Program-made: the position numbers and the translations under genes | In this document: positions 1 through 64,000 of the stretch, piece by piece | Layout: each line of letters opens with the position of its first letter | How positions within the stretch are numbered: the stretch's first letter is position 1 | Source of the DNA: a candidate division Kazan bacterium GW2011_GWA1_50_15 | GTDB taxonomy: Bacteria > Patescibacteriota > Kazan-3B-28 | Length of the DNA: 64,000 nt | Reading direction: 5' to 3' | Assembly (NCBI GenBank): GCA_001029795.1 | Contig: CP011216.1 | Span: 350,767-414,766, forward strand | The notes under the pieces: model-generated | What the model saw: only the letters and a program-made list of their open reading frames with translations | What the model was told of the DNA's origin: nothing | The model's database searches: none

Positions 1-85
1 ATGGTTAGCCCTGGCTAAGGGCTTCCGCCGTTCGATCGAGCCGGATACACTGTGGGCTGCCAGCATCGTCGTAGCGTATATTGGA

Positions 86-778
86 TTGGATTTGTGGGCG
101 TTTGAAACCATCATCACCACAACTGTATTTGTTCTGGCTCTGGCCTATCTCGGCGGTGCCACCCCACGGTTGCGATGGCGGTGGCACGTCTCTGCTACCG
201 TCAGCCGATGGCTGGCGGGGGTGGGAGCGCTGGCGCTGGCAATCGGATTATTTGGACTGGTAGCGGCACCGTGGTTTGGTTTTCAAGTGGCGTGGCGAGC
301 CGCCGCTCGGCAAGACCTGTCTGGTTTTGACAGGGTGCTCGCTCTGGCGCCCTATCTCAAACCTGAGCTAATGTACTATCTGATCGTATCGCCAGACACC
401 CCCTTGCCCACCACCGCTCCGCCGCTCTACAGTAAGATCGCAGCATATATGGAACTGAACATCGGACACTTAAAGACACATCCTGGCTACTACTTGGCGT
501 TGGCCAATGCTTGGCAGGCCTCGGACAATACGGATAAATTGTCGCGTATGAAAAGTGCTTTGGTCAGGGCTCTAGATATCACTCACAATAACAATGGCTA
601 CTACTGGGCATATTTGGCGCAGATCGAGGTCCAATTGGGCAACACTGACGAGGCGTTAGCTGACATCGCCAAAGCCAAACTTTTAAATCCCGGTTCCCGC
701 TTTACCGAGCTAGCAGAAGAGAAAATCAACGAATGGTTGACCGGACAGTCAACTCAACCCGTCGATGAAGCAGCTTAA
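86..778 (+). CDS. membrane-anchored TPR-like repeat protein (hypothetical)
   Basis: 230-aa ORF with N-terminal hydrophobic helices followed by TPR-like helical repeats (YYLALANAW, YYWAYLAQIEVQLGNTDEALADIAKA). It overlaps the miaA start by 14 nt; the true N-terminus could lie upstream of the window. Confidence 0.4.
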   Translation: MDLWAFETIITTTVFVLALAYLGGATPRLRWRWHVSATVSRWLAGVGALALAIGLFGLVAAPWFGFQVAWRAAARQDLSGFDRVLALAPYLKPELMYYLIVSPDTPLPTTAPPLYSKIAAYMELNIGHLKTHPGYYLALANAWQASDNTDKLSRMKSALVRALDITHNNNGYYWAYLAQIEVQLGNTDEALADIAKAKLLNPGSRFTELAEEKINEWLTGQSTQPVDEAA

Positions 779-1652
779 TCTCGTGGCCATCGTGGGGGCC
801 ACTGCGTCCGGTAAATCGGCGTGGGCGGTTAAATTAGCTAAAAAATTTAACGGGGTCATCATCTCGGCCGACTCGCGGCAGGTGTATAAGGGTTTAGATG
901 TCGCCACCGCCAAAGTAACCAAAGCGGAGATGGATGGCGTTCCTCATTATTTACTTAGCGTCGTCAAGCCCGACGAGGAATTTAATGTGGCTATCTATCA
1001 AAAGATGGTAGAGAAAATTTTGGATAGATTACGCCGCAGCCACCGGCCGAAAGTTCCGTTTTTGGTTGGCGGCACGGGGTTGTATGTGGCGGCCATCACC
1101 GAGGGCTATCAACTGCCGACCGTGTCCCCCGATGCAAAATTACGGGCCAGGTTGGCTAAACAGCCGTTAACGAAGTTGATAGAGCAGTTGCGCCGGCTCG
1201 ACCCCGACACGGCCGTAGATATCAATAACCCGCGTCGGGTCATCCGGGCGATAGAAATTTTACAAGCCGGCGGCAGGCCGGCTAAGACCAAACCGTCCTT
1301 CGAGGTGCTGAAGATCGGCATCCAACTCCCCCGCGAGAAAATCTATCACAACATCGGACACAGAGTCCGCACCCTCGACTGGGACGCGCTAACTCGCGAG
1401 ACCCGCCGACTGATGCGTGCCGGCTTTGATTTTAACAGCAACCCCCTAACCGCTATCTACTACCGCCCGGTCAAGGATTTTATCGAAGGACGCCTAGACC
1501 GCGACCAGACCATCGCCAAACTCATCCGGGGTGATAAAAACTACGCCAAGCGCCAACTGACTTGGTTCAACAAAGACAAAACTATCCACTGGGTGACTAC
1601 CCTCACTGAAGCCGAACGGTTAGTCAAAAGTTTTCTTGAAACGCCAGATTAA
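765..1652 (+). CDS. miaA: tRNA dimethylallyltransferase
   Basis: P-loop GATASGKS followed by ISADSRQVYKGLDVATAK, which is the MiaA signature, at full MiaA length (295 aa). Confidence 0.85.
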   Translation: MKQLNLVAIVGATASGKSAWAVKLAKKFNGVIISADSRQVYKGLDVATAKVTKAEMDGVPHYLLSVVKPDEEFNVAIYQKMVEKILDRLRRSHRPKVPFLVGGTGLYVAAITEGYQLPTVSPDAKLRARLAKQPLTKLIEQLRRLDPDTAVDINNPRRVIRAIEILQAGGRPAKTKPSFEVLKIGIQLPREKIYHNIGHRVRTLDWDALTRETRRLMRAGFDFNSNPLTAIYYRPVKDFIEGRLDRDQTIAKLIRGDKNYAKRQLTWFNKDKTIHWVTTLTEAERLVKSFLETPD

Positions 1653-1700
1653 AATACCGCCAAAACTCACGGCCGTGGATTTTGGCGGTATTATCACCAC

Positions 1701-2471
1701 CTACTGTTGACGGGGTGGCGTGAAATCCCGAACATAACCGACCTGCCGGTACTTGCCGCGCAGTTTATTCCAAGTAATTTTAAACAAATCCTTTAGCGTA
1801 CGGATGGCCTCTCGTCCGGTGCGAACTTTGGATTCAAAATCGTTGTACCAGTTGATGCCAACCTCCTTGAACCGGTAGCCCAGTTGGCGGGCGATGGCAA
1901 AGGCCTCAATATCGAAACCGAACCTAGTTAGCCGCACATTGGCAAAAATGTTCTGGCCGGCATTGCGCTCAAATAATTTAAATCCGCACTGGGTGTCCCA
2001 CACACCGGGCACGGCCATAAACCGAATAAGGAGGTTGGATAACCGCGAGAGAATAATCCGATGGCGGGCTTGCGGGACATGGACATGCGCGCCTTTGATG
2101 TAGCGGGAGCCGAAGATAACTGGGTACTCTTTAGTAAACGGCCAAAACTTTTCAACTTCTTCGATAGGTGTGGCGTTGTCGGCGTCGGTGAATAGTACCC
2201 AGCGGCCGTGGGCGGAAAGCATCCCCCGCTTGACCACGGCGCCTTTACCCTGATTATGTGTAGCGGTCAGCAGTCGTAGCTGCGGCCAACCCTCGGCGAT
2301 AATTTTCACTATCTCGCGGGTGGTGTCGCCACTGCCATCATCCGAGACGACCACTTCGTAACCGTAACTCTGCGCGTCTAAATACGCCCGCAGTTTGGTG
2401 AGGGTCTTCCCGATGCGACGCTCTTCGTTGTAGGCCGGAATGACGACCGAAAGGTAGATATCCATATACAT
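1701..2471 (-). CDS. family 2 glycosyltransferase, GtrB / dolichol-phosphate-mannose-synthase-like (polyprenyl-phosphate sugar transferase)
   Basis: VVIPAYNEE ... SDDGSGDTT ... DAD motifs of GT2 on a 256-aa protein of GtrB/DPM1 size; adjacent to a GtrA-like gene. Confidence 0.75.
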   Translation of the reverse strand: MYMDIYLSVVIPAYNEERRIGKTLTKLRAYLDAQSYGYEVVVSDDGSGDTTREIVKIIAEGWPQLRLLTATHNQGKGAVVKRGMLSAHGRWVLFTDADNATPIEEVEKFWPFTKEYPVIFGSRYIKGAHVHVPQARHRIILSRLSNLLIRFMAVPGVWDTQCGFKLFERNAGQNIFANVRLTRFGFDIEAFAIARQLGYRFKEVGINWYNDFESKVRTGREAIRTLKDLFKITWNKLRGKYRQVGYVRDFTPPRQQ

Positions 2472-2596
2472 ACATTATGTCATTCTGAGCGATTCTGCTG
2501 CAAAAGCAGAAGAGTCGAAGAATCTAGTTTTGGCAAGCCGGAACGGCTTTGCCTAGATCCTTCGCTTCCGCTCAGGATGACCCCGGCTGGCCGGGG

Positions 2597-2971
2597 TTAT
2601 TTCTTGAACACCAATTTTTTGCTGGCGGCAAAGTTCCAAGCAAACACGATTGGAATTGAAATTAGCTTCGCCCAGTTATAATGCCATGGAACCACCTCGC
2701 TGAAGTAGTAAACCATCAAGTCAGATAACCCCAGACCGATGACCGCCACCAGCACAAACCCGCCTAACTGGAGGTAAGTGTTTCCTTCGCGAGCCCGGAA
2801 GGTCCAATATTTGTTGAAGAAAAAGCTGTTAATGACCGCCACCGAGAACGAGACCGTGTTCGCCCACAATACCGCCCAGCCAAACACCCCCGCCAATAAA
2901 TTAAGAAGCCTAAAATCAATAATAGTGTTAACCACCCCGACTATCCCGAATTTGACGACTTGTTTAAACAT
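2597..2971 (-). CDS. GtrA-family small membrane protein (putative polyprenyl-P-sugar flippase)
   Basis: 124 aa with 4 predicted TM helices and the FGIVGVVNTIIDF N-terminus typical of the GtrA family; sits next to the GT2 gene. Confidence 0.65.
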   Translation of the reverse strand: MFKQVVKFGIVGVVNTIIDFRLLNLLAGVFGWAVLWANTVSFSVAVINSFFFNKYWTFRAREGNTYLQLGGFVLVAVIGLGLSDLMVYYFSEVVPWHYNWAKLISIPIVFAWNFAASKKLVFKK

Positions 2972-3692
2972 TTTTGCGCGCTACCACGACTACACTACTC
3001 CCCCACGGGAACCCCCGGCCTTTGGCTAAATAATTTGCCTCCAATCGGCTGAAACTGATCAGGATTTTATCCACCCACGAACTAGTCGCTACATACGAAG
3101 TTTTGGGCTTAGCGCCTTTGGTCAAAAATCGCACCAACACCACCAGCGGGAAAGTAAAGAAAAAGAATGGTGAAATAAATTGCACCGCAAAGCCCGTCTC
3201 GCGGAATTTAGCTCGCAGTTCACCAACCGAATACCGCCGGAAGTGGTGCAGGGCCTTGTCGTGCGCCGACCACAACCACTGGTGGGCCGGCACGGTAATC
3301 ATCAAATAACCGCCGGGTTTCAGCGCCTGCCACCAAGACCGCAGGGCGACCTTGTCGTTTTCGATATGTTCCAACACATCAAACGCCACCGCCAAGTCAT
3401 ACTCGCTAGTAATCCCCAACTCCGTACCGTCTATCTGCAATAGTTCGTCATAGGCGTGTTGCTCGCGGCAGAACGCCAACGCTTCCGGGCTGGGATCCAC
3501 CCCCGCTACCCTACCCCATTTTTTCAGCCACCAATAGTTGACGCCAGTGCCGCAACCGATATCCAAGATCTCCAACTGGCCGCCAATCGGCAAGTGGCTG
3601 GCCAATACTTTTTGCAAAACCCGCCGCCGGCCGATGTGCCACCAGTAGTGCTGTTCCTGCTTCTCCATCTGCCCGTATTCGGCGAGCTCCAT
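2964..3692 (-). CDS. class I SAM-dependent methyltransferase
   Basis: LDIGCGTG motif I and VLEHI motif; 242 aa; overlaps the gtrA-like start by 8 nt (operon). Confidence 0.7.
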   Translation of the reverse strand: MELAEYGQMEKQEQHYWWHIGRRRVLQKVLASHLPIGGQLEILDIGCGTGVNYWWLKKWGRVAGVDPSPEALAFCREQHAYDELLQIDGTELGITSEYDLAVAFDVLEHIENDKVALRSWWQALKPGGYLMITVPAHQWLWSAHDKALHHFRRYSVGELRAKFRETGFAVQFISPFFFFTFPLVVLVRFLTKGAKPKTSYVATSSWVDKILISFSRLEANYLAKGRGFPWGSSVVVVARKNV

Positions 3693-3753
3693 AATCTAAT
3701 TATACCTGTCCCACCTTTTTCGGTATAATAAGCCCGTCTTGGACTGAATTTTT

Positions 3754-3827
3754 CGGGGCGTAGCGCAGCCCGGTAGCGCACCGCGTTTGGGACGCGGGGG
3801 TCGCAGGTTCAAATCCTGTCGCCCCGA
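3754..3827 (+). tRNA. tRNA-Pro (anticodon TGG)
   Basis: Cloverleaf read by hand: acceptor CGGGGCG/CGCCCCG with the C1:G72 pair typical of tRNA-Pro, anticodon loop TTTGGGA, T-loop GGTTCAAATCC, CCA encoded at 3828-3830. Confidence 0.8.
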
Positions 3828-3905
3828 CCAGACAACTTGCCTTCGGAGAACAATTTAATTATAGTGGAAGCGGGTTTTTAACCCGTACTTTAATATTCTA
3901 GGAGC

Positions 3906-4697
3906 GTGACCCAAATGGCAACATTACCTGTTGAATCTGCTGACGATATTACGGAGTCGGCGCCGCGCAAGCTACCAGAGAATAAAGATGCCGAATTGCG
4001 CGCAGCTCTTCAAGCGGCTCTAGCATCCGACCGGGGCGTGCTGGTTGCTGGAACAATGTGCAACAAAAAGGATTGCCCAACCCCGCCCGGCCTGCGTTGG
4101 CTGGACGAGAAGGAGCTGACTGCAGCTAAGACGCTACCTACATCATCGGGGCTGGTCATCATTCTGACTTCCACACACCACAAAACCAGTATGAAGCTCA
4201 AAGCTAATCTGCCAGAAGGCACCCAGTGCTTCGACCAGGTATCGGGCAATCAAGTGCGGCGGGCACTCAAGAATTTGGGTTATACCCCAGAACCAGTTAC
4301 GCCAGCGCCAGTCATCATGGTCGAGGTTTCACCTCCGCCAGAACCAGCACCCCAACCCAAGCGCCAGCATTACGGCATTAAACTAGTGCAGGTCATCGCT
4401 GACGCCAACGCCGATATGCTATCGTCCCTAGAGATCGAGGGGGCCGCCCAGTGGATAGCGCAATACATCCATCAGCGTAACGGCAAAGTTAATCCCAAGA
4501 CAGTCCGTAGTGTGCTGGAAAACCAACGAAGCGCCAGTGCCACCGATGCCGTGCTCCGCTCCATGGGAGATGACGACCAGGAACTAGGCCAACTCTTCAA
4601 AGAGCTGGACCGGGTCGTCAACAAATTGAAACAGCGTCTCCGCGCTATCGTCGAGGAGCGCAACCAGTACCGCGATGAGCTTTTTGCAGCCAGCTAA
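3906..4697 (+). CDS. hypothetical protein with a Pro-rich central linker
   Basis: 263-aa ORF with a PEPVTPAPVIMVEVSPPPEPAPQP linker and no recognisable catalytic motif; a terminator follows. Confidence 0.45.
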   Translation: MTQMATLPVESADDITESAPRKLPENKDAELRAALQAALASDRGVLVAGTMCNKKDCPTPPGLRWLDEKELTAAKTLPTSSGLVIILTSTHHKTSMKLKANLPEGTQCFDQVSGNQVRRALKNLGYTPEPVTPAPVIMVEVSPPPEPAPQPKRQHYGIKLVQVIADANADMLSSLEIEGAAQWIAQYIHQRNGKVNPKTVRSVLENQRSASATDAVLRSMGDDDQELGQLFKELDRVVNKLKQRLRAIVEERNQYRDELFAAS

Positions 4698-4704
4698 ACC
4701 TTTA

Positions 4705-4733
4705 CCGCCCCGATGAACATCGGGGCGTTTTTC
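4705..4733 (+). terminator. rho-independent terminator
   Basis: CGCCCCGATG-aaca-TCGGGGCG stem followed by TTTTT. Confidence 0.6.
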
Positions 4734-4811
4734 CTGTAAAATATCCTTGTCCCCCTTCTTCTTCTCCGTCCTCCATTATTCATTATTCATCCTTCATTAT
4801 TCATTATCTCG

Positions 4812-6089
4812 ATGCGCTACACCCATTCTTTTCTCAAAACCCTAAAAGACGCCCCGAAAGAGGCGGAGCTTATTAGTCACCAATATCTTCTGCGGGGTGG
4901 GTTCGTCACCCCCTTGGGCGCTGGCATCTATACCTATCTGCCGATGGGTTTTCGGGTAATGCGAAAGATCTATACCATCATTCAAGAAGAATTAAATAAA
5001 ATTGGCGTCGAAGATATTTTGATGCCGGTGGTCCACCCGGCCCGGGTGTGGAAGGAAACCGGCCGATTCTTCGAAGTCGGTCCGGAGCTCTGGAAGATCC
5101 AGAACCGCTCGGAGGAGGATTTCGTATTGGCAATGACTCACGAAGAGGTAGTCACGGACGCGGCCAAGAAAGTTATCCAGTCGTACAAAGACCTGCCGAA
5201 ATTGGTCGGCCAAATCCAACTGAAAGTCCGCGACGAAGCCCGGCCTCGCGGCGGACTCTTGCGTCTGCGCGAGTTCACGATGCAAGACGCCTATTCATTC
5301 GACAAAGACGAGAAAGAGTTAGAGATGTCTTATCAAAAATTTATCGGCGCCTACAAAAAAATATTTGAGCGGGTCGGAGTAAAAACCGTGATGATAGAAT
5401 CCGACACCGGCGCCATGGGCGGCCTGGGCGCGCATGAGTTTATGATGATTACCCCATCCGGCGAGGACAAGATAGTCACCGATGGCACACGAGCAGTGAA
5501 CGCTGAAAAACTCGGCATTGCGAAAGAAGAGGATGTCGACTCCCCCGCCGCTGCCTCCAAGATCGCTGAGTTTTTTGGCACGGCCAAAGTTGAATTTATG
5601 CGCGGCATTGAAGTTGGCAACATATTCAAACTTGGGACCAAATATTCCGACCCGCAGAAACTCAACTATTTGGATGAGAACAATCAGCAACGCCCTGTCA
5701 TTATGGGCAGTTACGGCATCGGACTCGACCGGTTAATCGCTTCCATTGTTGAAGCCAGCCACGACGACAAAGGCATGATTTGGCCGAAGGCGGTAGCCCC
5801 CTACCATATCCACCTCATCTCCATCGGCGACGACGAGAAGGTCTGGAACACCGCTAACCATATATATGAAGAGTTATGGCAGGCTGGAGCGGAGGTGTTC
5901 TTCGATGACCGTCTGGATGTCTCGGCCGGTGACAAGTTCGCCGATGCTGATTTGATCGGCATCCCCCTGAGAGTGGTCATCAGCTCAAAAACGCTAAATG
6001 ACAGTTCCGTTGAAGTCAAAGAGCGCGAGAAAAAAACTGCCAGGTTAGTCGCGCTGAACAGCTTGGTTGATAGCGTTAGGCCTAGGTAG
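4812..6089 (+). CDS. proS: prolyl-tRNA synthetase, short form lacking the bacterial editing insertion
   Basis: N-terminus MRYTHSFLKTLKDAPKEAELISHQYLLRGGF, class II motifs (FRDE-like REFTMQDAYSF) and a C-terminal anticodon-binding domain, 425 aa. No SD is visible; the leader carries CATTATTCAT repeats. Confidence 0.85.
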   Translation: MRYTHSFLKTLKDAPKEAELISHQYLLRGGFVTPLGAGIYTYLPMGFRVMRKIYTIIQEELNKIGVEDILMPVVHPARVWKETGRFFEVGPELWKIQNRSEEDFVLAMTHEEVVTDAAKKVIQSYKDLPKLVGQIQLKVRDEARPRGGLLRLREFTMQDAYSFDKDEKELEMSYQKFIGAYKKIFERVGVKTVMIESDTGAMGGLGAHEFMMITPSGEDKIVTDGTRAVNAEKLGIAKEEDVDSPAAASKIAEFFGTAKVEFMRGIEVGNIFKLGTKYSDPQKLNYLDENNQQRPVIMGSYGIGLDRLIASIVEASHDDKGMIWPKAVAPYHIHLISIGDDEKVWNTANHIYEELWQAGAEVFFDDRLDVSAGDKFADADLIGIPLRVVISSKTLNDSSVEVKEREKKTARLVALNSLVDSVRPR

Positions 6090-6185
6090 AGACTGCTCTT
6101 GTCAGAGACAAGGGTTCTCTTTACAATGACTAGGTCGATTTTTTCGGTTAGTACTTTAAAATCTTATTAAGGGAGGTGGCGGGTG

Positions 6186-7427
6186 ATGCCACTGTTGCAT
6201 GTAGGCAACCAATCGTTGGCGATATTTGCCAACCAGCGGGTAACCAACCCCGATTTCGAGCGCCAGTACGAACAGAGGCATGTTCTGCTGGCAACAGCGG
6301 AGGACGTCCTCGTGACATCCACCCCGATCGACTCTGCCTATCTGGAGTATCTCGACTCTTTAGTGGGCATCCCCGAGATCGTGGTCGCTGGGCGGCATGA
6401 CCAAGTCTGCCTCGCTAAGAACATTTTGGGGGACCCTGAAACCCTGCGGCAGCTGCGGCGGGCTATCGACGGAAGGGAGTTTATCCTCCTACCATTTATG
6501 GCCACTCCGCAGATCGATCAGGTAGCGGCGCTCTTGGGTATTGATGTGTTGGGCTCGTCGGATCTAAGCGAACATTTCAACCGCAAGAGCAATTTCAGGG
6601 ACTTAGCCCACGAGCTAGGTCTGTCGGTCGCGGATGGAGTTGGACACATGCGGGACATTGCGTGCGTGAAACAGGCTGTCTGCCAGCTCGCCAACGGCGA
6701 CGGACAAGTAGTAGTCAAAGGCGACCTGGGCACCGGCGGGATGGAGAACATCCTGCTAGCCGAACACGCATCACTCGATGATCTCGAGCGCCAGTTGGAG
6801 GCTTGGTGGGTGTCTGGAGACAATCCCTTGGGTGAAGCGTTAGTCGCGGAGAGGTGGTATCCCAAGCGATGTTCACCCAGCATCCAGCTCTGTGTCACTA
6901 ACGGCAGTTTTACGCTAGGGCCGGTGATGACACAGATCCTCAACTCGAAAAGTGAGAGCGAGTATCTTGGTTGCCGTTTCCCAGCCAGACTACCAGACGA
7001 GATCGTCGAGGCTCTGGTGACCGGGGCTGAGTCGCTCGCGACCGTCTTCCAGGCCAAGGGGCTAAAAGGCTATATCGGGTTCGATACCATTGTGCTGCCG
7101 GACGGCAGTGTGATGTGGATTGAAGCCAATATGCGCCTCTCGGCCACCAGCTTCCCTTACCAGTTCGGCCAGCGGTTCTTTGGCCACAATCAGTTCAGCA
7201 TGGTAGGGCATTCGGTCAAAACCCGCCCTAGTCTGACGACCGATGGGGTTTTGGGCCGGCTGCGCCCAATGCTGCTTAAGCCTGGGAGCACCTCGGGGGT
7301 TATCCCCTATAACCTCGGGCTGCTGGCCTGGAACAAACTGGACCTGGCGGCCTTCGCCTCACCCCAGGGAGACGACCTAGTCCAGGAGCTGATCGGCGAG
7401 GCCGAACAACGGTTGAACTGGCGCTAG
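6186..7427 (+). CDS. ATP-grasp fold ligase of unknown specificity
   Basis: C-terminal WIEANMRLS (the ExN Mg-binding motif of ATP-grasp enzymes) and a central glycine-rich KGDLGTGGMENI. SD GGGAGGTGG lies 6 nt upstream of the ATG at 6186 (the ORF track used GTG at 6183). Confidence 0.5.
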   Translation: MPLLHVGNQSLAIFANQRVTNPDFERQYEQRHVLLATAEDVLVTSTPIDSAYLEYLDSLVGIPEIVVAGRHDQVCLAKNILGDPETLRQLRRAIDGREFILLPFMATPQIDQVAALLGIDVLGSSDLSEHFNRKSNFRDLAHELGLSVADGVGHMRDIACVKQAVCQLANGDGQVVVKGDLGTGGMENILLAEHASLDDLERQLEAWWVSGDNPLGEALVAERWYPKRCSPSIQLCVTNGSFTLGPVMTQILNSKSESEYLGCRFPARLPDEIVEALVTGAESLATVFQAKGLKGYIGFDTIVLPDGSVMWIEANMRLSATSFPYQFGQRFFGHNQFSMVGHSVKTRPSLTTDGVLGRLRPMLLKPGSTSGVIPYNLGLLAWNKLDLAAFASPQGDDLVQELIGEAEQRLNWR

Positions 7428-7450
7428 CCAGTAAACCTGTACCTTTGACA

Positions 7451-7480
7451 AAAAACGCACTCTGCGAGTGCGTTTTTTTA
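7451..7480 (+). terminator. rho-independent terminator (bidirectional shape)
   Basis: AAAAA-CGCACTC-tgcg-GAGTGCG-TTTTTTT. Confidence 0.65.
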
Positions 7481-7481
7481 T

Positions 7482-7509
7482 TTGACTAGCCCCTTGGGGG
7501 GTATATAAT
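7482..7509 (+). promoter_or_regulatory. sigma70-like promoter for arcA
   Basis: TTGACT-16 nt-TATAAT; an AAGGAG SD follows at 7566. Confidence 0.5.
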
Positions 7510-7571
7510 GTGATGTCAGTTTGGCGTAAGCCAAACCCTTGAAAACTTAAAAAAATTCTCAACTAAAGGAG

Positions 7572-8918
7572 ATGATGCAGTTGGACCGAAGAATTCAGTT
7601 GCAAGTATTGTCGGAGTTCGGCCATCTCGAAACGGTCGTAGTCCACCGTCCAGGGAGAGAGCTCTTGTTGCCACCCCCCAAGGGTGATGACAAGGGAGAG
7701 TTGGATTACTATCTTTGGGATGACATTGTCAGTCTGACCGACATCCGTCGTCAGCATGCCGATTTCCTGGATGCCCTCCCCGCGAGCGGCTCGCTCGGCG
7801 CGCCCTGTCGAGTACTCTGTGTCGAAGAACTGGTCAGTGACGTTTGCGAGGACTTGACAACTCGCCAAGGGATCGCCGACACACTTATTGCCTTGGTCGA
7901 GGTCAACGGACATCGGCTGAACAAGGACCGGCTCGGATGTAACTTTTCCGCCAAGGCCATCAAAGCCATGGCTAACAAAGCCGATGGGACTACCTTCGCC
8001 CAGTGCCTTATTACCGGTTTTTGGGGTGAAGAGAGCCACGAACGGCTCATCCGCCCTATCCCCAACTTGATGTTCATGCGCGACCCCGGGGCAGTGGCTG
8101 GTGACTATCTTTTTCTTTCGACCTTTCGGAAGCCGGCCCGGTTCCGTGAAGAGTTAGTTTTAAGGCTGATGCTTCGACACCCGCTCTTATCCGACATCAA
8201 AATCTGCGATGTAGCCAAGGAGGCGGAGGAAATAGCTCGCCAGGAAGGCGGTAAACCCTCCGAGGAGCCAACGTTCGAAGGTGGCGACCTGTTGGTTGTT
8301 AACGAACGCCTGGCTATCTTGGGTAAGAGTTCACGGACGACGGAGCCGGCAATCAGCGTAATCGTTCACCGTTTGGCGACCATCGGTATGGCCGTCGCGG
8401 TGGTCGAGCTTCCGGCTTTGCGCTCGTGTATGCACATCGACACGGTACTGGGTTTCATTTCGCCGGAATTCTATCTGGCCCACGCACCGATGTTCAATGA
8501 GACGATCGACCAAAAGTTTCGCCCTACCATCAAGGTTCACCGCTCGGCCGCTGGCAAAATCAACTTGAGCGAAGAACCTGAGTATGGCATCGGCGCTCTG
8601 TTGAAAGACTACGGCTATATGGGCGAACCCATCTTCGTCGGCGGGGACAAACCCATCCATCAAAATCGCGAACAATACACAGAAGCCGCCAACGTCATTA
8701 CCGTCCGTCCGAACGCCTTCATCATGTACCAGCGCAACGAAGAAACGGCGCGGGTACTGCACGAGCATGGATTTCTCATCACGACCAGCATCGAAGAGTT
8801 TTGCAGAATCGCCAACGAACCTCGCACTTACATCGTTCTCCTCATCGAGGACAGTGAACTGGTTCGCGGCCGGGGTGGCCCACACTGCATGACCATGCCG
8901 CTATGCCGCGAGGTGTAA
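7572..8918 (+). CDS. arcA: arginine deiminase
   Basis: Motifs collinear with ADI along the whole protein: N-terminal LSEFGHLETVVVHRPG, mid FEGGDLLV, CMHIDTV (catalytic His) and C-terminal GRGGPHCMTMPL (catalytic Cys); 448 aa. Confidence 0.8.
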   Translation: MMQLDRRIQLQVLSEFGHLETVVVHRPGRELLLPPPKGDDKGELDYYLWDDIVSLTDIRRQHADFLDALPASGSLGAPCRVLCVEELVSDVCEDLTTRQGIADTLIALVEVNGHRLNKDRLGCNFSAKAIKAMANKADGTTFAQCLITGFWGEESHERLIRPIPNLMFMRDPGAVAGDYLFLSTFRKPARFREELVLRLMLRHPLLSDIKICDVAKEAEEIARQEGGKPSEEPTFEGGDLLVVNERLAILGKSSRTTEPAISVIVHRLATIGMAVAVVELPALRSCMHIDTVLGFISPEFYLAHAPMFNETIDQKFRPTIKVHRSAAGKINLSEEPEYGIGALLKDYGYMGEPIFVGGDKPIHQNREQYTEAANVITVRPNAFIMYQRNEETARVLHEHGFLITTSIEEFCRIANEPRTYIVLLIEDSELVRGRGGPHCMTMPLCREV

Positions 8919-8979
8919 TTGCCGGCCAGTGGAGTTTGTATTACGCTAGCAAAGTACACTAGCAAAGGAGAATTTAGTC

Positions 8980-10908
8980 ATGAACAGTCTCAGATATGAC
9001 CTGGAGAGGTCCCTCCGCCAGGCGTTGCGTGACGCGATAGCTACCCTCTTCCAGCTCAATCTGGAACTGGAGACTATCTCGATCAACGCCTCTGACCGCG
9101 CGGAGTTCGGCGATCTGTCGTGCCCGCTGCTTAGTCTGGCTAAACAGCTTCACACCAAACCCATCGAGATAGCGGAGAAGGTGCAAGCCGCTCTTCCGCC
9201 TATCCCTTATGTGGCCAAGACGACCGTCACGGCGCCGGGCTACGTCAACTTCTTCCTCGATTTCCCCGCCCTCTGGCGGGAGGTCACGGACAGAGTGAAC
9301 ACCACCGGCGGCGGGTTCTGGAACAAGACCGAGAAAGTTTTGATTGAGCACACCTCGGTCAACCCCAACAAGGCCGCCCATACCGGCCATCTCCGCAACG
9401 CGGTCTTGGGCGATTCGCTCGCCCGCATCTACCGTTTTGCTGGAGCGCCAGTGGAGGTACAGAACTACATCGACGATCTGGGAGTCCAGGTGGCTGATGT
9501 GGTAACGGCCCTGACGTTGCCTTCGGCTGACTACGAAGATCGTCCTCAGCGCGAACATTACGAGAAACCGGACTACTTCTATTGGGACTTGTATACGTGG
9601 TTCAACGCCCACACTGTCAAGGTCCAGCAGGAAGATGGTTCGATGAAAGACGAGCTCGACCCCAAACTCGAAACCAAGCGGAAGCAAACGATGCACGCCA
9701 TCGAAGCGGGCGACCCGGATGTCACCGCAGTGGTCGATCAGGTCGCTACCGAAGTGGTTGATGCTCACCTGGCCACCATGGCTCGGTTGGGCATCGCTTA
9801 CGATCTGCTCGTCTGGGAGAGCGACATCATCAAGTTAAAGTTGTGGGAACACGTCTTCAATCTTCTCAAGGCCAAGAAGGCCGTTCACTATCGCACCGCG
9901 GGTGTCAACCAAGGCACCTGGGTGGTGGAGTACGGCGACCCGAACCAAGAGAAGGAGGACAAGATCCTGGTCCGCAGCGATGGTTCCTTGGTGTACACAG
10001 CCAAGGACATTGCTTATCAGATGTGGAAGTTCGGTCTCGTTGATATCGACTTCCATTACAGGCTGTGGCCAACTCAATCGGGTCTCTGGTCCACCACTTC
10101 CGATGCCAACAAAGCAACGGGTGGACACCCCCACCAGTTCGGCCGTGCCGCGCGAGTCATTAATGTCATTGACAAGCGACAGGCCTATCCGCAGGAGATC
10201 GTCTACAAGTCTCTGGCCAACCTTGGCTTCTCCGAACAGTCCGCTAATTCCCTACATCTCGCATACGATGTCGTATCCCTCTCCCCCGCCACGGCGGAGC
10301 GGATGGGTATCGACACCGGCAGTGGCGCCAAGTCGTACCCCATGTCCGGTCGTAAGGGCATCGGGGTTAAGATCGATGATTTCATCGACCAGACCATCGC
10401 TGCCGTCAAGGAACGCACCCCCGAAGTTACCACCGAGATAGCGGAGGGACTGGCCATTGCCACCATCCGCTACTATATGCTAAGTTTGGGGGCGGATAAG
10501 GAGCTGACCTTTGACATTGATCAGGCTCTGAAGGCCACAGGCAACACAGGAGTGTACATTATGTACTCCTACGCCCGAGCAGCCAACATTCTGGCCAAGG
10601 TGAGTGACGATATCGGTCCGACGACGACCATGCCAGACGAGCTATCCGCCATCGAGCGGACGCTCATCTTGAAACTGGCCAGCCTGGACCAGGCCATTCG
10701 CAAAAGTATCGTCCAGGATGATCCTAATCACCTGATCCAGTACGTGTTCGAACTGGCTACGGGTTTCAGCACGTTTTACGAAAGCACGCCCATTCTGAAG
10801 GGCGATCCCCACTTGCGGCCATTCCGGCTGCAGCTCGTCGCGCTCTATCAGCAGACCTTAGCGAACGCGATGAACTGCCTCGGCATTCCGCCGCTGGACA
10901 AGATCTAA
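8980..10908 (+). CDS. argS: arginyl-tRNA synthetase
   Basis: Arg_tRNA_synt_N-like N-terminus, class I HIGH motif (AHTGHLRN) and a DALR-type C-terminal domain; 642 aa. Confidence 0.85.
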   Translation: MNSLRYDLERSLRQALRDAIATLFQLNLELETISINASDRAEFGDLSCPLLSLAKQLHTKPIEIAEKVQAALPPIPYVAKTTVTAPGYVNFFLDFPALWREVTDRVNTTGGGFWNKTEKVLIEHTSVNPNKAAHTGHLRNAVLGDSLARIYRFAGAPVEVQNYIDDLGVQVADVVTALTLPSADYEDRPQREHYEKPDYFYWDLYTWFNAHTVKVQQEDGSMKDELDPKLETKRKQTMHAIEAGDPDVTAVVDQVATEVVDAHLATMARLGIAYDLLVWESDIIKLKLWEHVFNLLKAKKAVHYRTAGVNQGTWVVEYGDPNQEKEDKILVRSDGSLVYTAKDIAYQMWKFGLVDIDFHYRLWPTQSGLWSTTSDANKATGGHPHQFGRAARVINVIDKRQAYPQEIVYKSLANLGFSEQSANSLHLAYDVVSLSPATAERMGIDTGSGAKSYPMSGRKGIGVKIDDFIDQTIAAVKERTPEVTTEIAEGLAIATIRYYMLSLGADKELTFDIDQALKATGNTGVYIMYSYARAANILAKVSDDIGPTTTMPDELSAIERTLILKLASLDQAIRKSIVQDDPNHLIQYVFELATGFSTFYESTPILKGDPHLRPFRLQLVALYQQTLANAMNCLGIPPLDKI

Positions 10909-10931
10909 ATCGCCTTTCCCCCATTCATTAA

Positions 10932-11005
10932 CCACCCGTAGCTCAGCGGACCAGAGCGTCTGACTACGGATCAGAAGGTCGTGGGTTCAAATCCCATCGG
11001 GTGGT
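10932..11005 (+). tRNA. tRNA-Arg (anticodon ACG)
   Basis: Hand-folded cloverleaf: acceptor CCACCCG/CGGGTGG, anticodon loop CTACGGA, T-loop TTCAAAT. Confidence 0.8.
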
Positions 11006-11028
11006 TATTTTCTCCGCTCTACCTCCGT

Positions 11029-11100
11029 GCGCCTATAGCTCAACGGACAGAGCATCCGCCTTCTAAGCGGGGGGTGCGGGTTCGACTCCCGCTAGGCGTA
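11029..11100 (+). tRNA. tRNA-Arg (anticodon TCT)
   Basis: Acceptor GCGCCTA/TAGGCGT, anticodon loop CTTCTAA, T-arm GCGGG-TTCGACT-CCCGC. Confidence 0.8.
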
Positions 11101-11108
11101 GGTTTACT

Positions 11109-11182
11109 GCGCTTGTAGCTCAGCGGACTAGAGCGCGAGATTCCGAATCTCGAGGGCGGGGGTTCAAATCCCCTCAAGCGCA
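11109..11182 (+). tRNA. tRNA-Arg (anticodon CCG)
   Basis: Acceptor GCGCTTG/CAAGCGC, anticodon loop TTCCGAA. Confidence 0.8.
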
Positions 11183-11195
11183 TTTGTTCTTTCTT

Positions 11196-11267
11196 GCCTC
11201 CGTAGCTCAATGGATAGAGCAGCAGTTTCCTAAACTGCGGGTACGGGTTCAACTCCCGTCGGGGGCC
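11196..11267 (+). tRNA. tRNA-Arg (anticodon CCT)
   Basis: Acceptor GCCTCCG/CGGGGGC, anticodon loop TTCCTAA, T-arm ACGGG-TTCAACT-CCCGT. Confidence 0.8.
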
Positions 11268-11291
11268 ATAACTTGCTCATTGTATCAACCA

Positions 11292-11325
11292 AATCCCCCT
11301 CTCATGAACGAGAGGGGATTTTTTA
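11292..11325 (+). terminator. rho-independent terminator after the tRNA-Arg array
   Basis: ATCCCCCTCTC-atgaac-GAGAGGGGAT followed by TTTTTT. Confidence 0.65.
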
Positions 11326-11333
11326 GATCTTGC

Positions 11334-12416
11334 TCAGTCGTTAACGTATCTCTGGAGCAGCTCCACTACCCTGACCATATCTTTGAGCTTAACCGTTTCG
11401 GTGGTCATATGCGGATTTTTGTAGCCAGCTCCGATATCTAGCGGCCGGAAGTCCTTGCCCACCAGGGTGTTGGCGTCTGAGGCTCCGCCAGAGACCTTTA
11501 GTCGTGGACGGATGCCGACCAGTTTCATCAGTTTGACCGCCTTTTTGATGTGCGGGTCGGTGTGGCTGTAGCAATACCCCTCGCACCAGAGTTCGCGGTG
11601 GATACTGGCCCTCACCCCTAGGGGCTTGGCGGCGGATTCAACAGCCGCTTTGGTCTGAGCAAATATCTTGTCTGCCCTGGAGCGCTCGTGGCTACGGATC
11701 TCGCCTTTGAAGGTGGCGCTGGCTGGCACGGCGTTGATCGCCTGGCCGGAGGCTAGGAACCCAACATTGGCCGTACTCCGGTCGTCTATCCGTCCCACCG
11801 GGATATCGGCGATAGCCCGGGCGGCGACCAGTAGAGCGTTGCGGCCCTTCTCTGGTTCGGCGCCCGAGTGAGCGGCCCGCCCGGTCAGCTCGACCTCGTA
11901 CTCAAAAATGAACGGCGCGGCTGTGGTGATCTTGCCCGACTCGCCGGCATCGAGTATCAGCATCTCGCGTCCCTTTAACCACTCGGGCCTCACCGCCCTG
12001 GCTCCAGTCGCTCCCCGTTCCTCGTCCACCGTGAAGAGTATTTCGATTGACCGTTCGTTTACGAACCCGTCTTTGATGGTAGTGAGTAGCTCTAGTATCT
12101 CCGCCACGCCGGACTTGTCATCGGCTCCTAAGATTGTCGCCCCGCGGCTAGTGAACACACCTTTTTTAAAAACCGGCACTATCCCTCGGCCCGGTTCGAC
12201 GGTATCGAGGTGGGCGCAGAGGACGAGCGGCGCTTCGCCAGTTTTGCCTGGGATGCGCGCGTAGAGATTACCGCGGCTATCTTGTTTAGCGGGTACGTTA
12301 AGCGTGCGTAAATATTTTTTAATATATTTAATTACGCGCGTTTCTTCGCCCGATGGCGAATCAATTTTTACTAAATCGGTAAATAGTTTACTTAATCTTT
12401 GCGAATTAATTTTCAT
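11334..12416 (-). CDS. M20-family metallopeptidase (PepT-like)
   Basis: CAHLDTV (HxDxV metal-binding motif) plus Gly-rich and acidic metal-ligand segments; 360 aa. Confidence 0.65.
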   Translation of the reverse strand: MKINSQRLSKLFTDLVKIDSPSGEETRVIKYIKKYLRTLNVPAKQDSRGNLYARIPGKTGEAPLVLCAHLDTVEPGRGIVPVFKKGVFTSRGATILGADDKSGVAEILELLTTIKDGFVNERSIEILFTVDEERGATGARAVRPEWLKGREMLILDAGESGKITTAAPFIFEYEVELTGRAAHSGAEPEKGRNALLVAARAIADIPVGRIDDRSTANVGFLASGQAINAVPASATFKGEIRSHERSRADKIFAQTKAAVESAAKPLGVRASIHRELWCEGYCYSHTDPHIKKAVKLMKLVGIRPRLKVSGGASDANTLVGKDFRPLDIGAGYKNPHMTTETVKLKDMVRVVELLQRYVND

Positions 12417-12471
12417 AAGTTAAATTGACCAATTAATACTGTATCATTATACCCGCAAGTCCCGGCTACCG

Positions 12472-12520
12472 CAGGGGTTAGCCCCACCCGGGGGCCCTCC
12501 GTGGTGGGTGCGGACCTGGC
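12472..12520. other. GC-rich extended hairpin in the divergent intergenic region
   Basis: GCCCCACC ... GGTGGGGC outer stem with a nested CCCACC/GGTGGG alternative pairing; the local GC is far above its surroundings. Confidence 0.3.
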
Positions 12521-12642
12521 CAGGTGGGGCAAAAAGAGGACTAAATCTGGCCCGGATTTATATCAATAAACTAGCCCTAGAGGCGATTTTAGCTCTGCCC
12601 AGTCATTCTGCCCCAGCCGCATCTAACGGGGGTGTTCTCCTA

Positions 12643-12671
12643 ACCGACTATTGACAGAGATTAGGAAGTGT
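12643..12671 (+). promoter_or_regulatory. sigma70-like promoter with extended -10
   Basis: TTGACA-17 nt-TGaTATACT, about 175 nt upstream of the WxL-like gene. Confidence 0.55.
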
Positions 12672-12786
12672 GATATACTGAAATAATTACGCTGAGACGG
12701 GTGGAGTGGGACCAGATGGCTGGCTCGTCCGGATCTGAAAAATTACTCGGTTCTGACTTGGATGCCGGCAACGAAAAAAAATTATA

Positions 12787-12816
12787 AAAAAGTGTTGCAT
12801 TAGTTTTATAAAAAAG
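12787..12816 (+). promoter_or_regulatory. second sigma70-like promoter
   Basis: TTGCAT-18 nt-TATAGT, followed by a GGGGGT SD and the ATG at 12848. Confidence 0.45.
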
Positions 12817-12847
12817 TTTATAGTCAAATTGTTGCGGGGGTAATAGC

Positions 12848-13480
12848 ATGAAAAATAAAATCACTCTCTTTCTGCGCAAGCAAGCCGAAGTCAATCGCCA
12901 AGCGTTGGTCTTGGGCGCGGTTTTGTTTTTCACTGGGTTAATGTCTACCGGCATCGTGAGCATGGTGCGAGCCGCCACAGACAACACCAATGTTTCCTTA
13001 AATGTAGCCGCTGGTGCGCTTTCCGTTACTGCTCCCGCCCAGCTGAACTTCAACCAAGGTACCTCGACTCCGGGTGGCACCGCTATTATGAACACTGGTA
13101 CGGGCAATATTATCGAAACGAACGACCCGCGAGGTACTGGAGCGGGTTGGACACTGAGCGGATATTACAACAACATCTTTGAGAATGCCGATAAGAGCGT
13201 TAACTTGAAAATAAATGACACCGGTTCCGTCCTGCGAGCGCTGTGGAAGCCTAACGATATGACCATCGAAAATAATACTGGTGTTTCTGGCGATGTCCAA
13301 GAGAGTGTTATGAACAACTTCCCCAACATTGGTTCTGGCAACAAGTTGCCCATGGCGGTGGCCGCTTCTGGTAACGGGCAAGGTACTTTCAACTATGTTA
13401 ACTTGCAGTTCAACTACAACGTTTCGACCGAAGCCACTCCAGAGGATTACACTACCGAGTTTATCTTCGAGCTTGTCTAA
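12848..13480 (+). CDS. secreted WxL-domain-like surface protein
   Basis: Signal peptide followed by a beta-rich N/T/G-rich body. It has the LxVxAPxQLNF entry motif and DPRGTGAGWTLSGYY, which matches the first WxL-domain motif (D-x-RG-x3-GW-x-L). 210 aa. Confidence 0.55.
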   Translation: MKNKITLFLRKQAEVNRQALVLGAVLFFTGLMSTGIVSMVRAATDNTNVSLNVAAGALSVTAPAQLNFNQGTSTPGGTAIMNTGTGNIIETNDPRGTGAGWTLSGYYNNIFENADKSVNLKINDTGSVLRALWKPNDMTIENNTGVSGDVQESVMNNFPNIGSGNKLPMAVAASGNGQGTFNYVNLQFNYNVSTEATPEDYTTEFIFELV

Positions 13481-13502
13481 CGGATAGTTAAATTTGCATA
13501 AA

Positions 13503-13534
13503 AAAACGGCGAGCCGATTAGCTCGCTGTTTTTA
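13503..13534 (+). terminator. rho-independent terminator
   Basis: GCGAGC-cgatta-GCTCGC followed by TGTTTTT. Confidence 0.55.
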
Positions 13535-13597
13535 AGTTTACCAGCTATACACCTCGGACATAGAGTGGTCTCGTCGCTCGTGATAGTATAAACTTGT

Positions 13598-15157
13598 ATG
13601 TCTCGTCACCCAAAACCAGAATCAACTCGGTGGTCAGCCCCATTCATCTGGGCCTGGCCTCATTTTCGGATGAGCATTGTGGAGTGGCTATTGATTCTGC
13701 CCCTACTGGCCCTAAGTGCTAGACCACTCGTTGACCCCGACTTTGGCTGGCACCTGCGCTCCGGGATGGACCTGCTGAAAAATCTGTCTGTCCCCCGGTT
13801 GGACCCGTATTCGTACACCGCTCCCCACTGGCCGTGGGTTAACCATGAATGGTTGAGCGACGGGATGGCGGCCTTCGTCTACAACATCGGAGGCCCGTTC
13901 GTCCTGATTGCTCTCTTTGCCCTAACCGTCAGCGGGGCTTTCTTGTTGGCGGCGTCTCTCGGCAAACTGGAGCTAAAATACAAACTGCTGGCCAGCGTGA
14001 TGGCCGGGTTGGCCGCCTTACCCATCCTAGGAGTGCGGATGCAGATGCTCACCCTGCTGGGAATGGCTTTGGTGCTGTGGGCGCTTTATCGTTTCCGCAA
14101 TAAAGAAATAAAAAATCTTTGGTGGCTGATACCGGTGTTCTGGCTGTGGACCAATCTGCACGGAGGATTCCTGATGGGGTTAGTTATCTTGGCGGTGTTC
14201 TTTGTGGCTGAAATCATTAAATATACCAGCGAGCGGGTTTGGCCAAAATTTTATCGGCGTCTGCATATCGCCGAAGTTGGTTTTTCGCTCCCCCAATTGC
14301 GTCATTTGATCTGGGTGGGGTTGGGTTCGGGACTAGTAACGCTCATTAACCCTTACGGCTGGGGGCTGTACTACGATTTCTACAAACTATTTTCCACGCC
14401 TTTTGCTACTGAAAGCATCGCCGAGTGGCAGCCGGTTATCCTAAGCAATATTGGCGCTCAGAACTACACCATATATATATCGGTGCTACTCTTGCTCCTG
14501 CTTTTAACCTACCGCAAGGTGGAACCGACCCGCTGGCTATTGATGGGAGTGTTCTTCTATCTTTCACTCCTGTATTGGCGGAACTTGCCGTTCTTTATGA
14601 TCGTTAGCGTGGGATTTTTGGCCGAGACCATCTATCAACATACTCATCTGGTTTTTGATGGTATGGTGCGTAACCGCTACACCCTATTGGTAATCACAGC
14701 GGTCGTAGCCAGCATGGTCGCTCAGTGGATATCGGATGTCATCCCCAAAACAGCTAATCTAGACGCGACCTTCGCGGCTGGCGGATACCCCATCAACGCA
14801 GTCAACTGGGCCAAGACCAACCCCGATAAGCTCGGGACTAAAATGTTCAATGAGTATGGCCACGGTGGCTTCCTCGTGTGGCAGTTCCCCGAACAAAAGG
14901 TGTTCATCGATGGCCGAATGCCTTATTGGAGAACGGACAATGACCGGTTAGTTTTTTATGATGAGCAATATATTTTGAACGCTCGCCCGGGGGCTATCGA
15001 GATGATGCAACAAGAGTACGGCGTGGACTGGGTGTTCATTCGGGCTGGCCTGCCATTGGACTGGGCATTAGATGGACAGGCAGACACTTGGGAAAAAGTT
15101 TACTACGATCGCTACGAGGTAATTTATCGCAAGAAGCCGGCAAATGCCGTACAATAA
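13598..15157 (+). CDS. polytopic membrane protein, putative GT-C-type (YfhO/ArnT-like) glycosyltransferase
   Basis: 519 aa with at least 10 predicted TM helices, a DPDFGWH acidic motif in the first extracytoplasmic loop and a roughly 150-aa C-terminal soluble domain. Confidence 0.35.
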   Translation: MSRHPKPESTRWSAPFIWAWPHFRMSIVEWLLILPLLALSARPLVDPDFGWHLRSGMDLLKNLSVPRLDPYSYTAPHWPWVNHEWLSDGMAAFVYNIGGPFVLIALFALTVSGAFLLAASLGKLELKYKLLASVMAGLAALPILGVRMQMLTLLGMALVLWALYRFRNKEIKNLWWLIPVFWLWTNLHGGFLMGLVILAVFFVAEIIKYTSERVWPKFYRRLHIAEVGFSLPQLRHLIWVGLGSGLVTLINPYGWGLYYDFYKLFSTPFATESIAEWQPVILSNIGAQNYTIYISVLLLLLLLTYRKVEPTRWLLMGVFFYLSLLYWRNLPFFMIVSVGFLAETIYQHTHLVFDGMVRNRYTLLVITAVVASMVAQWISDVIPKTANLDATFAAGGYPINAVNWAKTNPDKLGTKMFNEYGHGGFLVWQFPEQKVFIDGRMPYWRTDNDRLVFYDEQYILNARPGAIEMMQQEYGVDWVFIRAGLPLDWALDGQADTWEKVYYDRYEVIYRKKPANAVQ

Positions 15158-15172
15158 GGTTTGTAACAGGAC

Positions 15173-16573
15173 ATGACTGTCAAAACAAAATTTTTTAGTG
15201 GGGGGTTACTGGGGATTATTCTGCTCACTTCTTTGTCGACTCCGGTGGTGGCCTTAGAAGCCGGCGGAGCGGGTATCGCCCCGGCTAATCCCCGGCCTGA
15301 CGAGCCCCTGTCCTCTAGTTGGTTTATCTATGAAGTTAATCCCGGGGATGTATTAGAAGACGATGTCTGGGTACTCAACACTTCGGATAAACCGCTCAAG
15401 ATCAGTATCGACGCGGTCGATGCTATGTCGTTGGGCGGCGGCGGCTTTGGCTTGTTAGATAGATTCCAACCCAATCCCAATCTGGGTGACTGGGTGACAT
15501 TAGAGGCCAGAGAGCTCGAAGTGGCGCCCAAATCTAAAACCAAAGTGCATTTCAAGATTACCGTTCCGGCCGACCCGGAGGTGGGCGACCATATCGGCGG
15601 ACTGGTAGTGATGAAAATGGATAGTGCGCCTGACGCGGTCAGTAAATCGGGCGGAGCGACCGTCAATATTCGGACACGAGTAGGGGCCCGAATCTATCTG
15701 ACCGTCCTAGGGGACATTCATCGTGGCTGGAAAATTTTAGGGAAATCGTTCTTTGGCCGGGGCGATAAGATGGTACTGCGTTTCAAAGTAGCCAACTCCG
15801 GTAATGTCCGAGCTCGCTTCCAGGGTGATGTGCGGATTTATGGTTTGTTTGGCCTGTACGACAAGTGGCCTGACTTAGATGTTGGCGAAATCTGGCCCGG
15901 CAAAACTAACCTTCAAGAGATAGTTTGGCCCGGAAAACCTCGACCAATCTTTGGGCCGTATTTGATGATAGCCACCATCAAAGACACCTATACGCCCATA
16001 TTGGAAACTAGCACTATCCCACCCGCTCCGAAGCCAGTAACGGTCTGGGCGATTACTTTCTTTATCCCTTATCTGCAAAGCTTGATTTTACTGTTCCTGG
16101 TATTCATCGTTTGGTTCATCATCCAATTGCGCCGCTGGCGGCGGATGGTACGGCTGGCCCGCACCGAAGTGGTGGCATACAAGCTCAAAAAAGGCGACCA
16201 TTTGATGGACATCGCCGCCAAGTATGACATCAACTGGAAGTTCCTGGCTCAATTAAATGACATTAAGCCACCATATAGTTTGCACGGGTTGACTACCGTT
16301 TATGTCCCGGACGCTAGGGGGGCTCGGCGGAATATCCCTCTGCCCCGCTTCTGGGGCCCGCTATTTGCTTCGCTCACTCGTTGGCTAAAGTGGTTTAAGA
16401 CAGCTAAGCCATATCAGGTGATCGTGGTGGAAAAAGGCGATACTAAAAAGGTAATCGAGAACTTTACGGGGCTAACCTGGGCTGAAATTCTCCGCTATAA
16501 CAAGTTCCCGGCTACCACTAAGCCCAAAATTGGGCTAGAGATGAAGATCCCAGCGAAACGTAGAAGAAGATAA
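15173..16573 (+). CDS. DUF916/DUF3324-type cell-surface protein with a membrane anchor and two C-terminal LysM domains
   Basis: After the signal peptide, SWFIYEVNPGDVLEDDVWVLNTSDKPLKISIDA matches the DUF916 core (YFDLxVxPGQ ... NxSDKPxxV). A 30-aa hydrophobic segment is followed by RRWRR, then two LysM-like units (YKLKKGDHLMDIAAKYDINWKFLAQLN and VIVVEKGDTKKVIENFTGLTWAEILRYN). Confidence 0.6.
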   Translation: MTVKTKFFSGGLLGIILLTSLSTPVVALEAGGAGIAPANPRPDEPLSSSWFIYEVNPGDVLEDDVWVLNTSDKPLKISIDAVDAMSLGGGGFGLLDRFQPNPNLGDWVTLEARELEVAPKSKTKVHFKITVPADPEVGDHIGGLVVMKMDSAPDAVSKSGGATVNIRTRVGARIYLTVLGDIHRGWKILGKSFFGRGDKMVLRFKVANSGNVRARFQGDVRIYGLFGLYDKWPDLDVGEIWPGKTNLQEIVWPGKPRPIFGPYLMIATIKDTYTPILETSTIPPAPKPVTVWAITFFIPYLQSLILLFLVFIVWFIIQLRRWRRMVRLARTEVVAYKLKKGDHLMDIAAKYDINWKFLAQLNDIKPPYSLHGLTTVYVPDARGARRNIPLPRFWGPLFASLTRWLKWFKTAKPYQVIVVEKGDTKKVIENFTGLTWAEILRYNKFPATTKPKIGLEMKIPAKRRRR

Positions 16574-16593
16574 CAACGTTAAGCCGGGGTAGA

Positions 16594-16625
16594 GAAAAAC
16601 CTGCTTTCAGAGCAGGTTTTTCTTA
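16594..16625 (+). terminator. rho-independent terminator
   Basis: AAAACCTGCT-ttcag-AGCAGGTTTT. Confidence 0.65.
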
Positions 16626-16660
16626 TGCCCCAATTCGGCCCATCTTCCTCCTATGGGCTA

Positions 16661-16689
16661 TTGACATATACCACAAAATATGATATAAT
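16661..16689 (+). promoter_or_regulatory. consensus sigma70 promoter with extended -10
   Basis: TTGACA-17 nt-TGaTATAAT; the AAGGAGG downstream at 16713 has no start codon at the proper spacing. Confidence 0.6.
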
Positions 16690-16760
16690 GGAATGATAGC
16701 CGAAGTGAAACCAAGGAGGACATAAACTCAACTTATTAACCAAGAAAAATCAAAAATAAA

Positions 16761-17447
16761 ATGTTCCATCAGTACCGGCTTGCTCCGGAGCCACTCCAAG
16801 TAGCCAGACATCGGCAGGGGGTGCGGAATGTCCGATGGCAGTTGCGCCACCAGGCGGCGATGCATCGTCAGATGCTCGTTTTGGGCATTGCCTTGTTCGC
16901 GACCGGCACGATGCTCATGGGTATCCCCCAGTTCACTCATGCCGATCCCACCGCCGATACGAATATGGCTCTCAATGTTACCTCTGGTGCTTTGAGCTTA
17001 GACAATGCACCCACCCAGTTAAACTTCACTGCCAGCTCTCCAGGTACCACCACTACTGCCAACACCGACGACGACGGAGTGATTAGTAATGATACCCGAG
17101 GTTCCCAGGCCGGTTGGGATGTGACTGGGTATATCCTCAATAATTTCTACCGCGCGTCCGCTCCCAGCACCCAGATGGATATCATTACGCGTCTGCGCTG
17201 GTTTGCTAACGCGGCCACCATCGCCAATATTACCGGCGCAGACGGTGAGGCAGTTCAGGGCGCCAACGCCAACTTCAACTATGTGGATGAGGCGGGCAAT
17301 TCACTGACCCTAATGAGCGATTCTGGTACTGGTGAAAATGGCGCTGGCGCCTTTAATCTGACCAACCTCAAATTTAACTACGACATCCCTCCGGGTGCCA
17401 CACCGGCCAGCGACTACAAGACCACTCTGCGACTAACCATCGCTTAA
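16761..17447 (+). CDS. secreted WxL-domain-like surface protein (paralog of 12848..13480)
   Basis: Same architecture as the first one, with NDTRGSQAGWDVTGY (GW-x-V variant of the motif) and the matching C-terminal Y-K-T-T-L-R-L strand. The start is uncertain; the signal peptide is the MHRQMLVLGIALFATGT segment. Confidence 0.5.
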   Translation: MFHQYRLAPEPLQVARHRQGVRNVRWQLRHQAAMHRQMLVLGIALFATGTMLMGIPQFTHADPTADTNMALNVTSGALSLDNAPTQLNFTASSPGTTTTANTDDDGVISNDTRGSQAGWDVTGYILNNFYRASAPSTQMDIITRLRWFANAATIANITGADGEAVQGANANFNYVDEAGNSLTLMSDSGTGENGAGAFNLTNLKFNYDIPPGATPASDYKTTLRLTIA

Positions 17448-17510
17448 TGTCACAAGTCCGGCTACTTTGATAGCGGTGCGGGTGGAGTTCGGCCTCGCTT
17501 TTAAAGTACA

Positions 17511-18938
17511 ATGGATAGCGTGGGGAACAAACATCCGCAAAATCATATACAACGCGTCATTGGCCTGATTGGCCTACTTTTGGTTTTGGGCAGTGGGACA
17601 AACACCTCTCCTACCGGCGCCGCCTCCACCGGCAGTATCGGTGTCGTCCCGGCTTTTCCCGACCCTGCCATTCAGTTGTCTAAAAGTTGGTTTTTATATG
17701 AGGTTGATCCGGGGGCGACGATCGAGGACACGGCTCGAATAACTAATCGGGGTGAGAGCGAGATGCGTATCAATCTCGAGGCGCTGGATGCATTTATGAC
17801 CCCGGACGGGTCTTTCGCGTTGGCCGGCGCAACCAATGAAAATCAAGATATTGGCACTTGGGTGGAGTTGGAAACCGGAGAAGTGACCGTTCCGGCCGGA
17901 CAGGCCAAGCTGGTAAAATTTAAAATTACTGTACCTCAAGATGCCGAGGTGGGTGACCACATTGGCGGGCTGGCTGTGCAAAAAATGACCGATGAGCCGG
18001 ACATCACCTTAAAAAGCGGTGGCACCCAGCTGGGTATTGTTACGCGGGCCGGGGCGCGCATCTATCTGACCGTCAAAGGCGACATCCAGCGTAGTCTGCG
18101 TTTGACTGGCCGTTCGCTAGTCAGCCGAAACGACAAAATGGTTCTTCGCTTGCGTTGGGATAACCGTGGCAATGTCCGAGCGACTCCAGAACTGGTCGAG
18201 GGACGCATCTGGGGTATCTTTGGTCTGTACGACCGGGTGGAGAATACCGACTTGGGCGAGATATTCCCCCACAAAAGCACGATCAAAGAGACCGTCTGGC
18301 CCGGCAAGAACCGGCCGCTGTTCGGTCCGTTTTTGGCCCGGCTCACAATTCAGGATACATTTGTGGGCCTTAACCCCGCCAGCCCACTGCCTGCCACCCA
18401 GCCGATGACGGTCTGGCTGTTCGTCTTCTTTGTTCCCTACCTTCAGCTACTGGTTATTTTGGCGGTTCTCTTTCTACTCTGGTGCGCCTGGCAGTTCCGC
18501 CGCTGGCAGTATTTAATCCAACTAGCCGGATGCCCGGTAGTGGCCTATCGCGTCAAGAGGAGCGACCATCTCGTGGGTGTGGCCGAGCGATATGGTCTGA
18601 ACTGGAAACTGCTGGCCCGGCTGAATAATCTGAAGCCACCATATAGCTTGCATAATGTGGCGAATCTCTATCTCCCAGATGCTCGGGGCCGTAGGCGGCC
18701 AGCGGAGGTGCCAAACTTTTTCCGATACCTTATTGGCCCGCTAACTAATTTCATCAACCGCGGGAAATCGCATTATACTATTGTTATAGAGCGGGGTGAT
18801 ACTGCCAAAACGGTCACAAAGTTCACGCATATGCCTTGGGCTGAAATATTAGCTTATAATCACCTGAAGATCTCTGCTCGCCCAAAAGTAGGGATGGAGC
18901 TGAAAGTCCCCCGGCGACAGCGGAAGCGCTTCCGCTAG
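17511..18938 (+). CDS. DUF916/DUF3324-type cell-surface protein with a membrane anchor and two LysM domains (paralog of 15173..16573)
   Basis: SWFLYEVDPGATIEDTARITNRGESEMRINLEA DUF916 core, the same TM segment followed by RRWQ, then two LysM-like units (YRVKRSDHLVGVAERYGLNWKLLARLN and IVIERGDTAKTVTKFTHMPWAEILAYN). Confidence 0.6.
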   Translation: MDSVGNKHPQNHIQRVIGLIGLLLVLGSGTNTSPTGAASTGSIGVVPAFPDPAIQLSKSWFLYEVDPGATIEDTARITNRGESEMRINLEALDAFMTPDGSFALAGATNENQDIGTWVELETGEVTVPAGQAKLVKFKITVPQDAEVGDHIGGLAVQKMTDEPDITLKSGGTQLGIVTRAGARIYLTVKGDIQRSLRLTGRSLVSRNDKMVLRLRWDNRGNVRATPELVEGRIWGIFGLYDRVENTDLGEIFPHKSTIKETVWPGKNRPLFGPFLARLTIQDTFVGLNPASPLPATQPMTVWLFVFFVPYLQLLVILAVLFLLWCAWQFRRWQYLIQLAGCPVVAYRVKRSDHLVGVAERYGLNWKLLARLNNLKPPYSLHNVANLYLPDARGRRRPAEVPNFFRYLIGPLTNFINRGKSHYTIVIERGDTAKTVTKFTHMPWAEILAYNHLKISARPKVGMELKVPRRQRKRFR

Positions 18939-19007
18939 CGTTGTGTCATTGACGCACTAAACTGAGTAGCTGTCTTAATAACATAGTACTTTACGATAAT
19001 CATGCTA

Positions 19008-19040
19008 ATAAAAACGGCGAGTTTTAATCGCCGTTTTTTA
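19008..19040. terminator. bidirectional rho-independent terminator between convergent genes
   Basis: AAAACGGCGA-gtttta-TCGCCGTTTTTT, with an A-run on one side and a T-run on the other. Confidence 0.65.
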
Positions 19041-19107
19041 ATGAGCTAACTTCGTATCATCGGTCTGTAAGAGCCGAAAACCCCATCTGTATGATTTCAA
19101 CAACAGG

Positions 19108-21009
19108 CTAAGGGAACCTTATGAGAAGTGCTGAACTGACGCTCGTAAACTCATCCTCAACCCCAACTGGAGTATTCTCGATGCCGTTCGGAATATCCAC
19201 CGTCCCAGTTGGAATGGCTAGAATCTCGGCAGGAACGGTTTCAGCACCGCTGGGTGTGTTACCCACTACTGCATCGAGGGTGGAGAATTGACCGTAGGCA
19301 TCACTGGCTCTGCCAACCAAATAAACCTGGCCGTCTGGGGTAGACATAATGCCGAGCGCTTGGCTGCCCCATTCGCCATACCAAATCTGATGCGACAACA
19401 TGTTTCCCAGCTGCGAATACGTGGAGAGAGATATGCTACCCCCCACGTTGCCAGCGACTAAAACATTACCACCGCTTTCTATGGTCACCCCGTGTGCGTA
19501 GTCGTCACCTGCCATACCCCATGTCCTCTGCCAAACCAAATCACCAGACGGCGAATATTTCACGAGAAATGCTTCATTCTCGTAGTAATTTCTACCAAAG
19601 CTGGTAGTGTATCCTACTGCGTAGATATCTCCGCTGGGGTCAACTGTGACTGCGGTTGCCAAATCACTGATGCTACCGCCCCATGTCTTTTGCCACAGGA
19701 AATCGCCGGAGGGCGAGCACACAACCACAAATGCATCATCTTGGCCGGCCCCAAAACTCCATGTACGACCGACCACAACAATGCGATTGTTAGCGTCAAC
19801 CGCGATGCCGAACGCCCTATCATTACCGGCTCCACCCCATATGCGTTGCCAAAGCAGGTCGCCTGCCGGAGAAATTCTCACTAAAAACGCATTCTCATCG
19901 TCTGACCCTAAAACACGTGTGACGCCGGCTATGTAGATGGACCCTGATTCATCCAACGCGATGGCGTACCCCTCGTCTCGGCTATTGTTGTTACTCCACA
20001 TCCTCTGCCAAAGCAAATCGCCTGATGGTGAGTATTTGAGAATTACTACGTTGACATCACCACCGATAACGCAGCGCCCTACTACATATATATTCCCCTC
20101 TGTGTCGATTGCAATGTCACCTCCTTCATCAGCAGATGGGGTACCCCATGTTTTTACCCAAAGTAGCTGGCCATCAGACGAGTAGTTTAGCACTAGGACA
20201 TCAGAGCCACCGGCTCCAAAGCTGGACGTCCCGCCAGTTGTGCAGATATTGCCATTTATACCAACTGCAACCGCCCCGGCTCCGTCGGACAACGGCCCTC
20301 CCCATGTGTGAGCCCATGTTGGAGCAGTAATCATTGACGACTGTGTCCCAACTGCATTTTCGTCATCGGTGATACGAAGAAGCGTTGTGTAGGTACCTAC
20401 CGAAGTGTAGGTGTGGACCATTTCACCCTGAGTGCCGGTAAAGTCTAGGAAGATGCCATCACCCAAATCCCACTCCCATTTGACGATGGAACCGTCAGGG
20501 TCGTAAGAACTAGCGGCTGAAAAAGTTACTTTCAATGGAGTCGAACCGGATACCGGACCAACATTGGCAATGGCAATTGGATTGGCATTCAACCCATCAG
20601 CCAGAGTGATCTGGATGTGAGCTATGTCTTTCTTGCCTTCACTGTCCGTTACTCTTAAATGAGCGGTATAGACACCGGCTACTGTATAGGTATGCCAAGC
20701 ATCTCCCTCAGTTTCAGTATAGTCATGCCAACCACCTTGACCTTCCTCTTCATCGGCAAAGTTCCACTCCCAAGAGATAATGCTATCTCCCTCTGGGTCA
20801 TAGGAACCACCATCCATGAAGTGAACCGTCAAGGGCACTCCCCCCGAGGTGGGGGTAGCCGCTGGAACGGCAATGGGTTTGCCATTGCCGCCTTGGATGT
20901 GGCGGGTAGGAGCTGAAGCTGCCGGCTCATCCGGAACGGTCTGACGCTGGGTCTTGGAGCAAGCTCCCAGAACCAACAGACATACCAACGCAACCAATAT
21001 CTTCTTCAT
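19108..21009 (-). CDS. lipoprotein with two PKD domains and SBBP-type beta-propeller repeats
   Basis: An AAGGAGG SD sits 7 nt before MKKILVALVCLLVLGAC (lipobox LGAC). There are two PKD-like units (WEWNF..GDG.., WEWDLGDG) and then about 8 repeats of the GDLLWQ(R/K)TWGG SBBP motif. Confidence 0.6.
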   Translation of the reverse strand: MKKILVALVCLLVLGACSKTQRQTVPDEPAASAPTRHIQGGNGKPIAVPAATPTSGGVPLTVHFMDGGSYDPEGDSIISWEWNFADEEEGQGGWHDYTETEGDAWHTYTVAGVYTAHLRVTDSEGKKDIAHIQITLADGLNANPIAIANVGPVSGSTPLKVTFSAASSYDPDGSIVKWEWDLGDGIFLDFTGTQGEMVHTYTSVGTYTTLLRITDDENAVGTQSSMITAPTWAHTWGGPLSDGAGAVAVGINGNICTTGGTSSFGAGGSDVLVLNYSSDGQLLWVKTWGTPSADEGGDIAIDTEGNIYVVGRCVIGGDVNVVILKYSPSGDLLWQRMWSNNNSRDEGYAIALDESGSIYIAGVTRVLGSDDENAFLVRISPAGDLLWQRIWGGAGNDRAFGIAVDANNRIVVVGRTWSFGAGQDDAFVVVCSPSGDFLWQKTWGGSISDLATAVTVDPSGDIYAVGYTTSFGRNYYENEAFLVKYSPSGDLVWQRTWGMAGDDYAHGVTIESGGNVLVAGNVGGSISLSTYSQLGNMLSHQIWYGEWGSQALGIMSTPDGQVYLVGRASDAYGQFSTLDAVVGNTPSGAETVPAEILAIPTGTVDIPNGIENTPVGVEDEFTSVSSALLIRFP

Positions 21010-21182
21010 GTTAAAGAACCTCCTTGGGGGATTCCCCCTAGAGAACAAAACACCTAGCAGATGAGATTAGCTAGGCGAGGAGAGTATATTTTATACCCAT
21101 CAGTTCGTCAAGAGTCGAATTATTTATGTTAACTATCCCATCAAGCGACAACAATAGATAGATTTTGGTACTATAATTGTAG

Positions 21183-22772
21183 ATGATATCCAATATACGA
21201 TTGATCGATCGAAACCAGTCCTCTCATCATTGGCGATGGTTAGCTTGGTGGTTAATAATTGTGGTGATTATGGTTGCTGCTGTATTTCCGCCCCGCCCCG
21301 CTCGAGCGGCTGACCCAAATATGGTTATCTTTATGGATTGGGCGGACTTGGGTGCCACTCCGATCGGCTGGACAGTCGTATCTGATAGTGGTGACACCTT
21401 TTACAATAAGTATGTTATGGCGAGTAACACTTATGAGTCGACTGGCGGGAACCCTACTCACACTCACACCCTCGCTATCGTTGATAGCGGCGCCACCAAT
21501 GACTCCGGCAACAACATCGACAAGGGCGGTACCGGCACTACCGTTTCCGAGCAGTCCCACACTCACGCCGCGTTAGCCAGCTCCTCCATCACTCCAGACA
21601 ACAACTTGCCAAATTATCGCTCTTTGGCTGTCTTGGAATACACTACTGGCGGCATCCCCTCCACTCTGCCAGACAACGCCATTGTCATGCGAGAAGATAC
21701 TACTCTGGTTGGTAACTGGGAGCTCTATAGCGCCAACGACGCCCGTTTAGTGCGTGGTAGTAACTCTACTGCCAATGGTGGCGATAATAATCCCACCCAC
21801 ACCGTGGCTTCCGGTCTGGGAGCCGGCGGTACCAGCCGAGTCGCCGGTGCTGGCGGTACTGCCCGCGCCACCGTCACCCACACCCACGCCGCCGGCAGTG
21901 GCGTGGCAAGTAATGGGCCTGACATTATTCCGCCATATAATGAATTGGTCTTTGTCCGTGCCACTGCCGCCATCACCTCCCTCCCCGACCAGATGATAGC
22001 CGGATTCTCCGGTACCGCTTTTGATTCTGGTGATTGGACAGTAGTATCTGCATCTAGTGGCACTGCCGAACAGACCAAATACTATAGCCGATTTTTGATG
22101 GGCGATAGTTCCGGTACTTTGACTATTGATGGCGGTGGCCTCACCCATAGCCATGCCAATGTGGACATTAGCACTGGCACACCGACCGGGTCGGCCAACT
22201 ACGATGTTGCTCCGTCCAACGGCACCGCCGCCACTACCGGCCATGTCCATACGGGAGTGACTATCTCGCTGGAAGCCAATGTGAACCATGTTCCCGAATA
22301 CGCTACACTAGTGCTGGCGCAATATACCCAACCCGCCTCTTTGAGTATTAACTCTGAATCTACTCTTGTAGACTTAGGCGAGAGCAACCCAGGAGTGACC
22401 ACAGCTGACTACACTTTTAGCACTAGTGAGGAGATCATTGTGGATTCCACTGATTATGCTACTTGGAGCTTGACTGTCGATGCGACAGATTTTATTTCCG
22501 GCATTAAGATTATTGCGGATGACAGGTTTGATCTAGCCACTAACGGTAATCTTGGCACAGAACCAACCCTAATAGCCGTCGTCGGGTCAGGAACCGTGAC
22601 TGAAGTGAATAATGGTTATGCTAATTTCAATTCAACTCAATCTCTTGCTAGTCTGTCTGGCGGATCAGGATCTATTACGGCAACGGTCAGGCCTACGATT
22701 CGGGTCAGAATCCCAGCAGATGCCGAGCTTGCCAATGACTACCTATCCTTGGTGGACTTCACGGTTGTATAG
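21183..22772 (+). CDS. secreted Gly/Thr/His-rich triple-repeat protein (His-box repeats; phage tail-fibre-like or adhesin-like?)
   Basis: N-terminal signal anchor followed by three roughly 85-aa repeats, each with (N)PTHTH ... SHTHA / THTHA / HSHAN...GHVHT and ending (I/L/V)P(N/P/E)Y..L. The C-terminal roughly 150 aa is non-repetitive. Confidence 0.5.
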   Translation: MISNIRLIDRNQSSHHWRWLAWWLIIVVIMVAAVFPPRPARAADPNMVIFMDWADLGATPIGWTVVSDSGDTFYNKYVMASNTYESTGGNPTHTHTLAIVDSGATNDSGNNIDKGGTGTTVSEQSHTHAALASSSITPDNNLPNYRSLAVLEYTTGGIPSTLPDNAIVMREDTTLVGNWELYSANDARLVRGSNSTANGGDNNPTHTVASGLGAGGTSRVAGAGGTARATVTHTHAAGSGVASNGPDIIPPYNELVFVRATAAITSLPDQMIAGFSGTAFDSGDWTVVSASSGTAEQTKYYSRFLMGDSSGTLTIDGGGLTHSHANVDISTGTPTGSANYDVAPSNGTAATTGHVHTGVTISLEANVNHVPEYATLVLAQYTQPASLSINSESTLVDLGESNPGVTTADYTFSTSEEIIVDSTDYATWSLTVDATDFISGIKIIADDRFDLATNGNLGTEPTLIAVVGSGTVTEVNNGYANFNSTQSLASLSGGSGSITATVRPTIRVRIPADAELANDYLSLVDFTVV

Positions 22773-22815
22773 GCCTGCCAATATCCAGTATCTGGCCAAC
22801 CTCCCCCTAGTGCGC

Positions 22816-22879
22816 ATCCCCTCCGGACGCCGAGCTGGTCTCTGACTATCTCTCGCTCTTGACCTTCACCGTCGTCTAA
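22816..22879 (+). pseudogene. decayed orphan copy of the 3' end of the 21183..22772 gene
   Basis: About 70% nucleotide identity to 22710..22772. It opens after a TAG and encodes CASPPDAELVSDYLSLLTFTVV* versus the native IPADAELANDYLSLVDFTVV*. Confidence 0.5.
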
Positions 22880-22884
22880 CCCCA

Positions 22885-23035
22885 CCGCTGTCTCTAACCC
22901 CTCCACTGCCTCATCTGCCTCATATGCCCCCTCGTCTGTTCTGCGTCTATTGCCTCATCTGTGTCATCTGCCTCGTCTGTATCATCTGTTCTGCATCTTC
23001 TGTTCTGCATCTATGGTTATCCCCAATGGGTTTAC
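22885..23035. repeat. degenerate ~9-bp pyrimidine-rich tandem repeat (YYTCRTCTG)n
   Basis: At least 11 units such as CCTCATCTG, TGTCATCTG, CCTCGTCTG and TATCATCTG. They are responsible for the artefactual Cys-rich N-terminal extension of ORF 22924. Confidence 0.6.
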
Positions 23036-23085
23036 TCTCAAACGGCCGTTTGAGAGTAAACCCAGAGAGAGTATACTTTAGTCAT

Positions 23086-23610
23086 ATGCGGGGAAGACGA
23101 TGGGAACTCACCAAGGATATTTTACTCACTGTCGCGGCGACGGGAGGTTTTATGCTAATTGCCATGGCTGCCCCCGGCGCATTGCGCATCTTCGCTCCGC
23201 TAATCAAGAAATACCGACGAGGTGCGTTTACCCCCGCTCATTTCAGACACAAGCTACACTGCTTGCACGATCAGGGGTTGATTAACATTAGTGAAACGGG
23301 CGGCAAGACGCGTATATCTCTAACTAAAGCTGGTCGGACTCGGATATTGGAGTACGAAGTCGACACTATGGAGATACCCAAACGGGTGCCCTGGGACGGC
23401 CAGTGGCGATTTGTTATCTTTGATATCCCAGAAAAGAAAAAACTGGCCCGCAATGTGTTCAGGGAAAAACTGCGCGCTCTGGGATTTGTAAAGGTCCAAC
23501 AAAGCGTCTGGCGTCATAAATACCCCTGCCAATCTCAAATCGAGTTCCTGGTCCGCCTCTACCAAATCCATCGGTATGTCGACTTGGTGGAGGGTAAACA
23601 AACCCTTTAA
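23086..23610 (+). CDS. winged-helix plus Cas2-like-fold protein (PaaX-like architecture); orphan, no CRISPR array nearby
   Basis: The ATG at 23086 lies 8 nt after a TATACT -10 element. The N-terminus has a hydrophobic helix and a wHTH-like segment (HKLHCLHDQGLINISETGGKTRISLTKAGRTRI). The C-terminus reads FVIFDIPEKKKLARNVFREKLRALGFVKVQQSVW, matching the beta-alpha-beta core pattern of Cas2/VapD-fold proteins. Confidence 0.4.
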   Translation: MRGRRWELTKDILLTVAATGGFMLIAMAAPGALRIFAPLIKKYRRGAFTPAHFRHKLHCLHDQGLINISETGGKTRISLTKAGRTRILEYEVDTMEIPKRVPWDGQWRFVIFDIPEKKKLARNVFREKLRALGFVKVQQSVWRHKYPCQSQIEFLVRLYQIHRYVDLVEGKQTL

Positions 23611-23614
23611 CCAT

Positions 23615-23655
23615 GTGCCGTGAGGGAAAACGGCCGTTTTTCTTCACGGCACAGA
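23615..23655 (+). terminator. rho-independent terminator (nested palindrome)
   Basis: GTGCCGTGA ... AAAACGGCCGTTTT ... TCACGGCAC. Confidence 0.5.
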
Positions 23656-23799
23656 TACTCTACCGGGCGCTGGACTAGGTTCGCTGGGCCAGATTGTGGT
23701 ATCGAGCATTGTGTCAGCGTCAAGTCAAATTGTGTCAAATCAAGACAACGAGTGGGATAAATAGCATCTCGGATAGAGGTTTTTATGTAGAATAGGAGC

Positions 23800-24810
23800 A
23801 TGGGACTACACGACAAAATATATATCTATCTGGGAATACTATTGTTGCTGGGTGGGGGGTGGTTCGCGACCCGCACCGACTCGCCGCTGGGCGAGGTAGC
23901 TGGCCAGTTAACCACCACCATTACCGTCATCGCTGGCGGGGATGTGAATTTGGGGCGGCAGACCGGACAAAAGATTTTGGCCGGCGAGGTTGATTACCCA
24001 TTCGCGCTGATGGGCGACACTCTGAAATCCGCCGATATCGCTTTTGTGAACCTTGAGAGCCAGCTGGCAGACCTAGGCGGCGAGACCCAATCCCCCACCA
24101 ACGAATACCGGTTTGCCGGACCACCGGAGGGGGCGAAAAGTTTAGCCAACGCCGGGATTGATATTGTGTCGGTGGCCAACAACCATATGTGGGACTATGG
24201 TAAGACCGCCCTACAAGAGACACTGCGCAATTTGAGCGGTGCCGATGTTGCCTATGTGGGAGCGAATTTAGATCCTTCGCTGGTCTGGTCACCGAGGATT
24301 TTGGAGGTGAAGGGCAAGAAGATCGCTTTCTTGGCGATGACCAACTTACTAAACGGGTATGAGAACTCTGGCGCCGCCAACTATGTCGCCTTCCAAAATG
24401 GCTCTCGGCTAGTGGAAGAAATTCAAAAAATCAGGAACGAGGTTGACTGGGTGCTGGTGTCTCTACACAGCGGCGCCGAATATTCCGCCGCGCCGAGTTC
24501 TGCAATGGTCAAGATGGCGCACGAGTTGATTGACGCGGGCGCAGACGCGATTTTGGCCGGTCATCCCCATGTCCCCCAGCCAATCGAGATTTATAACGAA
24601 AAACCGATATTTTACTCGTTGGGTAATTTTGCTTTCTGGCAGCCATTCGATTTTTGGACTCAACACTCGTTTTTGGCCAAATTAAAACTGATTACTCCAC
24701 ACCAGGTGGAGTACGAAATTATCCTCGTTAACTCCGGCTGGCAACCCTTGGTTTTGACTGACGCTAGTACCATTGAACAACTCATGGCCCGACTGAATCA
24801 AAACGAGTAA
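23800..24810 (+). CDS. CapA-family poly-gamma-glutamate synthesis / metallophosphatase-like protein
   Basis: VANNHMWDYG, SLHSGAEY and GHPHVPQ motifs of the CapA/PgsA (YwtB) family; N-terminal TM anchor; 336 aa. Confidence 0.75.
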   Translation: MGLHDKIYIYLGILLLLGGGWFATRTDSPLGEVAGQLTTTITVIAGGDVNLGRQTGQKILAGEVDYPFALMGDTLKSADIAFVNLESQLADLGGETQSPTNEYRFAGPPEGAKSLANAGIDIVSVANNHMWDYGKTALQETLRNLSGADVAYVGANLDPSLVWSPRILEVKGKKIAFLAMTNLLNGYENSGAANYVAFQNGSRLVEEIQKIRNEVDWVLVSLHSGAEYSAAPSSAMVKMAHELIDAGADAILAGHPHVPQPIEIYNEKPIFYSLGNFAFWQPFDFWTQHSFLAKLKLITPHQVEYEIILVNSGWQPLVLTDASTIEQLMARLNQNE

Positions 24811-24824
24811 TGTAGAATAAACCT

Positions 24825-26342
24825 ATGGGGGTAGTAACGCTGGCAAAAATTCAGAGCGCGGCGGTGCTGGGACTCTCGGCCGTGCCGGTAGAGGTGGAGG
24901 TGGACATCAGCAACGGTCTGCCGTTATTTAAGATTGTCGGCCTGCCGGACAAAGCGGTGGAGGAAGCTAAAGAGCGGGTCCGCTCGGCCATTAAAAATTC
25001 GGGGATGCATATGCCGGACAAGCGCATCACGGTAAATTTAGCGCCGGCTGATGTCAAAAAAATTGGACCGGCCTATGACCTGCCCATCGCGGTGGGACTC
25101 TTGGTAGCCTCTGGCCAAATCAACTTGCCAGATGAGGACTCGGTCTTCATCGGCGAACTGGCCTTAAACGGCGCCGTGCGGCATACCAACGGAGTGCTGG
25201 CTATCGCTTCATCCACCGCTAAAATCGGCCAAGCCACGGTCTATGTCCCCCGCCCTAACGCCGACGAGGCGGCTTTGGTGAAAGGCACGACGACTATTCC
25301 TGTCACAACACTCAAGGATCTGATTTTGCACTGCCGGCAAGAGAAGATGATTTTGCCGTATCCGCACAAAGATATTGTGCCAGTCCCGCCCTCGCCTTTA
25401 TTTGATATGAGTCACATCGCCGGCCAAGAACAGGCCAAGCGAGCATTAGAAATAGCCGCGGCTGGCGGACATAATATTCTAATGACTGGCCCGCCCGGGA
25501 GCGGCAAAACAATGCTAGCCCAAGCCCTGCCCGGAATTCTACCGGATATGGCCACCGAAGAAATTTTGGAACTAACCAATATTCATAGCGTGGCGGGGAT
25601 TTTGGGCAACCAACCGTTTGTGTCTACCCGTCCATTCCGCAGTCCGCACCACACTTCGTCGTATGTGGCTCTGATCGGCGGCGGCAACTGGCCCCAGCCG
25701 GGCGAGGTGTCGCTGGCCCACCGCGGGGTGTTATTCTTGGACGAACTGCCCGAATTCCCCCGGCAGGTCTTGGAGGTCCTGCGTCAGCCGTTGGAGGAAG
25801 GAGCGGTGCATATCGCCAGAGCCGCCGGCAAAGTGTCCTTCCCGGCCCGATTTATGCTGGTGGCGGCCAAGAATCCTTGTCCTTGCGGCTACTACAATGA
25901 CCCTGAACGGCAGTGTACCTGCTCGGCCGGGCAGATCGAGACCTACAACCGTCGCATCTCTGGGCCGCTCTTGGATCGGATCGATATTCATATTGAGGTC
26001 CCGCGGGTAGAATACGACAAACTCCGCCGGCCAGAGGCGGCTGAATCGTCCACCAGCGTGCGCCAGCGGGTCAGCTCGGCTCGAGCCGTCCAAGCCAAGC
26101 GATTCGCCGGCTCCCCCACCCTGACCAATGCCGAGATGACGACAGACGAGCTGAAAGCATTCTGCGCGTTAGACGAAGCAGGGGAGAGTTTGCTCGAAAG
26201 CGCGGTGCGCACTTATTTCTTGTCGCCCAGAAGTTTCACGCGGATATTAAAATTGGCCCGCACCATCGCGGACCTATCATCCTCCCTCGCCATCCAGCCC
26301 CAGTATTTGGCAGAAGCGATCCGCTACAAAATAGTCGAATAG
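24825..26342 (+). CDS. comM: YifB/ComM-family Mg-chelatase-like AAA+ ATPase
   Basis: N-terminal Lon-like domain (AYDLPIAVGLL), Walker A GPPGSGKT, Walker B LFLDEL, and the C4 zinc cluster CPCGYY..C.C; 505 aa. Confidence 0.85.
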   Translation: MGVVTLAKIQSAAVLGLSAVPVEVEVDISNGLPLFKIVGLPDKAVEEAKERVRSAIKNSGMHMPDKRITVNLAPADVKKIGPAYDLPIAVGLLVASGQINLPDEDSVFIGELALNGAVRHTNGVLAIASSTAKIGQATVYVPRPNADEAALVKGTTTIPVTTLKDLILHCRQEKMILPYPHKDIVPVPPSPLFDMSHIAGQEQAKRALEIAAAGGHNILMTGPPGSGKTMLAQALPGILPDMATEEILELTNIHSVAGILGNQPFVSTRPFRSPHHTSSYVALIGGGNWPQPGEVSLAHRGVLFLDELPEFPRQVLEVLRQPLEEGAVHIARAAGKVSFPARFMLVAAKNPCPCGYYNDPERQCTCSAGQIETYNRRISGPLLDRIDIHIEVPRVEYDKLRRPEAAESSTSVRQRVSSARAVQAKRFAGSPTLTNAEMTTDELKAFCALDEAGESLLESAVRTYFLSPRSFTRILKLARTIADLSSSLAIQPQYLAEAIRYKIVE

Positions 26343-26638
26343 GTCGTTTCCTGCCGGCCCTTTGGAACGAGACCCTTTCTTCACGGGACCCATCGAGCAA
26401 ATTCAGATTGCCAATAGCAAAATCGCCCGGTCTGGATAAGCATGTCTGACGAGGGCTTTAGCCCGAGGAGTTTGCGGTTAAATCCAGAAAGGGTGATTTT
26501 GGTTTTTGGCAACTGAATTAGTGAGTGGGATGCCCTTTTGGCGCCACCGTTTTGGGCAAACAAAATGGTGGCAAAAACGAACGACCACCGAGAGGCGGTC
26601 TAGATTCTTCACTTCGTTCAGAATGACAAATAAAAAAA

Positions 26639-26965
26639 CTAATTAAACAACCGCCCCGCGGACAATATCCATTGCATCAGCGCGGTGTTATCGGTTGCCC
26701 ACTTGGCGACGAACAGCAAACCCACCATTCCCAGTAAAAGCGGTATTAAAACGACTAGGTCGCGCTTAACCGTTGTGTGACTCTCGCTGGCAATGGCGTC
26801 AGACGAGGCCTCTTTGGTAGAGGCCACTGATTGAACCGGAACCGCCCCCGGGGTATACGAATCCGCCAGCTGGCGGGCCGCTGTGGGAGCGGACATTCCT
26901 GCTTCGCGATGCAGGGCTTGGAGCCGCTGCAGTTCGCGGAGCTGTTTGTGGCGTTTCTTAGACAT
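26639..26965 (-). CDS. small membrane-anchored protein (hypothetical)
   Basis: 108 aa with a basic N-terminus and one C-terminal TM helix. Confidence 0.35.
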   Translation of the reverse strand: MSKKRHKQLRELQRLQALHREAGMSAPTAARQLADSYTPGAVPVQSVASTKEASSDAIASESHTTVKRDLVVLIPLLLGMVGLLFVAKWATDNTALMQWILSAGRLFN

Positions 26966-26980
26966 GTATCTCTTTTATCC

Positions 26981-27088
26981 GTCATCCTCGGGCTTGGCCC
27001 GGGGATCCAGACAGAAACACAACGCATTTTTCTGTTCTTTTCTGGATTCCCGCTTTCGCGGGAATGACGAAGTATGGGACGGGATGAC
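26981..27088. repeat. MITE-like palindromic repeat, copy 1 (TIR GTCATCC / GGATGAC)
   Basis: Its first 38 nt are near-identical to copy 2 at 34586; there is an internal GGGATCCAGA / TCTGGATTCCC inverted repeat. Confidence 0.55.
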
Positions 27089-27111
27089 GGGACAAATGAT
27101 TTGAGCGCAGA

Positions 27112-27232
27112 GTACCCGCGACGACCTACTTTTGCAGGACCTTGCGGTCCAACTATCATCGGCCCTGGAGGGCTTGACTGCTCTGTTCGGGATGGGAAGA
27201 GGTATAACCCCTCCGGTATCATCACGGGGACT
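27112..27232 (-). rRNA. rrf: 5S ribosomal RNA
   Basis: The reverse complement reads CCCATCCCGAACAGAGCAGTCAAGCCCTCCAGGGCCGATGATAGTTGG...CTGCAAAAGTAGGTCGTCGCGGG, which is collinear with E. coli 5S loop A/B/C motifs (CCGAAC...GCCGATGGTAGT...AGAGTAGG). Helix I forms between the ends. Confidence 0.75.
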
Positions 27233-27246
27233 CTAGACTCAAACTG

Positions 27247-27543
27247 TTAATGTTTGTCGGGTGAGAAAAATTCGCGAAGCCGCCGCATATTTTCTTCCAG
27301 CGAGACCAATAGCAGGATCTGTTCGGCAACGGCCAGGAAGAGAATGGTGTACAAAACACTGATCAGCAGCACCCCTAGCGCGGTGACCCAGGCCGATCCT
27401 TGGGCCAGCTGAACCCCATAGTTGGACAAAATGTTTGGACTGAACATAGCGACAACGGCCAGTGCGATCCCGCTGGCAAACACCAGCCAGCCGATGGCCC
27501 GTAGAACATATACCAAAGTTCTTAACATTTTGAACTTTTTCAT
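27247..27543 (-). CDS. small two-TM membrane protein encoded in the 23S-5S spacer
   Basis: 98-aa ORF on the same strand as the rRNAs, with a GGGGGAGA SD 5 nt before the ATG and two hydrophobic helices. Confidence 0.45.
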   Translation of the reverse strand: MKKFKMLRTLVYVLRAIGWLVFASGIALAVVAMFSPNILSNYGVQLAQGSAWVTALGVLLISVLYTILFLAVAEQILLLVSLEENMRRLREFFSPDKH

Positions 27544-27631
27544 GGAGTCTCCCCCGATAGTTATTAATCTACAGATACACCATAACTGAAAAATTTTCAG
27601 TTGGCAAAACCGATGCCAGACTTGGATCGTC

Positions 27632-27650
27632 GATCTAAAAGCGTTAGCAC
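27632..27650 (-). promoter_or_regulatory. 3' half of the 23S precursor processing stem (RNase III-type)
   Basis: Perfect 19-nt complement of 32098..32116, bracketing the 23S gene. Confidence 0.7.
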
Positions 27651-27803
27651 TTATCTCTTGGGAAAAAGAGTAGATGTAAGTAATTAACTTATTAGTACGA
27701 CTCGGCTGAACCCATTACTGGGCTTACACCTGTCGCCTATCAACCAAGTGGTCTCCTTGGAGTTTCTCCCCCCTTGCGGGGGATGGAAATCTATCTTGGG
27801 GTG

Positions 27804-27836
<33 letters not shown>

Positions 27837-27970
27837 CATCCGCACGTAGCTACCCGACAATGCTCTTGGTAGAACAGCCGGTACACCAGAGGTGCGTTCG
27901 CTTCGGTCCTCTCGTACTAGAAGCGACTTCCCTCAAATTTCCTTCGTCCACAGCAGATAGAGACCGACAA

Positions 27971-28747
27971 TTTGTTACTTTGCAAACCACATCCAATACT
28001 GATGTTGCTCTGTGGTGACCATACCTTTCGGTAGGATTCTACATATCGCTATGCAGTTCGGACTATATCTTTCCTGCCGTGTGGCAGGACTTGGCATATA
28101 GTCTCTGAGGATTCTAAATTGGCAAGAATTTTGTCTTTGTCTAGCTTGCGATACCTCCCTCCCCCATTCATCGAGAAGGCCTTAATAATAATTTTCTTGA
28201 GGCCATTCTTTTCAAGATGGTGGTTGGTTCGCATAGCGGAGACGATTTCAGCAAACTTTTGAAAATCAGTTTGTTTGGAAGACAAGAGGGGATAGTGTCG
28301 AAAAAACGGGATTACTTTAGTCAGCAAATCGTGACGATCCCTAACTACCAGCACCTGACTTTTGTCAGTTAGGCTGGTCCGGTGATTATCCTTGATGTAG
28401 CCACAACCCAGCAACTGCTGGATCTCGCGCAACATCGAAGCCCGTTCCTGGTTCTGGCTGACATGAAATTCGGGAATCACCTGATACCCAAGCTTCACAT
28501 TCGGGCTTTTTTGGATAGCCACATGAAAGCTACCTTCTCCATCAACATATCCCGCAACATACCAACTTAGTCTTTCCTGCTGATTGTCTGCACTCATACA
28601 TTTTCACTTTGCCAATCTTGATCTCATTATAAAATATAGAGACCATATTGGCAATAGTAGTATAGAGATACTCAGAGTTTCCAGCATTTAGCCAAGTTTA
28701 TAGACAGCGCAGTCATACATTATTCGCTCCTAGAGCGAATAATTACC
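27971..28747 (-). mobile_element. group I intron in 23S domain V/VI, at or next to the I-CreI-type homing region after GAGACAGT
   Basis: Exon sequence is continuous with E. coli up to GTCGTGAGACAGT and resumes at TTGTCGGTCTCTATCTG. The intervening roughly 777 nt carry a LAGLIDADG ORF. Boundaries are +/-15 nt. Confidence 0.6.
28049..28597 (-). CDS. LAGLIDADG homing endonuclease (single-motif, I-CreI-like size)
   Basis: WYVAGYVDGEGSFHV is the LAGLIDADG motif; 182 aa; same orientation as the rRNA, inside the intron. Confidence 0.8.
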   Translation of the reverse strand: MSADNQQERLSWYVAGYVDGEGSFHVAIQKSPNVKLGYQVIPEFHVSQNQERASMLREIQQLLGCGYIKDNHRTSLTDKSQVLVVRDRHDLLTKVIPFFRHYPLLSSKQTDFQKFAEIVSAMRTNHHLEKNGLKKIIIKAFSMNGGGRYRKLDKDKILANLESSETICQVLPHGRKDIVRTA

Positions 28748-28748
28748 C

Positions 28749-28814
<66 letters not shown>

Positions 28815-28828
28815 AACCTGCTCCAGCT

Positions 28829-28859
<31 letters not shown>

Positions 28860-28891
28860 AAACCGCTTCGTCGATATGGACTCTTGGAAGC

Positions 28892-28923
<32 letters not shown>

Positions 28924-29382
28924 TCGTTGAGCTTCGGCGCACCCATGTGCAACCGTCGGATCACTATATCCTGCTTTCGCATCTGCTTGACTTGTAGGTC
29001 TCGCAGTTAAGCTCCCATATACTATTGCGCTATCGTCCCGATTTCCATCCGGGACTAGGGAACCTTTGAACGCCTCCGTTACTTTTTGGGAGGCAACCGC
29101 CCCAGTTAAACTACCCACCAAACGCTGTCCCCCTGCCAGATAATGGCTAGAGGTTAGGATTAAGAAATAGTCAGGGTGGTATTTCACCGTTGACTCCACC
29201 CCGACTAGCGTCGGGGCTTCACAGTCTCCCACCTATCCTACACAAACCAGCTCCTAACCCAGCGTCAAGTTGTAGTAAAGCTCCACGGGGTCTTTTTGTC
29301 TTGCTGCGGATAGCCGGCATCTTCACCGGCAATGTAGTTTCGCCGAGTCCCTCTTTGAGACAGTCATCAGACCGTTACGCTA

Positions 29383-29457
<75 letters not shown>

Positions 29458-29479
29458 AGGGCTTAGTGTTGGAGCTTCT

Positions 29480-29541
29480 CCCGCCAATTTAAAGTTCGTA
29501 CTCGTGTGCTGCTACGCGAATACCAGCTCTAAATTGGCGGG
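29480..29541 (-). mobile_element. TIR-bounded IVS-like insertion A in 23S (domain IV helix tip)
   Basis: 62 nt bounded by CCCGCCAATTTAAAG ... CTCTAAATTGGCGGG. It replaces the GCGCAAGC loop between GGGGTTA and GAAGCTC. Confidence 0.6.
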
Positions 29542-30067
29542 ATAACCCCTCTACGTGACCTTCTGGCACCGGGCAAGCGTCAGCCCCTATACCTCCTCTT
29601 TCGAGTTAGCAGAGACCTGTGTTTTTGCTAAACAGTCGCCTGATGTCTTTAGCTGCGGCCCCCCACTTTCTACGCACCAACTTGCGTTGCTTAGCGCATG
29701 AGCGCTATGCGCAGAAAGTGGGGGGCAGTCCTTATTCCGAAGTTACGGACGCTATTTTGCCGAGTTCCTTAAAGAGGGTTCTCTCGTGCGCCTTAGGCTA
29801 CTCGCCCTATCCACCTGTGTCGGTTTAGGTACGGATGCTCAATGTTCTCGCTAGAGGTTTTTCTGGTCAACTTAGATCAGCCAAATCGCCTTGTCCCGAA
29901 AGACTCAACTTTCCATTACAACTCGCGGTTCTCCGATTGCTCGGACGTTCCCCGGATTTGCCAAAGGAACCCACTTGTTGCTTAGACTGAGAAACCTATC
30001 TCAGCTCGGCCTACCAACTTGCGTCACCCCATTGCTAGACGTGCAGACCAGCAGAACCAGCATCCAT

Positions 30068-30169
30068 CCCGCCAATTTAACGCTTGTACCTATGGTTATC
30101 TCTCGACCAATTACATATAAACGTAAAACGATTAAGAAACTACCAAGATACCAGCCCTAAATTGGCGGG
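30068..30169 (-). mobile_element. TIR-bounded IVS-like insertion B in 23S (domain III variable helix)
   Basis: 102 nt bounded by CCCGCCAATTTAA ... CCCTAAATTGGCGGG. Confidence 0.6.
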
Positions 30170-30537
30170 ACGATCATCTGGCCTACCAGTTTGCTTGTCT
30201 TGGGCGAACATTAAGCAGTACAGGAATATTAACCTGTTGTCCATCGCCTACGCCTTGCGGCCTCGGCTTAGGACCGACTAACCCTGGGTCGAAAACCGTC
30301 GCCCAGGAAACCTCGGATAAATCGGCGTTAGAGTTTTTCACTCTAATCTCGCTACTCGTGCCAACATTCTCACTTCTGCGCGCTCCATCCAACCTCGCGG
30401 TTAAACTTCACTGCTGCGCAGAACGCTCCCCTACCGCTCTGCCTTACGGCAGAGCCCGCATCTTCGGTATTCAGCTTAGCCCCGTTAAATTTTCGGCGCA
30501 GACACACATCGACCAGTGAGCTGTTACGCTTTCTTTG

Positions 30538-30568
<31 letters not shown>

Positions 30569-31066
30569 TTGTTCATGTGTCTCCACTTCCTTTCACACTT
30601 AGCTGAATTTAGGGACCTTAGATGGCGGTCTGGGCTGTTTCCCTTTCGACATACGACGCTTAGCCGCCGTTTTCTGACTCCCGGGCTTAACCGGACAGTA
30701 TTCGGAGTTTAATTGGACGCGGTACGGTAAACCGCCCGAATCCATTCAGTAGCTCTACCACTGCCGGGAACGCTCTGAGGCTATACCTAAATATATTTCG
30801 GGGAGAACCAGCTATCTCCGGGTTCGATTGGAATTTCTCCGCTAACCACAGTTCATCCCCCCACTTTTCAACGTAGGTGGGTGCGGCCCTCCACTGCTTT
30901 TTACGGCAGCTTCAGCCTGACCATGGTTAGGTCACCCGGTTTCGGGTCTAATCCCTGCTACTTCAATCGCGCTATTCGCACTTGCTTTCGCTTCGGCTGC
31001 GAACGATAAGTTCTTAGCCTTGCAACAGAAATTAACTCGTTGGCTCATTCTACAAAAGGCACGCCG

Positions 31067-31330
31067 TCACCCCGCCATTTTAAAGCTCGTATCTAAACGC
31101 TGTTTCAACCTAGTCCAAGTTGTTCCATAATTTTTCAGCAGTTTTTCTCGTTTGTAAGCCGCGTGGGGGTCACGATAGGCTTCATAATATACGAGGTTAA
31201 AACTGCCATGCCCTTGATGGGCTGAAAACCTCTGGCGCAGGCTTTTGGTCTGGCCAATGTATGGTTTATGGGTTTTTAGATTGAGTAAGACATAGACATA
31301 GTGCATGTCTACATCATATAGCGTCGACAC
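31067..31330 (-). CDS. minimal GIY-YIG nuclease (87 aa) encoded inside 23S insertion C
   Basis: YVYVLLNLKTHKPYIGQTKSLRQRFSAHQ is GIY-(10 aa)-YIG with the conserved Arg and His; a downstream YYEAY Glu is present. The C-terminal FKMAG* is encoded by the TIR itself, and the gene has the same orientation as the rRNA. Confidence 0.65.
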   Translation of the reverse strand: MSTLYDVDMHYVYVLLNLKTHKPYIGQTKSLRQRFSAHQGHGSFNLVYYEAYRDPHAAYKREKLLKNYGTTWTRLKQRLDTSFKMAG

Positions 31331-31349
31331 CAGCGCTAAAATGGCGGGG
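31071..31349 (-). mobile_element. TIR-bounded insertion C in 23S helix 25, carrying a GIY-YIG ORF (putative autonomous copy)
   Basis: 279 nt bounded by CCCGCCATTTTAAAGCTCGTAT ... GCGCTAAAATGGCGGG (an A/T compensatory pair keeps the ends complementary). It replaces the helix-25 hairpin, which is the classic IVS site. Confidence 0.6.
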
Positions 31350-31408
31350 CTCCGACTTTTAGATGGGCATTCGGTTTCAGGTACTATTTCACTCCCCTCG
31401 CCGGGGGA

Positions 31409-31447
<39 letters not shown>

Positions 31448-31829
31448 GAGAAGTGATATTTAGCCTTACCAGATGGTCCTGGCACATTCCGGCGGGATTT
31501 CACGGGTCCCACCGTACTTAAGAAATAACGCTCAGAGTGATCTTCTTTTCGCTTACGGGACTATCACCCTCTTTGGTTGCCCTTTCCAGGGACCTTTAGC
31601 TAAGAAAATCATTTGTAACTCCTCATTTGGTCTACCGCCCAAAATGCATTATCCTTGTAACCCCCTCCTGCGCAACGCCAGTAGGCTTTAACACGCAAGA
31701 GAGTTTAGACTTCTCCCTTTTCGCTCGCCACTACTTAGGGAATAACATTTGTTCTATTTTCCTCGTGCTACTAAGATGTTTCAGTTCGCACGGTTTCCTC
31801 CACATCGCCTATGTATTCAGCAATGGGTT

Positions 31830-31929
31830 CCCGCCAATTTAAAGCTCGTATATCGCTACTGCCCACCCGACTAATTAACGAATTATTTATCGGTTGGGAT
31901 ATTTGATATACCAGCCCTAAATTGGCGGG
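31830..31929 (-). mobile_element. TIR-bounded IVS-like insertion D in 23S (helix 9 tip)
   Basis: 100 nt bounded by CCCGCCAATTTAAAGCTCGTAT ... ATACCAGCCCTAAATTGGCGGG. It replaces the hairpin between GATTTCCGAATGG and GAACTGAAACATCT. Confidence 0.6.
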
Positions 31930-32097
31930 AGGATTGCTCCATTCGGAAATCCCCGGATCACAGGTTGCTTGACACCTACCCGAGGCCTAACGCGGTCTGC
32001 TACGTCCTTCTTCGGTCACTTCTCCCAAGGCATCCACCGCATGCCCTTGAGTAACTTACACGCTCTTTTATCTCAAGAGACGAGTGCCTTACACTTT

Positions 32098-32116
32098 AGA
32101 TCGACGATCCAAGAAA
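32098..32116 (-). promoter_or_regulatory. 5' half of the 23S precursor processing stem
   Basis: Perfect 19-nt complement of 27632..27650. Confidence 0.7.
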
Positions 32117-32299
32117 ATCATCGGCTGCTTGGATCATCGGCCATTTGTCAATGAACTAAACATCCAAAGGTGTAACTGGAGTCCGCCAGCTGGCGGAGTA
32201 AAAAATGGTTGACCCATCCTGCGCATGATCTCTTCTCGAACTAGGATATCTATCCTCTTCTCGAAGTAGATAATGCTTTGGAGGGTGATTTTTACTGGC

Positions 32300-32334
32300 G
32301 TAAAAATCAAAAAGGCAGGGCGTTCACCCTGCTG
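32300..32334 (-). terminator. rho-independent terminator upstream of the rRNA operon (insulates it from the 33280..34005 gene)
   Basis: Minus-sense GCAGGG-tgaacg-CCCTGC followed by CTTTTTGATTTTT. Confidence 0.5.
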
Positions 32335-32593
32335 GTCAAAAATCAGTCAGTCAGGTGAACCTATGTTCGCAGCAGGTTTTGCAAATATAAAATAGCCAAG
32401 TCGTACAGGCCAGATGCAAGATTAAAAATTAGATGCCCCAAAAGCTTACAAAATGTAGTATAGCGAGTGTCTGGCGGCGTGCCAGAAGCACTAGTTGCAA
32501 GAGTACTATATACAGAGGTGGCTTGCAAGAGATATTCTGCCACCTTTTTCTAGCAGGGTCAAGAGTGGGCCCAAGGTGGGATATAATCAGAGG

Positions 32594-32878
32594 GTGGAAG
32601 ACATCAAAACCACCTTAGGCAAGGTCAAGAATAAGGTTCGCAATCCCCATCTCCACTCCGAGCTACACACTTTGGTAGACGAGGCCCGAACTCGCTTCGG
32701 CGAGACCGCGACCAAGGGCAAGGGCTCCTTCGCCTTTTACCTCGGGTTCTTTAAGCGGCTAGGGGTGCAAAAGGTGCGCCAACTGCTGGGTGAGGTAGTC
32801 GAGTCGGACGCCAGCGATCCAAAGCGACTCTTTTGGTACAAAGTAGCAAAAGAGTCCAAAACTGATTCAAAGAATTAG
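32594..32878 (+). CDS. hypothetical small protein
   Basis: The track ORF from 32495 runs through a terminator-like hairpin (32514..32549), so I use the in-frame GTG at 32594 as the start. About 95 aa, basic, no recognised motif. Low confidence. Confidence 0.3.
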   Translation: MEDIKTTLGKVKNKVRNPHLHSELHTLVDEARTRFGETATKGKGSFAFYLGFFKRLGVQKVRQLLGEVVESDASDPKRLFWYKVAKESKTDSKN

Positions 32879-33279
32879 TTTTGGGGACTGTGGCGCCTGT
32901 CCCGCATATAACGCTACTGAAATAACAGAAGGTACTTCGTTTTTCAGTAAGGAATTGTGCGGGAGTGGAAAATTAAAAATGAGGGGGGCCCTTCAACCCC
33001 CTCCAAACGCTAGCTGGCGTTTGATCCAGCGGCACTTTTGTCTTGCTAAAAGTGCCCAAAAGCGTGGCCCGCAACTGCGGGTCTATTCAATGGCAAAATC
33101 ATCTTTCCGTTAATGGTCGAAACTCGTCGCTTACCAGCTCCTCAAACATCTCCCCACGGCGATAGTTTTGCTCATTTCAAGACGACCCTCCGTTGAAGAG
33201 CCGAGTTAAAGAGCGGAGCAATTTGCTCGATGGGGTTATGGGATGGGGCGCTCAAGCTCCGATGGCGGAATGTCTACAG

Positions 33280-34005
33280 TTATTTGTTTGCATCTTTACC
33301 CCAAGCGCTGACTTCTTCTGGACTAGCTCCTCTGTACATGTACGCAGGGATAAGATATCTGTCACCATTATGGAGTAATAATGAATATGCCCCAGCTGGT
33401 TTTTGAGAACGAATCATGAACATTGGTTCTAGACCGCGTCTTTTCTCAACTGGTTTTTGCGTGTAGCTTTTTTGGAACCGAAATTGCTTCAGCATGATGA
33501 AGGTTCCCATCCTGGATAGATTGATTGGACGTGAAGTGATTTCATCAAAGAGCCATTTAAATAGATTGTCTGGACTATGCTTGATGAGAACTTCATGAAT
33601 TTGGTGGTTATCAGTGAAGAGCTGGAGCTCATCGGTGAATCGTTTAACCCCAACGAATGCCCGTACAGCATTGGTAACCGGGTTGGTCGGCAAGTCTCGT
33701 CTAATCCCCATATCCAAATTTGTATGCCCACTCTTTATCCTCTGGCGGTCTAATTGTATAAGCCGTCCTTCGAGGTGCTGCATTAAGGCTTTGGTGCCCC
33801 GCCTCGGCGGGTTACTAAGACCACCGTGGCCTAAACAGTTGAGGTAGAACCATAGTGTCGGATAAATGTCCTGCCGTTTCTCGCCATCTATCACGGCGCG
33901 GATAAGACTCAAGGCACGCACTAAATCACTGGGGCTAGATAGGCCCATCCGAAACATAGCGTTCAGTTTGGATAGTGCACTTTTTGTTGCCCTAGTCACC
34001 ATCAC
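33280..34005 (-). CDS. hypothetical protein (possible accessory or defence-type gene; family not recognised)
   Basis: 241-aa ORF in a locally AT-richer segment between the rRNA operon and def. Confidence 0.4.
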   Translation of the reverse strand: MMVTRATKSALSKLNAMFRMGLSSPSDLVRALSLIRAVIDGEKRQDIYPTLWFYLNCLGHGGLSNPPRRGTKALMQHLEGRLIQLDRQRIKSGHTNLDMGIRRDLPTNPVTNAVRAFVGVKRFTDELQLFTDNHQIHEVLIKHSPDNLFKWLFDEITSRPINLSRMGTFIMLKQFRFQKSYTQKPVEKRRGLEPMFMIRSQKPAGAYSLLLHNGDRYLIPAYMYRGASPEEVSAWGKDANK

Positions 34006-34062
34006 TCTAGTTTACCACTTGATAAAATCCGCCTCCAGAGCTATAATCTGGACTAATGTAAA

Positions 34063-34581
34063 ATGGAAGGGATGAAGCGAAAGATTTTACTAGCTTCGGT
34101 GCCGAAAGAACTAACTGTCCTGCGTGAAGTTAGTACTCCAGTAAAGAAAGTTGACGACAAAATTCGTGCCTTAGTTTTGGATATGTTTGATTCAATGCGC
34201 GCCGACAACGGCATTGGTTTGTCCGCTCCGCAAGTCGGCGAATTGAAGCGGATTATTATCACTGAATATCCACATGGCAAAGATCAAGTCCCTCGGACTG
34301 CGATTATTAATCCGGAAATTATTTGGACATCAAAAAAACAAGTAGTGGATGAAGAGGGCTGTTTATCATTCCCTGATTTGTTTGGAATGGTGAAACGACC
34401 AGAAAAAATTCGTTATCGCGGGCTGGACGAGACCGGCAAGCCCATCGAGGGCAAAGCCGGCGGATTACTGGCGCGCGTCATCCAGCATGAAACCGATCAT
34501 TTAGATGGTGTACTATTCATCGATCAGTTGGAGGGTGATTTGTATACCTACGAAAAACAGGATGATACAGAGAAGCTCTAA
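34063..34581 (+). CDS. def: peptide deformylase
   Basis: GIGLSAPQVG, EGCLSFP and QHETDHLDG, the three PDF motifs. Confidence 0.85.
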   Translation: MEGMKRKILLASVPKELTVLREVSTPVKKVDDKIRALVLDMFDSMRADNGIGLSAPQVGELKRIIITEYPHGKDQVPRTAIINPEIIWTSKKQVVDEEGCLSFPDLFGMVKRPEKIRYRGLDETGKPIEGKAGGLLARVIQHETDHLDGVLFIDQLEGDLYTYEKQDDTEKL

Positions 34582-34585
34582 TATT

Positions 34586-34668
34586 GTCATCCTCGGGCTT
34601 GACCCGGGGATCCAGACCGAAACAGATTTTGTTTTCTTTTCTGGGTCCCCAATCAAGTTGGGGATGAC
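34586..34668. repeat. MITE-like palindromic repeat, copy 2 (TIR GTCATCC / GGATGAC)
   Basis: GTCATCCTCGGGCTTGACCCGGGGATCCAGACCGAAACA ... TTCTTTTCTGGGTCCCC ... GGGGATGAC; lies between def and fmt. Confidence 0.55.
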
Positions 34669-34676
34669 CCGATGAA

Positions 34677-35612
34677 ATGAACAAATCAAGCACACATCGG
34701 GTCATTTTCATGGGGACGCCGGAGTTTGCGGTGCCTTCTTTGCGGGCGCTGATAGATAGCCCGCAATTTGAAGTGGTGGCTGTGGTCACCCAGCCGGATA
34801 AGCCGACTGGACGCAAACAGGTCATCACCCCCTCCCCCGTCAAAGCCCTAGCCCAAGAACAGGGGATAGCGGTACTGCAACCGGATAAAGTAAAAACTAA
34901 TCCGGATTTCTGGCAGAAACTACGAGGACTTAATCCCGATGTAATGGTGGTGGCCGCCTACGGCAAAATCCTGCCGCAGGAGGTTTTGGATATCCCGCCA
35001 AAGGGCATCGTCAATGTTCACGCTTCACTTTCGCCCAAATATCGCGGGGCCTCCCCCATTGCTTCAGCCATTCTGAACGGCGACACCCAAACTGGCGTGA
35101 CCATTATGAAGCTGGTTCTGGCAATGGATAAAGGGCCGATTATCGGCCAGAGCGAACCGGTTGATATCGACCCGACCGACACGACCGGCAGTTTAACCGC
35201 CAAATTAGCTCAGACCGGTGCCGATGCTCTACTGAGATATCTCAGTAGATATTTAGACGGTGAACTCACGCCCACCCCCCAAGATGACAGCCAAGCTACG
35301 TATACCAAACTGCTCGACAAATCCGTGGGTCAAATAGATTGGCATGAAAATGAAGAGCTCATCGCCCGCCAAGTGCGGGCTTATTCCCCGTGGCCATCGG
35401 CTTATACCACATTAGGCGGCATGTCAGTTAAAATCCTATCCGCCGAAGTGGCTCCCATCGACAATCCGACAGGGCATATCACTAAAATCGGCCAAGATAT
35501 GTTTATCGGCCGACTGAAAATCAGTCAATTACAGCCTGCGGGCGGCAAAGCAATGGCCGGTAGCGCATTTTTAGCCGGCCACTCCGAAATTATTAGCACC
35601 TTCGTGCTATAA
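34677..35612 (+). CDS. fmt: methionyl-tRNA formyltransferase
   Basis: N-terminal RVIFMGTPEFAVPSL, NVHASLSPKYRGASPI (formyltransferase SLLP-like motif) and a C-terminal domain; 311 aa. Confidence 0.85.
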   Translation: MNKSSTHRVIFMGTPEFAVPSLRALIDSPQFEVVAVVTQPDKPTGRKQVITPSPVKALAQEQGIAVLQPDKVKTNPDFWQKLRGLNPDVMVVAAYGKILPQEVLDIPPKGIVNVHASLSPKYRGASPIASAILNGDTQTGVTIMKLVLAMDKGPIIGQSEPVDIDPTDTTGSLTAKLAQTGADALLRYLSRYLDGELTPTPQDDSQATYTKLLDKSVGQIDWHENEELIARQVRAYSPWPSAYTTLGGMSVKILSAEVAPIDNPTGHITKIGQDMFIGRLKISQLQPAGGKAMAGSAFLAGHSEIISTFVL

Positions 35613-35679
35613 TGAAAACGGTTTTATTGACAACTTTAACCACGAAGAAGTTATATTATTAACTTCCCCGGAGGATGCC

Positions 35680-35823
35680 ATGGCATATCTTTACCTCCTC
35701 ATCGGTATTGTGGACCTGATTCTGGTCTTCATTAACCGCGACTGGGGTTTCACGCTGGCCGTGATCCTCGGTATCGTCTATGTGGTGTTTGGCCTCTACG
35801 AGGTCTTTATGCCACGCAAATAG
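35680..35823 (+). CDS. small membrane protein (47 aa), not in the ORF track
   Basis: GGAGGA SD 5 nt before the ATG; MAYLYLLIGIVDLILVFINRDWGFTLAVILGIVYVVFGLYEVFMPRK gives two TM helices; a strong terminator follows. Confidence 0.35.
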   Translation: MAYLYLLIGIVDLILVFINRDWGFTLAVILGIVYVVFGLYEVFMPRK

Positions 35824-35882
35824 CCCCAGTACCATTCGGTACAGGGCATAGGATTCTTCCTGTTATTATCTTTTGGATCCAC

Positions 35883-35915
35883 AAAAGCCCCCGTCAGCTG
35901 ACGGGGGCTTTTGGT
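35883..35915. terminator. bidirectional terminator (perfect palindrome)
   Basis: AAAGCCCCCGTCAG/CTGACGGGGGCTTTT. Confidence 0.65.
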
Positions 35916-35962
35916 GTCCGTATGGAGTATGGAACTTGCCCACTCTGGAGACGGCCGTCGTC

Positions 35963-36409
35963 CTAGTGGGCAAGCAAATAAATTAATCCCCCCACCAATA
36001 ATCCTTGCGGCAGCAGCCCGATGAACCATCCTCTTGGTTCACGGGCGTACTGCAGCACGTCGGTGTGCCAGACGTGAAACTGTTTCATAAGCGGAATGGC
36101 ATTCCACTTCGGCCAAAACAGTCCGGGAATCTCGATGAAGTCCGGCGCGTTAGCTGCCAGCCCAAGAGTTAACGCGTACCAGCGAATTGATTCCGGTATC
36201 AACCACCACCACAGCCCCAGCGCCAGCAGCCCATCCCCCGCCACTAGCAAGATGTTGGCGGTATTTAAATGATGCCCGCCGATGGTATCTCGATGAGGCA
36301 CGGCGTCCAAAACAAAATGGGAACTGACTGCCGCGATAGCGGCTGGTGCGGCTTCGGGGATACCTTTAGCGATAGCCAGCCCGGTTAGAAAATGCGGCGT
36401 GATCAGCAT
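35963..36409 (-). CDS. membrane-bound metal-dependent hydrolase, YdjM/DUF457-like
   Basis: 148 aa with 4 TM helices and SSHFVLDAVPH (H..D..H) at the first helix end. Confidence 0.45.
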   Translation of the reverse strand: MLITPHFLTGLAIAKGIPEAAPAAIAAVSSHFVLDAVPHRDTIGGHHLNTANILLVAGDGLLALGLWWWLIPESIRWYALTLGLAANAPDFIEIPGLFWPKWNAIPLMKQFHVWHTDVLQYAREPRGWFIGLLPQGLLVGGLIYLLAH

Positions 36410-36675
36410 TACTTCAACAGAGTGTGGTCCAACACTTCGTTAATCCTGCCAAAGAATCCGCCAACGACTGGCAGCACCCCAAGTCTGTCTAAGATCAAGC
36501 CCGCCAACCCCAAGACCAACGCCAGCCCGATGGTCGCCCCCAACGCGGTAAAGAGACCGCTGACAAATGAGCGGGCCATCAAACTACTCCAACTGGTGTA
36601 GTACTTCTCAAGCGCCCGAGCAAAATCGCCCAACACCCGGTCTTTGCCAGTCAGCATCTTTTTCATCTCCCCCAT
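36409..36675 (-). CDS. small membrane protein (hypothetical)
   Basis: 88 aa with two hydrophobic helices (GLFTALGATIGLALVLGLAGLIL); its start overlaps the downstream gene by 1 nt. Confidence 0.4.
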   Translation of the reverse strand: MGEMKKMLTGKDRVLGDFARALEKYYTSWSSLMARSFVSGLFTALGATIGLALVLGLAGLILDRLGVLPVVGGFFGRINEVLDHTLLK

Positions 36676-36683
36676 TATATCAA

Positions 36684-37154
36684 CTAAACCGTGATGTTCT
36701 CGCTGATGTCGTAGAGAGAGTAGGCCACATTATTGACCCAATGACCGTAGGGCCGAACATACTTCCAAGTCGCCACCATCTGTTTGGGATCGGGCTCGCC
36801 GTCCTCAGGGTCGTATTTATACAACAGTTCGGAGGTGTACTTGATGGATTCTTCCCAGGAAGCGAAGTCGCGAGTCCGGCCGTACTTGACGCTACCCGAA
36901 GTGTAGTCCTTAATCCCCCACGCGTTGAAGGCCCCGCCCAGGTGTTTGCCGTAGCTAGATTCCGCGGCTGAGACGGCGACGATGCTTTTCCAATTCGAGT
37001 ACTGAATAAGTTCCTCAGCAGGCAGAGGACTGCCTTTTTCGCTCAAAAAATCCCGCAACGCTAAAGTCGCCGGGTCCTCCACTGGCACCGGGCTGTGTAC
37101 GCTCATAATCGCGGACGCAAAAAGGGCCACTAGGGCCCCCAATAATCCATTCAT
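36684..37154 (-). CDS. secreted GH73-type N-acetylglucosaminidase domain protein (peptidoglycan hydrolase)
   Basis: Signal peptide; AVSAAESSYGKHLGGAFNAWGIKDY matches the E-x-x-G ... N-x-(F/W)GIK motif of the glucosaminidase family. Confidence 0.5.
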   Translation of the reverse strand: MNGLLGALVALFASAIMSVHSPVPVEDPATLALRDFLSEKGSPLPAEELIQYSNWKSIVAVSAAESSYGKHLGGAFNAWGIKDYTSGSVKYGRTRDFASWEESIKYTSELLYKYDPEDGEPDPKQMVATWKYVRPYGHWVNNVAYSLYDISENITV

Positions 37155-37285
37155 AGGCGGTTTTTAAGTAGCCGCCCCCAGATGTTCGACTGCCTCCTAC
37201 TCTACCTTAAAACCCCTTCTCGGTCAAGGCGCCAGAGACCAAGAAAAAATCGCTTTACGTAGACGTAAAACGATTTAGTGGGGGT

Positions 37286-37651
37286 TCATATCCGCTGGGA
37301 GTGGGCAGCCAGACCAACCGATCCCTTTTGACGGGATAACCCGACAAATATCAGGTGCGGCCAAGATTCGGTCAGATGGCGCATCCCTGCAGCATTGAGA
37401 CAGTTGTCGTTGTACTCGGCGTTGGAGAAGTTGATATGGTAGCTGTGGCACTTAGGACACCTAAGGCGGTGGCAGACAGTGCCCGATATTTCGAAGTCCT
37501 GCCCCAGACCAGTGAAGCCACAGTCCATGCATTCCATCGGTCCCACACTTTCCACCGACTGTAATTCTTCTTCTGGCAGCTCCGGGTTCCCCACCGGCTC
37601 TGCCGGATCCTCGGGAATCCGAGTTAGAGCGCCTGGCCCCATTAATGACAT
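37286..37651 (-). CDS. zinc-ribbon protein (hypothetical)
   Basis: AGGGAGGTGG SD before MSLMGP at 37651; the cysteine pairs CMDCGF ... CPKCHS give a C4 ribbon. Confidence 0.4.
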   Translation of the reverse strand: MSLMGPGALTRIPEDPAEPVGNPELPEEELQSVESVGPMECMDCGFTGLGQDFEISGTVCHRLRCPKCHSYHINFSNAEYNDNCLNAAGMRHLTESWPHLIFVGLSRQKGSVGLAAHSQRI

Positions 37652-37797
37652 AACCCACCTCCCTAGTAAAGTTGCGCCGAGAAGAACCTCGGTAGACGAG
37701 CCCACTCCACCTTCAAATCCGTTCTAGGTCAACTCTCTTTGGAACATAAAAAAGCCGTTTTGTCGCGCGACAAAACGGCTTTGGCTAGTGGTACAAG

Positions 37798-39162
37798 CTA
37801 TCCTCCGGAAGGGGTGGAAGTTGGAAAACGCTCAAAGATGGCCTCGATGCCATCTTTGGTGTACTCCCAGGCGTCGAAGAAACGCTCAACGCGGACCGCC
37901 CAACCCCCCAGCAGGTTAATGATGTCAATATGCTGACCATTAAGCTGGATCGAGGAAGCATCAAGGCACTGATTCAAGTGCTTGCCGTCTTGCGTAGCGG
38001 CGAAACAGCGTTCTTGCATAAACCGATAGGCCTCTTCGTAGCTGACGCCTGCGTCAATGAGCGCGATGCGAATTTGCTGGCTGGCCCAAACCCCCAGTGT
38101 ACGCTCAAGATTTTCCTTCATCTTGCCCTGAGAGACCTCCAGCCCACGCACGATATTGGTCATCTTCACGATCATGTAGTGCGTATAACTGGTGGCATCG
38201 GGGTAGACCTCTCGCTCCACGCACGACTGACTAATGTCTCTGCACTCGGGGGTGCTAATGACTTCCATCAGCGTCTGGGATTTAGCCCGGACCATCTTGG
38301 CCATGCCTATCATCCGTTCGAGCATGATCGGGTTTTTCTTGTGCGCCATCGCGCTGCTCCCCTTCTGCTTTTTGCCGAACGGCTCCCGTACTTCGCCGAC
38401 ATCCGAACGGGACATCTCCCAGAGTGTCCGGGCCAGCTGTTCGATCGTGGAGGCGATAACGGCCAATACATTAAGATAGCTGGCGTGGTGATCACGCTGT
38501 ACGATCTGCGTCGAGACGTCGACCGGCATCAACCCAAGCTCCTCCAAAACCAACCGTTCCAGCTCCGGGTCGAGTCCGGCATAGTTACCGATAGCTCCGG
38601 AAAACTTGGCCCAGATCAGCTCCTCGTCGATACAGCTCCGTAGCCGCATCAGGTTATTGTGCTGCTGGTCGGCAAAGACCAAGCAGAGCCGGCCGAAGGA
38701 GTCGGGCTCGGCATACTGGCCGTGGGTGCGAGCTATCATCATTGTAGTTTTGTGTTTGTGAGCCAGATTTAGCAGCTCGACATACAGCCGATCCAACGCT
38801 GCGAGAATGATCCGCGCGCTTTCGCCGAGCCGGAGCATCAGAGCAGGGTCCTCGGTGTCAAACGAGGTGATGCCCTTATGCACCTCCCTACTATACTCAC
38901 CATAACCTGCCGCTGTCAGACTCTCTTGAACCGTTTGGACGAGGCTGATAAGGTCGTGGTTGATCTCAGTGTCAATCGCTTCGACCCGCTCAACCGAGAA
39001 ACTTGCGTGCTGAGCGATAGACTCGTAGACGCCGGGTTCAAGCTGGCCTAGCTTAACTCGGGCGCGCAAGAGAGCTAGCTCGACATCCAACCATCCTTGG
39101 TACTTCCTCTGTTCGCTCCAGAGATCCTTCATCTCTGGCAAAGTATATCGTGGTATCGACAT
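37798..39162 (-). CDS. purB: adenylosuccinate lyase
   Basis: N-terminal RYTLPEMKDLWSEQRKYQGWLDVELALL and the fumarate-lyase signature GSSAMAHKKNP; 454 aa. Confidence 0.85.
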   Translation of the reverse strand: MSIPRYTLPEMKDLWSEQRKYQGWLDVELALLRARVKLGQLEPGVYESIAQHASFSVERVEAIDTEINHDLISLVQTVQESLTAAGYGEYSREVHKGITSFDTEDPALMLRLGESARIILAALDRLYVELLNLAHKHKTTMMIARTHGQYAEPDSFGRLCLVFADQQHNNLMRLRSCIDEELIWAKFSGAIGNYAGLDPELERLVLEELGLMPVDVSTQIVQRDHHASYLNVLAVIASTIEQLARTLWEMSRSDVGEVREPFGKKQKGSSAMAHKKNPIMLERMIGMAKMVRAKSQTLMEVISTPECRDISQSCVEREVYPDATSYTHYMIVKMTNIVRGLEVSQGKMKENLERTLGVWASQQIRIALIDAGVSYEEAYRFMQERCFAATQDGKHLNQCLDASSIQLNGQHIDIINLLGGWAVRVERFFDAWEYTKDGIEAIFERFPTSTPSGG

Positions 39163-39500
39163 CTCTAATACCTCCTCGTAGAATGTAAAGATTCACCGAA
39201 AAGTTACCTCGGTAAGACGAGGCTACTATACTGCATATTCAAATAGCTAGCAACCAGAGCTAGTTTTGGCATAAGCCAGGCTTAGTCCGTCAGCTGACGG
39301 ACGGAGACTGGTGGACCTAGGCAGAATTGAACTGCCGTCTCAGCAATGCGAATGCTGCGTACTACCGCTGTACTATAGGCCCTTCGTCAGAATGGACTCG
39401 ACTTGATGCACTCCCCTCGATAAGCTCGGGGCGGCTTTTGGGTCTCGTCATTCCTCCTCTTAAAATCACAAACACAAGCTTAGTTTGTAATTTTGGTTTT

Positions 39501-41853
<2,353 letters not shown>

Positions 41854-41912
41854 TTTTAGTTTTGAGAGGTCCCCACCGTATTATTTTATTATACTACAAT
41901 TTCCTTTTTTTG

Positions 41913-42800
41913 TCAAGAGGTGGGTGTCTCACCTCCTAAGGCCCCTGCCGCTTCCTGGAACTTCTCGATAAAGATAGAGTAGTCCAAGACATCTACCGTA
42001 CCGTCCTGGTTCAGGTCGGCAGTTGGCTCTGTTACCACAGGTGCATCGGTATCGGTCAAATTTGAAAGTAAATCCACGGGCGCTTCTTCGCCGTTACCGC
42101 TCGTCCCCTCGTAAATAATATTCATCTCGGCTACGGCTGGACGATCACTGGCCACATAATCGGTGAAGATAAATTTGAACTGGACGAACTGCGGCAGGCT
42201 GTTCTCCCACGCCACCTGCTGACGGCGATAGCCATTGAAAGTATCTGTCGGAATAAATTCCAACGTTCTAAATGACGCAGCTTGCGCTTCGGCCACGGTT
42301 GCCCCCGCCCGGTAGGCATAAGCGATCGTTGAGCCCGCCGGTTGGTAGTCCATGACTTGCAACGCTTTGATAAATAGGTCACTGTCGCCCAGATCAACTA
42401 TCGGCGAGATATAACTGGCGGGACGCGTTACCACTCCGGTCAACTCTTCCGCGCTTACCAGCGGCATCACAAACCCAGCTTTGGCGCCAGGGTCTTGCGG
42501 CTGACCTGTAAAGTAATAAAAGGCGGCTGTGTTATCCAGTACAGCGTCGTTACGATCGCCGAGATCAGCCAGCCACACGGCAGTACTAGTTCCAAAGAAG
42601 TCATCATCGCTACTCATACTGATAACTTGCAGCCGGGCGGCGCCGGCGCCGATCAGCTTCAAAAATCCTTCCAAGAAGTTGCTTCTTGCGATCAAGGTAA
42701 TGGCCACTACTAAGCCGGCGATCGAAACCAGAGCCGTAACAAGCCAGCGATAGTCCCTGGGTTGTGGTTGCAATGGGGGTTGTGGAGCAATAGGTTCCAT
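41913..42800 (-). CDS. membrane-anchored surface protein with C-terminal dockerin-like Ca-binding module
   Basis: Start taken at MEPIAPQ (ATG 42800) to avoid overlapping the upstream gene. The C-terminal DLNQDGTVDVLDYSIFIEKF matches dockerin / EF-hand-like D-x-N-x-D-G-x-V-D. Confidence 0.4.
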   Translation of the reverse strand: MEPIAPQPPLQPQPRDYRWLVTALVSIAGLVVAITLIARSNFLEGFLKLIGAGAARLQVISMSSDDDFFGTSTAVWLADLGDRNDAVLDNTAAFYYFTGQPQDPGAKAGFVMPLVSAEELTGVVTRPASYISPIVDLGDSDLFIKALQVMDYQPAGSTIAYAYRAGATVAEAQAASFRTLEFIPTDTFNGYRRQQVAWENSLPQFVQFKFIFTDYVASDRPAVAEMNIIYEGTSGNGEEAPVDLLSNLTDTDAPVVTEPTADLNQDGTVDVLDYSIFIEKFQEAAGALGGETPTS

Positions 42801-42813
42801 ATGTATATGTAAG

Positions 42814-45800
42814 TTAACCGGCTGGCGGTGCGTCTGGCGGCCGCGGGATACCATCGGCACGCAAGGCACCCGACTCCAACCAGTGGCTATAGCCGCCAAC
42901 AAATGGGAATACATCCAAAGAATCGACCGAGTTACTGTTGTCAAAGTCGGCTAGCTTAGTCAGTAAGGTCTGGGCTATCTCACCCAAGAATTGGCTCCAG
43001 TCGGTAGAGTCGACCTTATCCCACGAACCGTAAGGGGTGGGGGCTTCAGTTGGACTGCCGGGCATAATGTCTCCGGCCGGCAGCTCGGGGAAGGTCAACG
43101 CGACAGTGATAATGTCACCGCTAATTGGAGGCGTGAATCTTACATCCTCATTAGCTTTGCGGGAGAGATGCTTGGGAGTTTTAATGTAGGCCGTATAAGT
43201 TTCATTGAATTTAAGCGTGGTTGTATCGCTGATCGGGCTAGTTGTCAGCGTCCCTTGGTCGTTGGCATCGGTTGAAGTTGTGCCGCTATATAGCCGCTCC
43301 AAGCCCTGGTACAGCGAGAGGGTAAATGACAGGTTGGGATCTTTTTCTGGCCCGCGCTGGACCGGGGCGGTAAAGTTGAGGATCGCTTGGGCGATGGTTT
43401 CACCATCGCTGGTTGACTGGACTATGAGGGTAGCGGGAGGGCTCACCGCTTCCCACTCCCCGCTCGTGCCTTTCACGGTAAATGTATAGGTCCCAACCGT
43501 GGCGGAGTGCAGCCGCAACTTAACGCTGCCCGTCTGCACATCAGCGGTAGCGGGGATAAACTCGCCGTCGAACTTACCGGCGGCATCTTGGCCGTTGCTA
43601 TCGATCCGACTCGCCAGCGCGAATGTAACCTGGCCGGCGAACTCGGGCGTATTGGGGGACAAGAACAGGTTGATCGTATATTCGGCGTAAGCTTGCAAAT
43701 TATCGTCGGTCGTCCCCGTGGTCGGCGGGCCGACTGTGATCATGAATGGCGCAGTAGCAAAATCTGTAGTATAGGCAATGCTGACGCTCCGGACTTTGGG
43801 CCGCGTATCCAGAGTGATTGGTTGGGTGATCTCAAAGGCTATCTCAATACCAAAGGATTTAGTTGCGGCCAAATCGGCTGGCGTGTCGCCCGTGATCGAT
43901 TGGCCCGATTGGATTGGCAAACGCTTGATCAGCTGTTGATCGGCATTATAGAGCGCCACCCAGTAGTGCATCGTTACACCCGGGACAGTCAGGTTACTGC
44001 CGGCCACTCCGACAGTCGCCAGATCTTTTAGGCTGGCGTTACCGGCTACTTCTGGGGGAGTGTATCTAGTAGAAGTGTAGTAAGCGGCGTAGTCAGATGG
44101 TTGGGTACCATCCCCACCAGTACGGCCGGCAGATATCACCGAGAAGGCGCTGGACTTAAAACTGCCGCCATCATAGCTGCTGGTCTTGTTTAGTTCGACC
44201 TTGATCTTCACTAGCCGGCCGGCCAATTGCGGGCGCACCGTCCAAGTGGCCGAGAAGTCGGTGGCCTCGGGATTGAACGGCACTTCAAAACCAGGCGCGG
44301 TGATAACCCCCGTCAGCAATGGAAGACTGTCAGCGGTCTCGTAACTGACCGTCATTTGTAATCCCGTCAGGTCCCAGCCTTGCGGGTCCACCGTCCAACG
44401 GGTGGTCATAGAACTATTAATCGGGTAAACCTCACCGGCCGTTGGCTTGGTGAAGTTAACCAACGGACCGCTCCCCGCCACCATGAAGGTGGCTGGCGGG
44501 AAACTACTTTTGGCGTATAACGTCTGGCCACCGACTAATGCCGAGAGGTTATAGACCCAAGTGAAGCTAAATTGATACTGCGCTCCGGGGACTAGGTCGG
44601 AGGGAACTGCCCAATCGTACGAGGTAACTTTGGTAACGTCCTTGACCGTGATAACATCTGGCTCCAGATCAACTATCGTCTTCCAAGCAGTTGCCGGCTC
44701 TGACAGAGCCTTGTAAGAAATTCTTAAGTAGCGAGTGTTGGCGTGAACGGTCGTGAGGATGTCGGCGTAAGCCGAAGGGTACGACCAACGGATCGTGTAC
44801 CGGCCGCCGGCTCTAACCTCATTGAGCTGAGGCTGGGTAACGGTTAGGCACCCGCCGAAGACCACCGGGTAACTAGTGTAAACGAATGAACCGTTGATGG
44901 GACGAAAAACTAAACTAGCTTCCTTGCCGATGAAGTAGGCCGACCCTCGTTCGCCGCCTACGCCCGTGACGTTTTCTAATGGATTAATCCAAGTGTATGA
45001 ACCGGACGCTAGGTCCACACTCCCGACAAAGGCGCCTTCGACTGAGCCATCCTTTAGTGTGTAGCTGATCTGCGCTAACGTGTTGGCCGGGACACTGCCA
45101 GCGTCCCATGTTAATGTAAATGACCGTTGGCCGCCGACAATTTCCGGCTTGATCACCCCGTTGTCCGGACTAGTCCCGATCGGCGTAGGGCTGGTGAGTG
45201 TAATGGGAGCGGCAACGGTGCTGATAGATAGATCGCCTGAACTGGTTACGCTGTACTGCACCCCGCCCAGTTTGGTCGTGATAGAGAACTTCATCTTACT
45301 GCCCAGCTTAACGTTGGCCGGGATGGTCCAGGCCCGAGTACCGATAAAGGCGTCCATGCCAGATACCACCGGAACATTCACCCAAATCCCGCTTTGGTTG
45401 TAGTAGCTAGCCGTAATGTCGGCGAGTAAGCCGACCGGCGGTTTAGCCTCTGGGTCAACTGTCCATTTAAGCGTGTAGGTTGAACCGGGGTAGACCGGGC
45501 CGGCATTGCCGGCCGGGGCTGTCCAAGTCACAAAACTGCCTAACTGCATTGAGACTGCGTCTGTATAGGTCTTGTCCCCGCCAACAAATGTACCGCGGCC
45601 ATCGGTGCCATAACCAGTGAACTCCATCCCTACCGCTGGTCCGCTGGTGCGATTCCAAAACTGCGATCCAATGTTAGACCAAATATAGTCGCCGCTGATG
45701 GGCCAGCCGTTAGCTCCCCAAGGAACATCTTTTTGGATGTCGATCTTGGGATCAGTTTGGCCGTCCATAAAGTAAACTGCATTGGCCTTAGCGTTGTTAT

Positions 45801-46470
45801 AAAATCCTGCTGCTGACATCGGCGGGAGCATTTTGCCTCCGCGCCAGAGTAACGCCAGCGCTCTTTGGTCGCTGCCAAAAATCTGACGGGGTTGGGATAT
45901 GGGTTTATCCCAGTCGGTAGCGCCAGCGGTGCTGATCACCCCGCCCGTGATCGGCACCCAGACACTAATAGAGCGAGTAGTAACAACAGTGGAGGTCTGA
46001 TCGGTATTGTTAATGTAAATAGCCTGCAGAGTTACATTGTTCAAGCCTTCCTTCCCAAAGAAGCTGAGTGGGAGAGAACTTAGATCCCAGTCGAACTGGC
46101 CCTTTACCAGATCATCGCCGATAATATCGCCGTCGTTGGGCTGACGCTGATAAAAGAACAAATCTACCTCGTCTGCGCTACTGACGGCTTTAACCCGCAG
46201 TACATCTCCTGGGTTGCCCGGGCGCAATGCGTTGTAGTGGTATTGAAATTCGATACGGTAGTGCGACCGCCACAGGAGAACCTCGTTTTGGACAGGAGCG
46301 TTGAAGTTGGCGCCCAAGCCGGTTTGGGCATTCACTTGCTGACTGACACCCTGATAAACCATCCAGCCAGTGAAAGAGATGGCTAACATTAATATCAGCG
46401 CCCAGTGGACGTAGGTCGTGTTGGACCGCGGCTGATGGTCCTGCAACTGTTTGGTTAGCCGATCGAGCAT
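42814..46470 (-). CDS. giant (1218 aa) membrane-anchored cell-surface protein
   Basis: N-terminal signal anchor, a long beta-rich extracellular body with Ig-like periodicity, and a C-terminal DFDNSNSVDSLDVFPFVGG dockerin-like segment. Confidence 0.55.
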   Translation of the reverse strand: MLDRLTKQLQDHQPRSNTTYVHWALILMLAISFTGWMVYQGVSQQVNAQTGLGANFNAPVQNEVLLWRSHYRIEFQYHYNALRPGNPGDVLRVKAVSSADEVDLFFYQRQPNDGDIIGDDLVKGQFDWDLSSLPLSFFGKEGLNNVTLQAIYINNTDQTSTVVTTRSISVWVPITGGVISTAGATDWDKPISQPRQIFGSDQRALALLWRGGKMLPPMSAAGFYNNAKANAVYFMDGQTDPKIDIQKDVPWGANGWPISGDYIWSNIGSQFWNRTSGPAVGMEFTGYGTDGRGTFVGGDKTYTDAVSMQLGSFVTWTAPAGNAGPVYPGSTYTLKWTVDPEAKPPVGLLADITASYYNQSGIWVNVPVVSGMDAFIGTRAWTIPANVKLGSKMKFSITTKLGGVQYSVTSSGDLSISTVAAPITLTSPTPIGTSPDNGVIKPEIVGGQRSFTLTWDAGSVPANTLAQISYTLKDGSVEGAFVGSVDLASGSYTWINPLENVTGVGGERGSAYFIGKEASLVFRPINGSFVYTSYPVVFGGCLTVTQPQLNEVRAGGRYTIRWSYPSAYADILTTVHANTRYLRISYKALSEPATAWKTIVDLEPDVITVKDVTKVTSYDWAVPSDLVPGAQYQFSFTWVYNLSALVGGQTLYAKSSFPPATFMVAGSGPLVNFTKPTAGEVYPINSSMTTRWTVDPQGWDLTGLQMTVSYETADSLPLLTGVITAPGFEVPFNPEATDFSATWTVRPQLAGRLVKIKVELNKTSSYDGGSFKSSAFSVISAGRTGGDGTQPSDYAAYYTSTRYTPPEVAGNASLKDLATVGVAGSNLTVPGVTMHYWVALYNADQQLIKRLPIQSGQSITGDTPADLAATKSFGIEIAFEITQPITLDTRPKVRSVSIAYTTDFATAPFMITVGPPTTGTTDDNLQAYAEYTINLFLSPNTPEFAGQVTFALASRIDSNGQDAAGKFDGEFIPATADVQTGSVKLRLHSATVGTYTFTVKGTSGEWEAVSPPATLIVQSTSDGETIAQAILNFTAPVQRGPEKDPNLSFTLSLYQGLERLYSGTTSTDANDQGTLTTSPISDTTTLKFNETYTAYIKTPKHLSRKANEDVRFTPPISGDIITVALTFPELPAGDIMPGSPTEAPTPYGSWDKVDSTDWSQFLGEIAQTLLTKLADFDNSNSVDSLDVFPFVGGYSHWLESGALRADGIPRPPDAPPAG

Positions 46471-46497
46471 AGGATTTGTGTTTGTTTGAACCGCCCT

Positions 46498-46743
46498 TTA
46501 TTGGGCTGTCTCTGGTACCGTAATGGTGGCGTAGTCGCCCTGGGCGTCTGCGCCGGCCTCAGTCCCCACGTGAGTCCCGCCGTCCCAAGTATTGAAGACT
46601 GCCGCTGGCCCCACCTCGGCTTTGGAGCCAAAGAACTTCAGTAGGTTACCGATCTGTTCAGAGAAGAGTACAACCAAAACCACCGCGACTACCGCGGCGA
46701 TGACGAGACCGATCTTGAACCCCCGAGTCTGGAAAAAGTACAT
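46498..46743 (-). CDS. small secreted or membrane protein; first gene of the surface operon
   Basis: 81 aa with an N-terminal hydrophobic segment FKIGLVIAAVVAVVLVVLF; downstream of a TTGACA-17-TACAAT promoter. Confidence 0.4.
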   Translation of the reverse strand: MYFFQTRGFKIGLVIAAVVAVVLVVLFSEQIGNLLKFFGSKAEVGPAAVFNTWDGGTHVGTEAGADAQGDYATITVPETAQ

Positions 46744-46779
46744 ATTTTTCAGGTTTGTTTTTGTTTTAGGTATTAGTTC

Positions 46780-46808
46780 ATTGTAGCATAAAAATTAGAT
46801 TATGTCAA
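46780..46808 (-). promoter_or_regulatory. sigma70-like promoter for the minus-strand surface operon
   Basis: Minus-sense TTGACA-17 nt-TACAAT. Confidence 0.55.
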
Positions 46809-46858
46809 CCCCAAAGAAAGGGCCGTGGCTTGACCACCTCGGGGTGGCGTGATAATGT

Positions 46859-47110
46859 TTGTCTGTTATGAAAAAGGATATTCACCCAAAATACTTCCCT
46901 AAAGCCAAGATCGCCTGCGCCTGCGGCAACATCTTGGAGGTGGGTTCAACGACCGAAACTATGCGGGTGGATATCTGTGCCAAGTGCCATCCGTTCTACA
47001 CCGGCAAGCAAAAGTTGATCGATAAGGCCGGACGGGTAGAGAAGTTCCAGGAGCGGATAGCTAAAGCTGCCCAGGTGAAGACCGGTAAGAAGCCGGCCAA
47101 GAAAAGCTAA
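46859..47110 (+). CDS. rpmE: 50S ribosomal protein L31
   Basis: MKKDIHPKY ... CACGN ... [10 protein letters not shown], the zinc-ribbon L31 signature. Confidence 0.85.
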
Positions 47111-47161
47111 TGTGCTAGAGACTAAACTTTATGCCACAATGGGAGTGGCCGGGTTTTACTT

Positions 47162-48217
47162 ATGAAGTTAGACGACATTAAATCTGAGTATCAACAGATC
47201 CAGCAGCGGTTGGCTGGTTTGGCCGCACTCCCCCCCGCAGAACAGACCAAACTTCTGAAACGCGAGGGCGAACTAAAGGAGGTAGTAACGATCGCCGAAC
47301 AGGTTGACCGGTGGCGAAAGGCGGTGGCCGACCACCGACAAACTGCCGCTGATGGCGATCCGGAGTTAACCCAGCTAGCCAACGAAGAGTTGCCAGAGCT
47401 TGAAGCCAAGCTAGCCCAAGCCGAGGCTAAACTTGAGACTTTGTTGGTCCCCAAGGACCCCAACAACGAACGGGACGCACTGATCGAGATCCGGGCCGGG
47501 GCAGGAGGCGATGAAGCCGCTATTTTTGCCGGCGAACTCTTTCGGATGTATAGCCGGTTCGCGGTCGAAAAAGGCTGGCAGTTAGAACTGATCGGGAGTG
47601 CGCCCACCAGCGATGATGGGTTCAAGGAAGTTATCTTCCAGGTGCTTGGGCCAGGGGCCTACGGCACATATAAATTCGAGAGTGGTGTTCATCGGGTTCA
47701 GCGGGTGCCGGTAACCGAAGCCAAGGGACGGGTTCACACCTCTACCGCTACCGTGGCCGTTTTGCCCGTAGCGGAGGAGTTCGATCTCGAGATCAAACCA
47801 GAAGATATTCGGATGGATGTGTTTAGGTCCAGCGGCCATGGCGGCCAATCGGTCAACACAACCGACTCAGCAGTTCGGATCACTCATATCCCTACGGGGT
47901 TAGTGGTAACCTGCCAAGATGAAAAATCTCAGACCCAGAATCGGCTCAAGGCGATGAACGTATTAAGGTCCAGGCTGTTAGCCCAAGAAGAGGATAAACG
48001 GCGCCAGGCCCGGTCGGAGGCCCGACTCCAGCAAATTGGGACCGGTGACCGGAGTGAGAAGATCAGAACCTACAACTTTCCTCAAGACCGGGTAACTGAT
48101 CACCGCATCGGGACAAGTTGGCACAATCTCGAATCGATCATGAACGGCCACCTGGCCCCGATCGTGGATGCCTTGCAGGCAGCCCAGCGTGCGTTGGACC
48201 AGCAAGCACCGTCATGA
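47162..48217 (+). CDS. prfA: peptide chain release factor 1
   Basis: GGQ motif ([23 protein letters not shown]) and a PVT tripeptide (RF1-type PxT); 351 aa. Confidence 0.9.
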
Positions 48218-49062
48218 CCTCAGTACTCAAACTCACTCGCTGGGGGGCGGCGCGATTGACCGCGAGTCCGACCCCGCAGTTGGACAGCGAGGTGCTTTTG
48301 GCACACGTTTTGAACTGCAATCGAGCCGAACTCTACGCTCGCATCGACCCACCAAGTTGGTGGCAGACTTGGCGTTTCCGCCGGCTTATAGCCCAGCGGG
48401 GTCGGGGGGTACCCGCGGCCTACTTGACCGGGCACAAAGAGTTTTTCGGATTGGATTTTTTAGTTAATCGCCATGTCCTCATCCCTAGACCCGAGACTGA
48501 GACGATAGTCAAACGCGCTCTGCGGCTAATCCAGGAGTGGCATTTGCCGATAGTCTACGAAGTTGGGACTGGCAGCGGGAATATCGCCGTAGCCCTAGCC
48601 CATCATCTGCCTGGTTTGCGTGTCGTAGCCAGTGATGCGTTCAAAGAAACATTAGCAGTTGCCCGCCGTAATGCCAGACGTCATGGCGTGGAAGACCGCA
48701 TCGAGTTGGTACATGCCGATCTGGGCCAACATATCACGGAGGCTGACTTGGTAGTGGCTAATCTGCCGTATGTCCCAACCGACTACAAAGCCCGACGGGA
48801 GATATTTTTTGAACCGGCCCAGGCAGTGTTCGTTAAGGACGATGGGTTGGCTCTGTATAAACAATTCTTGATCCAAACTAAATTCCGCCTAGCTGTGATC
48901 GAGCTGGGCCCGTGGCAGTTGGACCGGTTACTGCCTTGGCTGACTAGCAACTTACCCCACCACGCAGTGGAGGTTGTCCGTGATGAGAGCGGATATGTCT
49001 GCGGTCTGCAGCTTACTGCGCCTGGATCCGGCGACGGATCAGACCAGCTACCTCGTCAATAA
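48214..49062 (+). CDS. prmC: release-factor glutamine N5-methyltransferase
   Basis: ATGA overlap with the prfA stop; VGTGSGNIA (motif I) and NLPYVP (NPPY-type motif IV). Confidence 0.8.
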
Positions 49063-49585
49063 TTTTGGGCATCTGTCCATCGTAGTTGATCACCCGCACG
49101 TCGAAGCGCGGGGCTTGGACGAGTTCGTCGCGGGCGATCGCCAGCCGGCGTCTGATCTCGTTTTCGGCCATGCCGCGCTTTTCTAGGCGTCTGCGCAAGA
49201 TGTCGAACGCCCCTGGCATAAGAAAAATAACATAGGTACTAGGGTATCGACTCTTCAAAGCGTCCGCGCCAGTTACATCAACCACCCAGAGAGGAGACTG
49301 GCCGGCGGCTAAGATACCATCCACATCCCGGTGCTGACTGCCGTAAAAGTTGCCGGCATACTCAGCCCATTCAAACATTTGGTCTCGGCTAATTAGCGAT
49401 TCAAATTCGGGACGAGAGACAAAGTGGTAGCTCACGCCCTCTACCTCATCGGCACGCGGAGCCCGGGTAGTAGTGGTCACCACTTTCGCGACCGGCAGAC
49501 CCAGGGCCAGCACACCTTTGGTAATAGCCGTCTTCCCCACCGCGGATGGTCCCGTAATAACAAAATATGGTTTAGTGGTGTCCAT
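49013..49585 (-). CDS. gmk: guanylate kinase
   Basis: GPSAVGKT P-loop, TTRAPRADEVEGVSYHFV and YAGNFYGS; the 3' end overlaps the prmC 3' end (convergent). Confidence 0.75.
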   Translation of the reverse strand: MDTTKPYFVITGPSAVGKTAITKGVLALGLPVAKVVTTTTRAPRADEVEGVSYHFVSRPEFESLISRDQMFEWAEYAGNFYGSQHRDVDGILAAGQSPLWVVDVTGADALKSRYPSTYVIFLMPGAFDILRRRLEKRGMAENEIRRRLAIARDELVQAPRFDVRVINYDGQMPKIIDEVAGLIRRRIQAQ

Positions 49586-50252
49586 TGAGGTAGTGAGTTA
49601 GATCGGCCGGCAGCGGCGAAGCGAATGTGCGCCGATGCCCCTGCAGGTCTACAAATGACACTTTATGGGCGTGAAGGAATTGGCGCGGCAGGTCATCTTT
49701 CCGACCATAAGTTTTATCGCCGACTAGTGGGTAGCCCAAGCCGCTAAAATGGACCCTGATCTGATGCGTACGACCGGTAGCGGGCAGCGCGCGAACGTAG
49801 GTCAACCCAGGCAGATAGCGAATCACTTCATAGCGAGTCTCGGCGACTTTCCCTGAGCTGGATGGAGAGACCCGAGTGCGATGAACTAGGTCACGGCCCA
49901 GCGGGATCTGGATCACCCCTCGCTTTGGCGTGAGCCGACCGTGTAGCAGAGCCAGATACTCTTTGTGGATTTGGCGCAGACGAAATAGATTTCTAAGATA
50001 AGTAAAACTGTCTCGGGTCTTAGCTACCAGCAAGACCCCCGACGTGTCTTTGTCGAGACGGTGGACTAGACCGTAGTGCTCCGTCTTTAGGGGAGATCTG
50101 GGAAGATGTTTGGCGAGCCAGTCGGTTAGAGTAGCTTCGGTCTGGCCGCTGCCTTCGTGGACTGACAGTCCAGCCGGTTTATCAACAACCAACATCTGTT
50201 CGTCCTCGTAAATAATATTGGGCTGTTTCATGGATGCCGCCACATCAACCAA
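49572..50252 (-). CDS. RluA-family pseudouridine synthase
   Basis: HRLDKDTSGVLLVAK catalytic-Asp motif; 226 aa. Confidence 0.8.
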   Translation of the reverse strand: MVDVAASMKQPNIIYEDEQMLVVDKPAGLSVHEGSGQTEATLTDWLAKHLPRSPLKTEHYGLVHRLDKDTSGVLLVAKTRDSFTYLRNLFRLRQIHKEYLALLHGRLTPKRGVIQIPLGRDLVHRTRVSPSSSGKVAETRYEVIRYLPGLTYVRALPATGRTHQIRVHFSGLGYPLVGDKTYGRKDDLPRQFLHAHKVSFVDLQGHRRTFASPLPADLTHYLNGHH

Positions 50253-50632
50253 AGAGCGTACACTATACCGATAAATATAAGTAGGTCAGCTGCGTTGGCC
50301 GTGCTGATATGCCAGATATTAATATAGTCAGCCACTGCGCCGTTGAACTGGAACCGCTCCCAAAGATTACTGGCACCCCCGCCAAAGATCAGCCCGCACG
50401 CCGTTGCCCAGGCTGGCCCAAGTTGGCGATAACGATAGAACCAGACGGTCACCAGCACTAAAAATCCGCCCGATACAAGTATCGCGCCAACCCCCGGCAG
50501 AACCCAACTAAATGCGATGCCCGGATTATAAATAATCTGACCTTGCCAAAACCAGCGGGCCATCTGCGCCACGCCAAAGACTATCGCTGCGGTTACCCAG
50601 AACTGACTAACTAGGTGTGGTCTTCCGTGCAT
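50228..50632 (-). CDS. lspA: lipoprotein signal peptidase II (short form)
   Basis: 4 TM helices and GGGASNLWERF ... AVADYINIW, matching the LspA GGALGN..DR..VVDF motifs. Confidence 0.65.
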   Translation of the reverse strand: MHGRPHLVSQFWVTAAIVFGVAQMARWFWQGQIIYNPGIAFSWVLPGVGAILVSGGFLVLVTVWFYRYRQLGPAWATACGLIFGGGASNLWERFQFNGAVADYINIWHISTANAADLLIFIGIVYALWLMWRHP

Positions 50633-50985
50633 GTCCTGGCGGCTGGATAAACTTTCAGACGCTCCTCATTGATCCAATCCCCAGTCGTTTCGCACCGTCC
50701 GTAGGCCCCCTCGTCGATTTTTTTGAGGGCCACGGTTACCTCCGCTAGTGACTTTTCTAGATCGGACACCTGCGCCTCACGTTCTTGGAAAACTTCGGAC
50801 TCGCCACTGTTGTCAGCCGAGTCTTCGACCGTACCAGAATCATAATCCGGCTGCAGAGCGATGTAGGTGCCGGAGGCCTCGTCGTAACGAGAAATCTGAC
50901 CTAACTGCTCTTCGAGAGATGCCTTCTGCTGCAACAGAATCTTCTGCTGTTCATCCAAAAATGCTTGGGAATAACGCGAATGCAT
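50611..50985 (-). CDS. DksA/TraR-family protein
   Basis: Coiled-coil N-terminus and a C-terminal GRCETTG ... ARTCTEDH zinc-finger remnant. Confidence 0.5.
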   Translation of the reverse strand: MHSRYSQAFLDEQQKILLQQKASLEEQLGQISRYDEASGTYIALQPDYDSGTVEDSADNSGESEVFQEREAQVSDLEKSLAEVTVALKKIDEGAYGRCETTGDWINEERLKVYPAARTCTEDHT

Positions 50986-51008
50986 AAGTATACTCCTTGA
51001 TTAAACCG

Positions 51009-52022
51009 TTACCTCGCCCCTAGTAATTTTACCACGCTGACGAGTTTGTCCTTAGTCCCCAGTAGGATGAGCCGGTCGCCTGCCTCGACTACCGCGTCGC
51101 CGATCGGATTGATCAGCGCGGTACCGTCTGGTTTGTGGATGGCCAACACCGACACTCCATAGACACGATTAGAGAGTTTGCTCGCTATACTGTGACCAGC
51201 CGCGGGCGAGGTGTTAGCTACGATCACGTCATCGATCTGTACTTCGCGGTTGCCTAGATCTTGCACGTCATCCAAAAAGTCAGCTACTTCTGGGTTTAAA
51301 GCAAAGCTGGCCATCCGGAAACCTCCGATCTGATGAGGCGAGACAACTCGGTTGGCCCCGACTTGGGCTAGTTTGGCAGCGGTGTTATCTCGGTTAGCCC
51401 GAGCGACGATGAACAGATCATTATTCAGACCTCGAGCGGTGATGATAGCCAGCACGGTATCACTGTCCCTACCCAGGCAAATAATCAGCCCTCGGGCGTT
51501 CATCACCCCGGCTCTTTTGAGCGTAACTTCGTCCGTAGCGTCCCCGGCGATACACAGAAATCCCTCCCTCTCACATTCGTCGACCAGGGCTGGTTCACGT
51601 TCGATCACCACAAAATCGACCGGCTCCTTGGTCAGCTCGTGAGCCACCTGGCTGCCCACCCGGCCAAAACCGCAGATGATAAAGTGACCCGATAACGCTT
51701 TAAGACTCTTTTCCATTTTCTTTGATTTCAGATGCTCTTCTAGTTTATCTTCTATTAGATATTCCCCCAATAGACGCACCACATAGTAGATGGTGACTAA
51801 CCCGAAAATGATCAATAGGATAGTAAAAACTTCGCCAGCCGGGCTCAGTGGATGGACCTCCTTGAACCCAACCGTAGCCAGCGTGATCACCACCATGTAG
51901 ATAGCATCAAGTAAACTCCACCCCTCGATGAACATGTAGCCGATCGTACCGACCACTACCAGGGTGGCGATCAGAAACAATAGCCCCCAAAAATTTACTT
52001 GTCGTGATTTATCCGTCATCAC
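51009..52022 (-). CDS. two-TM potassium channel with RCK (TrkA-N/TrkA-C) domains
   Basis: Two N-terminal TM helices with TLATVGF pore-like signature, Rossmann GFGRVGSQVAHEL, and a C-terminal TrkA-C-like domain. Confidence 0.65.
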   Translation of the reverse strand: MMTDKSRQVNFWGLLFLIATLVVVGTIGYMFIEGWSLLDAIYMVVITLATVGFKEVHPLSPAGEVFTILLIIFGLVTIYYVVRLLGEYLIEDKLEEHLKSKKMEKSLKALSGHFIICGFGRVGSQVAHELTKEPVDFVVIEREPALVDECEREGFLCIAGDATDEVTLKRAGVMNARGLIICLGRDSDTVLAIITARGLNNDLFIVARANRDNTAAKLAQVGANRVVSPHQIGGFRMASFALNPEVADFLDDVQDLGNREVQIDDVIVANTSPAAGHSIASKLSNRVYGVSVLAIHKPDGTALINPIGDAVVEAGDRLILLGTKDKLVSVVKLLGAR

Positions 52023-52023
52023 T

Positions 52024-52434
52024 CTAAGTAAAGCGTAATAAGTTAGTTACTACAATCACCACGACTACAATCCAGAGAAGGATATACAGCCCCCAACCAC
52101 CCAGCCATAAACTATTGGCTAGCGGCAGGAACCGCCATTTTTTAAATCGGGGTATCCACCAACTCAGCAGCAGGTACACCGTGATCCCGATCGAAACTAA
52201 CATTATCAGCCATGCCCAGAGCGATGGCCGGTTGGCAATGATCTGTTGCGCGAACTGATCGGGGTTGTCCGACAGGATAGGACTCGTGAGCGCTAGTCTA
52301 GCCGCCGCGTAAGCTTGGTACATCTGCCAACCATTCCAGACGAACAGCAGCAATAGAACTGAGTTGCCTACCATAAACCAGCCTCGAGCCCGCGGCGAGA
52401 TCGGTCGCTCCCCCAACTGCGGCTTAGTCGTCAT
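52024..52434 (-). CDS. membrane protein (hypothetical)
   Basis: 136 aa with 4 hydrophobic helices. Confidence 0.35.
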   Translation of the reverse strand: MTTKPQLGERPISPRARGWFMVGNSVLLLLFVWNGWQMYQAYAAARLALTSPILSDNPDQFAQQIIANRPSLWAWLIMLVSIGITVYLLLSWWIPRFKKWRFLPLANSLWLGGWGLYILLWIVVVVIVVTNLLRFT

Positions 52435-53410
52435 GATGCGATACCAACTCCTTGTGGCCTGTCTGATGCAGGGCTAACGAATCCCCCCGCACTTTGCTCA
52501 CGATTTGCTTATATTCGTTATAGGCATTTTGGATCATCACATTACCCTTAGCCACTTTATTGTCGAGGATCTCATCCATTTTAGATAGAGAGTGACCCAA
52601 CTCGACCAAGAAGGCCTTGACTCGCTCCTCGTCCAGATGCACGGCATGCTTGCGATGCAGGTCCAGGAAGGTTAGTAAATAAGGTACCGTCATCCCGTAG
52701 GGGATGATGATGACATGATGGTCGCGGTAGGCTCGCATAATGGAATCCTTCAGCAGATAGTGAAGCGAGTCGGGTACCGCCATGATCGCCCACTCGTAGG
52801 TGGCTGGCGGGGAGATGTATTCACTCACCTCCCGAGCTTGACGCAAAACTAACTGTTCGATCTTGGGAATGATACGCAATTTAGCCGCTTCGTCCTCGGA
52901 CTGATCCAGGGCCGCCAATTCGTCCACAGCCAGGATCTTGGAGTCGATCGGAACGATCCGCCCATCCGGCAGCTTGAGACCGAACTCGACTACCTTAGAG
53001 CCAACCTTGGCGTTGTAGGCCATAGCATCCTGGGGAAAGATCTTGAGAATCTCGCGAATGATGTTCTCCCCCGCCATCCCCTTGGTCTTGGACCCGCGCA
53101 TCACGCTTTCGACGTTCCTGATAATAGTAGTGATATTGCGCTGATGTTCCTGGTCTCGCTTCTCGCGCTCTTGCGACTCAGTAAAAAGATTTTTTAAACT
53201 ATCCGAAGTGCCTCGCAGTTCGGCTTTCAGGTCGCGTTGGACTTCTTGGGTAGCCCGCTGTTCGGCTTGTACTTTCTGTACAGCTTGAGCAATGATATCC
53301 ACGGTTTTGCCCATACCGGCGTCGGTGGTGGTGGGCTTACGGATAAGCAATATCATCAAGGCGATAGTCAGAGCTACCCCTAAGACTGCGATAATAATCA
53401 GTTCAAGCAT
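52424..53410 (-). CDS. RmuC-like DNA recombination protein
   Basis: N-terminal TM helix, a long coiled coil and a C-terminal alpha/beta domain; the architecture fits RmuC but no motif-level proof. Confidence 0.4.
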   Translation of the reverse strand: MLELIIIAVLGVALTIALMILLIRKPTTTDAGMGKTVDIIAQAVQKVQAEQRATQEVQRDLKAELRGTSDSLKNLFTESQEREKRDQEHQRNITTIIRNVESVMRGSKTKGMAGENIIREILKIFPQDAMAYNAKVGSKVVEFGLKLPDGRIVPIDSKILAVDELAALDQSEDEAAKLRIIPKIEQLVLRQAREVSEYISPPATYEWAIMAVPDSLHYLLKDSIMRAYRDHHVIIIPYGMTVPYLLTFLDLHRKHAVHLDEERVKAFLVELGHSLSKMDEILDNKVAKGNVMIQNAYNEYKQIVSKVRGDSLALHQTGHKELVSHHDD

Positions 53411-54266
53411 GGGTTTTGCGGTTAAGCCAATATGCCCCGATCAATACTATTGCTAAACTTGCCCACTGGGCGATAGTGAGAAACCCCAGCGTGTCGCTAT
53501 CGACCCGGAAAAACTCCACTCCAAATCTAACGCTACTATATAGTACCAGATACCAAGCCAAGCGCCGCCCGGACTGGCCCGGGTTAACATCTACCCTCAG
53601 TATCAGAGTGAGTACCAGTAGGTTAAGTAGCGATTCGTAGAGAAAAGTTGGGTGGTAGTACGGTTCCTGCAGAAACTGCAATGGCCGATAGCCCGGCGCG
53701 ACGAACATCTTCCACGGCAACTCGGTCGGGCCACCGAAGGCTTCTTGATTAAAGAAGTTGCCCCAGCGGCCGATCGCTTGTCCCAGCGCCACACCCGGCA
53801 CCGCCAGATCGGCCAGGTGCCAAAAATTTAGTTTATGGTTTTTAGCGTACCACCACAGCCCAATGGCTCCGCCGAGGATGGCGCCGTGGATACTCAAACC
53901 CCCTCTCCCGATCAGCAATATCTCGATCGGGTCAGCGAGGTACAGCGGTAATTTTAGAACTACGAACAGTAACCTAGCCCCCAACAACCCACCGATCAGC
54001 ATCCAGATGATCATATCGAGCGCCTGATCTTGGGTAATACTCCATCGGCTACTCAGCCGCGCCATTAGCCAACTGCCAGCCGCTATCCCGCTAGCCAGCA
54101 GCAGCCCGTACCAATGTATCGTGATCGCCCCCGCCTGCCACAGTACGGAACTAATCGGCTTGGCCCCCTGCCAGTACGGTTGTAACAGATACCAGCCCAA
54201 AAAAACAATTACCGCTACCAGAGCCGATTTTACCAATAAACGAGGCCAAGTGGTCTTGTTTTTCAT
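53403..54266 (-). CDS. lgt: prolipoprotein diacylglyceryl transferase
   Basis: HWYGLLLASGIAAG, GRWGNFFNQE (Lgt signature GRxGNFxNxE) and 7 TM helices. Confidence 0.8.
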   Translation of the reverse strand: MKNKTTWPRLLVKSALVAVIVFLGWYLLQPYWQGAKPISSVLWQAGAITIHWYGLLLASGIAAGSWLMARLSSRWSITQDQALDMIIWMLIGGLLGARLLFVVLKLPLYLADPIEILLIGRGGLSIHGAILGGAIGLWWYAKNHKLNFWHLADLAVPGVALGQAIGRWGNFFNQEAFGGPTELPWKMFVAPGYRPLQFLQEPYYHPTFLYESLLNLLVLTLILRVDVNPGQSGRRLAWYLVLYSSVRFGVEFFRVDSDTLGFLTIAQWASLAIVLIGAYWLNRKTHA

Positions 54267-54409
54267 GCGCTCTCATTTTATCATAGGGCGTTAAGGGGGA
54301 TGGTGACTGGGGGCTGCTGGATAGAAGTGATTTAGACGCGCGGAGATAGTTTGTCATTTCTTGGACACCCCCTATATAATGAGAGTGATTTAGCAAAACA
54401 AACTGCCTG

Positions 54410-56746
54410 ATGGCGAATTCAACCATTGCCCCAGAAATTAGCAAGCGGCTAGCCACCCGCGTCGGCAAGGTTTTGTCCCACGACAAGGCCAAGGGTGGAT
54501 TTTCGACTTGCCTTGTCTATGAATCGGATGACGTGGCGCAGAAGACACACGGCGCGCTGTATTTTGTGGTAGATATCGGCAGCCCATCGCCGCTCTCCCC
54601 CGACATCGCCTACAACTTGATCGATATTATCAAGGAAGAGTACTACAGCGAATTAGAGCTAACGGCGGGAGAGAGTTTTGAAAACGCTCTCAAAGCCGCC
54701 AATGAAGAGTTGGCCGCTATCGCCAAGGAGGGCGAGAAGGATTGGATCGGAAAATTGAATGTAATAGTGGCGGCGGTCGCGGGACCGGAGCTGCATGTTG
54801 TTCAGCGCGGCACGGCTGAGGCCCACCTTTTGCGCGGTAACAACATGATGAATTTGTCGAAGGGCATGTACACGCCGGGTGAGGCCTATCGCCCCGAGGA
54901 GACTTTGGTGAATCTGATCGAAGGCGAGTTAGAGGTGAACGACAAGCTGATCGTGAGTACCTCGGAACTGTTTTACTATATTTCGATCGAGAAACTGCGC
55001 CGGATGATGGACGGTCAGACCCCCGCCCAAGCGGCTAAACGACTGGCTGGGGCGTTAGAACAAGAGGACGAAATCCATCGGACTAGTGTTTTGATAGTCG
55101 AGTTCGCTACACCGGAGTTATTAGCTCAAGAAGAAGAGACCGCCCCAGCCGAGAACTGGATCGGCGAGCCCCAGGAAGCGCCACGCCGGACAAAGAAGTT
55201 AAGTTTCTTGAAAAAGGGTCCCACACCGGTAGTTGAAGACCAGACCCAAACGGTGGAGGAGGCAATGGAATCAGCCGAAACCGAGCTGGCCGAGCTCCCA
55301 ACAGCAGTCACCCCTCCCGAAGTTCAACCCATCATGGAGCGTGAGGCAGAAGTGATCGACGAAGCCAAAGAAAGACCGCTGCCGCCAAGTCGGATCATGC
55401 GGCCAAGTTTGGGTCAGATCAAACCGGCTATTAATATCAGCGACTATCAGAAAAAACTCAGACTGGACGGCAATCAACTCAAGAGCGCTGGTTCGATCCT
55501 CTGGAGGATCGCCCGGGTAGTTGGCCTGTTTGTTGTGGCGGCGGTTGATATTGTGGTGACAGTGGTAGGCAACGCCGTCCGCAATATCAAGAAGCGGCCT
55601 GGGGGTAACCGCATCTTGTTAGGGATAGTGGCTGTGCTGGTGCTTGCCGTCGTGGCTTCGACCCTGGCTTTCGCCGGCGGTCAGAGCAACCGGGTTGGTT
55701 CCAAGAAAGCCACCACCGCTCTGGCTGAGGCACAGCAGAAACGGGACGCAGCCCAAGCTGCATTGATATATGAGGATACGGCGAAAGCTCGAGAGCTATT
55801 AGCCGAAGCTTACGCCGCGGCTGAATCCGCTACCCACAACAAGCGGACCCAGACCGAGGCAACCGCACTATTGGTTGACTTGCAAAAACAGTTAGACGAT
55901 GTCAGCAATGTCAAACGCTTCACTGACGTCCAACCCGTAGCCGACTTTGGCATCCTGCAGCCGCAGTTGGCGACCAGCAACGGCGCGGAGGCGCAAATCA
56001 AGTTAGGTAATCTGGCGGTAGTGGGTGGGAACGTCTATACCGCTGACCCAGACAATAACAAGATCTATAAATACAAAGCCAATAGCGGAGAGGTAGCTAT
56101 TGTCAACTCTCTAGTCTCGACCGATAAAAAGTTCAAGCTCGGCGCAGCGGTCAGTGAAACCGACCTAATGTTCTACACTACCCCGCCACAGGTCTACACT
56201 CTGAATCTCGATAGCAATAGCCTAACCGTCAAAGCATTGGATGCTGGCAACTGGAATAACGCCGAAGCCATTATCCCCTACACCGACCGGCTATACTTCT
56301 TAGACGCGGCCAACAATCAAATTTGGAAGTATAAGACAGTACCTGAAGGCTACACCCAGATTGCGCCTTTCTTTGAGAACAATGTCGGCATTGATATCAA
56401 GGGCGCGGTAAGCTTCGGCATCGATGGCAACGTGTTCGTCCTGATATCGGGCGGGGCGATCAAGAAGTTCAGTGGTGGTGGCGAGGCGCCTTTTCAGCTT
56501 GGGGCTCTACCTAGCGTCTATCCTATTCTTGGTACCATTACCGACCTCTACACCTCCGCTGATACTTATCTCTATCTGTTAGATACTGCCAACCATCGGG
56601 TGGTGGTCTACGACAACGAGGGAGCCTACATCGCTCAATACTTCTACGACAACATCGATAACCCCACTGACTTGGTGGTGGATCAGGCCAACGGATTTAT
56701 CTATCTAGCAGCGGGGACCAAGGTTTACCGGTTGCCGATAAAATAA
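54410..56746 (+). CDS. membrane protein with an N-terminal cytoplasmic domain, TM helix and C-terminal NHL/YVTN-type beta-propeller
   Basis: 778 aa with central TM VVGLFVVAAVDIVVTVVG and C-terminal repeats YTADPDNNKIYKY / LDAANNQIWKY / LLDTANHRVVVYD. Confidence 0.45.
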   Translation: MANSTIAPEISKRLATRVGKVLSHDKAKGGFSTCLVYESDDVAQKTHGALYFVVDIGSPSPLSPDIAYNLIDIIKEEYYSELELTAGESFENALKAANEELAAIAKEGEKDWIGKLNVIVAAVAGPELHVVQRGTAEAHLLRGNNMMNLSKGMYTPGEAYRPEETLVNLIEGELEVNDKLIVSTSELFYYISIEKLRRMMDGQTPAQAAKRLAGALEQEDEIHRTSVLIVEFATPELLAQEEETAPAENWIGEPQEAPRRTKKLSFLKKGPTPVVEDQTQTVEEAMESAETELAELPTAVTPPEVQPIMEREAEVIDEAKERPLPPSRIMRPSLGQIKPAINISDYQKKLRLDGNQLKSAGSILWRIARVVGLFVVAAVDIVVTVVGNAVRNIKKRPGGNRILLGIVAVLVLAVVASTLAFAGGQSNRVGSKKATTALAEAQQKRDAAQAALIYEDTAKARELLAEAYAAAESATHNKRTQTEATALLVDLQKQLDDVSNVKRFTDVQPVADFGILQPQLATSNGAEAQIKLGNLAVVGGNVYTADPDNNKIYKYKANSGEVAIVNSLVSTDKKFKLGAAVSETDLMFYTTPPQVYTLNLDSNSLTVKALDAGNWNNAEAIIPYTDRLYFLDAANNQIWKYKTVPEGYTQIAPFFENNVGIDIKGAVSFGIDGNVFVLISGGAIKKFSGGGEAPFQLGALPSVYPILGTITDLYTSADTYLYLLDTANHRVVVYDNEGAYIAQYFYDNIDNPTDLVVDQANGFIYLAAGTKVYRLPIK

Positions 56747-56908
56747 TCCCTGAGGAAGGCACGAGGTGTGTTCCTCCCTCAACGGGCAGTGGGCAAAGCC
56801 CAGTTCCGGCAAGCCGGAACCAAGCTCCCCTGCTCTCACCTCCACCCATATAAGAGATACCGTCATTCTGAACTTGTTTCAGAATCTGTTCGTGTATAGG
56901 ATGGGACT

Positions 56909-57349
56909 ATGTCGACCCTTAATCGTCAGGCGCGGTTTGATTACACTATCCTTGAAACCCTCGAGGCCGGTTTGGTGTTGACCGGGGCCGAGGTGAAAAG
57001 TATCCGGGCCGGGCAGGTCAGCTTGCAGGATGCTTTTGTGAAAGTGCGTGATGGTGAGGCGTGGCTGATGAACTGCCATATCGCTCCCTATTCCCAAGCG
57101 GCCGACCAAACTTACGAGCCGACCCGGGCACGGAAACTTTTGTTATCCAAAAAAGAGATTACCTCGCTGGGCCATAAATTGGCGACCGAAGGGCTGGCCT
57201 TGGTGCCGCTAAAAATTTACTTCACCCGCAACCGGGCCAAAGTTGAACTGGGACTTGGGCGAGGTAAAAAGAAATACGATAAACGGGAGAGTATCAAAAA
57301 GCGGGAGACGGAAAGAGAGACCCGCCGGAAAATCGGAAAAAAGATATAA
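56909..57349 (+). CDS. smpB: SsrA-binding protein
   Basis: ARFDYTILETLEAGLVLTGAEVKSIRAG ... basic C-terminal tail; 146 aa. Confidence 0.85.
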   Translation: MSTLNRQARFDYTILETLEAGLVLTGAEVKSIRAGQVSLQDAFVKVRDGEAWLMNCHIAPYSQAADQTYEPTRARKLLLSKKEITSLGHKLATEGLALVPLKIYFTRNRAKVELGLGRGKKKYDKRESIKKRETERETRRKIGKKI

Positions 57350-57350
57350 G

Positions 57351-57381
57351 AAAAAGCCGCCCTTGTGAGGGCGGCTTTAGT
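57351..57381. terminator. bidirectional terminator
   Basis: AAAAAGCCGCCC-ttgtga-GGGCGGCTTT. Confidence 0.6.
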
Positions 57382-57392
57382 AGTCCGAAAGG

Positions 57393-58154
57393 TCATGCGG
57401 TACTCGCCCGAAAGGCGGCTTTGAGCTTCCGGTAAAACTCACTTTTGCCGCGATCGACTTGATAGAGAGTTACCGTTTTGCCGTCAGGCATCGACTTGGC
57501 CTTGGTCTCGATCACTGCGTCTGGTTCGGGCCAAGCTCCGAGTGTGTCCTCCAGAGCAATGTGATAGTAACGGATCGGTTTGTCACTAGCGAATACCGGG
57601 GACAAGTCCACTGGCGGAACAGCTGGTTTAGCCCGGTCATAGGACGGGAAGCCGTGGGCAATCAAGGTCTTGAGGTTGCCTTGGTCATCAAGGCTAAGAA
57701 ATACATACTGAAAGTAATTGGTGTCGTATGTCCCGCGATGCTGCTTGCGCTCCATCGGATCCGATGGTAGTGGAAAGAGATCTACTCTCATCCACATCTC
57801 TCCGTTCTGGTCTAAATCCAGCGATACACCCTTGAGTTGCAACGGCCACGAAGGGTCTGGAGTTAGGATGGGAAGACGCTCGGTGTGCCCATCCGCCCAT
57901 GTGGCCGTACTGTATCGAAGCGCAGAACCCAAGGCACTTTGGTAAGTCGCGACTGTCTGTGCGCGGTAAGCAGCATAATCAGCATTGAGTTGCCAGACCA
58001 CCCATCCGAGCACCAATACGAGCGCCAGGATGAGGACCTGTCCCAAGTCAATCGTCCAAAAACTTCTTTTCAATGAACTCACTCCTCTGGCCAAAGTATT
58101 GGCGTCTCCAATATAGCAAACCGGATGAGGGGGGTCAATCGGTGCCCAGAACAA
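57393..58154 (-). CDS. hypothetical membrane-anchored secreted protein
   Basis: 253-aa ORF with a TM anchor (VLILALVLVLGWVVW); start uncertain. Confidence 0.35.
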   Translation of the reverse strand: MFWAPIDPPHPVCYIGDANTLARGVSSLKRSFWTIDLGQVLILALVLVLGWVVWQLNADYAAYRAQTVATYQSALGSALRYSTATWADGHTERLPILTPDPSWPLQLKGVSLDLDQNGEMWMRVDLFPLPSDPMERKQHRGTYDTNYFQYVFLSLDDQGNLKTLIAHGFPSYDRAKPAVPPVDLSPVFASDKPIRYYHIALEDTLGAWPEPDAVIETKAKSMPDGKTVTLYQVDRGKSEFYRKLKAAFRASTA

Positions 58155-58184
58155 GAAAAAGCCGCCCTTAACGGGCGGCTTTGT
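58155..58184 (-). terminator. rho-independent terminator (near-duplicate of 57351 hairpin)
   Basis: AAAAAGCCGCCC-ttaac-GGGCGGCTTTGTG. Confidence 0.55.
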
Positions 58185-58214
58185 GCGATGGCCACTGGGA
58201 TTGGGGCAGTGGGG

Positions 58215-58592
58215 CTACTGGCTGAGTAGCACTACAGCCTTCTGAGCTCGGTCCTGAGCATCAGACAGCTTGCGTTTGGTCTCCGCTAACTCTTCCGCGA
58301 GTTTGATAACCCCGGGGTCCACCTGCTTGAGCTTCTGTTCGGCGGTATATGCCCGACTCGCCAGATCCCGGATCCGCCGCTCCACGATAATCGCTAAATC
58401 ACGATTACCGCCGAGGCGGTGGCCGTCCTCTGGGTTGTTAGAGCACTCGCCACCGGGGTCGAGCCCGGGCGGGCCACCGGAACGGGCTGGGCCCATCCAA
58501 CAGCCGCACCCATGTTCGCAGTTGGATGTTCCGTCATGACCAGCGTACTTATGACCTCCATACCTCTTGTTAGGGTCATCTCCGTTGGGCAT
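58215..58592 (-). CDS. hypothetical protein with Cys/His/Gly-rich N-terminus and coiled-coil C-terminus
   Basis: 125-aa ORF. Confidence 0.3.
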   Translation of the reverse strand: MPNGDDPNKRYGGHKYAGHDGTSNCEHGCGCWMGPARSGGPPGLDPGGECSNNPEDGHRLGGNRDLAIIVERRIRDLASRAYTAEQKLKQVDPGVIKLAEELAETKRKLSDAQDRAQKAVVLLSQ

Positions 58593-58652
58593 AGTGTAAC
58601 CCTCCTTGTAAATGAACTTCTCGGGTACCCCCGAGATGCCATCATTGTAGCA

Positions 58653-58681
58653 TTGACACCTCCACTGTCAAGTTATATGCT
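58653..58681 (+). promoter_or_regulatory. sigma70-like promoter upstream of tmRNA
   Basis: TTGACA followed 15-17 nt later by TTATAT/TATGCT. Confidence 0.4.
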
Positions 58682-58697
58682 CCCAGTGCAAAATATG

Positions 58698-59069
58698 GGG
58701 CTGTCTAGCTTTCGACAGCGAACCTTGATAGCTGTTGGTCGCATACCGTTGCTGGTACCGTAACGCAAAATCGTACCAAACTACAAATGCCAACAAAGCA
58801 TTTAGCGGAAGCTCTGCTTTCGCGCCAGCGCTAGCCTAATTGCCAGCGCCATCGTTCCCGTCTCTGCTCGGATGGGCGGAATAACGGTGTCATATTATTC
58901 GAGCCGCTTTCCGGCAGGCCATTTGCCGGGACTAAGACCATAGTGGCTTAAGTTATTATCGCTTTGTCGGTTTGAGGATAATAACGGATACCCAACAAAC
59001 CGGCTATGTATGTAGAAGCCGACAGTTATCGTTCGCTGGACGGGGGTGCGAATCCCCCCAGCTCCACCA
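58698..59069 (+). ncRNA. ssrA: tmRNA (SsrA)
   Basis: 5' GGGGCTG pairs with 3' CAGCTCC-A-CCA. The 3' tRNA-like T-arm is GGACGGGGGTGCGAATCCCCC. The candidate tag ORF GCC AAC AAA GCA TTT AGC GGA AGC TCT GCT TTC GCG CCA GCG CTA GCC TAA reads ANKAFSGSSAFAPALA*. smpB lies 1.3 kb upstream. Confidence 0.7.
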
Positions 59070-59168
59070 GTAAAACTCTGTCCCAGAGCGGCTTTTCGGT
59101 TGACAAAAGGGATCAATTGACTTACCATCAACCAGTACCTTTCTATCTCATCCAGGAGGTGAACCAAG

Positions 59169-59762
59169 ATGGATTTAGCAGTCGCACTCGGCTGGCTAAC
59201 CGCCATCACACACATCTCCGGGTTCGCAATATATACCCAGTCGATGTTAAAGGGCAAAACCGTGCTCTATACAGCGACCTGGGCATCGTGGGCTTTTATT
59301 TCAACAACCAATGCCATTACCTACTTGGTGATGACACACGATGTTGTTAAGTCCGCTGCCCCCATTTCCAGCACCTCGGCTTGTCTCATTGTGTTTTTGA
59401 TTGCTCTGTCCCAAAGACGGGCAACCAAACTGGACCCCAAAGACAAGCTTGTGGTGGCGATTGGTCTACTTTCCCTTGCGGTATGGTTGGTGTTCAAGAA
59501 TGCGGCGTCGGCTAATCTCATCCTTCAACCGGCAATCGCAATCTCGTTCATCCCTACCTATCGCGGAGTATGGGCAAAACCGGAAACGGAGAATGCTTTA
59601 CCTTGGTTCATTTGGACATTCGCTTATGTGATAAGCATAACGGTTGTCTTAATGCGCTGGGATAATTGGCTCTCTCTCGTTTATCTGGCGATGTGTCTCA
59701 TCCTCCACGGGGGAGTGGGTATCATTGCATCAACTCGGAGACACTTGCCCGACCAGAGATAA
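59169..59762 (+). CDS. polytopic membrane protein (hypothetical)
   Basis: 197 aa with 6-7 hydrophobic helices and a GGAGG SD at 59154. Confidence 0.4.
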   Translation: MDLAVALGWLTAITHISGFAIYTQSMLKGKTVLYTATWASWAFISTTNAITYLVMTHDVVKSAAPISSTSACLIVFLIALSQRRATKLDPKDKLVVAIGLLSLAVWLVFKNAASANLILQPAIAISFIPTYRGVWAKPETENALPWFIWTFAYVISITVVLMRWDNWLSLVYLAMCLILHGGVGIIASTRRHLPDQR

Positions 59763-59890
59763 CATCAACGGAAGGGCTTTTTCTTTACCCAGCCCCCACC
59801 CAAACTCCCTTATCCAAGTTCCCACTCCATCCAGAATGCACCACCAGTCTTCGTCCTGCTGTCCAGCAGGACTACGCCTGGCCCTCGCCA

Positions 59891-62131
59891 CTATTTCTTC
59901 TTCCGCTTGCGGTTCACAAAAATTAGTATCCCACCCAACACCAATTGGGTGATTTGGAGTAGGATGAACCACCACAACCAGTCCACGCGAACGGGATGGC
60001 CGAGAAAGCCGGGCACTGGCCCACCCAGCGGCGTATACATCTCCACGACTTTTTCATCTAGTGGGGTTTGGCCTTCCGCCACGGTCGGACTCTTGCCATA
60101 AGCCGTCGCTAATCTTCCATCATTCAACTGCACAACTTGCTGGAACCAATTGTAGCTAGACGAGGTGAGGTAGGGGTTAGATGCCGGGTAGGTCTTGTGG
60201 TTAACATAATCTAAAATCTCACTAAACTCTGCCGATGCTCCGGGAGTTCCCTTCGCCACTGGATCGATGTAGGCGGTGCGGTTGGGCAATAAAAACGCCT
60301 TAGAGATGGTGTGGGTTCCCATCAACACGCTCTCATAAAACTCCGACTGGCCGGTCTTGATATCAAATATCTCATACGAGGGCCTCGAGTTGGCGTCCAC
60401 TTCTAAACCGTCAGCCAGCGAGCTGCTGGAGCTGCCTTGGATGAACCTCGCCTGTTCCTCTCCCCCGATCACTAGCGCCTTGTTATTAGGCAATAGCAGA
60501 ACCGACTGATAAGCCCGACCGACTTTCAGTTGACCGATAACTTTGCTGGTCATCGTTTTGGGGTCAAAGAGCTCCACACTGCGGGTCAGTCCTAAAATGT
60601 GCCAACCGGTGATGTCGGTACCGCTAGCGTTGTAGTTACGTAAGTACCTGCCCTCGCCGAACGGTTCATTGGCTGGCAAATCTTCGATGAAACTGTGACC
60701 GCCGATTATCAGTAGCTTGCCGTTGGGGAGCTTGGTTACTGACTGCCCGGCCAGCCGAGGATTTTGCAGTTGAACTCGATTACTGGAACTAGCCGACGAT
60801 TTTTTATCCTGCGTCACATTCTGCCACTGACTGGTCTTGGCGTTCCAGCGGCTGACTCCGCTCCCTGCGACCGCGGTAGCGACGATGCTTTTGGCGTCCC
60901 CTTGACTTGCGCCCAAACCGACTGGGACTGCCATCCCGCCAGTCGAAAAATCCCATGGCGTTGCCACACCGGCTAACCCGCTAAACGGTAGTTGGGTTGG
61001 ATTATAAACTTGGGGTATCGTGATGTCCCCCTGCCCGCTCCGCGTATATTTAGTAATATCCGGCCAGTCGTCACCAAGCTTAAGATTCCCGGCTTTGGTC
61101 GTGACCGTGTAGCGCCCGTCCTCGATGGTCTGCGCGAACACTTGTTTATCGTAGCGCCAGCGGCTGAACCAATTGTCTTTAACTAGCCCCACCGCACCGG
61201 TGTTGGGATTAAAGAGCTGGCCGTAGACATGGTCGTCATTTTTGCTCCATTTAAATAGAATCTTGCCGTTAGTGAGCCGCACCGCCACCTCCACTCCGGT
61301 GACATGGTTTTGGACGGCTGTTTTGGGATAGATGAGCTGGCCGTTATTTTGCCAAATCCCCTCGTCCTGCCAGTTGGTAGCAAGACTTAGCGGCAGATTT
61401 GACTGGTGGTCGCGGGCGCGCTGCTGATCTGCCGAAAGTGAGGTCGGCGGAGTATAGGTCCAGACCTCTCCCCCGACCAAGTTCTCATGCTGGATATCCC
61501 ATTGGCCGATTCTAAAGATGAGCCGGCCATCGCTGGCTAACATATATTCAATGCGTCCCAGCGGATCATACGCACCTAAGCCTGGAATCGCCGGGGTGTC
61601 ATCCGGAGTATTAAAGACACTCAAATCGTACAAACTATAGTAAAGAGTTTTTAGTTCACCCCCGGCTAGCAGCATCAAGCCGTTGCCCGTGTAGAAAGCT
61701 CTATAACCGATGGTGCGAACTTTGAAACTGCGCTGGAGAGTCGGCGAATAGAGCGCGAATTGGTCTCCCCCGCCAGTGAGTAGGACCAGACCGTTATCCA
61801 ATTGGAAGGTATTGGTGGACTGGATGTCTTGGCCAAGAGCAACCTCGATCTTTTTTGCACTAGCTGAAAGGGTATCAAATTCTGATGCCAGAGGCTCGTA
61901 CTGGTCGTGTTGCCCCATCACATACACTGGCGAGAACTCGCCGAAGTCGGCCGTGCCACCAATGGCACCAGCCTCGTAGAGTCTGGGTGATACCGGCCGG
62001 GACAGCCACCACCACAAAAAGCCCCCAATCAAGAGCAGTAGCAAACCCAAGAGCCACCAGCGATGATGCGGTTTGGGGGCTGGGAGCATTAGAGGTAACT
62101 TTTTTAGCAGAAGCGGAGTTGATTTTTGGGG
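59891..62131 (-). CDS. large surface protein with Kelch/galactose-oxidase-like beta-propeller repeats and C-terminal TM anchor
   Basis: Repeats with LLAGG / LTGGG / VIGGE glycine doublets. C-terminal WLWWFILLQITQLVLGGILIFVNRKRKKK. The start is ambiguous (TTG 62209, ATG 62185, 62131 or 62089). Confidence 0.45.
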   Translation of the reverse strand, partial: PQKSTPLLLKKLPLMLPAPKPHHRWWLLGLLLLLIGGFLWWWLSRPVSPRLYEAGAIGGTADFGEFSPVYVMGQHDQYEPLASEFDTLSASAKKIEVALGQDIQSTNTFQLDNGLVLLTGGGDQFALYSPTLQRSFKVRTIGYRAFYTGNGLMLLAGGELKTLYYSLYDLSVFNTPDDTPAIPGLGAYDPLGRIEYMLASDGRLIFRIGQWDIQHENLVGGEVWTYTPPTSLSADQQRARDHQSNLPLSLATNWQDEGIWQNNGQLIYPKTAVQNHVTGVEVAVRLTNGKILFKWSKNDDHVYGQLFNPNTGAVGLVKDNWFSRWRYDKQVFAQTIEDGRYTVTTKAGNLKLGDDWPDITKYTRSGQGDITIPQVYNPTQLPFSGLAGVATPWDFSTGGMAVPVGLGASQGDAKSIVATAVAGSGVSRWNAKTSQWQNVTQDKKSSASSSNRVQLQNPRLAGQSVTKLPNGKLLIIGGHSFIEDLPANEPFGEGRYLRNYNASGTDITGWHILGLTRSVELFDPKTMTSKVIGQLKVGRAYQSVLLLPNNKALVIGGEEQARFIQGSSSSSLADGLEVDANSRPSYEIFDIKTGQSEFYESVLMGTHTISKAFLLPNRTAYIDPVAKGTPGASAEFSEILDYVNHKTYPASNPYLTSSSYNWFQQVVQLNDGRLATAYGKSPTVAEGQTPLDEKVVEMYTPLGGPVPGFLGHPVRVDWLWWFILLQITQLVLGGILIFVNRKRKKK

Positions 62132-62202
62132 CATCCTATCTTTTATTCTAGCGACAAACAGAAGTGAAGGCGAGACCACCGGCATATCCGAACTGGCTAC
62201 TC

Positions 62203-62231
62203 TTGACAATCAAGGTATTTTGTAGTATAAT
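62203..62231 (+). promoter_or_regulatory. consensus sigma70 promoter
   Basis: TTGACA-17 nt-TATAAT, 48 nt upstream of the ATG at 62279. Confidence 0.6.
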
Positions 62232-62278
62232 GAAATAATAGAGTTTGACCGCGCTGACCTGAAATCAAAACAAAAACT

Positions 62279-64000
62279 ATGGTGAGTAATCGTTTAGCTA
62301 GCAAACTGCGCCGTCCCCTGTCTCTCGCTACGGCTATAACTTTGGCACTCCAAAGTATTGTCTTGGGCGGCATTTTTGGCGGGAACCCGGCCATGGCCGC
62401 TACCGCCACTTTCAACTTTACTACCCCGGGAGATTATTCTCCGACCGCCAACTTTGCTATTCACGGCGGGGCGGCGCATTTCAAAGTCAGCTGGAGCGAT
62501 ACCTCCTCTGGCCTACCTACTACTGACCCGTTGACCGACCTGATCAGCCCAAGCAGTGCCGGGTTGGCCTGGGCGGCAACTGGCGGTACGGACGGAGCGT
62601 ACAAATCAACAGACTATGGCGCCACTTGGAGCAATATTAGTATCGACGCCAATTTTATCCCTGACGATTTTGAGGTAACTCCCGGGGACGGAGGCAGTAA
62701 CGCCGTTAACCTATTTGTGGGCGGGCAAGATTCCAGCGCCGCCGCTTACGCCTATTCAACCGATAACGGCACTAACTGGACATATGACGATACTACCTTG
62801 GCCCCATTTCAAGGTATCGCTTCGGTCGCCCACAAAAGTAGCGCTACCAGCTATACTTGGGTGTTGCACAAAAACGGGGCTATTAGTCGCACCGAGGATG
62901 TCGACACATTGATGGCGTGGGGTGCGCAACTACCCCCCGCATTTGGTACCGGTCGTCAGCTGCTATGGGACGCTACCGACAGTACGTTGATAGTCTCTGG
63001 CGGCAACGCGGGGACAGGAAAGGTTCTATTCTCTAGTGACAATGGTGACAACTGGACCGCGGCAACCCTGCCGGGCAGTCCGCCGGCTACCATCGACCAG
63101 ATGGTTTACAGTAATGGTTCCCTATTTGTAGGGGGTTCGGGGTATGTGGCGGTAGGAGATGTTTCGGCCGGGTTGGACCAAGCCGGTTCATGGACAGATG
63201 TTTCGGCCAATATAAACAGTGGTAACTTCACCACAGTAGCCGGTTTTGTGAGTGCCGCCAGCGGTGTGGTGCTGGTGTCGGTAGACGCCACTACGGGAAT
63301 AAGCAATGGCCAGGTCTATAGCACTATCGACGACGGTGCTAACTGGCTTACCCATGGTACCCCTGGTGCCGATGTTACGCCGGGACCATTGGTTCGCATG
63401 TTTGGCGACGGCCGATTCCTGTGGGGGCTGACTGAAGACACGGGAGCCCAGAACGAAGCGTACTTGGGTGACTTTGATACCGACAGCGCTTCGGTGATCC
63501 CCCTGACTGGCATCTCCGCTGCCACACTTTCGGCTATTGATATCACCTACAATGCCAAGAGTGAAGAGACTGACGTTGGCGTAGCTTTTGGGTTTGGAAC
63601 CGACCCGGCTGGCACCTGGTACTATGTCTCCGTCGTTGGCGGAGGCGGCGATGCCGTCTGGGAATCGACCACGACTGATGACTATCAAAAATCGAACACC
63701 GAGACTTTACTTGACGCTGAGTTGGAGGAATTCGCCACCGATGTCGAGATCACGGGCGACATCTATTTAAAGATCTACAGCAAGTCGGCTAGCGAGGTTA
63801 TCAATGATTATACCCACGACTTATTTATAATCAACCAGATCGATGTCACCTACACGGCCGGCACCCTAACTGTCACGGCCCCGAATGGTGGTGAAAATTG
63901 GACTATTGGTAGCACCCAGGACATCACCTGGGACAGTACAGGGTTCGGTGGCGGGAACATTATCGACATAGACTATTCGACTAATGCTGGAGGCGGTTGG
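62279..64000 (+). CDS. secreted BNR/Asp-box repeat protein (sialidase-like / Ycf48-like beta-propeller); 3'-truncated by the window end, absent from the ORF track
   Basis: An open frame of 574 codons runs to the window edge. Signal peptide MVSNRLASKLRRPLSLATAITLALQ. Repeated S-x-D-x-G-x-(T/N)-W motifs (KSTDYGATW, STDNGTNW, SSDNGDNW, TIDDGANW). Confidence 0.55.
   Translation, partial: MVSNRLASKLRRPLSLATAITLALQSIVLGGIFGGNPAMAATATFNFTTPGDYSPTANFAIHGGAAHFKVSWSDTSSGLPTTDPLTDLISPSSAGLAWAATGGTDGAYKSTDYGATWSNISIDANFIPDDFEVTPGDGGSNAVNLFVGGQDSSAAAYAYSTDNGTNWTYDDTTLAPFQGIASVAHKSSATSYTWVLHKNGAISRTEDVDTLMAWGAQLPPAFGTGRQLLWDATDSTLIVSGGNAGTGKVLFSSDNGDNWTAATLPGSPPATIDQMVYSNGSLFVGGSGYVAVGDVSAGLDQAGSWTDVSANINSGNFTTVAGFVSAASGVVLVSVDATTGISNGQVYSTIDDGANWLTHGTPGADVTPGPLVRMFGDGRFLWGLTEDTGAQNEAYLGDFDTDSASVIPLTGISAATLSAIDITYNAKSEETDVGVAFGFGTDPAGTWYYVSVVGGGGDAVWESTTTDDYQKSNTETLLDAELEEFATDVEITGDIYLKIYSKSASEVINDYTHDLFIINQIDVTYTAGTLTVTAPNGGENWTIGSTQDITWDSTGFGGGNIIDIDYSTNAGGGW

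What the first reader, a model, noticed from the sequence alone, without database searches (positions are those of the whole stretch)
27247..27543. Protein-coding gene embedded in the 23S-5S spacer of the rRNA operon
A 98-aa two-TM ORF with a strong SD (GGGGGAGA-5 nt-ATG) lies on the rRNA strand between the 23S 3' processing stem (27632..27650) and the 5S gene (27112..27232). No terminator or promoter is visible in between, so it would be co-transcribed at rRNA-level abundance and released by rRNA processing. A protein gene inside an rRNA operon spacer is rare. It could be a lineage-specific ribosome or membrane factor, or a selfish passenger.
Basis: partly seen in the sequence, partly recalled or inferred. 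Interest (0 to 1): 0.5.

Follow-up and report, generated by a model that had tools for sequence, protein, structure and literature searches.

The report
Membrane-protein gene between 23S and 5S rRNA
In a whole lineage of ultra-small "Kazan" bacteria, a real, selected gene for a tiny two-pass membrane protein sits between the 23S and 5S rRNA genes, so close to the 5S precursor stem that message and ribosomal RNA must share one transcript.

Summary
ORF 27543..27247(-) encodes 98 aa with two hydrophobic helices. It lies on the rRNA strand between the 3' strand of the 23S processing stem and the 5S gene. The window matches candidate division Kazan bacterium GW2011_GWA1_50_15 (CPR), where the ORF is annotated only as a hypothetical protein.

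It is a real gene. Thirteen distinct orthologues, down to 33% identity, all sit next to the rRNA genes. The 5S follows in all 13, and the 23S end is seen wherever the contig reaches upstream (10 of 13). dN/dS is 0.04-0.10 and differences concentrate at third codon positions.

In 9 of 13 loci the stop codon lies within -5..+13 nt of a 14-20 bp 5S precursor stem. That leaves no room for a terminator or promoter, so co-transcription with 5S is the only simple reading. A second conserved small membrane ORF (26965..26639) follows the 5S.

In fact a sigma-70-like site (27607..27579) follows the 23S stem, and its key positions are invariant in relatives.

A wider, unannotated family of this protein exists elsewhere, but none of 80 such loci carries rRNA. 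The function is unknown. I found no description in the literature.

The parts
32094..32113 (-). Core of the 5' strand of the 23S processing stem (CTTGGATCGTCGATCTAAAG), in the 23S leader
   Evidence: Sequence read. It is the reverse complement of 27641..27621.
27672..27967 (-). 3' exon of the 23S rRNA, downstream of the group I intron/LAGLIDADG insertion at 28748..27968
   Evidence: blastn against intron-less relatives L001 and L012 aligns 27967..27678 to their 23S 3' ends. Rfam Intron_gpI hit. Pfam LAGLIDADG_1, E 1.9e-25.
27611..27671 (-). 3' strand of the 23S processing stem (core 27641..27621). The 23S primary transcript must extend at least this far.
   Evidence: TTTAGATCGACGAT(C/T)TAAG is conserved in most close relatives; L001 and L006 differ here.
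27579..27607 (-). Sigma-70-like promoter: -35 TTGCCA (27607..27602), 17-nt spacer, -10 TATGGT (27584..27579), followed by conserved TGTA (27573..27570) near the expected start site
   Evidence: Consensus scan. In alignment A2 the invariant columns are -35 positions 1, 2 and 5 and -10 positions 1, 2, 3 and 6. Deeper relatives carry extended -10-like TGnTAAnAT. Function is inferred, not shown.
27548..27555 (-). Shine-Dalgarno-like GGGGGAGA, 4 nt before the ATG; not conserved in orthologues
27247..27543 (-). orf1: 98-aa two-pass membrane protein (GenBank AKM84845.1, hypothetical protein VE98_C0001G0388). Family motif: F-x-M-L-R-T, G-W, TM1, P, TM2 with invariant E74, then (L/I)EEN
   Evidence: (dN/dS 0.04-0.10).
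27230..27244 (-). 5' strand of the 5S precursor stem (GTTTGAGTCTAGAGT), beginning 3 nt after the orf1 stop codon
   Evidence: Fold of 27300..27040, z = -4.9. The flank duplex is found in all 13 loci with lineage-specific sequences and is much more stable than shuffles.
27113..27229 (-). 5S rRNA gene
   Evidence: Rfam RF00001, 90.9 bits.
27099..27114 (-). 3' strand of the 5S precursor stem (ACTCTGCGCTCAAAT)
26979..27090 (-). Palindromic insertion (CCGTCATCC ... GGATGACGG) between the 5S and orf2. It is absent from relatives in which orf2 starts 12-37 nt after the 5S.
   Evidence: Sequence. The core TCATTCCCGCGAAAGCGGGAATCCAG occurs once in the window.
26639..26965 (-). orf2: 108-aa protein with a basic N-terminus (MSKKxxKxLKELQRLQALH) and one C-terminal TM helix. 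It is conserved downstream of the 5S in all 12 loci where the contig reaches that far (the window plus 11 relatives).
   Evidence: Alignment A5. pN/pS 0.25-0.6 with an excess of third-position differences. TM helix at residues 69-87. No Pfam or PDB relative.
26583..26600 (-). Terminator-like hairpin plus T-run after orf2; probable end of the transcription unit
   Evidence: The next gene, a ComM/Mg-chelatase-like gene at 24825..26342(+), is convergent.

Best explanation
orf1 is a real, vertically inherited gene for a small N-in/C-in two-pass inner-membrane protein. In the Kazan clade of CPR bacteria it is fixed between the 23S and 5S rRNA genes. It forms a mixed mRNA-rRNA transcription unit, orf1-5S-orf2. 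The unit is transcribed by read-through from the 23S gene, from a conserved sigma-70-type promoter immediately after the 23S processing stem, or from both. The 5S is cut out at its own double-stranded precursor stem. That stem begins within a few nucleotides of the orf1 stop codon, and in some relatives it overlaps the orf2 start codon, so 5S maturation also separates the two messages. The consequence is that synthesis of two small membrane proteins is tied to 5S and ribosome synthesis. The biochemical role of the protein is unknown. The best guess is a non-enzymatic membrane subunit or adaptor whose conserved membrane-embedded Glu74 and juxtamembrane EEN motif mediate a partner or ion interaction. 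Shown: gene reality, conserved position, the stems, and the lack of space for separate signals. Inferred: promoter activity, read-through, processing sites, topology. Speculative: function.
For: Thirteen distinct orthologues (33-80% identity) were found. The 5S lies downstream in all 13, and the 23S 3' end lies upstream wherever the contig reaches it (10 of 13) (Rfam). NG86 dN/dS is 0.04-0.10. Differences by codon position are, for example, [21,7,50] and [5,3,25]. The deeper clade also shows a third-position excess. The 23S 5' and 3' flanks form a roughly 20-bp perfect core duplex ending at about 27611, so the 23S precursor reaches the promoter-like site, and no terminator-like site follows before the ORF. 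The promoter-like hexamers have the correct 17-nt spacing, and their invariant columns fall on the canonical key positions. Deeper relatives have extended -10 motifs. A candidate promoter upstream of the 23S shares the same TAT..T-N4/5-TTGTAAG layout that close relatives (e.g. L011, L009) show at the spacer site; the window's own spacer site reads CTGTAG there. The stop-to-5S gap is 15-26 nt in 9 of 13 loci, and the 5S precursor stem starts -5..+13 nt from the stop. Stems differ in sequence between lineages yet remain paired, at -19 to -27 kcal/mol against -6 to -14 for shuffles. orf2 is conserved after the 5S, and a terminator-like site appears only after orf2. Two TM helices, positive-inside charge distribution, and a confident helical-hairpin model support the topology.
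Against: There are no expression data: no transcriptome, 5'-end map or peptide. All relatives are metagenome assemblies. The SD is not conserved. In four lineages (L001, L009, L011/L008, L014) the orf1-5S gap is 53-212 nt, so tight abutment is not universal and a separate 5S promoter is possible there. The promoter call is only a consensus match (9 of 12). Its count in the scanned region is not above the shuffle expectation (2 found, 1.5 expected). Only its conservation argues for function. No homology of any kind hints at a function.
Confidence: 0.72

Rival explanations
1. The 5S is effectively unlinked from the 23S. orf1-5S-orf2 is an independent operon driven only by the spacer promoter, and 23S transcripts end or are degraded after RNase III cleavage of the 23S stem. 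orf1 is then an ordinary first gene of a small operon that happens to contain the 5S, expressed at mRNA-like rather than rRNA-like levels.
For: A promoter-like element is conserved immediately 3' of the 23S stem. The 16S is already unlinked in this genome, with none in the 64-kb window, so dispersed rRNA units are normal here.
Against: No terminator-like site lies between the stem (ending about 27611) and the ORF. The -35 hexamer starts 4 nt after the stem, so read-through transcripts must at least enter the unit. This differs from the best explanation only in where the transcripts originate.
Confidence: 0.2
2. It is a chance ORF. The spacer is conserved as RNA (processing signals) and merely happens to be open in one frame.
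For: Spacers do carry conserved stems. The SD is not conserved.
Against: Synonymous sites are saturated (pS 0.7-0.9) while pN is 0.11-0.23 among close relatives. There is a third-position excess, no stops or frameshifts in 13 orthologues down to 33% identity, a conserved TM pattern and motifs, and a protein family of 53 cluster representatives.
Confidence: 0.01
3. It is a selfish or toxic passenger: a mobile-element cargo, holin-like protein or type I toxin-like small membrane protein lodged in a safe, highly transcribed site.
For: It is small, has two TM helices and a charged C-terminus, like class II holins. Two of 33 family members give weak Phage_holin_3_6 hits (E 0.012), and one gives a PADLOC '2TM effector' hit (E 0.0086). 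The same operon hosts mobile introns.
Against: There is no endonuclease, transposase or intron core around it. It occupies the same site across a deep clade with strong purifying selection. Only one of 33 members gives even a weak PHROG hit (phrog_14595, E 0.0045). Wider family members sit among housekeeping genes: purA, a glycolipid glycosyltransferase, SIS-domain proteins. There is one copy in the window.
Confidence: 0.04

Closest known systems
Proteins encoded inside rRNA genes: homing endonucleases in rRNA group I introns/insertions of CPR bacteria (PMC11270868) and 23S IVS proteins (S23p family; from my own knowledge)
   Same: A protein-coding sequence on the rRNA strand, transcribed as part of an rRNA precursor and separated from it by RNA processing. 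This very operon carries such a LAGLIDADG ORF at 28049..28597.
   Different: orf1 is outside the rRNA genes, in the 23S-5S spacer. It has no nuclease or IVS-protein domain and encodes a membrane protein. It is fixed and vertically inherited rather than sporadic. PMC11270868 surveys insertions within the 16S, 23S and 5S genes and does not mention spacer genes.
Genes in rRNA operon spacers: tRNA genes in 16S-23S or distal positions (e.g. E. coli, PMC5179076), and protein genes separating rRNA genes in unlinked arrangements such as the Borrelia 16S-23S region (from my own knowledge)
   Same: Non-rRNA genes lie between rRNA genes and are released from a common precursor by the stems that flank the rRNAs.
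   Different: Here the passenger is an mRNA lying 15-26 nt from the 5S, within the normally short and gene-free 23S-5S spacer. A second ORF lies on the other side of the 5S.
Pfam DUF4282 / DUF485 small two-TM proteins (the automatic UniRef names for P0001 and P0015)
   Same: About 100 aa, two TM helices, function unknown.
   Different: The window protein has no DUF4282 or DUF485 hit even at E <= 1. Only 5 of 33 family members touch DUF4282 weakly (best E 5.9e-4), and none touches DUF485. The two UniRef names contradict each other.
Unannotated 'IEENTR' two-TM family (53 cluster representatives; 220 metagenome relatives)
   Same: Same architecture and motifs (F/Y-x-x-L-R, (K/R)-x-x-x-W, TM1, TM2, A-E, I-E-E-N-T-R). 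Profile E-values range from 1e-7 to 1e-3 for distant members and down to 1e-21 for closer ones.
   Different: None of 80 loci (398 kb) of the distant branch contains 23S or 5S. They lie among ordinary metabolic and envelope genes. The rRNA-spacer location is specific to the Kazan branch.

Membership tests
Protein-coding gene under selection (versus chance ORF) | dN/dS well below 1, an excess of third-position changes, and a frame kept intact across divergent relatives | tested here: met
   dN/dS 0.04-0.10. Differences by codon position [21,7,50] and [5,3,25]. Thirteen orthologues have no stops or frameshifts.
Component of the 23S-5S rRNA transcription unit | Same strand, located between the 23S 3' processing stem and the 5S, with no terminator in between | tested here: met
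   The position is conserved wherever the contig covers the flanks: 5S downstream in all 13 orthologues, 23S end upstream in 10 of 13.
Component of the 23S-5S rRNA transcription unit | Actual co-transcription with the rRNA and release by processing | not testable with these tools
   No transcriptome or 5'/3'-end data are available. It is inferred from the 15-26 nt stop-to-5S gap and the abutting precursor stem.
Intron- or insertion-encoded homing endonuclease (LAGLIDADG, GIY-YIG, HNH) | An endonuclease domain and a location inside an rRNA insertion | tested here: not met
   orf1 has no such Pfam domain and lies outside the 23S. The neighbouring ORF 28049..28597 does meet both criteria.
Pfam DUF4282 (PF14110) | A match to the family HMM at or above the gathering score | tested here: not met
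   P0001 has no hit at E <= 1. Five of 33 relatives match weakly, best E 5.9e-4.
Pfam DUF485 (PF04341) | A match to the family HMM | tested here: not met
   It is not among the hits of any of the 33 members at E <= 0.1, despite the UniRef name of P0015.
Phage holins (class II, two TM helices) | Membership of a holin family, and a lysis-cassette or phage context | tested here: not met
   One of 33 members has a single weak PHROG hit to a family of unknown function (phrog_14595, E 0.0045). Phage_holin_3_6 matches only 2 of 33 at E 0.012. The context is an rRNA operon plus comM, a PGA_cap gene and argS.
Anti-phage defence 2TM effectors (PADLOC) | A match to a defence-system model, with partner genes nearby | tested here: not met
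   One of 33 members matches at E 0.0086, and the window protein does not match.
Sigma-70 promoter in the spacer | -35 and -10 hexamers at 16-18 nt spacing, conserved in relatives | tested here: met
   TTGCCA-17-TATGGT. The invariant alignment columns fall on -35 positions 1, 2 and 5 and -10 positions 1, 2, 3 and 6. Activity was not tested.

The most novel reading that the evidence does not exclude
orf1-5S-orf2 is an obligatory tricistronic precursor in which translation and 5S maturation are mechanically coupled. A ribosome terminating on orf1 would cover the 5' strand of the 5S precursor stem. The 3' strand of that stem overlaps the orf2 start in some lineages, so processing could create a near-leaderless orf2 message. 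The two products would form a membrane complex (a two-pass protein plus a tail-anchored basic protein) acting on ribosomes: a tether, or an assembly or hibernation factor. This would give ultra-small CPR cells a direct feedback between ribosome production and the membrane.
Probability: 0.12. Interest if true: 0.8.

Novelty: new variant of a known kind. Interest (0 to 1): 0.55.

Why it matters
The bacterial 23S-5S spacer is normally short and gene-free, and the 5S is treated as a pure rRNA-operon product. Here a whole CPR lineage keeps a selected membrane-protein gene there, with a second one just after the 5S, so one precursor must yield both messenger and ribosomal RNA.

This gives a natural system for three questions. 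How are mRNAs translated and stabilised inside rRNA precursors? How do the fast, antiterminated RNA polymerase and the rRNA-processing nucleases deal with a coding region? Do genome-reduced bacteria tie envelope components to ribosome synthesis?

There is also a practical point. Annotation pipelines and rRNA-operon surveys that ignore spacers, or that trust covariance-model ends in intron-bearing rRNA genes, will miss or misplace such genes. The wider 'IEENTR' two-TM family is common in metagenomes yet absent from Pfam and NCBIfam.

Tried and rejected
- **Family and structure searches.** Pfam, NCBIfam, PHROGs, PADLOC and PDB sequence searches on the protein and on 33 family members gave only sub-threshold, mutually inconsistent hits.
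- **Fold search.** Foldseek of the AlphaFold2 model against the PDB found nothing below E = 1, only generic helical hairpins such as ATP-synthase c subunits. The afdb50 library was unavailable.
- **UniRef names.** 'DUF4282' and 'DUF485' were rejected as membership claims after testing.
- **Locus searches.** The search for related loci failed with the broad alignments A4 and A7 because they had no conserved stretch. It worked with the narrower A9. The GTDB scan returned only two Kazan genomes.
- **Duplex prediction.** A whole-flank duplexfold over 360 x 490 nt over-extended the pairing and was used only to locate the core stem, which I then checked by eye.
- **Third protein-database search.** The search on the distant branch returned unnamed proteins only.
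- **Literature.** Searches for a gene in a 23S-5S spacer, for Kazan rRNA operons and for Kazanbacteria found no description of this arrangement. One query was malformed.
- **orf2.** It has no Pfam or PDB relative.
- **Explanations rejected.** Chance ORF; mobile passenger; an extra copy elsewhere in the window.

Full report
**1. What is there**

On the minus strand the window carries a 23S-5S rRNA unit. Rfam finds the 5S at 27113..27229 and a 23S hit at 28626..32060. The 23S end coordinate is misleading. blastn against intron-less relatives shows that the 23S continues after a 781-nt insertion (28748..27968) into a 3' exon at 27967..27678. That insertion holds a group I intron core and a LAGLIDADG ORF.

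The ORF named in the finding is exactly as described: 27543..27247(-), ATG start, 98 aa. It lies between the 23S 3' flank and the 5S. GGGGGAGA sits 4 nt upstream of the ATG. The protein is 100% identical to hypothetical protein VE98_C0001G0388 (AKM84845.1) of candidate division Kazan bacterium GW2011_GWA1_50_15, a CPR bacterium.

**2. It is a real gene**

The protein database holds orthologues at 80, 78, 68, 67 and 37% identity. A profile search adds many at 33-43%. I fetched the encoding contigs of 12 of these orthologues and scanned them with Rfam.
- The 5S lies downstream of the ORF in all 13 distinct orthologues, counting the window's own.
- The 23S 3' end lies upstream wherever the contig reaches that far, which is 10 of 13 (Rfam).
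- The contigs come from independent assemblies (ENA, JGI, NCBI) and different samples, so misassembly is not an explanation.

Nei-Gojobori analysis gives dN/dS of 0.04-0.10 wherever dS is not saturated. Differences concentrate at third codon positions, for example [21,7,50] for window versus L002 and [5,3,25] for L011 versus L009. The deeper clade shows the same pattern. There are no stops or frameshifts. The chance-ORF explanation is therefore rejected.

**3. The protein**

Kyte-Doolittle windows give two hydrophobic segments, residues 16-34 and 55-73. There are five K/R in the first 15 residues, an uncharged loop and a charged C-terminal helix. This indicates an N-in/C-in topology.

AlphaFold2 with 36 orthologues gives a helical hairpin (H5-34, H36-41, H51-93) with mean pLDDT 85.4. 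E74, inside the second hydrophobic helix, is invariant. W19, P36, G43, W52, A71, S81, E83 and N85 are nearly invariant.

An exhaustive profile search finds 53 cluster representatives at E <= 1e-3. They share the pattern F/Y-x-x-L-R ... W - TM1 - TM2 - A-E ... I-E-E-N-T-R. No Pfam, NCBIfam, PHROG, PADLOC or PDB family matches at a meaningful level. Foldseek against the PDB gives only generic hairpins at E > 1. The automatic UniRef names, DUF4282 for this protein and DUF485 for an orthologue, are not reproduced by direct HMM scans.

**4. The RNA anatomy around it**

(a) The 23S 3' flank at 27641..27621 is the reverse complement of 32113..32094 in the 23S leader. Pairing extends on both sides to about 27611. 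The 23S primary transcript must therefore run to within 70 nt of the ORF. No terminator-like site follows before the ORF.

(b) Four nucleotides after that stem lies a sigma-70-like site, TTGCCA-17-TATGGT (27607..27579).
- In the alignment of eight relatives, the invariant columns are -35 positions 1, 2 and 5 and -10 positions 1, 2, 3 and 6, plus a TGTA near the expected start. These include the positions that matter most for promoter function (from my own knowledge).
- The deeper clade has extended -10-like motifs in the same interval: TGTTAAAAT, TGGTAAGAT, TGGTAATAT and TGGTAAAAT.
- A candidate promoter upstream of the 23S shares the TAT..T-N4/5-TTGTAAG layout that close relatives such as L011 and L009 show at the spacer site; the window's own spacer site reads CTGTAG at that position.

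(c) The 5S is flanked by an extended precursor stem of 14-20 bp in all 13 loci. Its sequence differs between lineages but stays paired, at -19 to -27 kcal/mol against -6 to -14 for shuffles. In 9 of 13 loci the stem starts -5 to +13 nt from the orf1 stop codon, and the stop-to-5S gap is 15-26 nt. No terminator-plus-promoter can fit there, so orf1 and the 5S must share a transcript in those lineages.

(d) A second ORF follows the 5S on the same strand in every one of the 12 loci where the contig reaches that far: the window plus 11 relatives. In the window it is 26965..26639, 108 aa. It has a basic N-terminus (MSKKxxKxLKELQRLQALH) and one C-terminal TM helix, and it shows a coding-type substitution pattern. 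In relatives it starts 12-37 nt after the 5S, and in L002/L004 its ATG lies in the 3' strand of the 5S stem. In the window a 112-nt palindromic insertion (27090..26979) separates them. The only good terminator-like hairpin is after orf2, at 26600..26583. The next gene, comM-like, is convergent.

**5. How it most likely works**

The simplest model is a mixed unit: [23S] - stem - P - orf1 - [5S in its stem] - orf2 - terminator. Transcripts enter from the 23S, from the spacer promoter, or from both. Double-strand-specific cleavage of the two rRNA stems releases the rRNAs and thereby cuts out the orf1 and orf2 messages.

The conserved position, the stems, the spacing and the selection are shown. 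Promoter use, read-through and cleavage sites are inferred. The outcome would be production of two small membrane proteins in step with 5S and ribosome synthesis.

What the proteins do is unknown. A non-enzymatic membrane adaptor or subunit is the most economical reading of a 98-aa hairpin with one buried invariant Glu.

**6. Where the protein comes from**

A scan of JGI metagenomes with the distant branch of the family found 220 relatives. None of the 80 retrieved loci (398 kb) contains 23S or 5S sequence. Their neighbours are ordinary genes: convergent purA, an MGDG-synthase-like glycosyltransferase, SIS-domain proteins and DUF951. The protein family is therefore broad and is not linked to rRNA outside this clade. 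The spacer location is a derived trait of the Kazan branch. This also argues against a mobile or selfish element, as do the single copy in the window, the near-absence of phage-family hits (one weak PHROG match in 33 members) and the absence of defence-system membership.

**7. Comparison with what is known, and novelty**

Proteins encoded within rRNA operons are known as intron- or insertion-encoded homing endonucleases. These are abundant in CPR (PMC11270868), and one is present in this same 23S. IVS proteins are a second known case (from my own knowledge). tRNA genes in spacers are classical (PMC5179076).

A selected, non-mobile membrane-protein gene abutting the 5S precursor stem, with a second ORF on the other side, is a different arrangement. 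Six literature searches found no description of it (paper checks). The ORF itself is in GenBank as a hypothetical protein, so the sequence is not new. The architecture and its conservation appear to be undescribed. I rate it a new variant of a known kind, with interest 0.55.

**8. Limits**

There are no expression data. Every relative is a metagenome-assembled sequence. The promoter is a consensus match supported only by conservation. Four lineages have longer orf1-5S gaps (53-212 nt), so tight coupling is not universal. The library I searched omits most subscription-journal papers, so earlier mention cannot be excluded.

Noticed in passing
window 27968..28748 (-), ORF 28049..28597: The 23S gene is split by a 781-nt insertion holding a group I intron core (Rfam E 4.7e-8, below the gathering score) and a 182-aa LAGLIDADG endonuclease ORF (Pfam E 1.9e-25). 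Because of this, Rfam's reported 23S 3' end (28626) is wrong; the real 3' exon is 27967..~27672.
   Followed up: partly
window ~31829..31930, ~31072..31348, ~30068..30198 (-): Three further stretches of the 23S have no counterpart in the 23S of relatives L001 and L012. These look like extra expansion or insertion segments, which are typical of CPR rRNA.
   Followed up: no
window 26639..26965 (-): orf2 is a 108-aa protein with a basic N-terminal helix and one C-terminal TM helix. It is conserved directly downstream of the 5S in all 12 loci that extend that far (the window plus 11 relatives) and has no known family. In L002/L004 its ATG lies inside the 3' strand of the 5S precursor stem.
   Followed up: partly
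window 26979..27090 (-): A 112-nt palindromic element (CCGTCATCC...GGATGACGG, containing the hairpin ATTCCCGCGAAAGCGGGAAT) is inserted between the 5S and orf2. It is absent at this site in relatives and occurs once in the window. It may be a MITE-like insertion.
   Followed up: partly
whole window: There is no 16S rRNA gene within 27 kb downstream or 32 kb upstream of the 23S-5S unit, so the 16S is unlinked in this genome.
   Followed up: no
window 32315..32332 and 32457..32485 (-): Upstream of the 23S, a promoter-like site (CTGGCA-17-TATACT, followed by TTTGTAAG) is separated from the 23S by a terminator-like hairpin (GCAGGGTGAACGCCCTGC plus a T-run). It is unclear whether this is a leader attenuator, a small RNA or chance.
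   Followed up: no
L012 5670..6236; L021 5540..6019; L011/L008 (212-nt gap): In some relatives extra material sits inside the orf1-5S-orf2 unit: a Ser_hydrolase gene or a 159-aa ORF between the 5S and orf2, or about 200 nt between orf1 and the 5S. The unit therefore tolerates insertions.
   Followed up: no
L023-L102 (metagenome loci): The wider 'IEENTR' two-TM family has 220 relatives in JGI metagenomes and is absent from Pfam and NCBIfam. Recurrent neighbours are a convergent adenylosuccinate synthetase, an upstream MGDG-synthase-like glycosyltransferase with DUF951, or an upstream SIS-domain protein.
   Followed up: partly
window 58697..59069 (+); 10932..11267 (+): There is a tmRNA gene (151 bits) and a cluster of four tRNA genes. 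Both are ordinary.
   Followed up: no

What the first reader, a model, noticed from the sequence alone, without database searches (positions are those of the whole stretch)
31067..31349. Minimal GIY-YIG nuclease gene inside a helix-25 IVS-like element, co-oriented with the rRNA and reading out through the element terminus
The 87-aa ORF has a canonical GIY-(10)-YIG core with the downstream Arg/His/Glu positions: YVYVLLNLKTHKPYIGQTKSLRQRFSAHQ ... YYEAY. It has no appended DNA-binding domain. Its last five codons (FKMAG) and the stop codon are encoded by the element's terminal inverted repeat. Known IVS-encoded proteins (the S23p four-helix-bundle family) are not nucleases, and known rRNA-borne GIY-YIG genes reside in group I introns, not in stem-bounded IVS. 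This could be a stand-alone homing or nicking enzyme that mobilises the TIR element family into rRNA hairpin loops. I do not recognise that arrangement from anything described.
Basis: partly seen in the sequence, partly recalled or inferred. Interest (0 to 1): 0.75.

Follow-up and report, generated by a model that had tools for sequence, protein, structure and literature searches.

The report
Nuclease-carrying hairpin element in 23S rRNA
A small, conserved GIY-YIG nuclease gene of the recently described Ssn type sits inside a hairpin-shaped insertion at helix 25 of a 23S rRNA gene, with three gene-less copies of the same hairpin in other helices, which points to a possible way that intervening sequences spread through ribosomal and other structured RNA genes.

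Summary
A GIY-YIG ORF (Pfam 38.6 bits; real start probably ATG 31306, 79 aa) lies co-oriented in a ~280-nt insertion at helix 25 of the 23S rRNA. A ~25-31 bp stem brackets it, and the stem's 3' arm encodes the last codons. Three ORF-less hairpins with the same termini (CCCGCC...GGCGGG) sit in helix 9, domain III and the helix 68 tip, and nowhere else in the 64 kb.

The novelty claim is only partly right. GIY-YIG ORFs in non-intron rRNA insertions of CPR bacteria were already counted (30 ORFs; Tsurumaki 2024). The protein's closest characterised relatives are Ssn nucleases (Chenal 2025), single-domain ssDNA-hairpin-specific enzymes whose genes are flanked by hairpin repeats.

What appears undescribed:
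- The ORF-plus-bracketing-stem module recurs in 23S, 16S and RNase P RNA genes across many phyla, always co-oriented, often with gene-less copies nearby.
- Close relatives show clean filled and empty sites.
- Three of the four sites are GCC-GNRA-GGC tetraloop tips when empty.
- The termini co-vary within genomes.

Best reading: an Ssn-like mobile hairpin element family that lives in helix tips of structured RNA genes. Nuclease-driven mobility is inferred, not shown. I rate it a new variant of known kinds, of moderately high interest.

The parts
31067..31306 (-). GIY-YIG (Ssn-like) nuclease gene, 79 aa plus TGA stop. The alternative upstream GTG start at 31330 would give 87 aa.
   Evidence: Pfam PF01541 38.6 bits. 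All homologues start at the equivalent Met. pN/pS 0.19. AF2 model pLDDT 80 with GIY-YIG topology. Top fold hits are UPF0213 and Slx1. The family HMM scores SRM-flanked Ssn proteins at 56-60 bits.
31069..31350 (-). Element 3: the ORF-bearing hairpin insertion at the helix 25 tip (E. coli ~526-554).
   Evidence: Rfam alignment places it as an insert at model position 583/584. E. coli mapping. RNA fold -117.9 kcal/mol, z -8.7. Absent from the H25 of relative L109, whose empty site is GCC-GCAA-GGC.
31326..31350 (-). 5' arm of element 3 (rRNA sense GCCCCGCCAUUUUAGCGCUGGUGUC).
   Evidence: Inverted repeat I8; stem table. In L001 there is a compensatory C-G to A-T change (CCCAGCC/GGCTGGG).
31069..31093 (-). 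3' arm of element 3 (GAUACGAGCUUUAAAAUGGCGGGGU). It also encodes the C-terminal D-T-S-F-K-M-A-G and the first base of the stop codon.
   Evidence: 96% identical to L001 against 70% for the rest of the ORF. The ORF-less copies retain the same sequence.
31829..31930 (-). Element 4: ORF-less hairpin with the same termini, in helix 9 (E. coli ~130-156).
   Evidence: Fold -56.5 kcal/mol, z -7.4. Present in L100, absent in L001 and L109.
30066..30171 (-). Element 2: ORF-less hairpin with the same termini, in domain III (E. coli ~1404-1447 by pairwise alignment; helix not assigned).
   Evidence: Fold -59.8 kcal/mol, z -10.2. Absent in L001, L100 and L109. Empty site TTCTGCC-GCAA-GGCAGGA.
29476..29545 (-). 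Element 1: ORF-less hairpin with the same termini, at the helix 68 tip (E. coli ~1865-1875).
   Evidence: Fold -46.2 kcal/mol, z -8.5. Present in L001 and L109, absent in L100, whose empty site is GCC-GCAA-GGC. The same site holds ORF-bearing copies in Acidobacteriaceae and Planctomycetota.
29658..29726 (-). Possible fifth ORF-less element of another terminus subfamily (CCCCCCACUUUC...GAAAGUGGGGGG), in helix 63.
   Evidence: Inverted repeat I11, 19 nt, 95%. Fold -51.6 kcal/mol; absent in L001 and L109. The terminus fits the family consensus. The same site holds ORF-bearing copies in L014 and L021. Membership is tentative.
27690..32060 (-). Host 23S rRNA gene, including a ~780-nt LAGLIDADG-bearing insertion (27968-28748) that splits off the 3' exon.
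   Evidence: Rfam LSU. E. coli 2605-2884 maps to window 27691-27967.

Best explanation
The ORF is a real, selected, single-domain GIY-YIG nuclease whose closest characterised relatives are the Ssn site-specific ssDNA nucleases. Together with the inverted repeat that brackets it, it forms the gene-carrying ('autonomous-looking') copy of a hairpin element family. The three or four ORF-less hairpins in other helices of the same 23S are gene-less members of that family, comparable to MITEs or REPs.

The family occupies the apical tips of helices in structured RNA genes (23S, 16S, RNase P RNA). There the element simply lengthens a helix, so the RNA tolerates it, either as an expansion or, more likely, as an RNase III-excised intervening sequence.

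The gene has no promoter of its own and is always co-oriented with its host, so it is presumably expressed from the rRNA precursor or the excised hairpin RNA.

Proposed mechanism (inferred): like Ssn, the nuclease recognises the C-rich/G-rich hairpin formed by the element ends in single-stranded DNA. It may also recognise look-alike native GCC-GNRA-GGC hairpin tips, for example on the displaced non-template strand of heavily transcribed rDNA. Its cut would then stimulate recombination or repair that copies the element into such tips, or maintains it there.

Shown: gene identity and selection, architecture, distribution, filled/empty polymorphism, target-tip similarity, and sense-strand stem maintenance. 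Inferred: nuclease activity, its substrate, its role in mobility, and RNA-level excision.
For: Gene:
- Pfam GIY-YIG above cutoff, with all catalytic positions invariant.
- pN/pS 0.19. An identical protein occurs on 14-15 contigs from several samples.
- GIY-YIG fold, nearest to UPF0213 and Slx1.

Ssn link:
- tblastn finds 94-aa proteins in Rhizobium, Sinorhizobium and Aeromonas bracketed by inverted SRM/NTS hairpins, with the Y6/Y17/E64 layout of SsnA.
- The family HMM scores them at 56-60 bits against 28-36 for UPF0213. Window ORF against Aeromonas Ssn: 38% identity, E=7e-10.

Element family in the window:
- 8 termini against 0.73 expected, all in the 23S as four pairs.
- The ORF-less copies fold into single long hairpins, z -7 to -10.

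Generality:
- 459 relatives in representative genomes.
- Of the best 80, 17 are inside 23S at five or more sites, 3 in 16S, and at least 2 in RNase P RNA. All are co-oriented with the host RNA.
- 65 of 85 loci have a 13-30 bp bracketing stem with outer ends CCC(C/A)GC(C/A)C.
- 13 of 65 have extra ORF-less copies of their own terminus nearby, including in the same 23S, the neighbouring 16S and the same RNase P RNA.
- All 11 paired-arm copies of the window's terminus found in metagenomes lie in rRNA genes.

Mobility:
- L100 (92-95% identical 23S) has el4 but lacks el1 and el2, and has a different insert at H25.
- L109 lacks el2, el3 and el4. L001 (80%) has el1 and el3+ORF but lacks el2 and el4.

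Recognition:
- Both L001 copies carry CCAGCC/GGCTGG where all four window copies carry CCCGCC/GGCGGG.
- Three of four empty sites are GCC-GNRA-GGC tips, of which a 23S has only 1-5.

Strand:
- In rRNA-borne stems, G.T outnumbers A.C 22:3.
- No promoter-like site near the ORF.
Against: - No biochemical evidence exists for this protein or its subfamily.
- A hydrolytic GIY-YIG nuclease cannot rejoin DNA, so it cannot be a transposase on its own. No target-site duplication or clean cut-and-paste signature was seen.
- The published SRM search pattern matches none of the flanks of this family: 0 of 85 loci. Here the two arms bracket the gene rather than each being a complete small hairpin, so this is not the canonical Ssn/SRM layout. 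CDD cd10448 membership could not be checked.
- The window copy has no Shine-Dalgarno sequence, and its start codon lies in a local hairpin, so translation is not assured. Other copies do have AGGAGG.
- The G.T bias shows RNA-level (or sense-strand) selection on the stem, which an ordinary RNase III-processed IVS would also show.
- The GCC-GNRA-GGC target pattern was noticed post hoc, rests on three sites, and leaves two such tips unoccupied in the window.
- The correlation between protein clade and terminus is weak (rho 0.09, p 0.027).
Confidence: 0.6

Rival explanations
1. These are ordinary RNase III-type intervening sequences or expansion segments, and the ORF is only a passenger. The shared termini reflect a common RNA-processing or folding requirement, or intragenic gene conversion. 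The GIY-YIG ORF is a selfish or decaying lodger that plays no part in spreading the hairpins.
For: Helix 25 is a classical IVS site, and short non-intron inserts at such sites in CPR were interpreted this way. All stems are at least 22 bp, which suits RNase III. The G.T over A.C bias (22:3) shows selection on the RNA-sense stem. ORF-less inserts are common, and several ORFs are broken (L034, L057, L074, L085). L100 has an unrelated ORF-less insert at H25.
Against: A generic dsRNA requirement does not explain several observations. Four different helices carry the same 20+ nt terminal sequence. A relative carries a compensated variant in both of its copies. The same ORF-plus-stem module, with the same terminus consensus, also occurs at intergenic sites and in RNase P RNA across phyla. 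The ORF is under purifying selection with intact catalytic residues. Its nearest characterised relatives are hairpin-repeat-associated nucleases.
Confidence: 0.22
2. It is a classical homing endonuclease. The protein would recognise a specific long sequence at insertion-free helix 25 rDNA, make a double-strand break, and be copied in by homologous repair, like I-TevI-type enzymes but without an intron.
For: The GIY-YIG domain is shared with intron homing endonucleases, and there is a weak NCBIfam hit to group I intron endonuclease (21 bits, below the cutoff of 56). H25 is the commonest site for ORF-bearing copies. Presence is patchy among relatives.
Against: There is no DNA-binding domain, whereas I-TevI-type enzymes need one. 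I-TevI is only the 29th fold hit, behind UPF0213 and Slx1. Family members occupy at least five 23S sites plus 16S, RNase P RNA and intergenic sites that have unrelated flanks. The four window sites share no flanking sequence. There is no ribozyme around the ORF.
Confidence: 0.08
3. It is a host-serving Ssn-type ssDNA nuclease, for example one that restricts or modulates incoming single-stranded DNA as SsnA does in Neisseria. It would merely use the rRNA operon as a strong expression platform, and the hairpins would be its regulatory or recognition repeats rather than mobile DNA.
For: SsnA modulates natural transformation and was proposed to be a domesticated element. The window also holds canonical SRM/NTS hairpin pairs outside the rRNA, with no other GIY-YIG gene in the 64 kb.
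Against: Copies of this terminus are confined to rRNA genes rather than dispersed around genes: 0 elsewhere in the window, and 11 of 11 paired copies in metagenomes lie in rRNA. The patchy distribution and decayed ORFs look selfish. Placing a useful gene inside an essential RNA helix is an odd way to express it.
Confidence: 0.08
4. The ORF is spurious, a chance open frame in a structured RNA insertion.
For: It lies within an rRNA gene, where gene callers usually do not annotate ORFs. The window copy has no obvious ribosome-binding site.
Against: Pfam hit above cutoff. Hundreds of homologues with invariant catalytic residues. Codon-position pattern and pN/pS of 0.19. Confident GIY-YIG fold.
Confidence: 0.01

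Closest known systems
Ssn nucleases with SRM/NTS hairpin repeats (Chenal et al. 2025, Nat Commun; CDD cd10448)
   Same: Small single-domain GIY-YIG protein with the same catalytic layout. The gene is bracketed by inverted, hairpin-forming C-rich/G-rich repeats with a CCCGC core. Gene-less repeat copies occur elsewhere. The architecture is IS-like. The family HMM scores SRM-flanked Ssn proteins at 56-60 bits.
   Different: The protein here is shorter (79 against 94 aa; it lacks ~14 residues between the YIG motif and beta3, and the C-terminal helix). The published SRM pattern does not match the flanks. The two arms form one long stem enclosing the gene, rather than two separate complete hairpins. 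Copies live inside rRNA and RNase P RNA helices, co-oriented with the host, a context the Ssn paper does not mention at all.
GIY-YIG ORFs in non-intron rRNA insertions of CPR bacteria (Brown et al. 2015 as cited; Tsurumaki et al. 2024, J Bacteriol)
   Same: This is the same phenomenon: GIY-YIG ORFs in 16S/23S insertions that are neither group I nor group II introns (30 ORFs).
   Different: [quoted passage not shown] They did not describe bracketing inverted repeats, gene-less sister copies, the relation to Ssn, occurrence outside CPR, or occurrence in RNase P RNA.
Classical 23S rRNA intervening sequences (helix 25/helix 45 IVS of Salmonella, Leptospira, Campylobacter and others; some encode S23p, PF05635)
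   Same: Same site (helix 25). A long stem extends the host helix. The optional ORF is co-oriented with the rRNA. Distribution among relatives is sporadic.
   Different: The encoded protein is a nuclease, not the four-helix-bundle S23p. The same termini recur at several helices of one gene and in other RNA genes. RNase III excision is not shown here.
REP/BIME repeats with RAYT, and IS200/IS605 (ssDNA-hairpin-recognising Y1 transposases)
   Same: A single gene flanked by inverted hairpin repeats, with gene-less hairpin copies dispersed elsewhere. Recognition of hairpins in ssDNA is the presumed basis. Chenal et al. draw the same analogy.
   Different: The enzyme is a hydrolytic GIY-YIG nuclease, not a HUH/Y1 transposase, so it cannot perform strand transfer itself. 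Copies are confined to structured RNA genes in this lineage.
GIY-YIG homing endonucleases of group I introns (I-TevI type)
   Same: GIY-YIG catalytic domain. A gene embedded in an insertion within a conserved gene.
   Different: No ribozyme, no linker or DNA-binding domain, and no single conserved target. The fold is nearer to UPF0213/Slx1.
UPF0213/YhbQ stand-alone GIY-YIG proteins and the Slx1 nuclease domain
   Same: These are the nearest solved structures (1zg2, 1ywl; Slx1 4xm5, TM 0.61, 1.8 A). Slx1 is a structure-specific endonuclease acting on branched and hairpin DNA.
   Different: Lower sequence scores than to Ssn (28-36 against 56-60 bits). No association with flanking hairpins or RNA genes is known for UPF0213.

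Membership tests
GIY-YIG nuclease superfamily | Sequence match to the GIY-YIG catalytic domain above the curated threshold | tested here: met
   PF01541 38.6 bits against cutoff 22.6, E=1.4e-9
GIY-YIG nuclease superfamily | Conserved catalytic residues (the two Tyr of GIY/YIG, Arg, His/Tyr, metal-binding Glu) | tested here: met
   Y11, Y13, Y24, G26, R32, R34, H38, E50, R61 and E62 are invariant in 25 homologues
GIY-YIG nuclease superfamily | Three-stranded sheet flanked by helices (beta-beta-alpha-beta-alpha) | tested here: met
   AF2 model pLDDT 80, E10-17 E23-28 H31-41 E44-52 H55-67 H69-86. Top PDB hits are UPF0213 and Slx1, probability 1.0.
Ssn family (cd10448, Chenal 2025) | Assignment to CDD cd10448 / position inside the Ssn clade | not testable with these tools
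   No CDD or rpsblast is available. As a proxy, the family HMM scores three SRM-flanked 94-aa Ssn proteins at 56-60 bits against 28-36 for UPF0213. BLASTP to Aeromonas Ssn gives 38% identity, E=7e-10.
Ssn family (cd10448, Chenal 2025) | Small monomeric single-domain protein (~94 aa) without a DNA-binding domain | tested here: met
   79 aa (family range 73-100 aa), with one Pfam domain covering nearly all of it
Ssn family (cd10448, Chenal 2025) | Gene flanked by SRM repeats as defined by the published pattern HGTCWY..YYVSBRH..WNVSBRG..RNCYNB | tested here: not met
   0 SRM matches within 300 nt of 85 family ORFs. The reference Ssn loci do match on both sides.
Ssn family (cd10448, Chenal 2025) | Gene flanked by 20-50 nt inverted repeats likely to form hairpins (general statement in the paper) | tested here: met
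   65 of 85 loci have a 13-30 bp bracketing stem with a CCC(C/A)GC(C/A)C terminus. The window stem is 25-31 bp.
Ssn family (cd10448, Chenal 2025) | Site-specific cleavage of ssDNA only, next to its cognate hairpin | not testable with these tools
   Requires purified protein and labelled oligonucleotides
23S rRNA intervening sequence (IVS) | Insertion at the tip of a peripheral helix (classically H25 or H45) that extends it as a long stem | tested here: met
   Insert at LSU model position 583/584, the H25 loop, E. coli ~526-554. Stem ~31 bp.
23S rRNA intervening sequence (IVS) | Excised from the precursor by RNase III without religation, giving fragmented 23S rRNA | not testable with these tools
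   No transcript data. Only indirect support: the stems are long enough, and they are maintained in the RNA sense (G.T:A.C = 22:3).
Group I intron-encoded GIY-YIG homing endonuclease | ORF embedded in a self-splicing group I intron | tested here: not met
   No intron family match over 31067-31350. The flank is a simple stem. The NCBIfam grpIintron_endo hit is 21 bits, below the cutoff of 56.
Group I intron-encoded GIY-YIG homing endonuclease | C-terminal DNA-binding domain and one long conserved target site | tested here: not met
   The protein is a single 79-aa domain. Family members occupy many unrelated sites.
MITE/IS-like mobile element | Terminal inverted repeats shared by gene-carrying and gene-less copies | tested here: met
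   Four copies in the window with the same termini. Extra gene-less copies in 13 of 65 other loci.
MITE/IS-like mobile element | Presence/absence polymorphism at orthologous sites in close relatives | tested here: met
   el1 and el2 are absent in L100 (92-95% identical 23S). el2, el3 and el4 are absent in L109. el2 and el4 are absent in L001.
MITE/IS-like mobile element | Target-site duplication and a transposase | tested here: not met
   No duplication at the filled/empty junctions; the element appears to replace a short GNRA-capped tip. The only encoded protein is a hydrolytic nuclease.

The most novel reading that the evidence does not exclude
Ssn-type GIY-YIG nucleases and their hairpin repeats are the long-sought agents that create and spread intervening sequences in structured RNA genes. 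The nuclease would recognise C-rich/G-rich GNRA-capped hairpins that rDNA (and RNase P RNA genes) form when single-stranded. It would cut there, and repair would copy the hairpin element into the helix tip. That would explain why IVSs sit at helix tips, why they are sporadic among close relatives, and why one genome's IVSs share termini. It would be a new mode of mobility, structure-targeted and aimed at RNA-gene hairpins, operating in CPR bacteria and also in Acidobacteriota, Verrucomicrobiota, Planctomycetota, Cloacimonadota and Deferribacterota.
Probability: 0.3. Interest if true: 0.85.

Novelty: new variant of a known kind. Interest (0 to 1): 0.62.

Why it matters
How intervening sequences enter rRNA genes and spread horizontally has been an open question since their discovery. 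CPR bacteria are notable for how many such insertions they carry.

This locus connects three literatures that do not cite each other on this point: classical rRNA IVSs, the catalogue of CPR rRNA insertions, and the new Ssn family of hairpin-specific ssDNA nucleases. It also supplies concrete, testable substrates: the element termini and the empty GCC-GNRA-GGC tips.

If the nuclease does act on these hairpins, that would explain IVS mobility. It would widen the biology of Ssn enzymes beyond Neisseria transformation. It would also add compact (79 aa) ssDNA nucleases with new specificities to the toolbox.

For annotation, it shows that real protein genes are hidden inside rRNA and RNase P RNA genes in several phyla, including a cultured Deferribacter strain.

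Tried and rejected
- The published SRM regular expression was applied to the flanks of 85 family loci and gave no hits, so I did not file the element as a canonical Ssn/SRM locus.
- NCBIfam gave only a sub-threshold group I intron endonuclease hit. I rejected it as evidence for a homing endonuclease.
- The Mantel-type test of protein identity against terminus identity was weak (rho 0.09, p 0.027) and is not used as evidence of co-evolution.
- The promoter/terminator scan around the ORF found nothing.
- Rfam on 17 'free-standing' loci found a host RNA in only one, RNase P in L048. Most non-rRNA copies are therefore treated as intergenic, not as hidden RNA-gene insertions.
- I looked for a second GIY-YIG gene in the window that could serve the canonical SRM hairpins and found none.
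- I looked for a target-site duplication or a shared flanking motif at the four sites and found none beyond the GCC/GGC closing pairs.
- The supplements of the Ssn paper are not held, so no SsnA sequence from Neisseria could be used. SRM-flanked plasmid and chromid homologues served as references instead.
- The duplex-energy screen was confounded by long-range rRNA pairing. I replaced it with a gapless innermost-stem search and a symmetric mismatch scoring.
Full report
**1. The observation**

The window carries a 23S rRNA gene on the minus strand (Rfam LSU, 2265 bits). It matches Pfam GIY-YIG at 38.6 bits, E=1.4e-9, curated cutoff 22.6. The Rfam alignment places it entirely within an insertion in the loop of helix 25, model position 583/584. 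That corresponds to E. coli ~526-554 when the gene is aligned to rrlH.

The insertion is bracketed by an inverted repeat, 31070-31093 / 31326-31349. In an RNA fold this extends to about 31 bp: -117.9 kcal/mol, z = -8.7 against shuffles. The 3' arm encodes the last codons (D-T-S-F-K-M-A-G), and the stop codon straddles the junction with the host helix.

One correction is needed. All homologues begin M-[HFY]-Y-V-Y, and residues 1-9 of the 87-aa version are modelled with low confidence. The real start is therefore almost certainly the ATG at 31306 (79 aa); the upstream GTG lies within the 5' arm.

**2. It is a real gene**

- The protein occurs, identical, on 14-15 contigs from several groundwater data sets.
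- A 73%-identical orthologue sits at the same place in a related organism with the same neighbouring genes (L001).
- Between the two, pN/pS is 0.19. Third codon positions are 46% identical against 82% for positions 1+2. The 27 nt that double as the stem arm are 96% identical.
- The GIY and YIG tyrosines, the arginines, the histidine and the glutamates are invariant in 25 homologues.
- An AlphaFold model (pLDDT 80) has the GIY-YIG topology. Its best structural matches are the UPF0213 protein BH0048 and the Slx1 nuclease domain. I-TevI ranks only 29th.

**3. The element family in the window**

The terminus CCCGCCAATTTAAAGC occurs eight times in 64 kb, allowing up to 3 mismatches, against 0.73 expected. 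All eight are within the 23S gene as four inward-facing pairs.

| Element | Window coordinates | Site | ORF |
|---|---|---|---|
| el1 | 29476-29545 | helix 68 tip | none |
| el2 | 30066-30171 | domain III | none |
| el3 | 31069-31350 | helix 25 | GIY-YIG |
| el4 | 31829-31930 | helix 9 | none |

The three ORF-less copies each fold into one long, nearly perfect hairpin continuing the host helix (-46 to -60 kcal/mol, z -7.4 to -10.2). They retain the sequence that encodes the C-terminal T-S-F-K-(M/L)-A-G in el3.

A further 69-nt hairpin in helix 63 (29658-29726) has a terminus of another subtype, CCCCCCACTTTC. It may be a fifth member.

**4. What is already known**

Two papers bear directly on this.

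- Tsurumaki et al. 2024 (PMC11270868) surveyed rRNA insertions in CPR bacteria. They found 30 GIY-YIG ORFs (15 in 16S, 15 in 23S), none within group I or II introns. [quoted passage not shown] 2015 for the first observation.
- Chenal et al. 2025 (PMC11893778) describe the Ssn family (CDD cd10448). These are ~94-aa single-domain GIY-YIG proteins that bind a specific hairpin (NTS/SRM) in single-stranded DNA only and cut a few nucleotides upstream. Their genes are usually flanked by those hairpin repeats in an IS-like NTS-ssnA-NTS layout. The paper does not mention rRNA.

No paper in the library links the two.

**5. Relation to Ssn**

A tblastn search of plasmids and chromids with a family member found 94-aa 'GIY-YIG nuclease family proteins' in Rhizobium, Sinorhizobium, Shinella and Aeromonas. 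I inspected three. Each is bracketed by inverted copies of sequences that match the published SRM pattern. The Aeromonas protein has Y6, Y17 and E64 exactly as SsnA does.

- The HMM of the window protein's family scores these reference Ssn proteins at 56-60 bits, against 28-36 bits for the UPF0213 structures.
- The window ORF aligns to the Aeromonas protein at 38% identity, E=7e-10.
- The SRM pattern itself matches none of the flanks of 85 loci of this family.
- Here the two arms enclose the gene as one stem; they are not two separate small hairpins.

I therefore call the protein Ssn-like and do not file it as a member. CDD assignment could not be tested.

**6. Generality of the ORF-plus-stem module**

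The representative-genome collection holds 459 relatives.

- Of the 80 best, 17 lie inside a 23S gene.
  - Several are at helix 25: Cloacimonadales, Verrucomicrobiia, Chthoniobacterales, Tindallia and CPR.
  - Some are at the helix 68 tip, exactly where the window's ORF-less el1 sits: Acidobacteriaceae and Planctomycetota.
  - Others are at helix 63, at E. coli ~275-300 (Deferribacter thermophilus BMA, a cultured strain), and in domain III.
- Three are in 16S genes (I read the flanks as helix 6, ~position 200 and helix 44 from my own knowledge of conserved 16S sequence).
- At least two are in RNase P RNA: L048 at 121 bits, and L016 at 90 bits, E=8e-28, with the 3' arm forming the 3' strand of P3.
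- In every one of these the ORF is co-oriented with the host RNA.
- Sixty-five of 85 loci, including most 'free-standing' ones, have a 13-30 bp stem. It starts 15-55 nt upstream of the start codon and ends from 15 nt before to 30 nt past the end of the stop codon. The outer ends follow the consensus 5'-CCC(C/G/A)(G/C)(C/A)(C/A)(C/A)-T-rich.
- Thirteen of the 65 have additional ORF-less copies of their own terminus within a few kb: in the same 23S (L034), the adjacent 16S (L051/L054) or the same RNase P RNA (L048).
- A metagenome scan for the window's own terminus returned 13 loci. All 11 paired-arm elements (10 loci) lie inside rRNA genes, including the 3'-terminal domain of 23S and a 16S. The three non-rRNA hits are single arms, at about chance frequency.

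**7. Evidence for gain and loss**

Three relatives give orthologous filled and empty sites.

| Relative | 23S identity | el1 (H68) | el2 (dom. III) | el3 (H25) | el4 (H9) |
|---|---|---|---|---|---|
| L100 | 92-95% | absent | absent | different ORF-less 157-nt insert | present |
| L109 | ~85% | present | absent | absent | absent |
| L001 | 80% | present | absent | present, with intact ORF | absent |

This patchiness does not follow 23S similarity.

Both L001 copies carry CCAGCC...GGCTGG where all four window copies carry CCCGCC...GGCGGG. That is a compensated change shared across different insertion sites within a genome. It argues for sequence-specific recognition or ongoing copying, not merely 'any long stem'.

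The empty sites are informative:
- H68 tip: GCC-GCAA-GGC
- Domain III site: CTGCC-GCAA-GGCAG
- H25: TGGCC-GCAA-GGCTG

So three of the four occupied sites are GNRA tetraloops closed by GCC/GGC when empty. The 23S genes examined have only one to five such tips. I saw no target-site duplication; the element seems to replace the short tip. This target pattern was found post hoc and rests on few sites.

**8. Strand and expression**

With G.T and A.C scored symmetrically, the rRNA-borne stems contain 22 G.T and 3 A.C (23S alone 18:3, p = 0.0015). Free-standing copies show 22:12, which is not significant. Within RNA genes the stem is therefore maintained in the sense strand. That is what one expects if the RNA must keep a continuous helix, whether as an RNase III substrate or an expansion. 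It is equally compatible with a hairpin on the non-template DNA strand.

No promoter-like or terminator-like site lies near the ORF. Together with universal co-orientation, this points to expression from the rRNA precursor. The window copy lacks a Shine-Dalgarno sequence, and its AUG sits in a small hairpin. Other copies have AGGAGG.

**9. Interpretation**

The best-supported reading is an Ssn-like nuclease gene together with its cognate inverted repeat, forming a hairpin element. Gene-less derivatives accompany it, and the family has specialised in the helix tips of structured RNA genes.

The gene, the architecture, the distribution, the polymorphism and the sense-strand stem maintenance are shown. 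Four things are inferred: that the protein cuts ssDNA hairpins, that this promotes copying into look-alike GNRA-capped tips (for instance on the displaced strand of transcribed rDNA), that the RNA is excised by RNase III, and that the excised hairpin serves as mRNA.

The main rival is that these are ordinary IVSs with a passenger ORF. That rival explains the RNA-level signal. It does not explain the shared, co-varying termini or the presence of the same module outside rRNA. Classical homing is unlikely for lack of a DNA-binding domain and of a common target sequence.

**10. Verdict**

The existence of GIY-YIG ORFs in non-intron CPR rRNA insertions is already published, and so is the enzyme type. 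The following appear to be new:
- recognition that these ORFs are Ssn-like and bracketed by a conserved terminus;
- the gene-less sister hairpins;
- occurrence in non-CPR phyla and in RNase P RNA;
- the filled/empty sites with GNRA-tip targets.

I rate it a new variant of known kinds, with moderately high interest. It offers a concrete, testable mechanism for the origin and spread of rRNA intervening sequences.

Noticed in passing
window 27968-28748 (insertion), ORF 28049-28597 (-), 3' exon ~27690-27967: The 23S gene does not end at 28626 as the Rfam alignment suggests. E. coli 2605-2884 maps to window 27691-27967, so a ~780-nt insertion after E. coli position 2604 carries a 182-aa LAGLIDADG_1 ORF. 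The relative L001 has an Rfam-detected group I intron at the same place. This matches site 23IS13 of Tsurumaki et al.
   Followed up: partly
window ~26990-27069 (-) and 34585-34672 (+): There are two canonical Ssn-related motif (SRM) hairpin pairs. One begins with an exact copy of the Neisseria NTS consensus, CGTCATTCCCGCGAAAGCGGGAATCCAG, just downstream of the 5S gene. The other lies between def and fmt and is nearly identical to the SRM flanking Sinorhizobium ssn. Each is an inverted SRM pair with only a 25-31 nt spacer, which is the SRM-ssn-SRM layout without the gene. No canonical ssn gene lies in the 64 kb.
   Followed up: partly
window 29658-29726 (-): Helix 63 carries a 69-nt hairpin with a 19-bp stem and a terminus (CCCCCCACUUUC) that fits the consensus of other subfamilies of the GIY-YIG elements. 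It is absent in relatives L001 and L109. ORF-bearing family members occupy the same helix in L014 and L021.
   Followed up: partly
L048 3945-4770 and L016 ~4480-5096 (also L023, L040 by the GAGGAAAGTCC motif): RNase P RNA genes of CPR bacteria host the same GIY-YIG hairpin module. In L016 it sits in the P3 loop. In L048 it sits near model position 324, and that RNA also holds a second, ORF-less copy.
   Followed up: partly
L100 ~7233-7391 (H25), ~6454-6615, ~5693-5826 (H63), ~5008-5505: A 92-95% identical relative of the window's 23S carries a different set of insertions: an unrelated ORF-less 157-nt insert at helix 25 with the same outer CCCCGCCA, a ~160-nt insert near window-rRNA position 1605-1626, a longer helix 63 insert, and a ~500-nt insert near position 2650. 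This shows rapid turnover of rRNA insertions in the lineage.
   Followed up: no
window 31599-31700 and 29975-30034 (-): The 23S has further lineage-specific expansions that lack the shared termini: 49 + 33 nt after E. coli 275/295, and 60 nt after E. coli 1478.
   Followed up: no
window, whole: The 23S and 5S genes are present, but no 16S gene lies within the 64 kb. The rRNA genes therefore appear unlinked, as is common in CPR bacteria. A tmRNA gene lies at 58697-59069.
   Followed up: no
L058 (Deferribacter thermophilus strain BMA, NZ_JAPNXM010000024.1) 2351-2608: A cultured, non-CPR bacterium carries an intact family member with a strong Shine-Dalgarno sequence inside its 23S gene (E. coli ~275-300), bracketed by a 24-bp stem, CCCCGCCCTCATTAAGAG.... 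It offers an experimental system.
   Followed up: no
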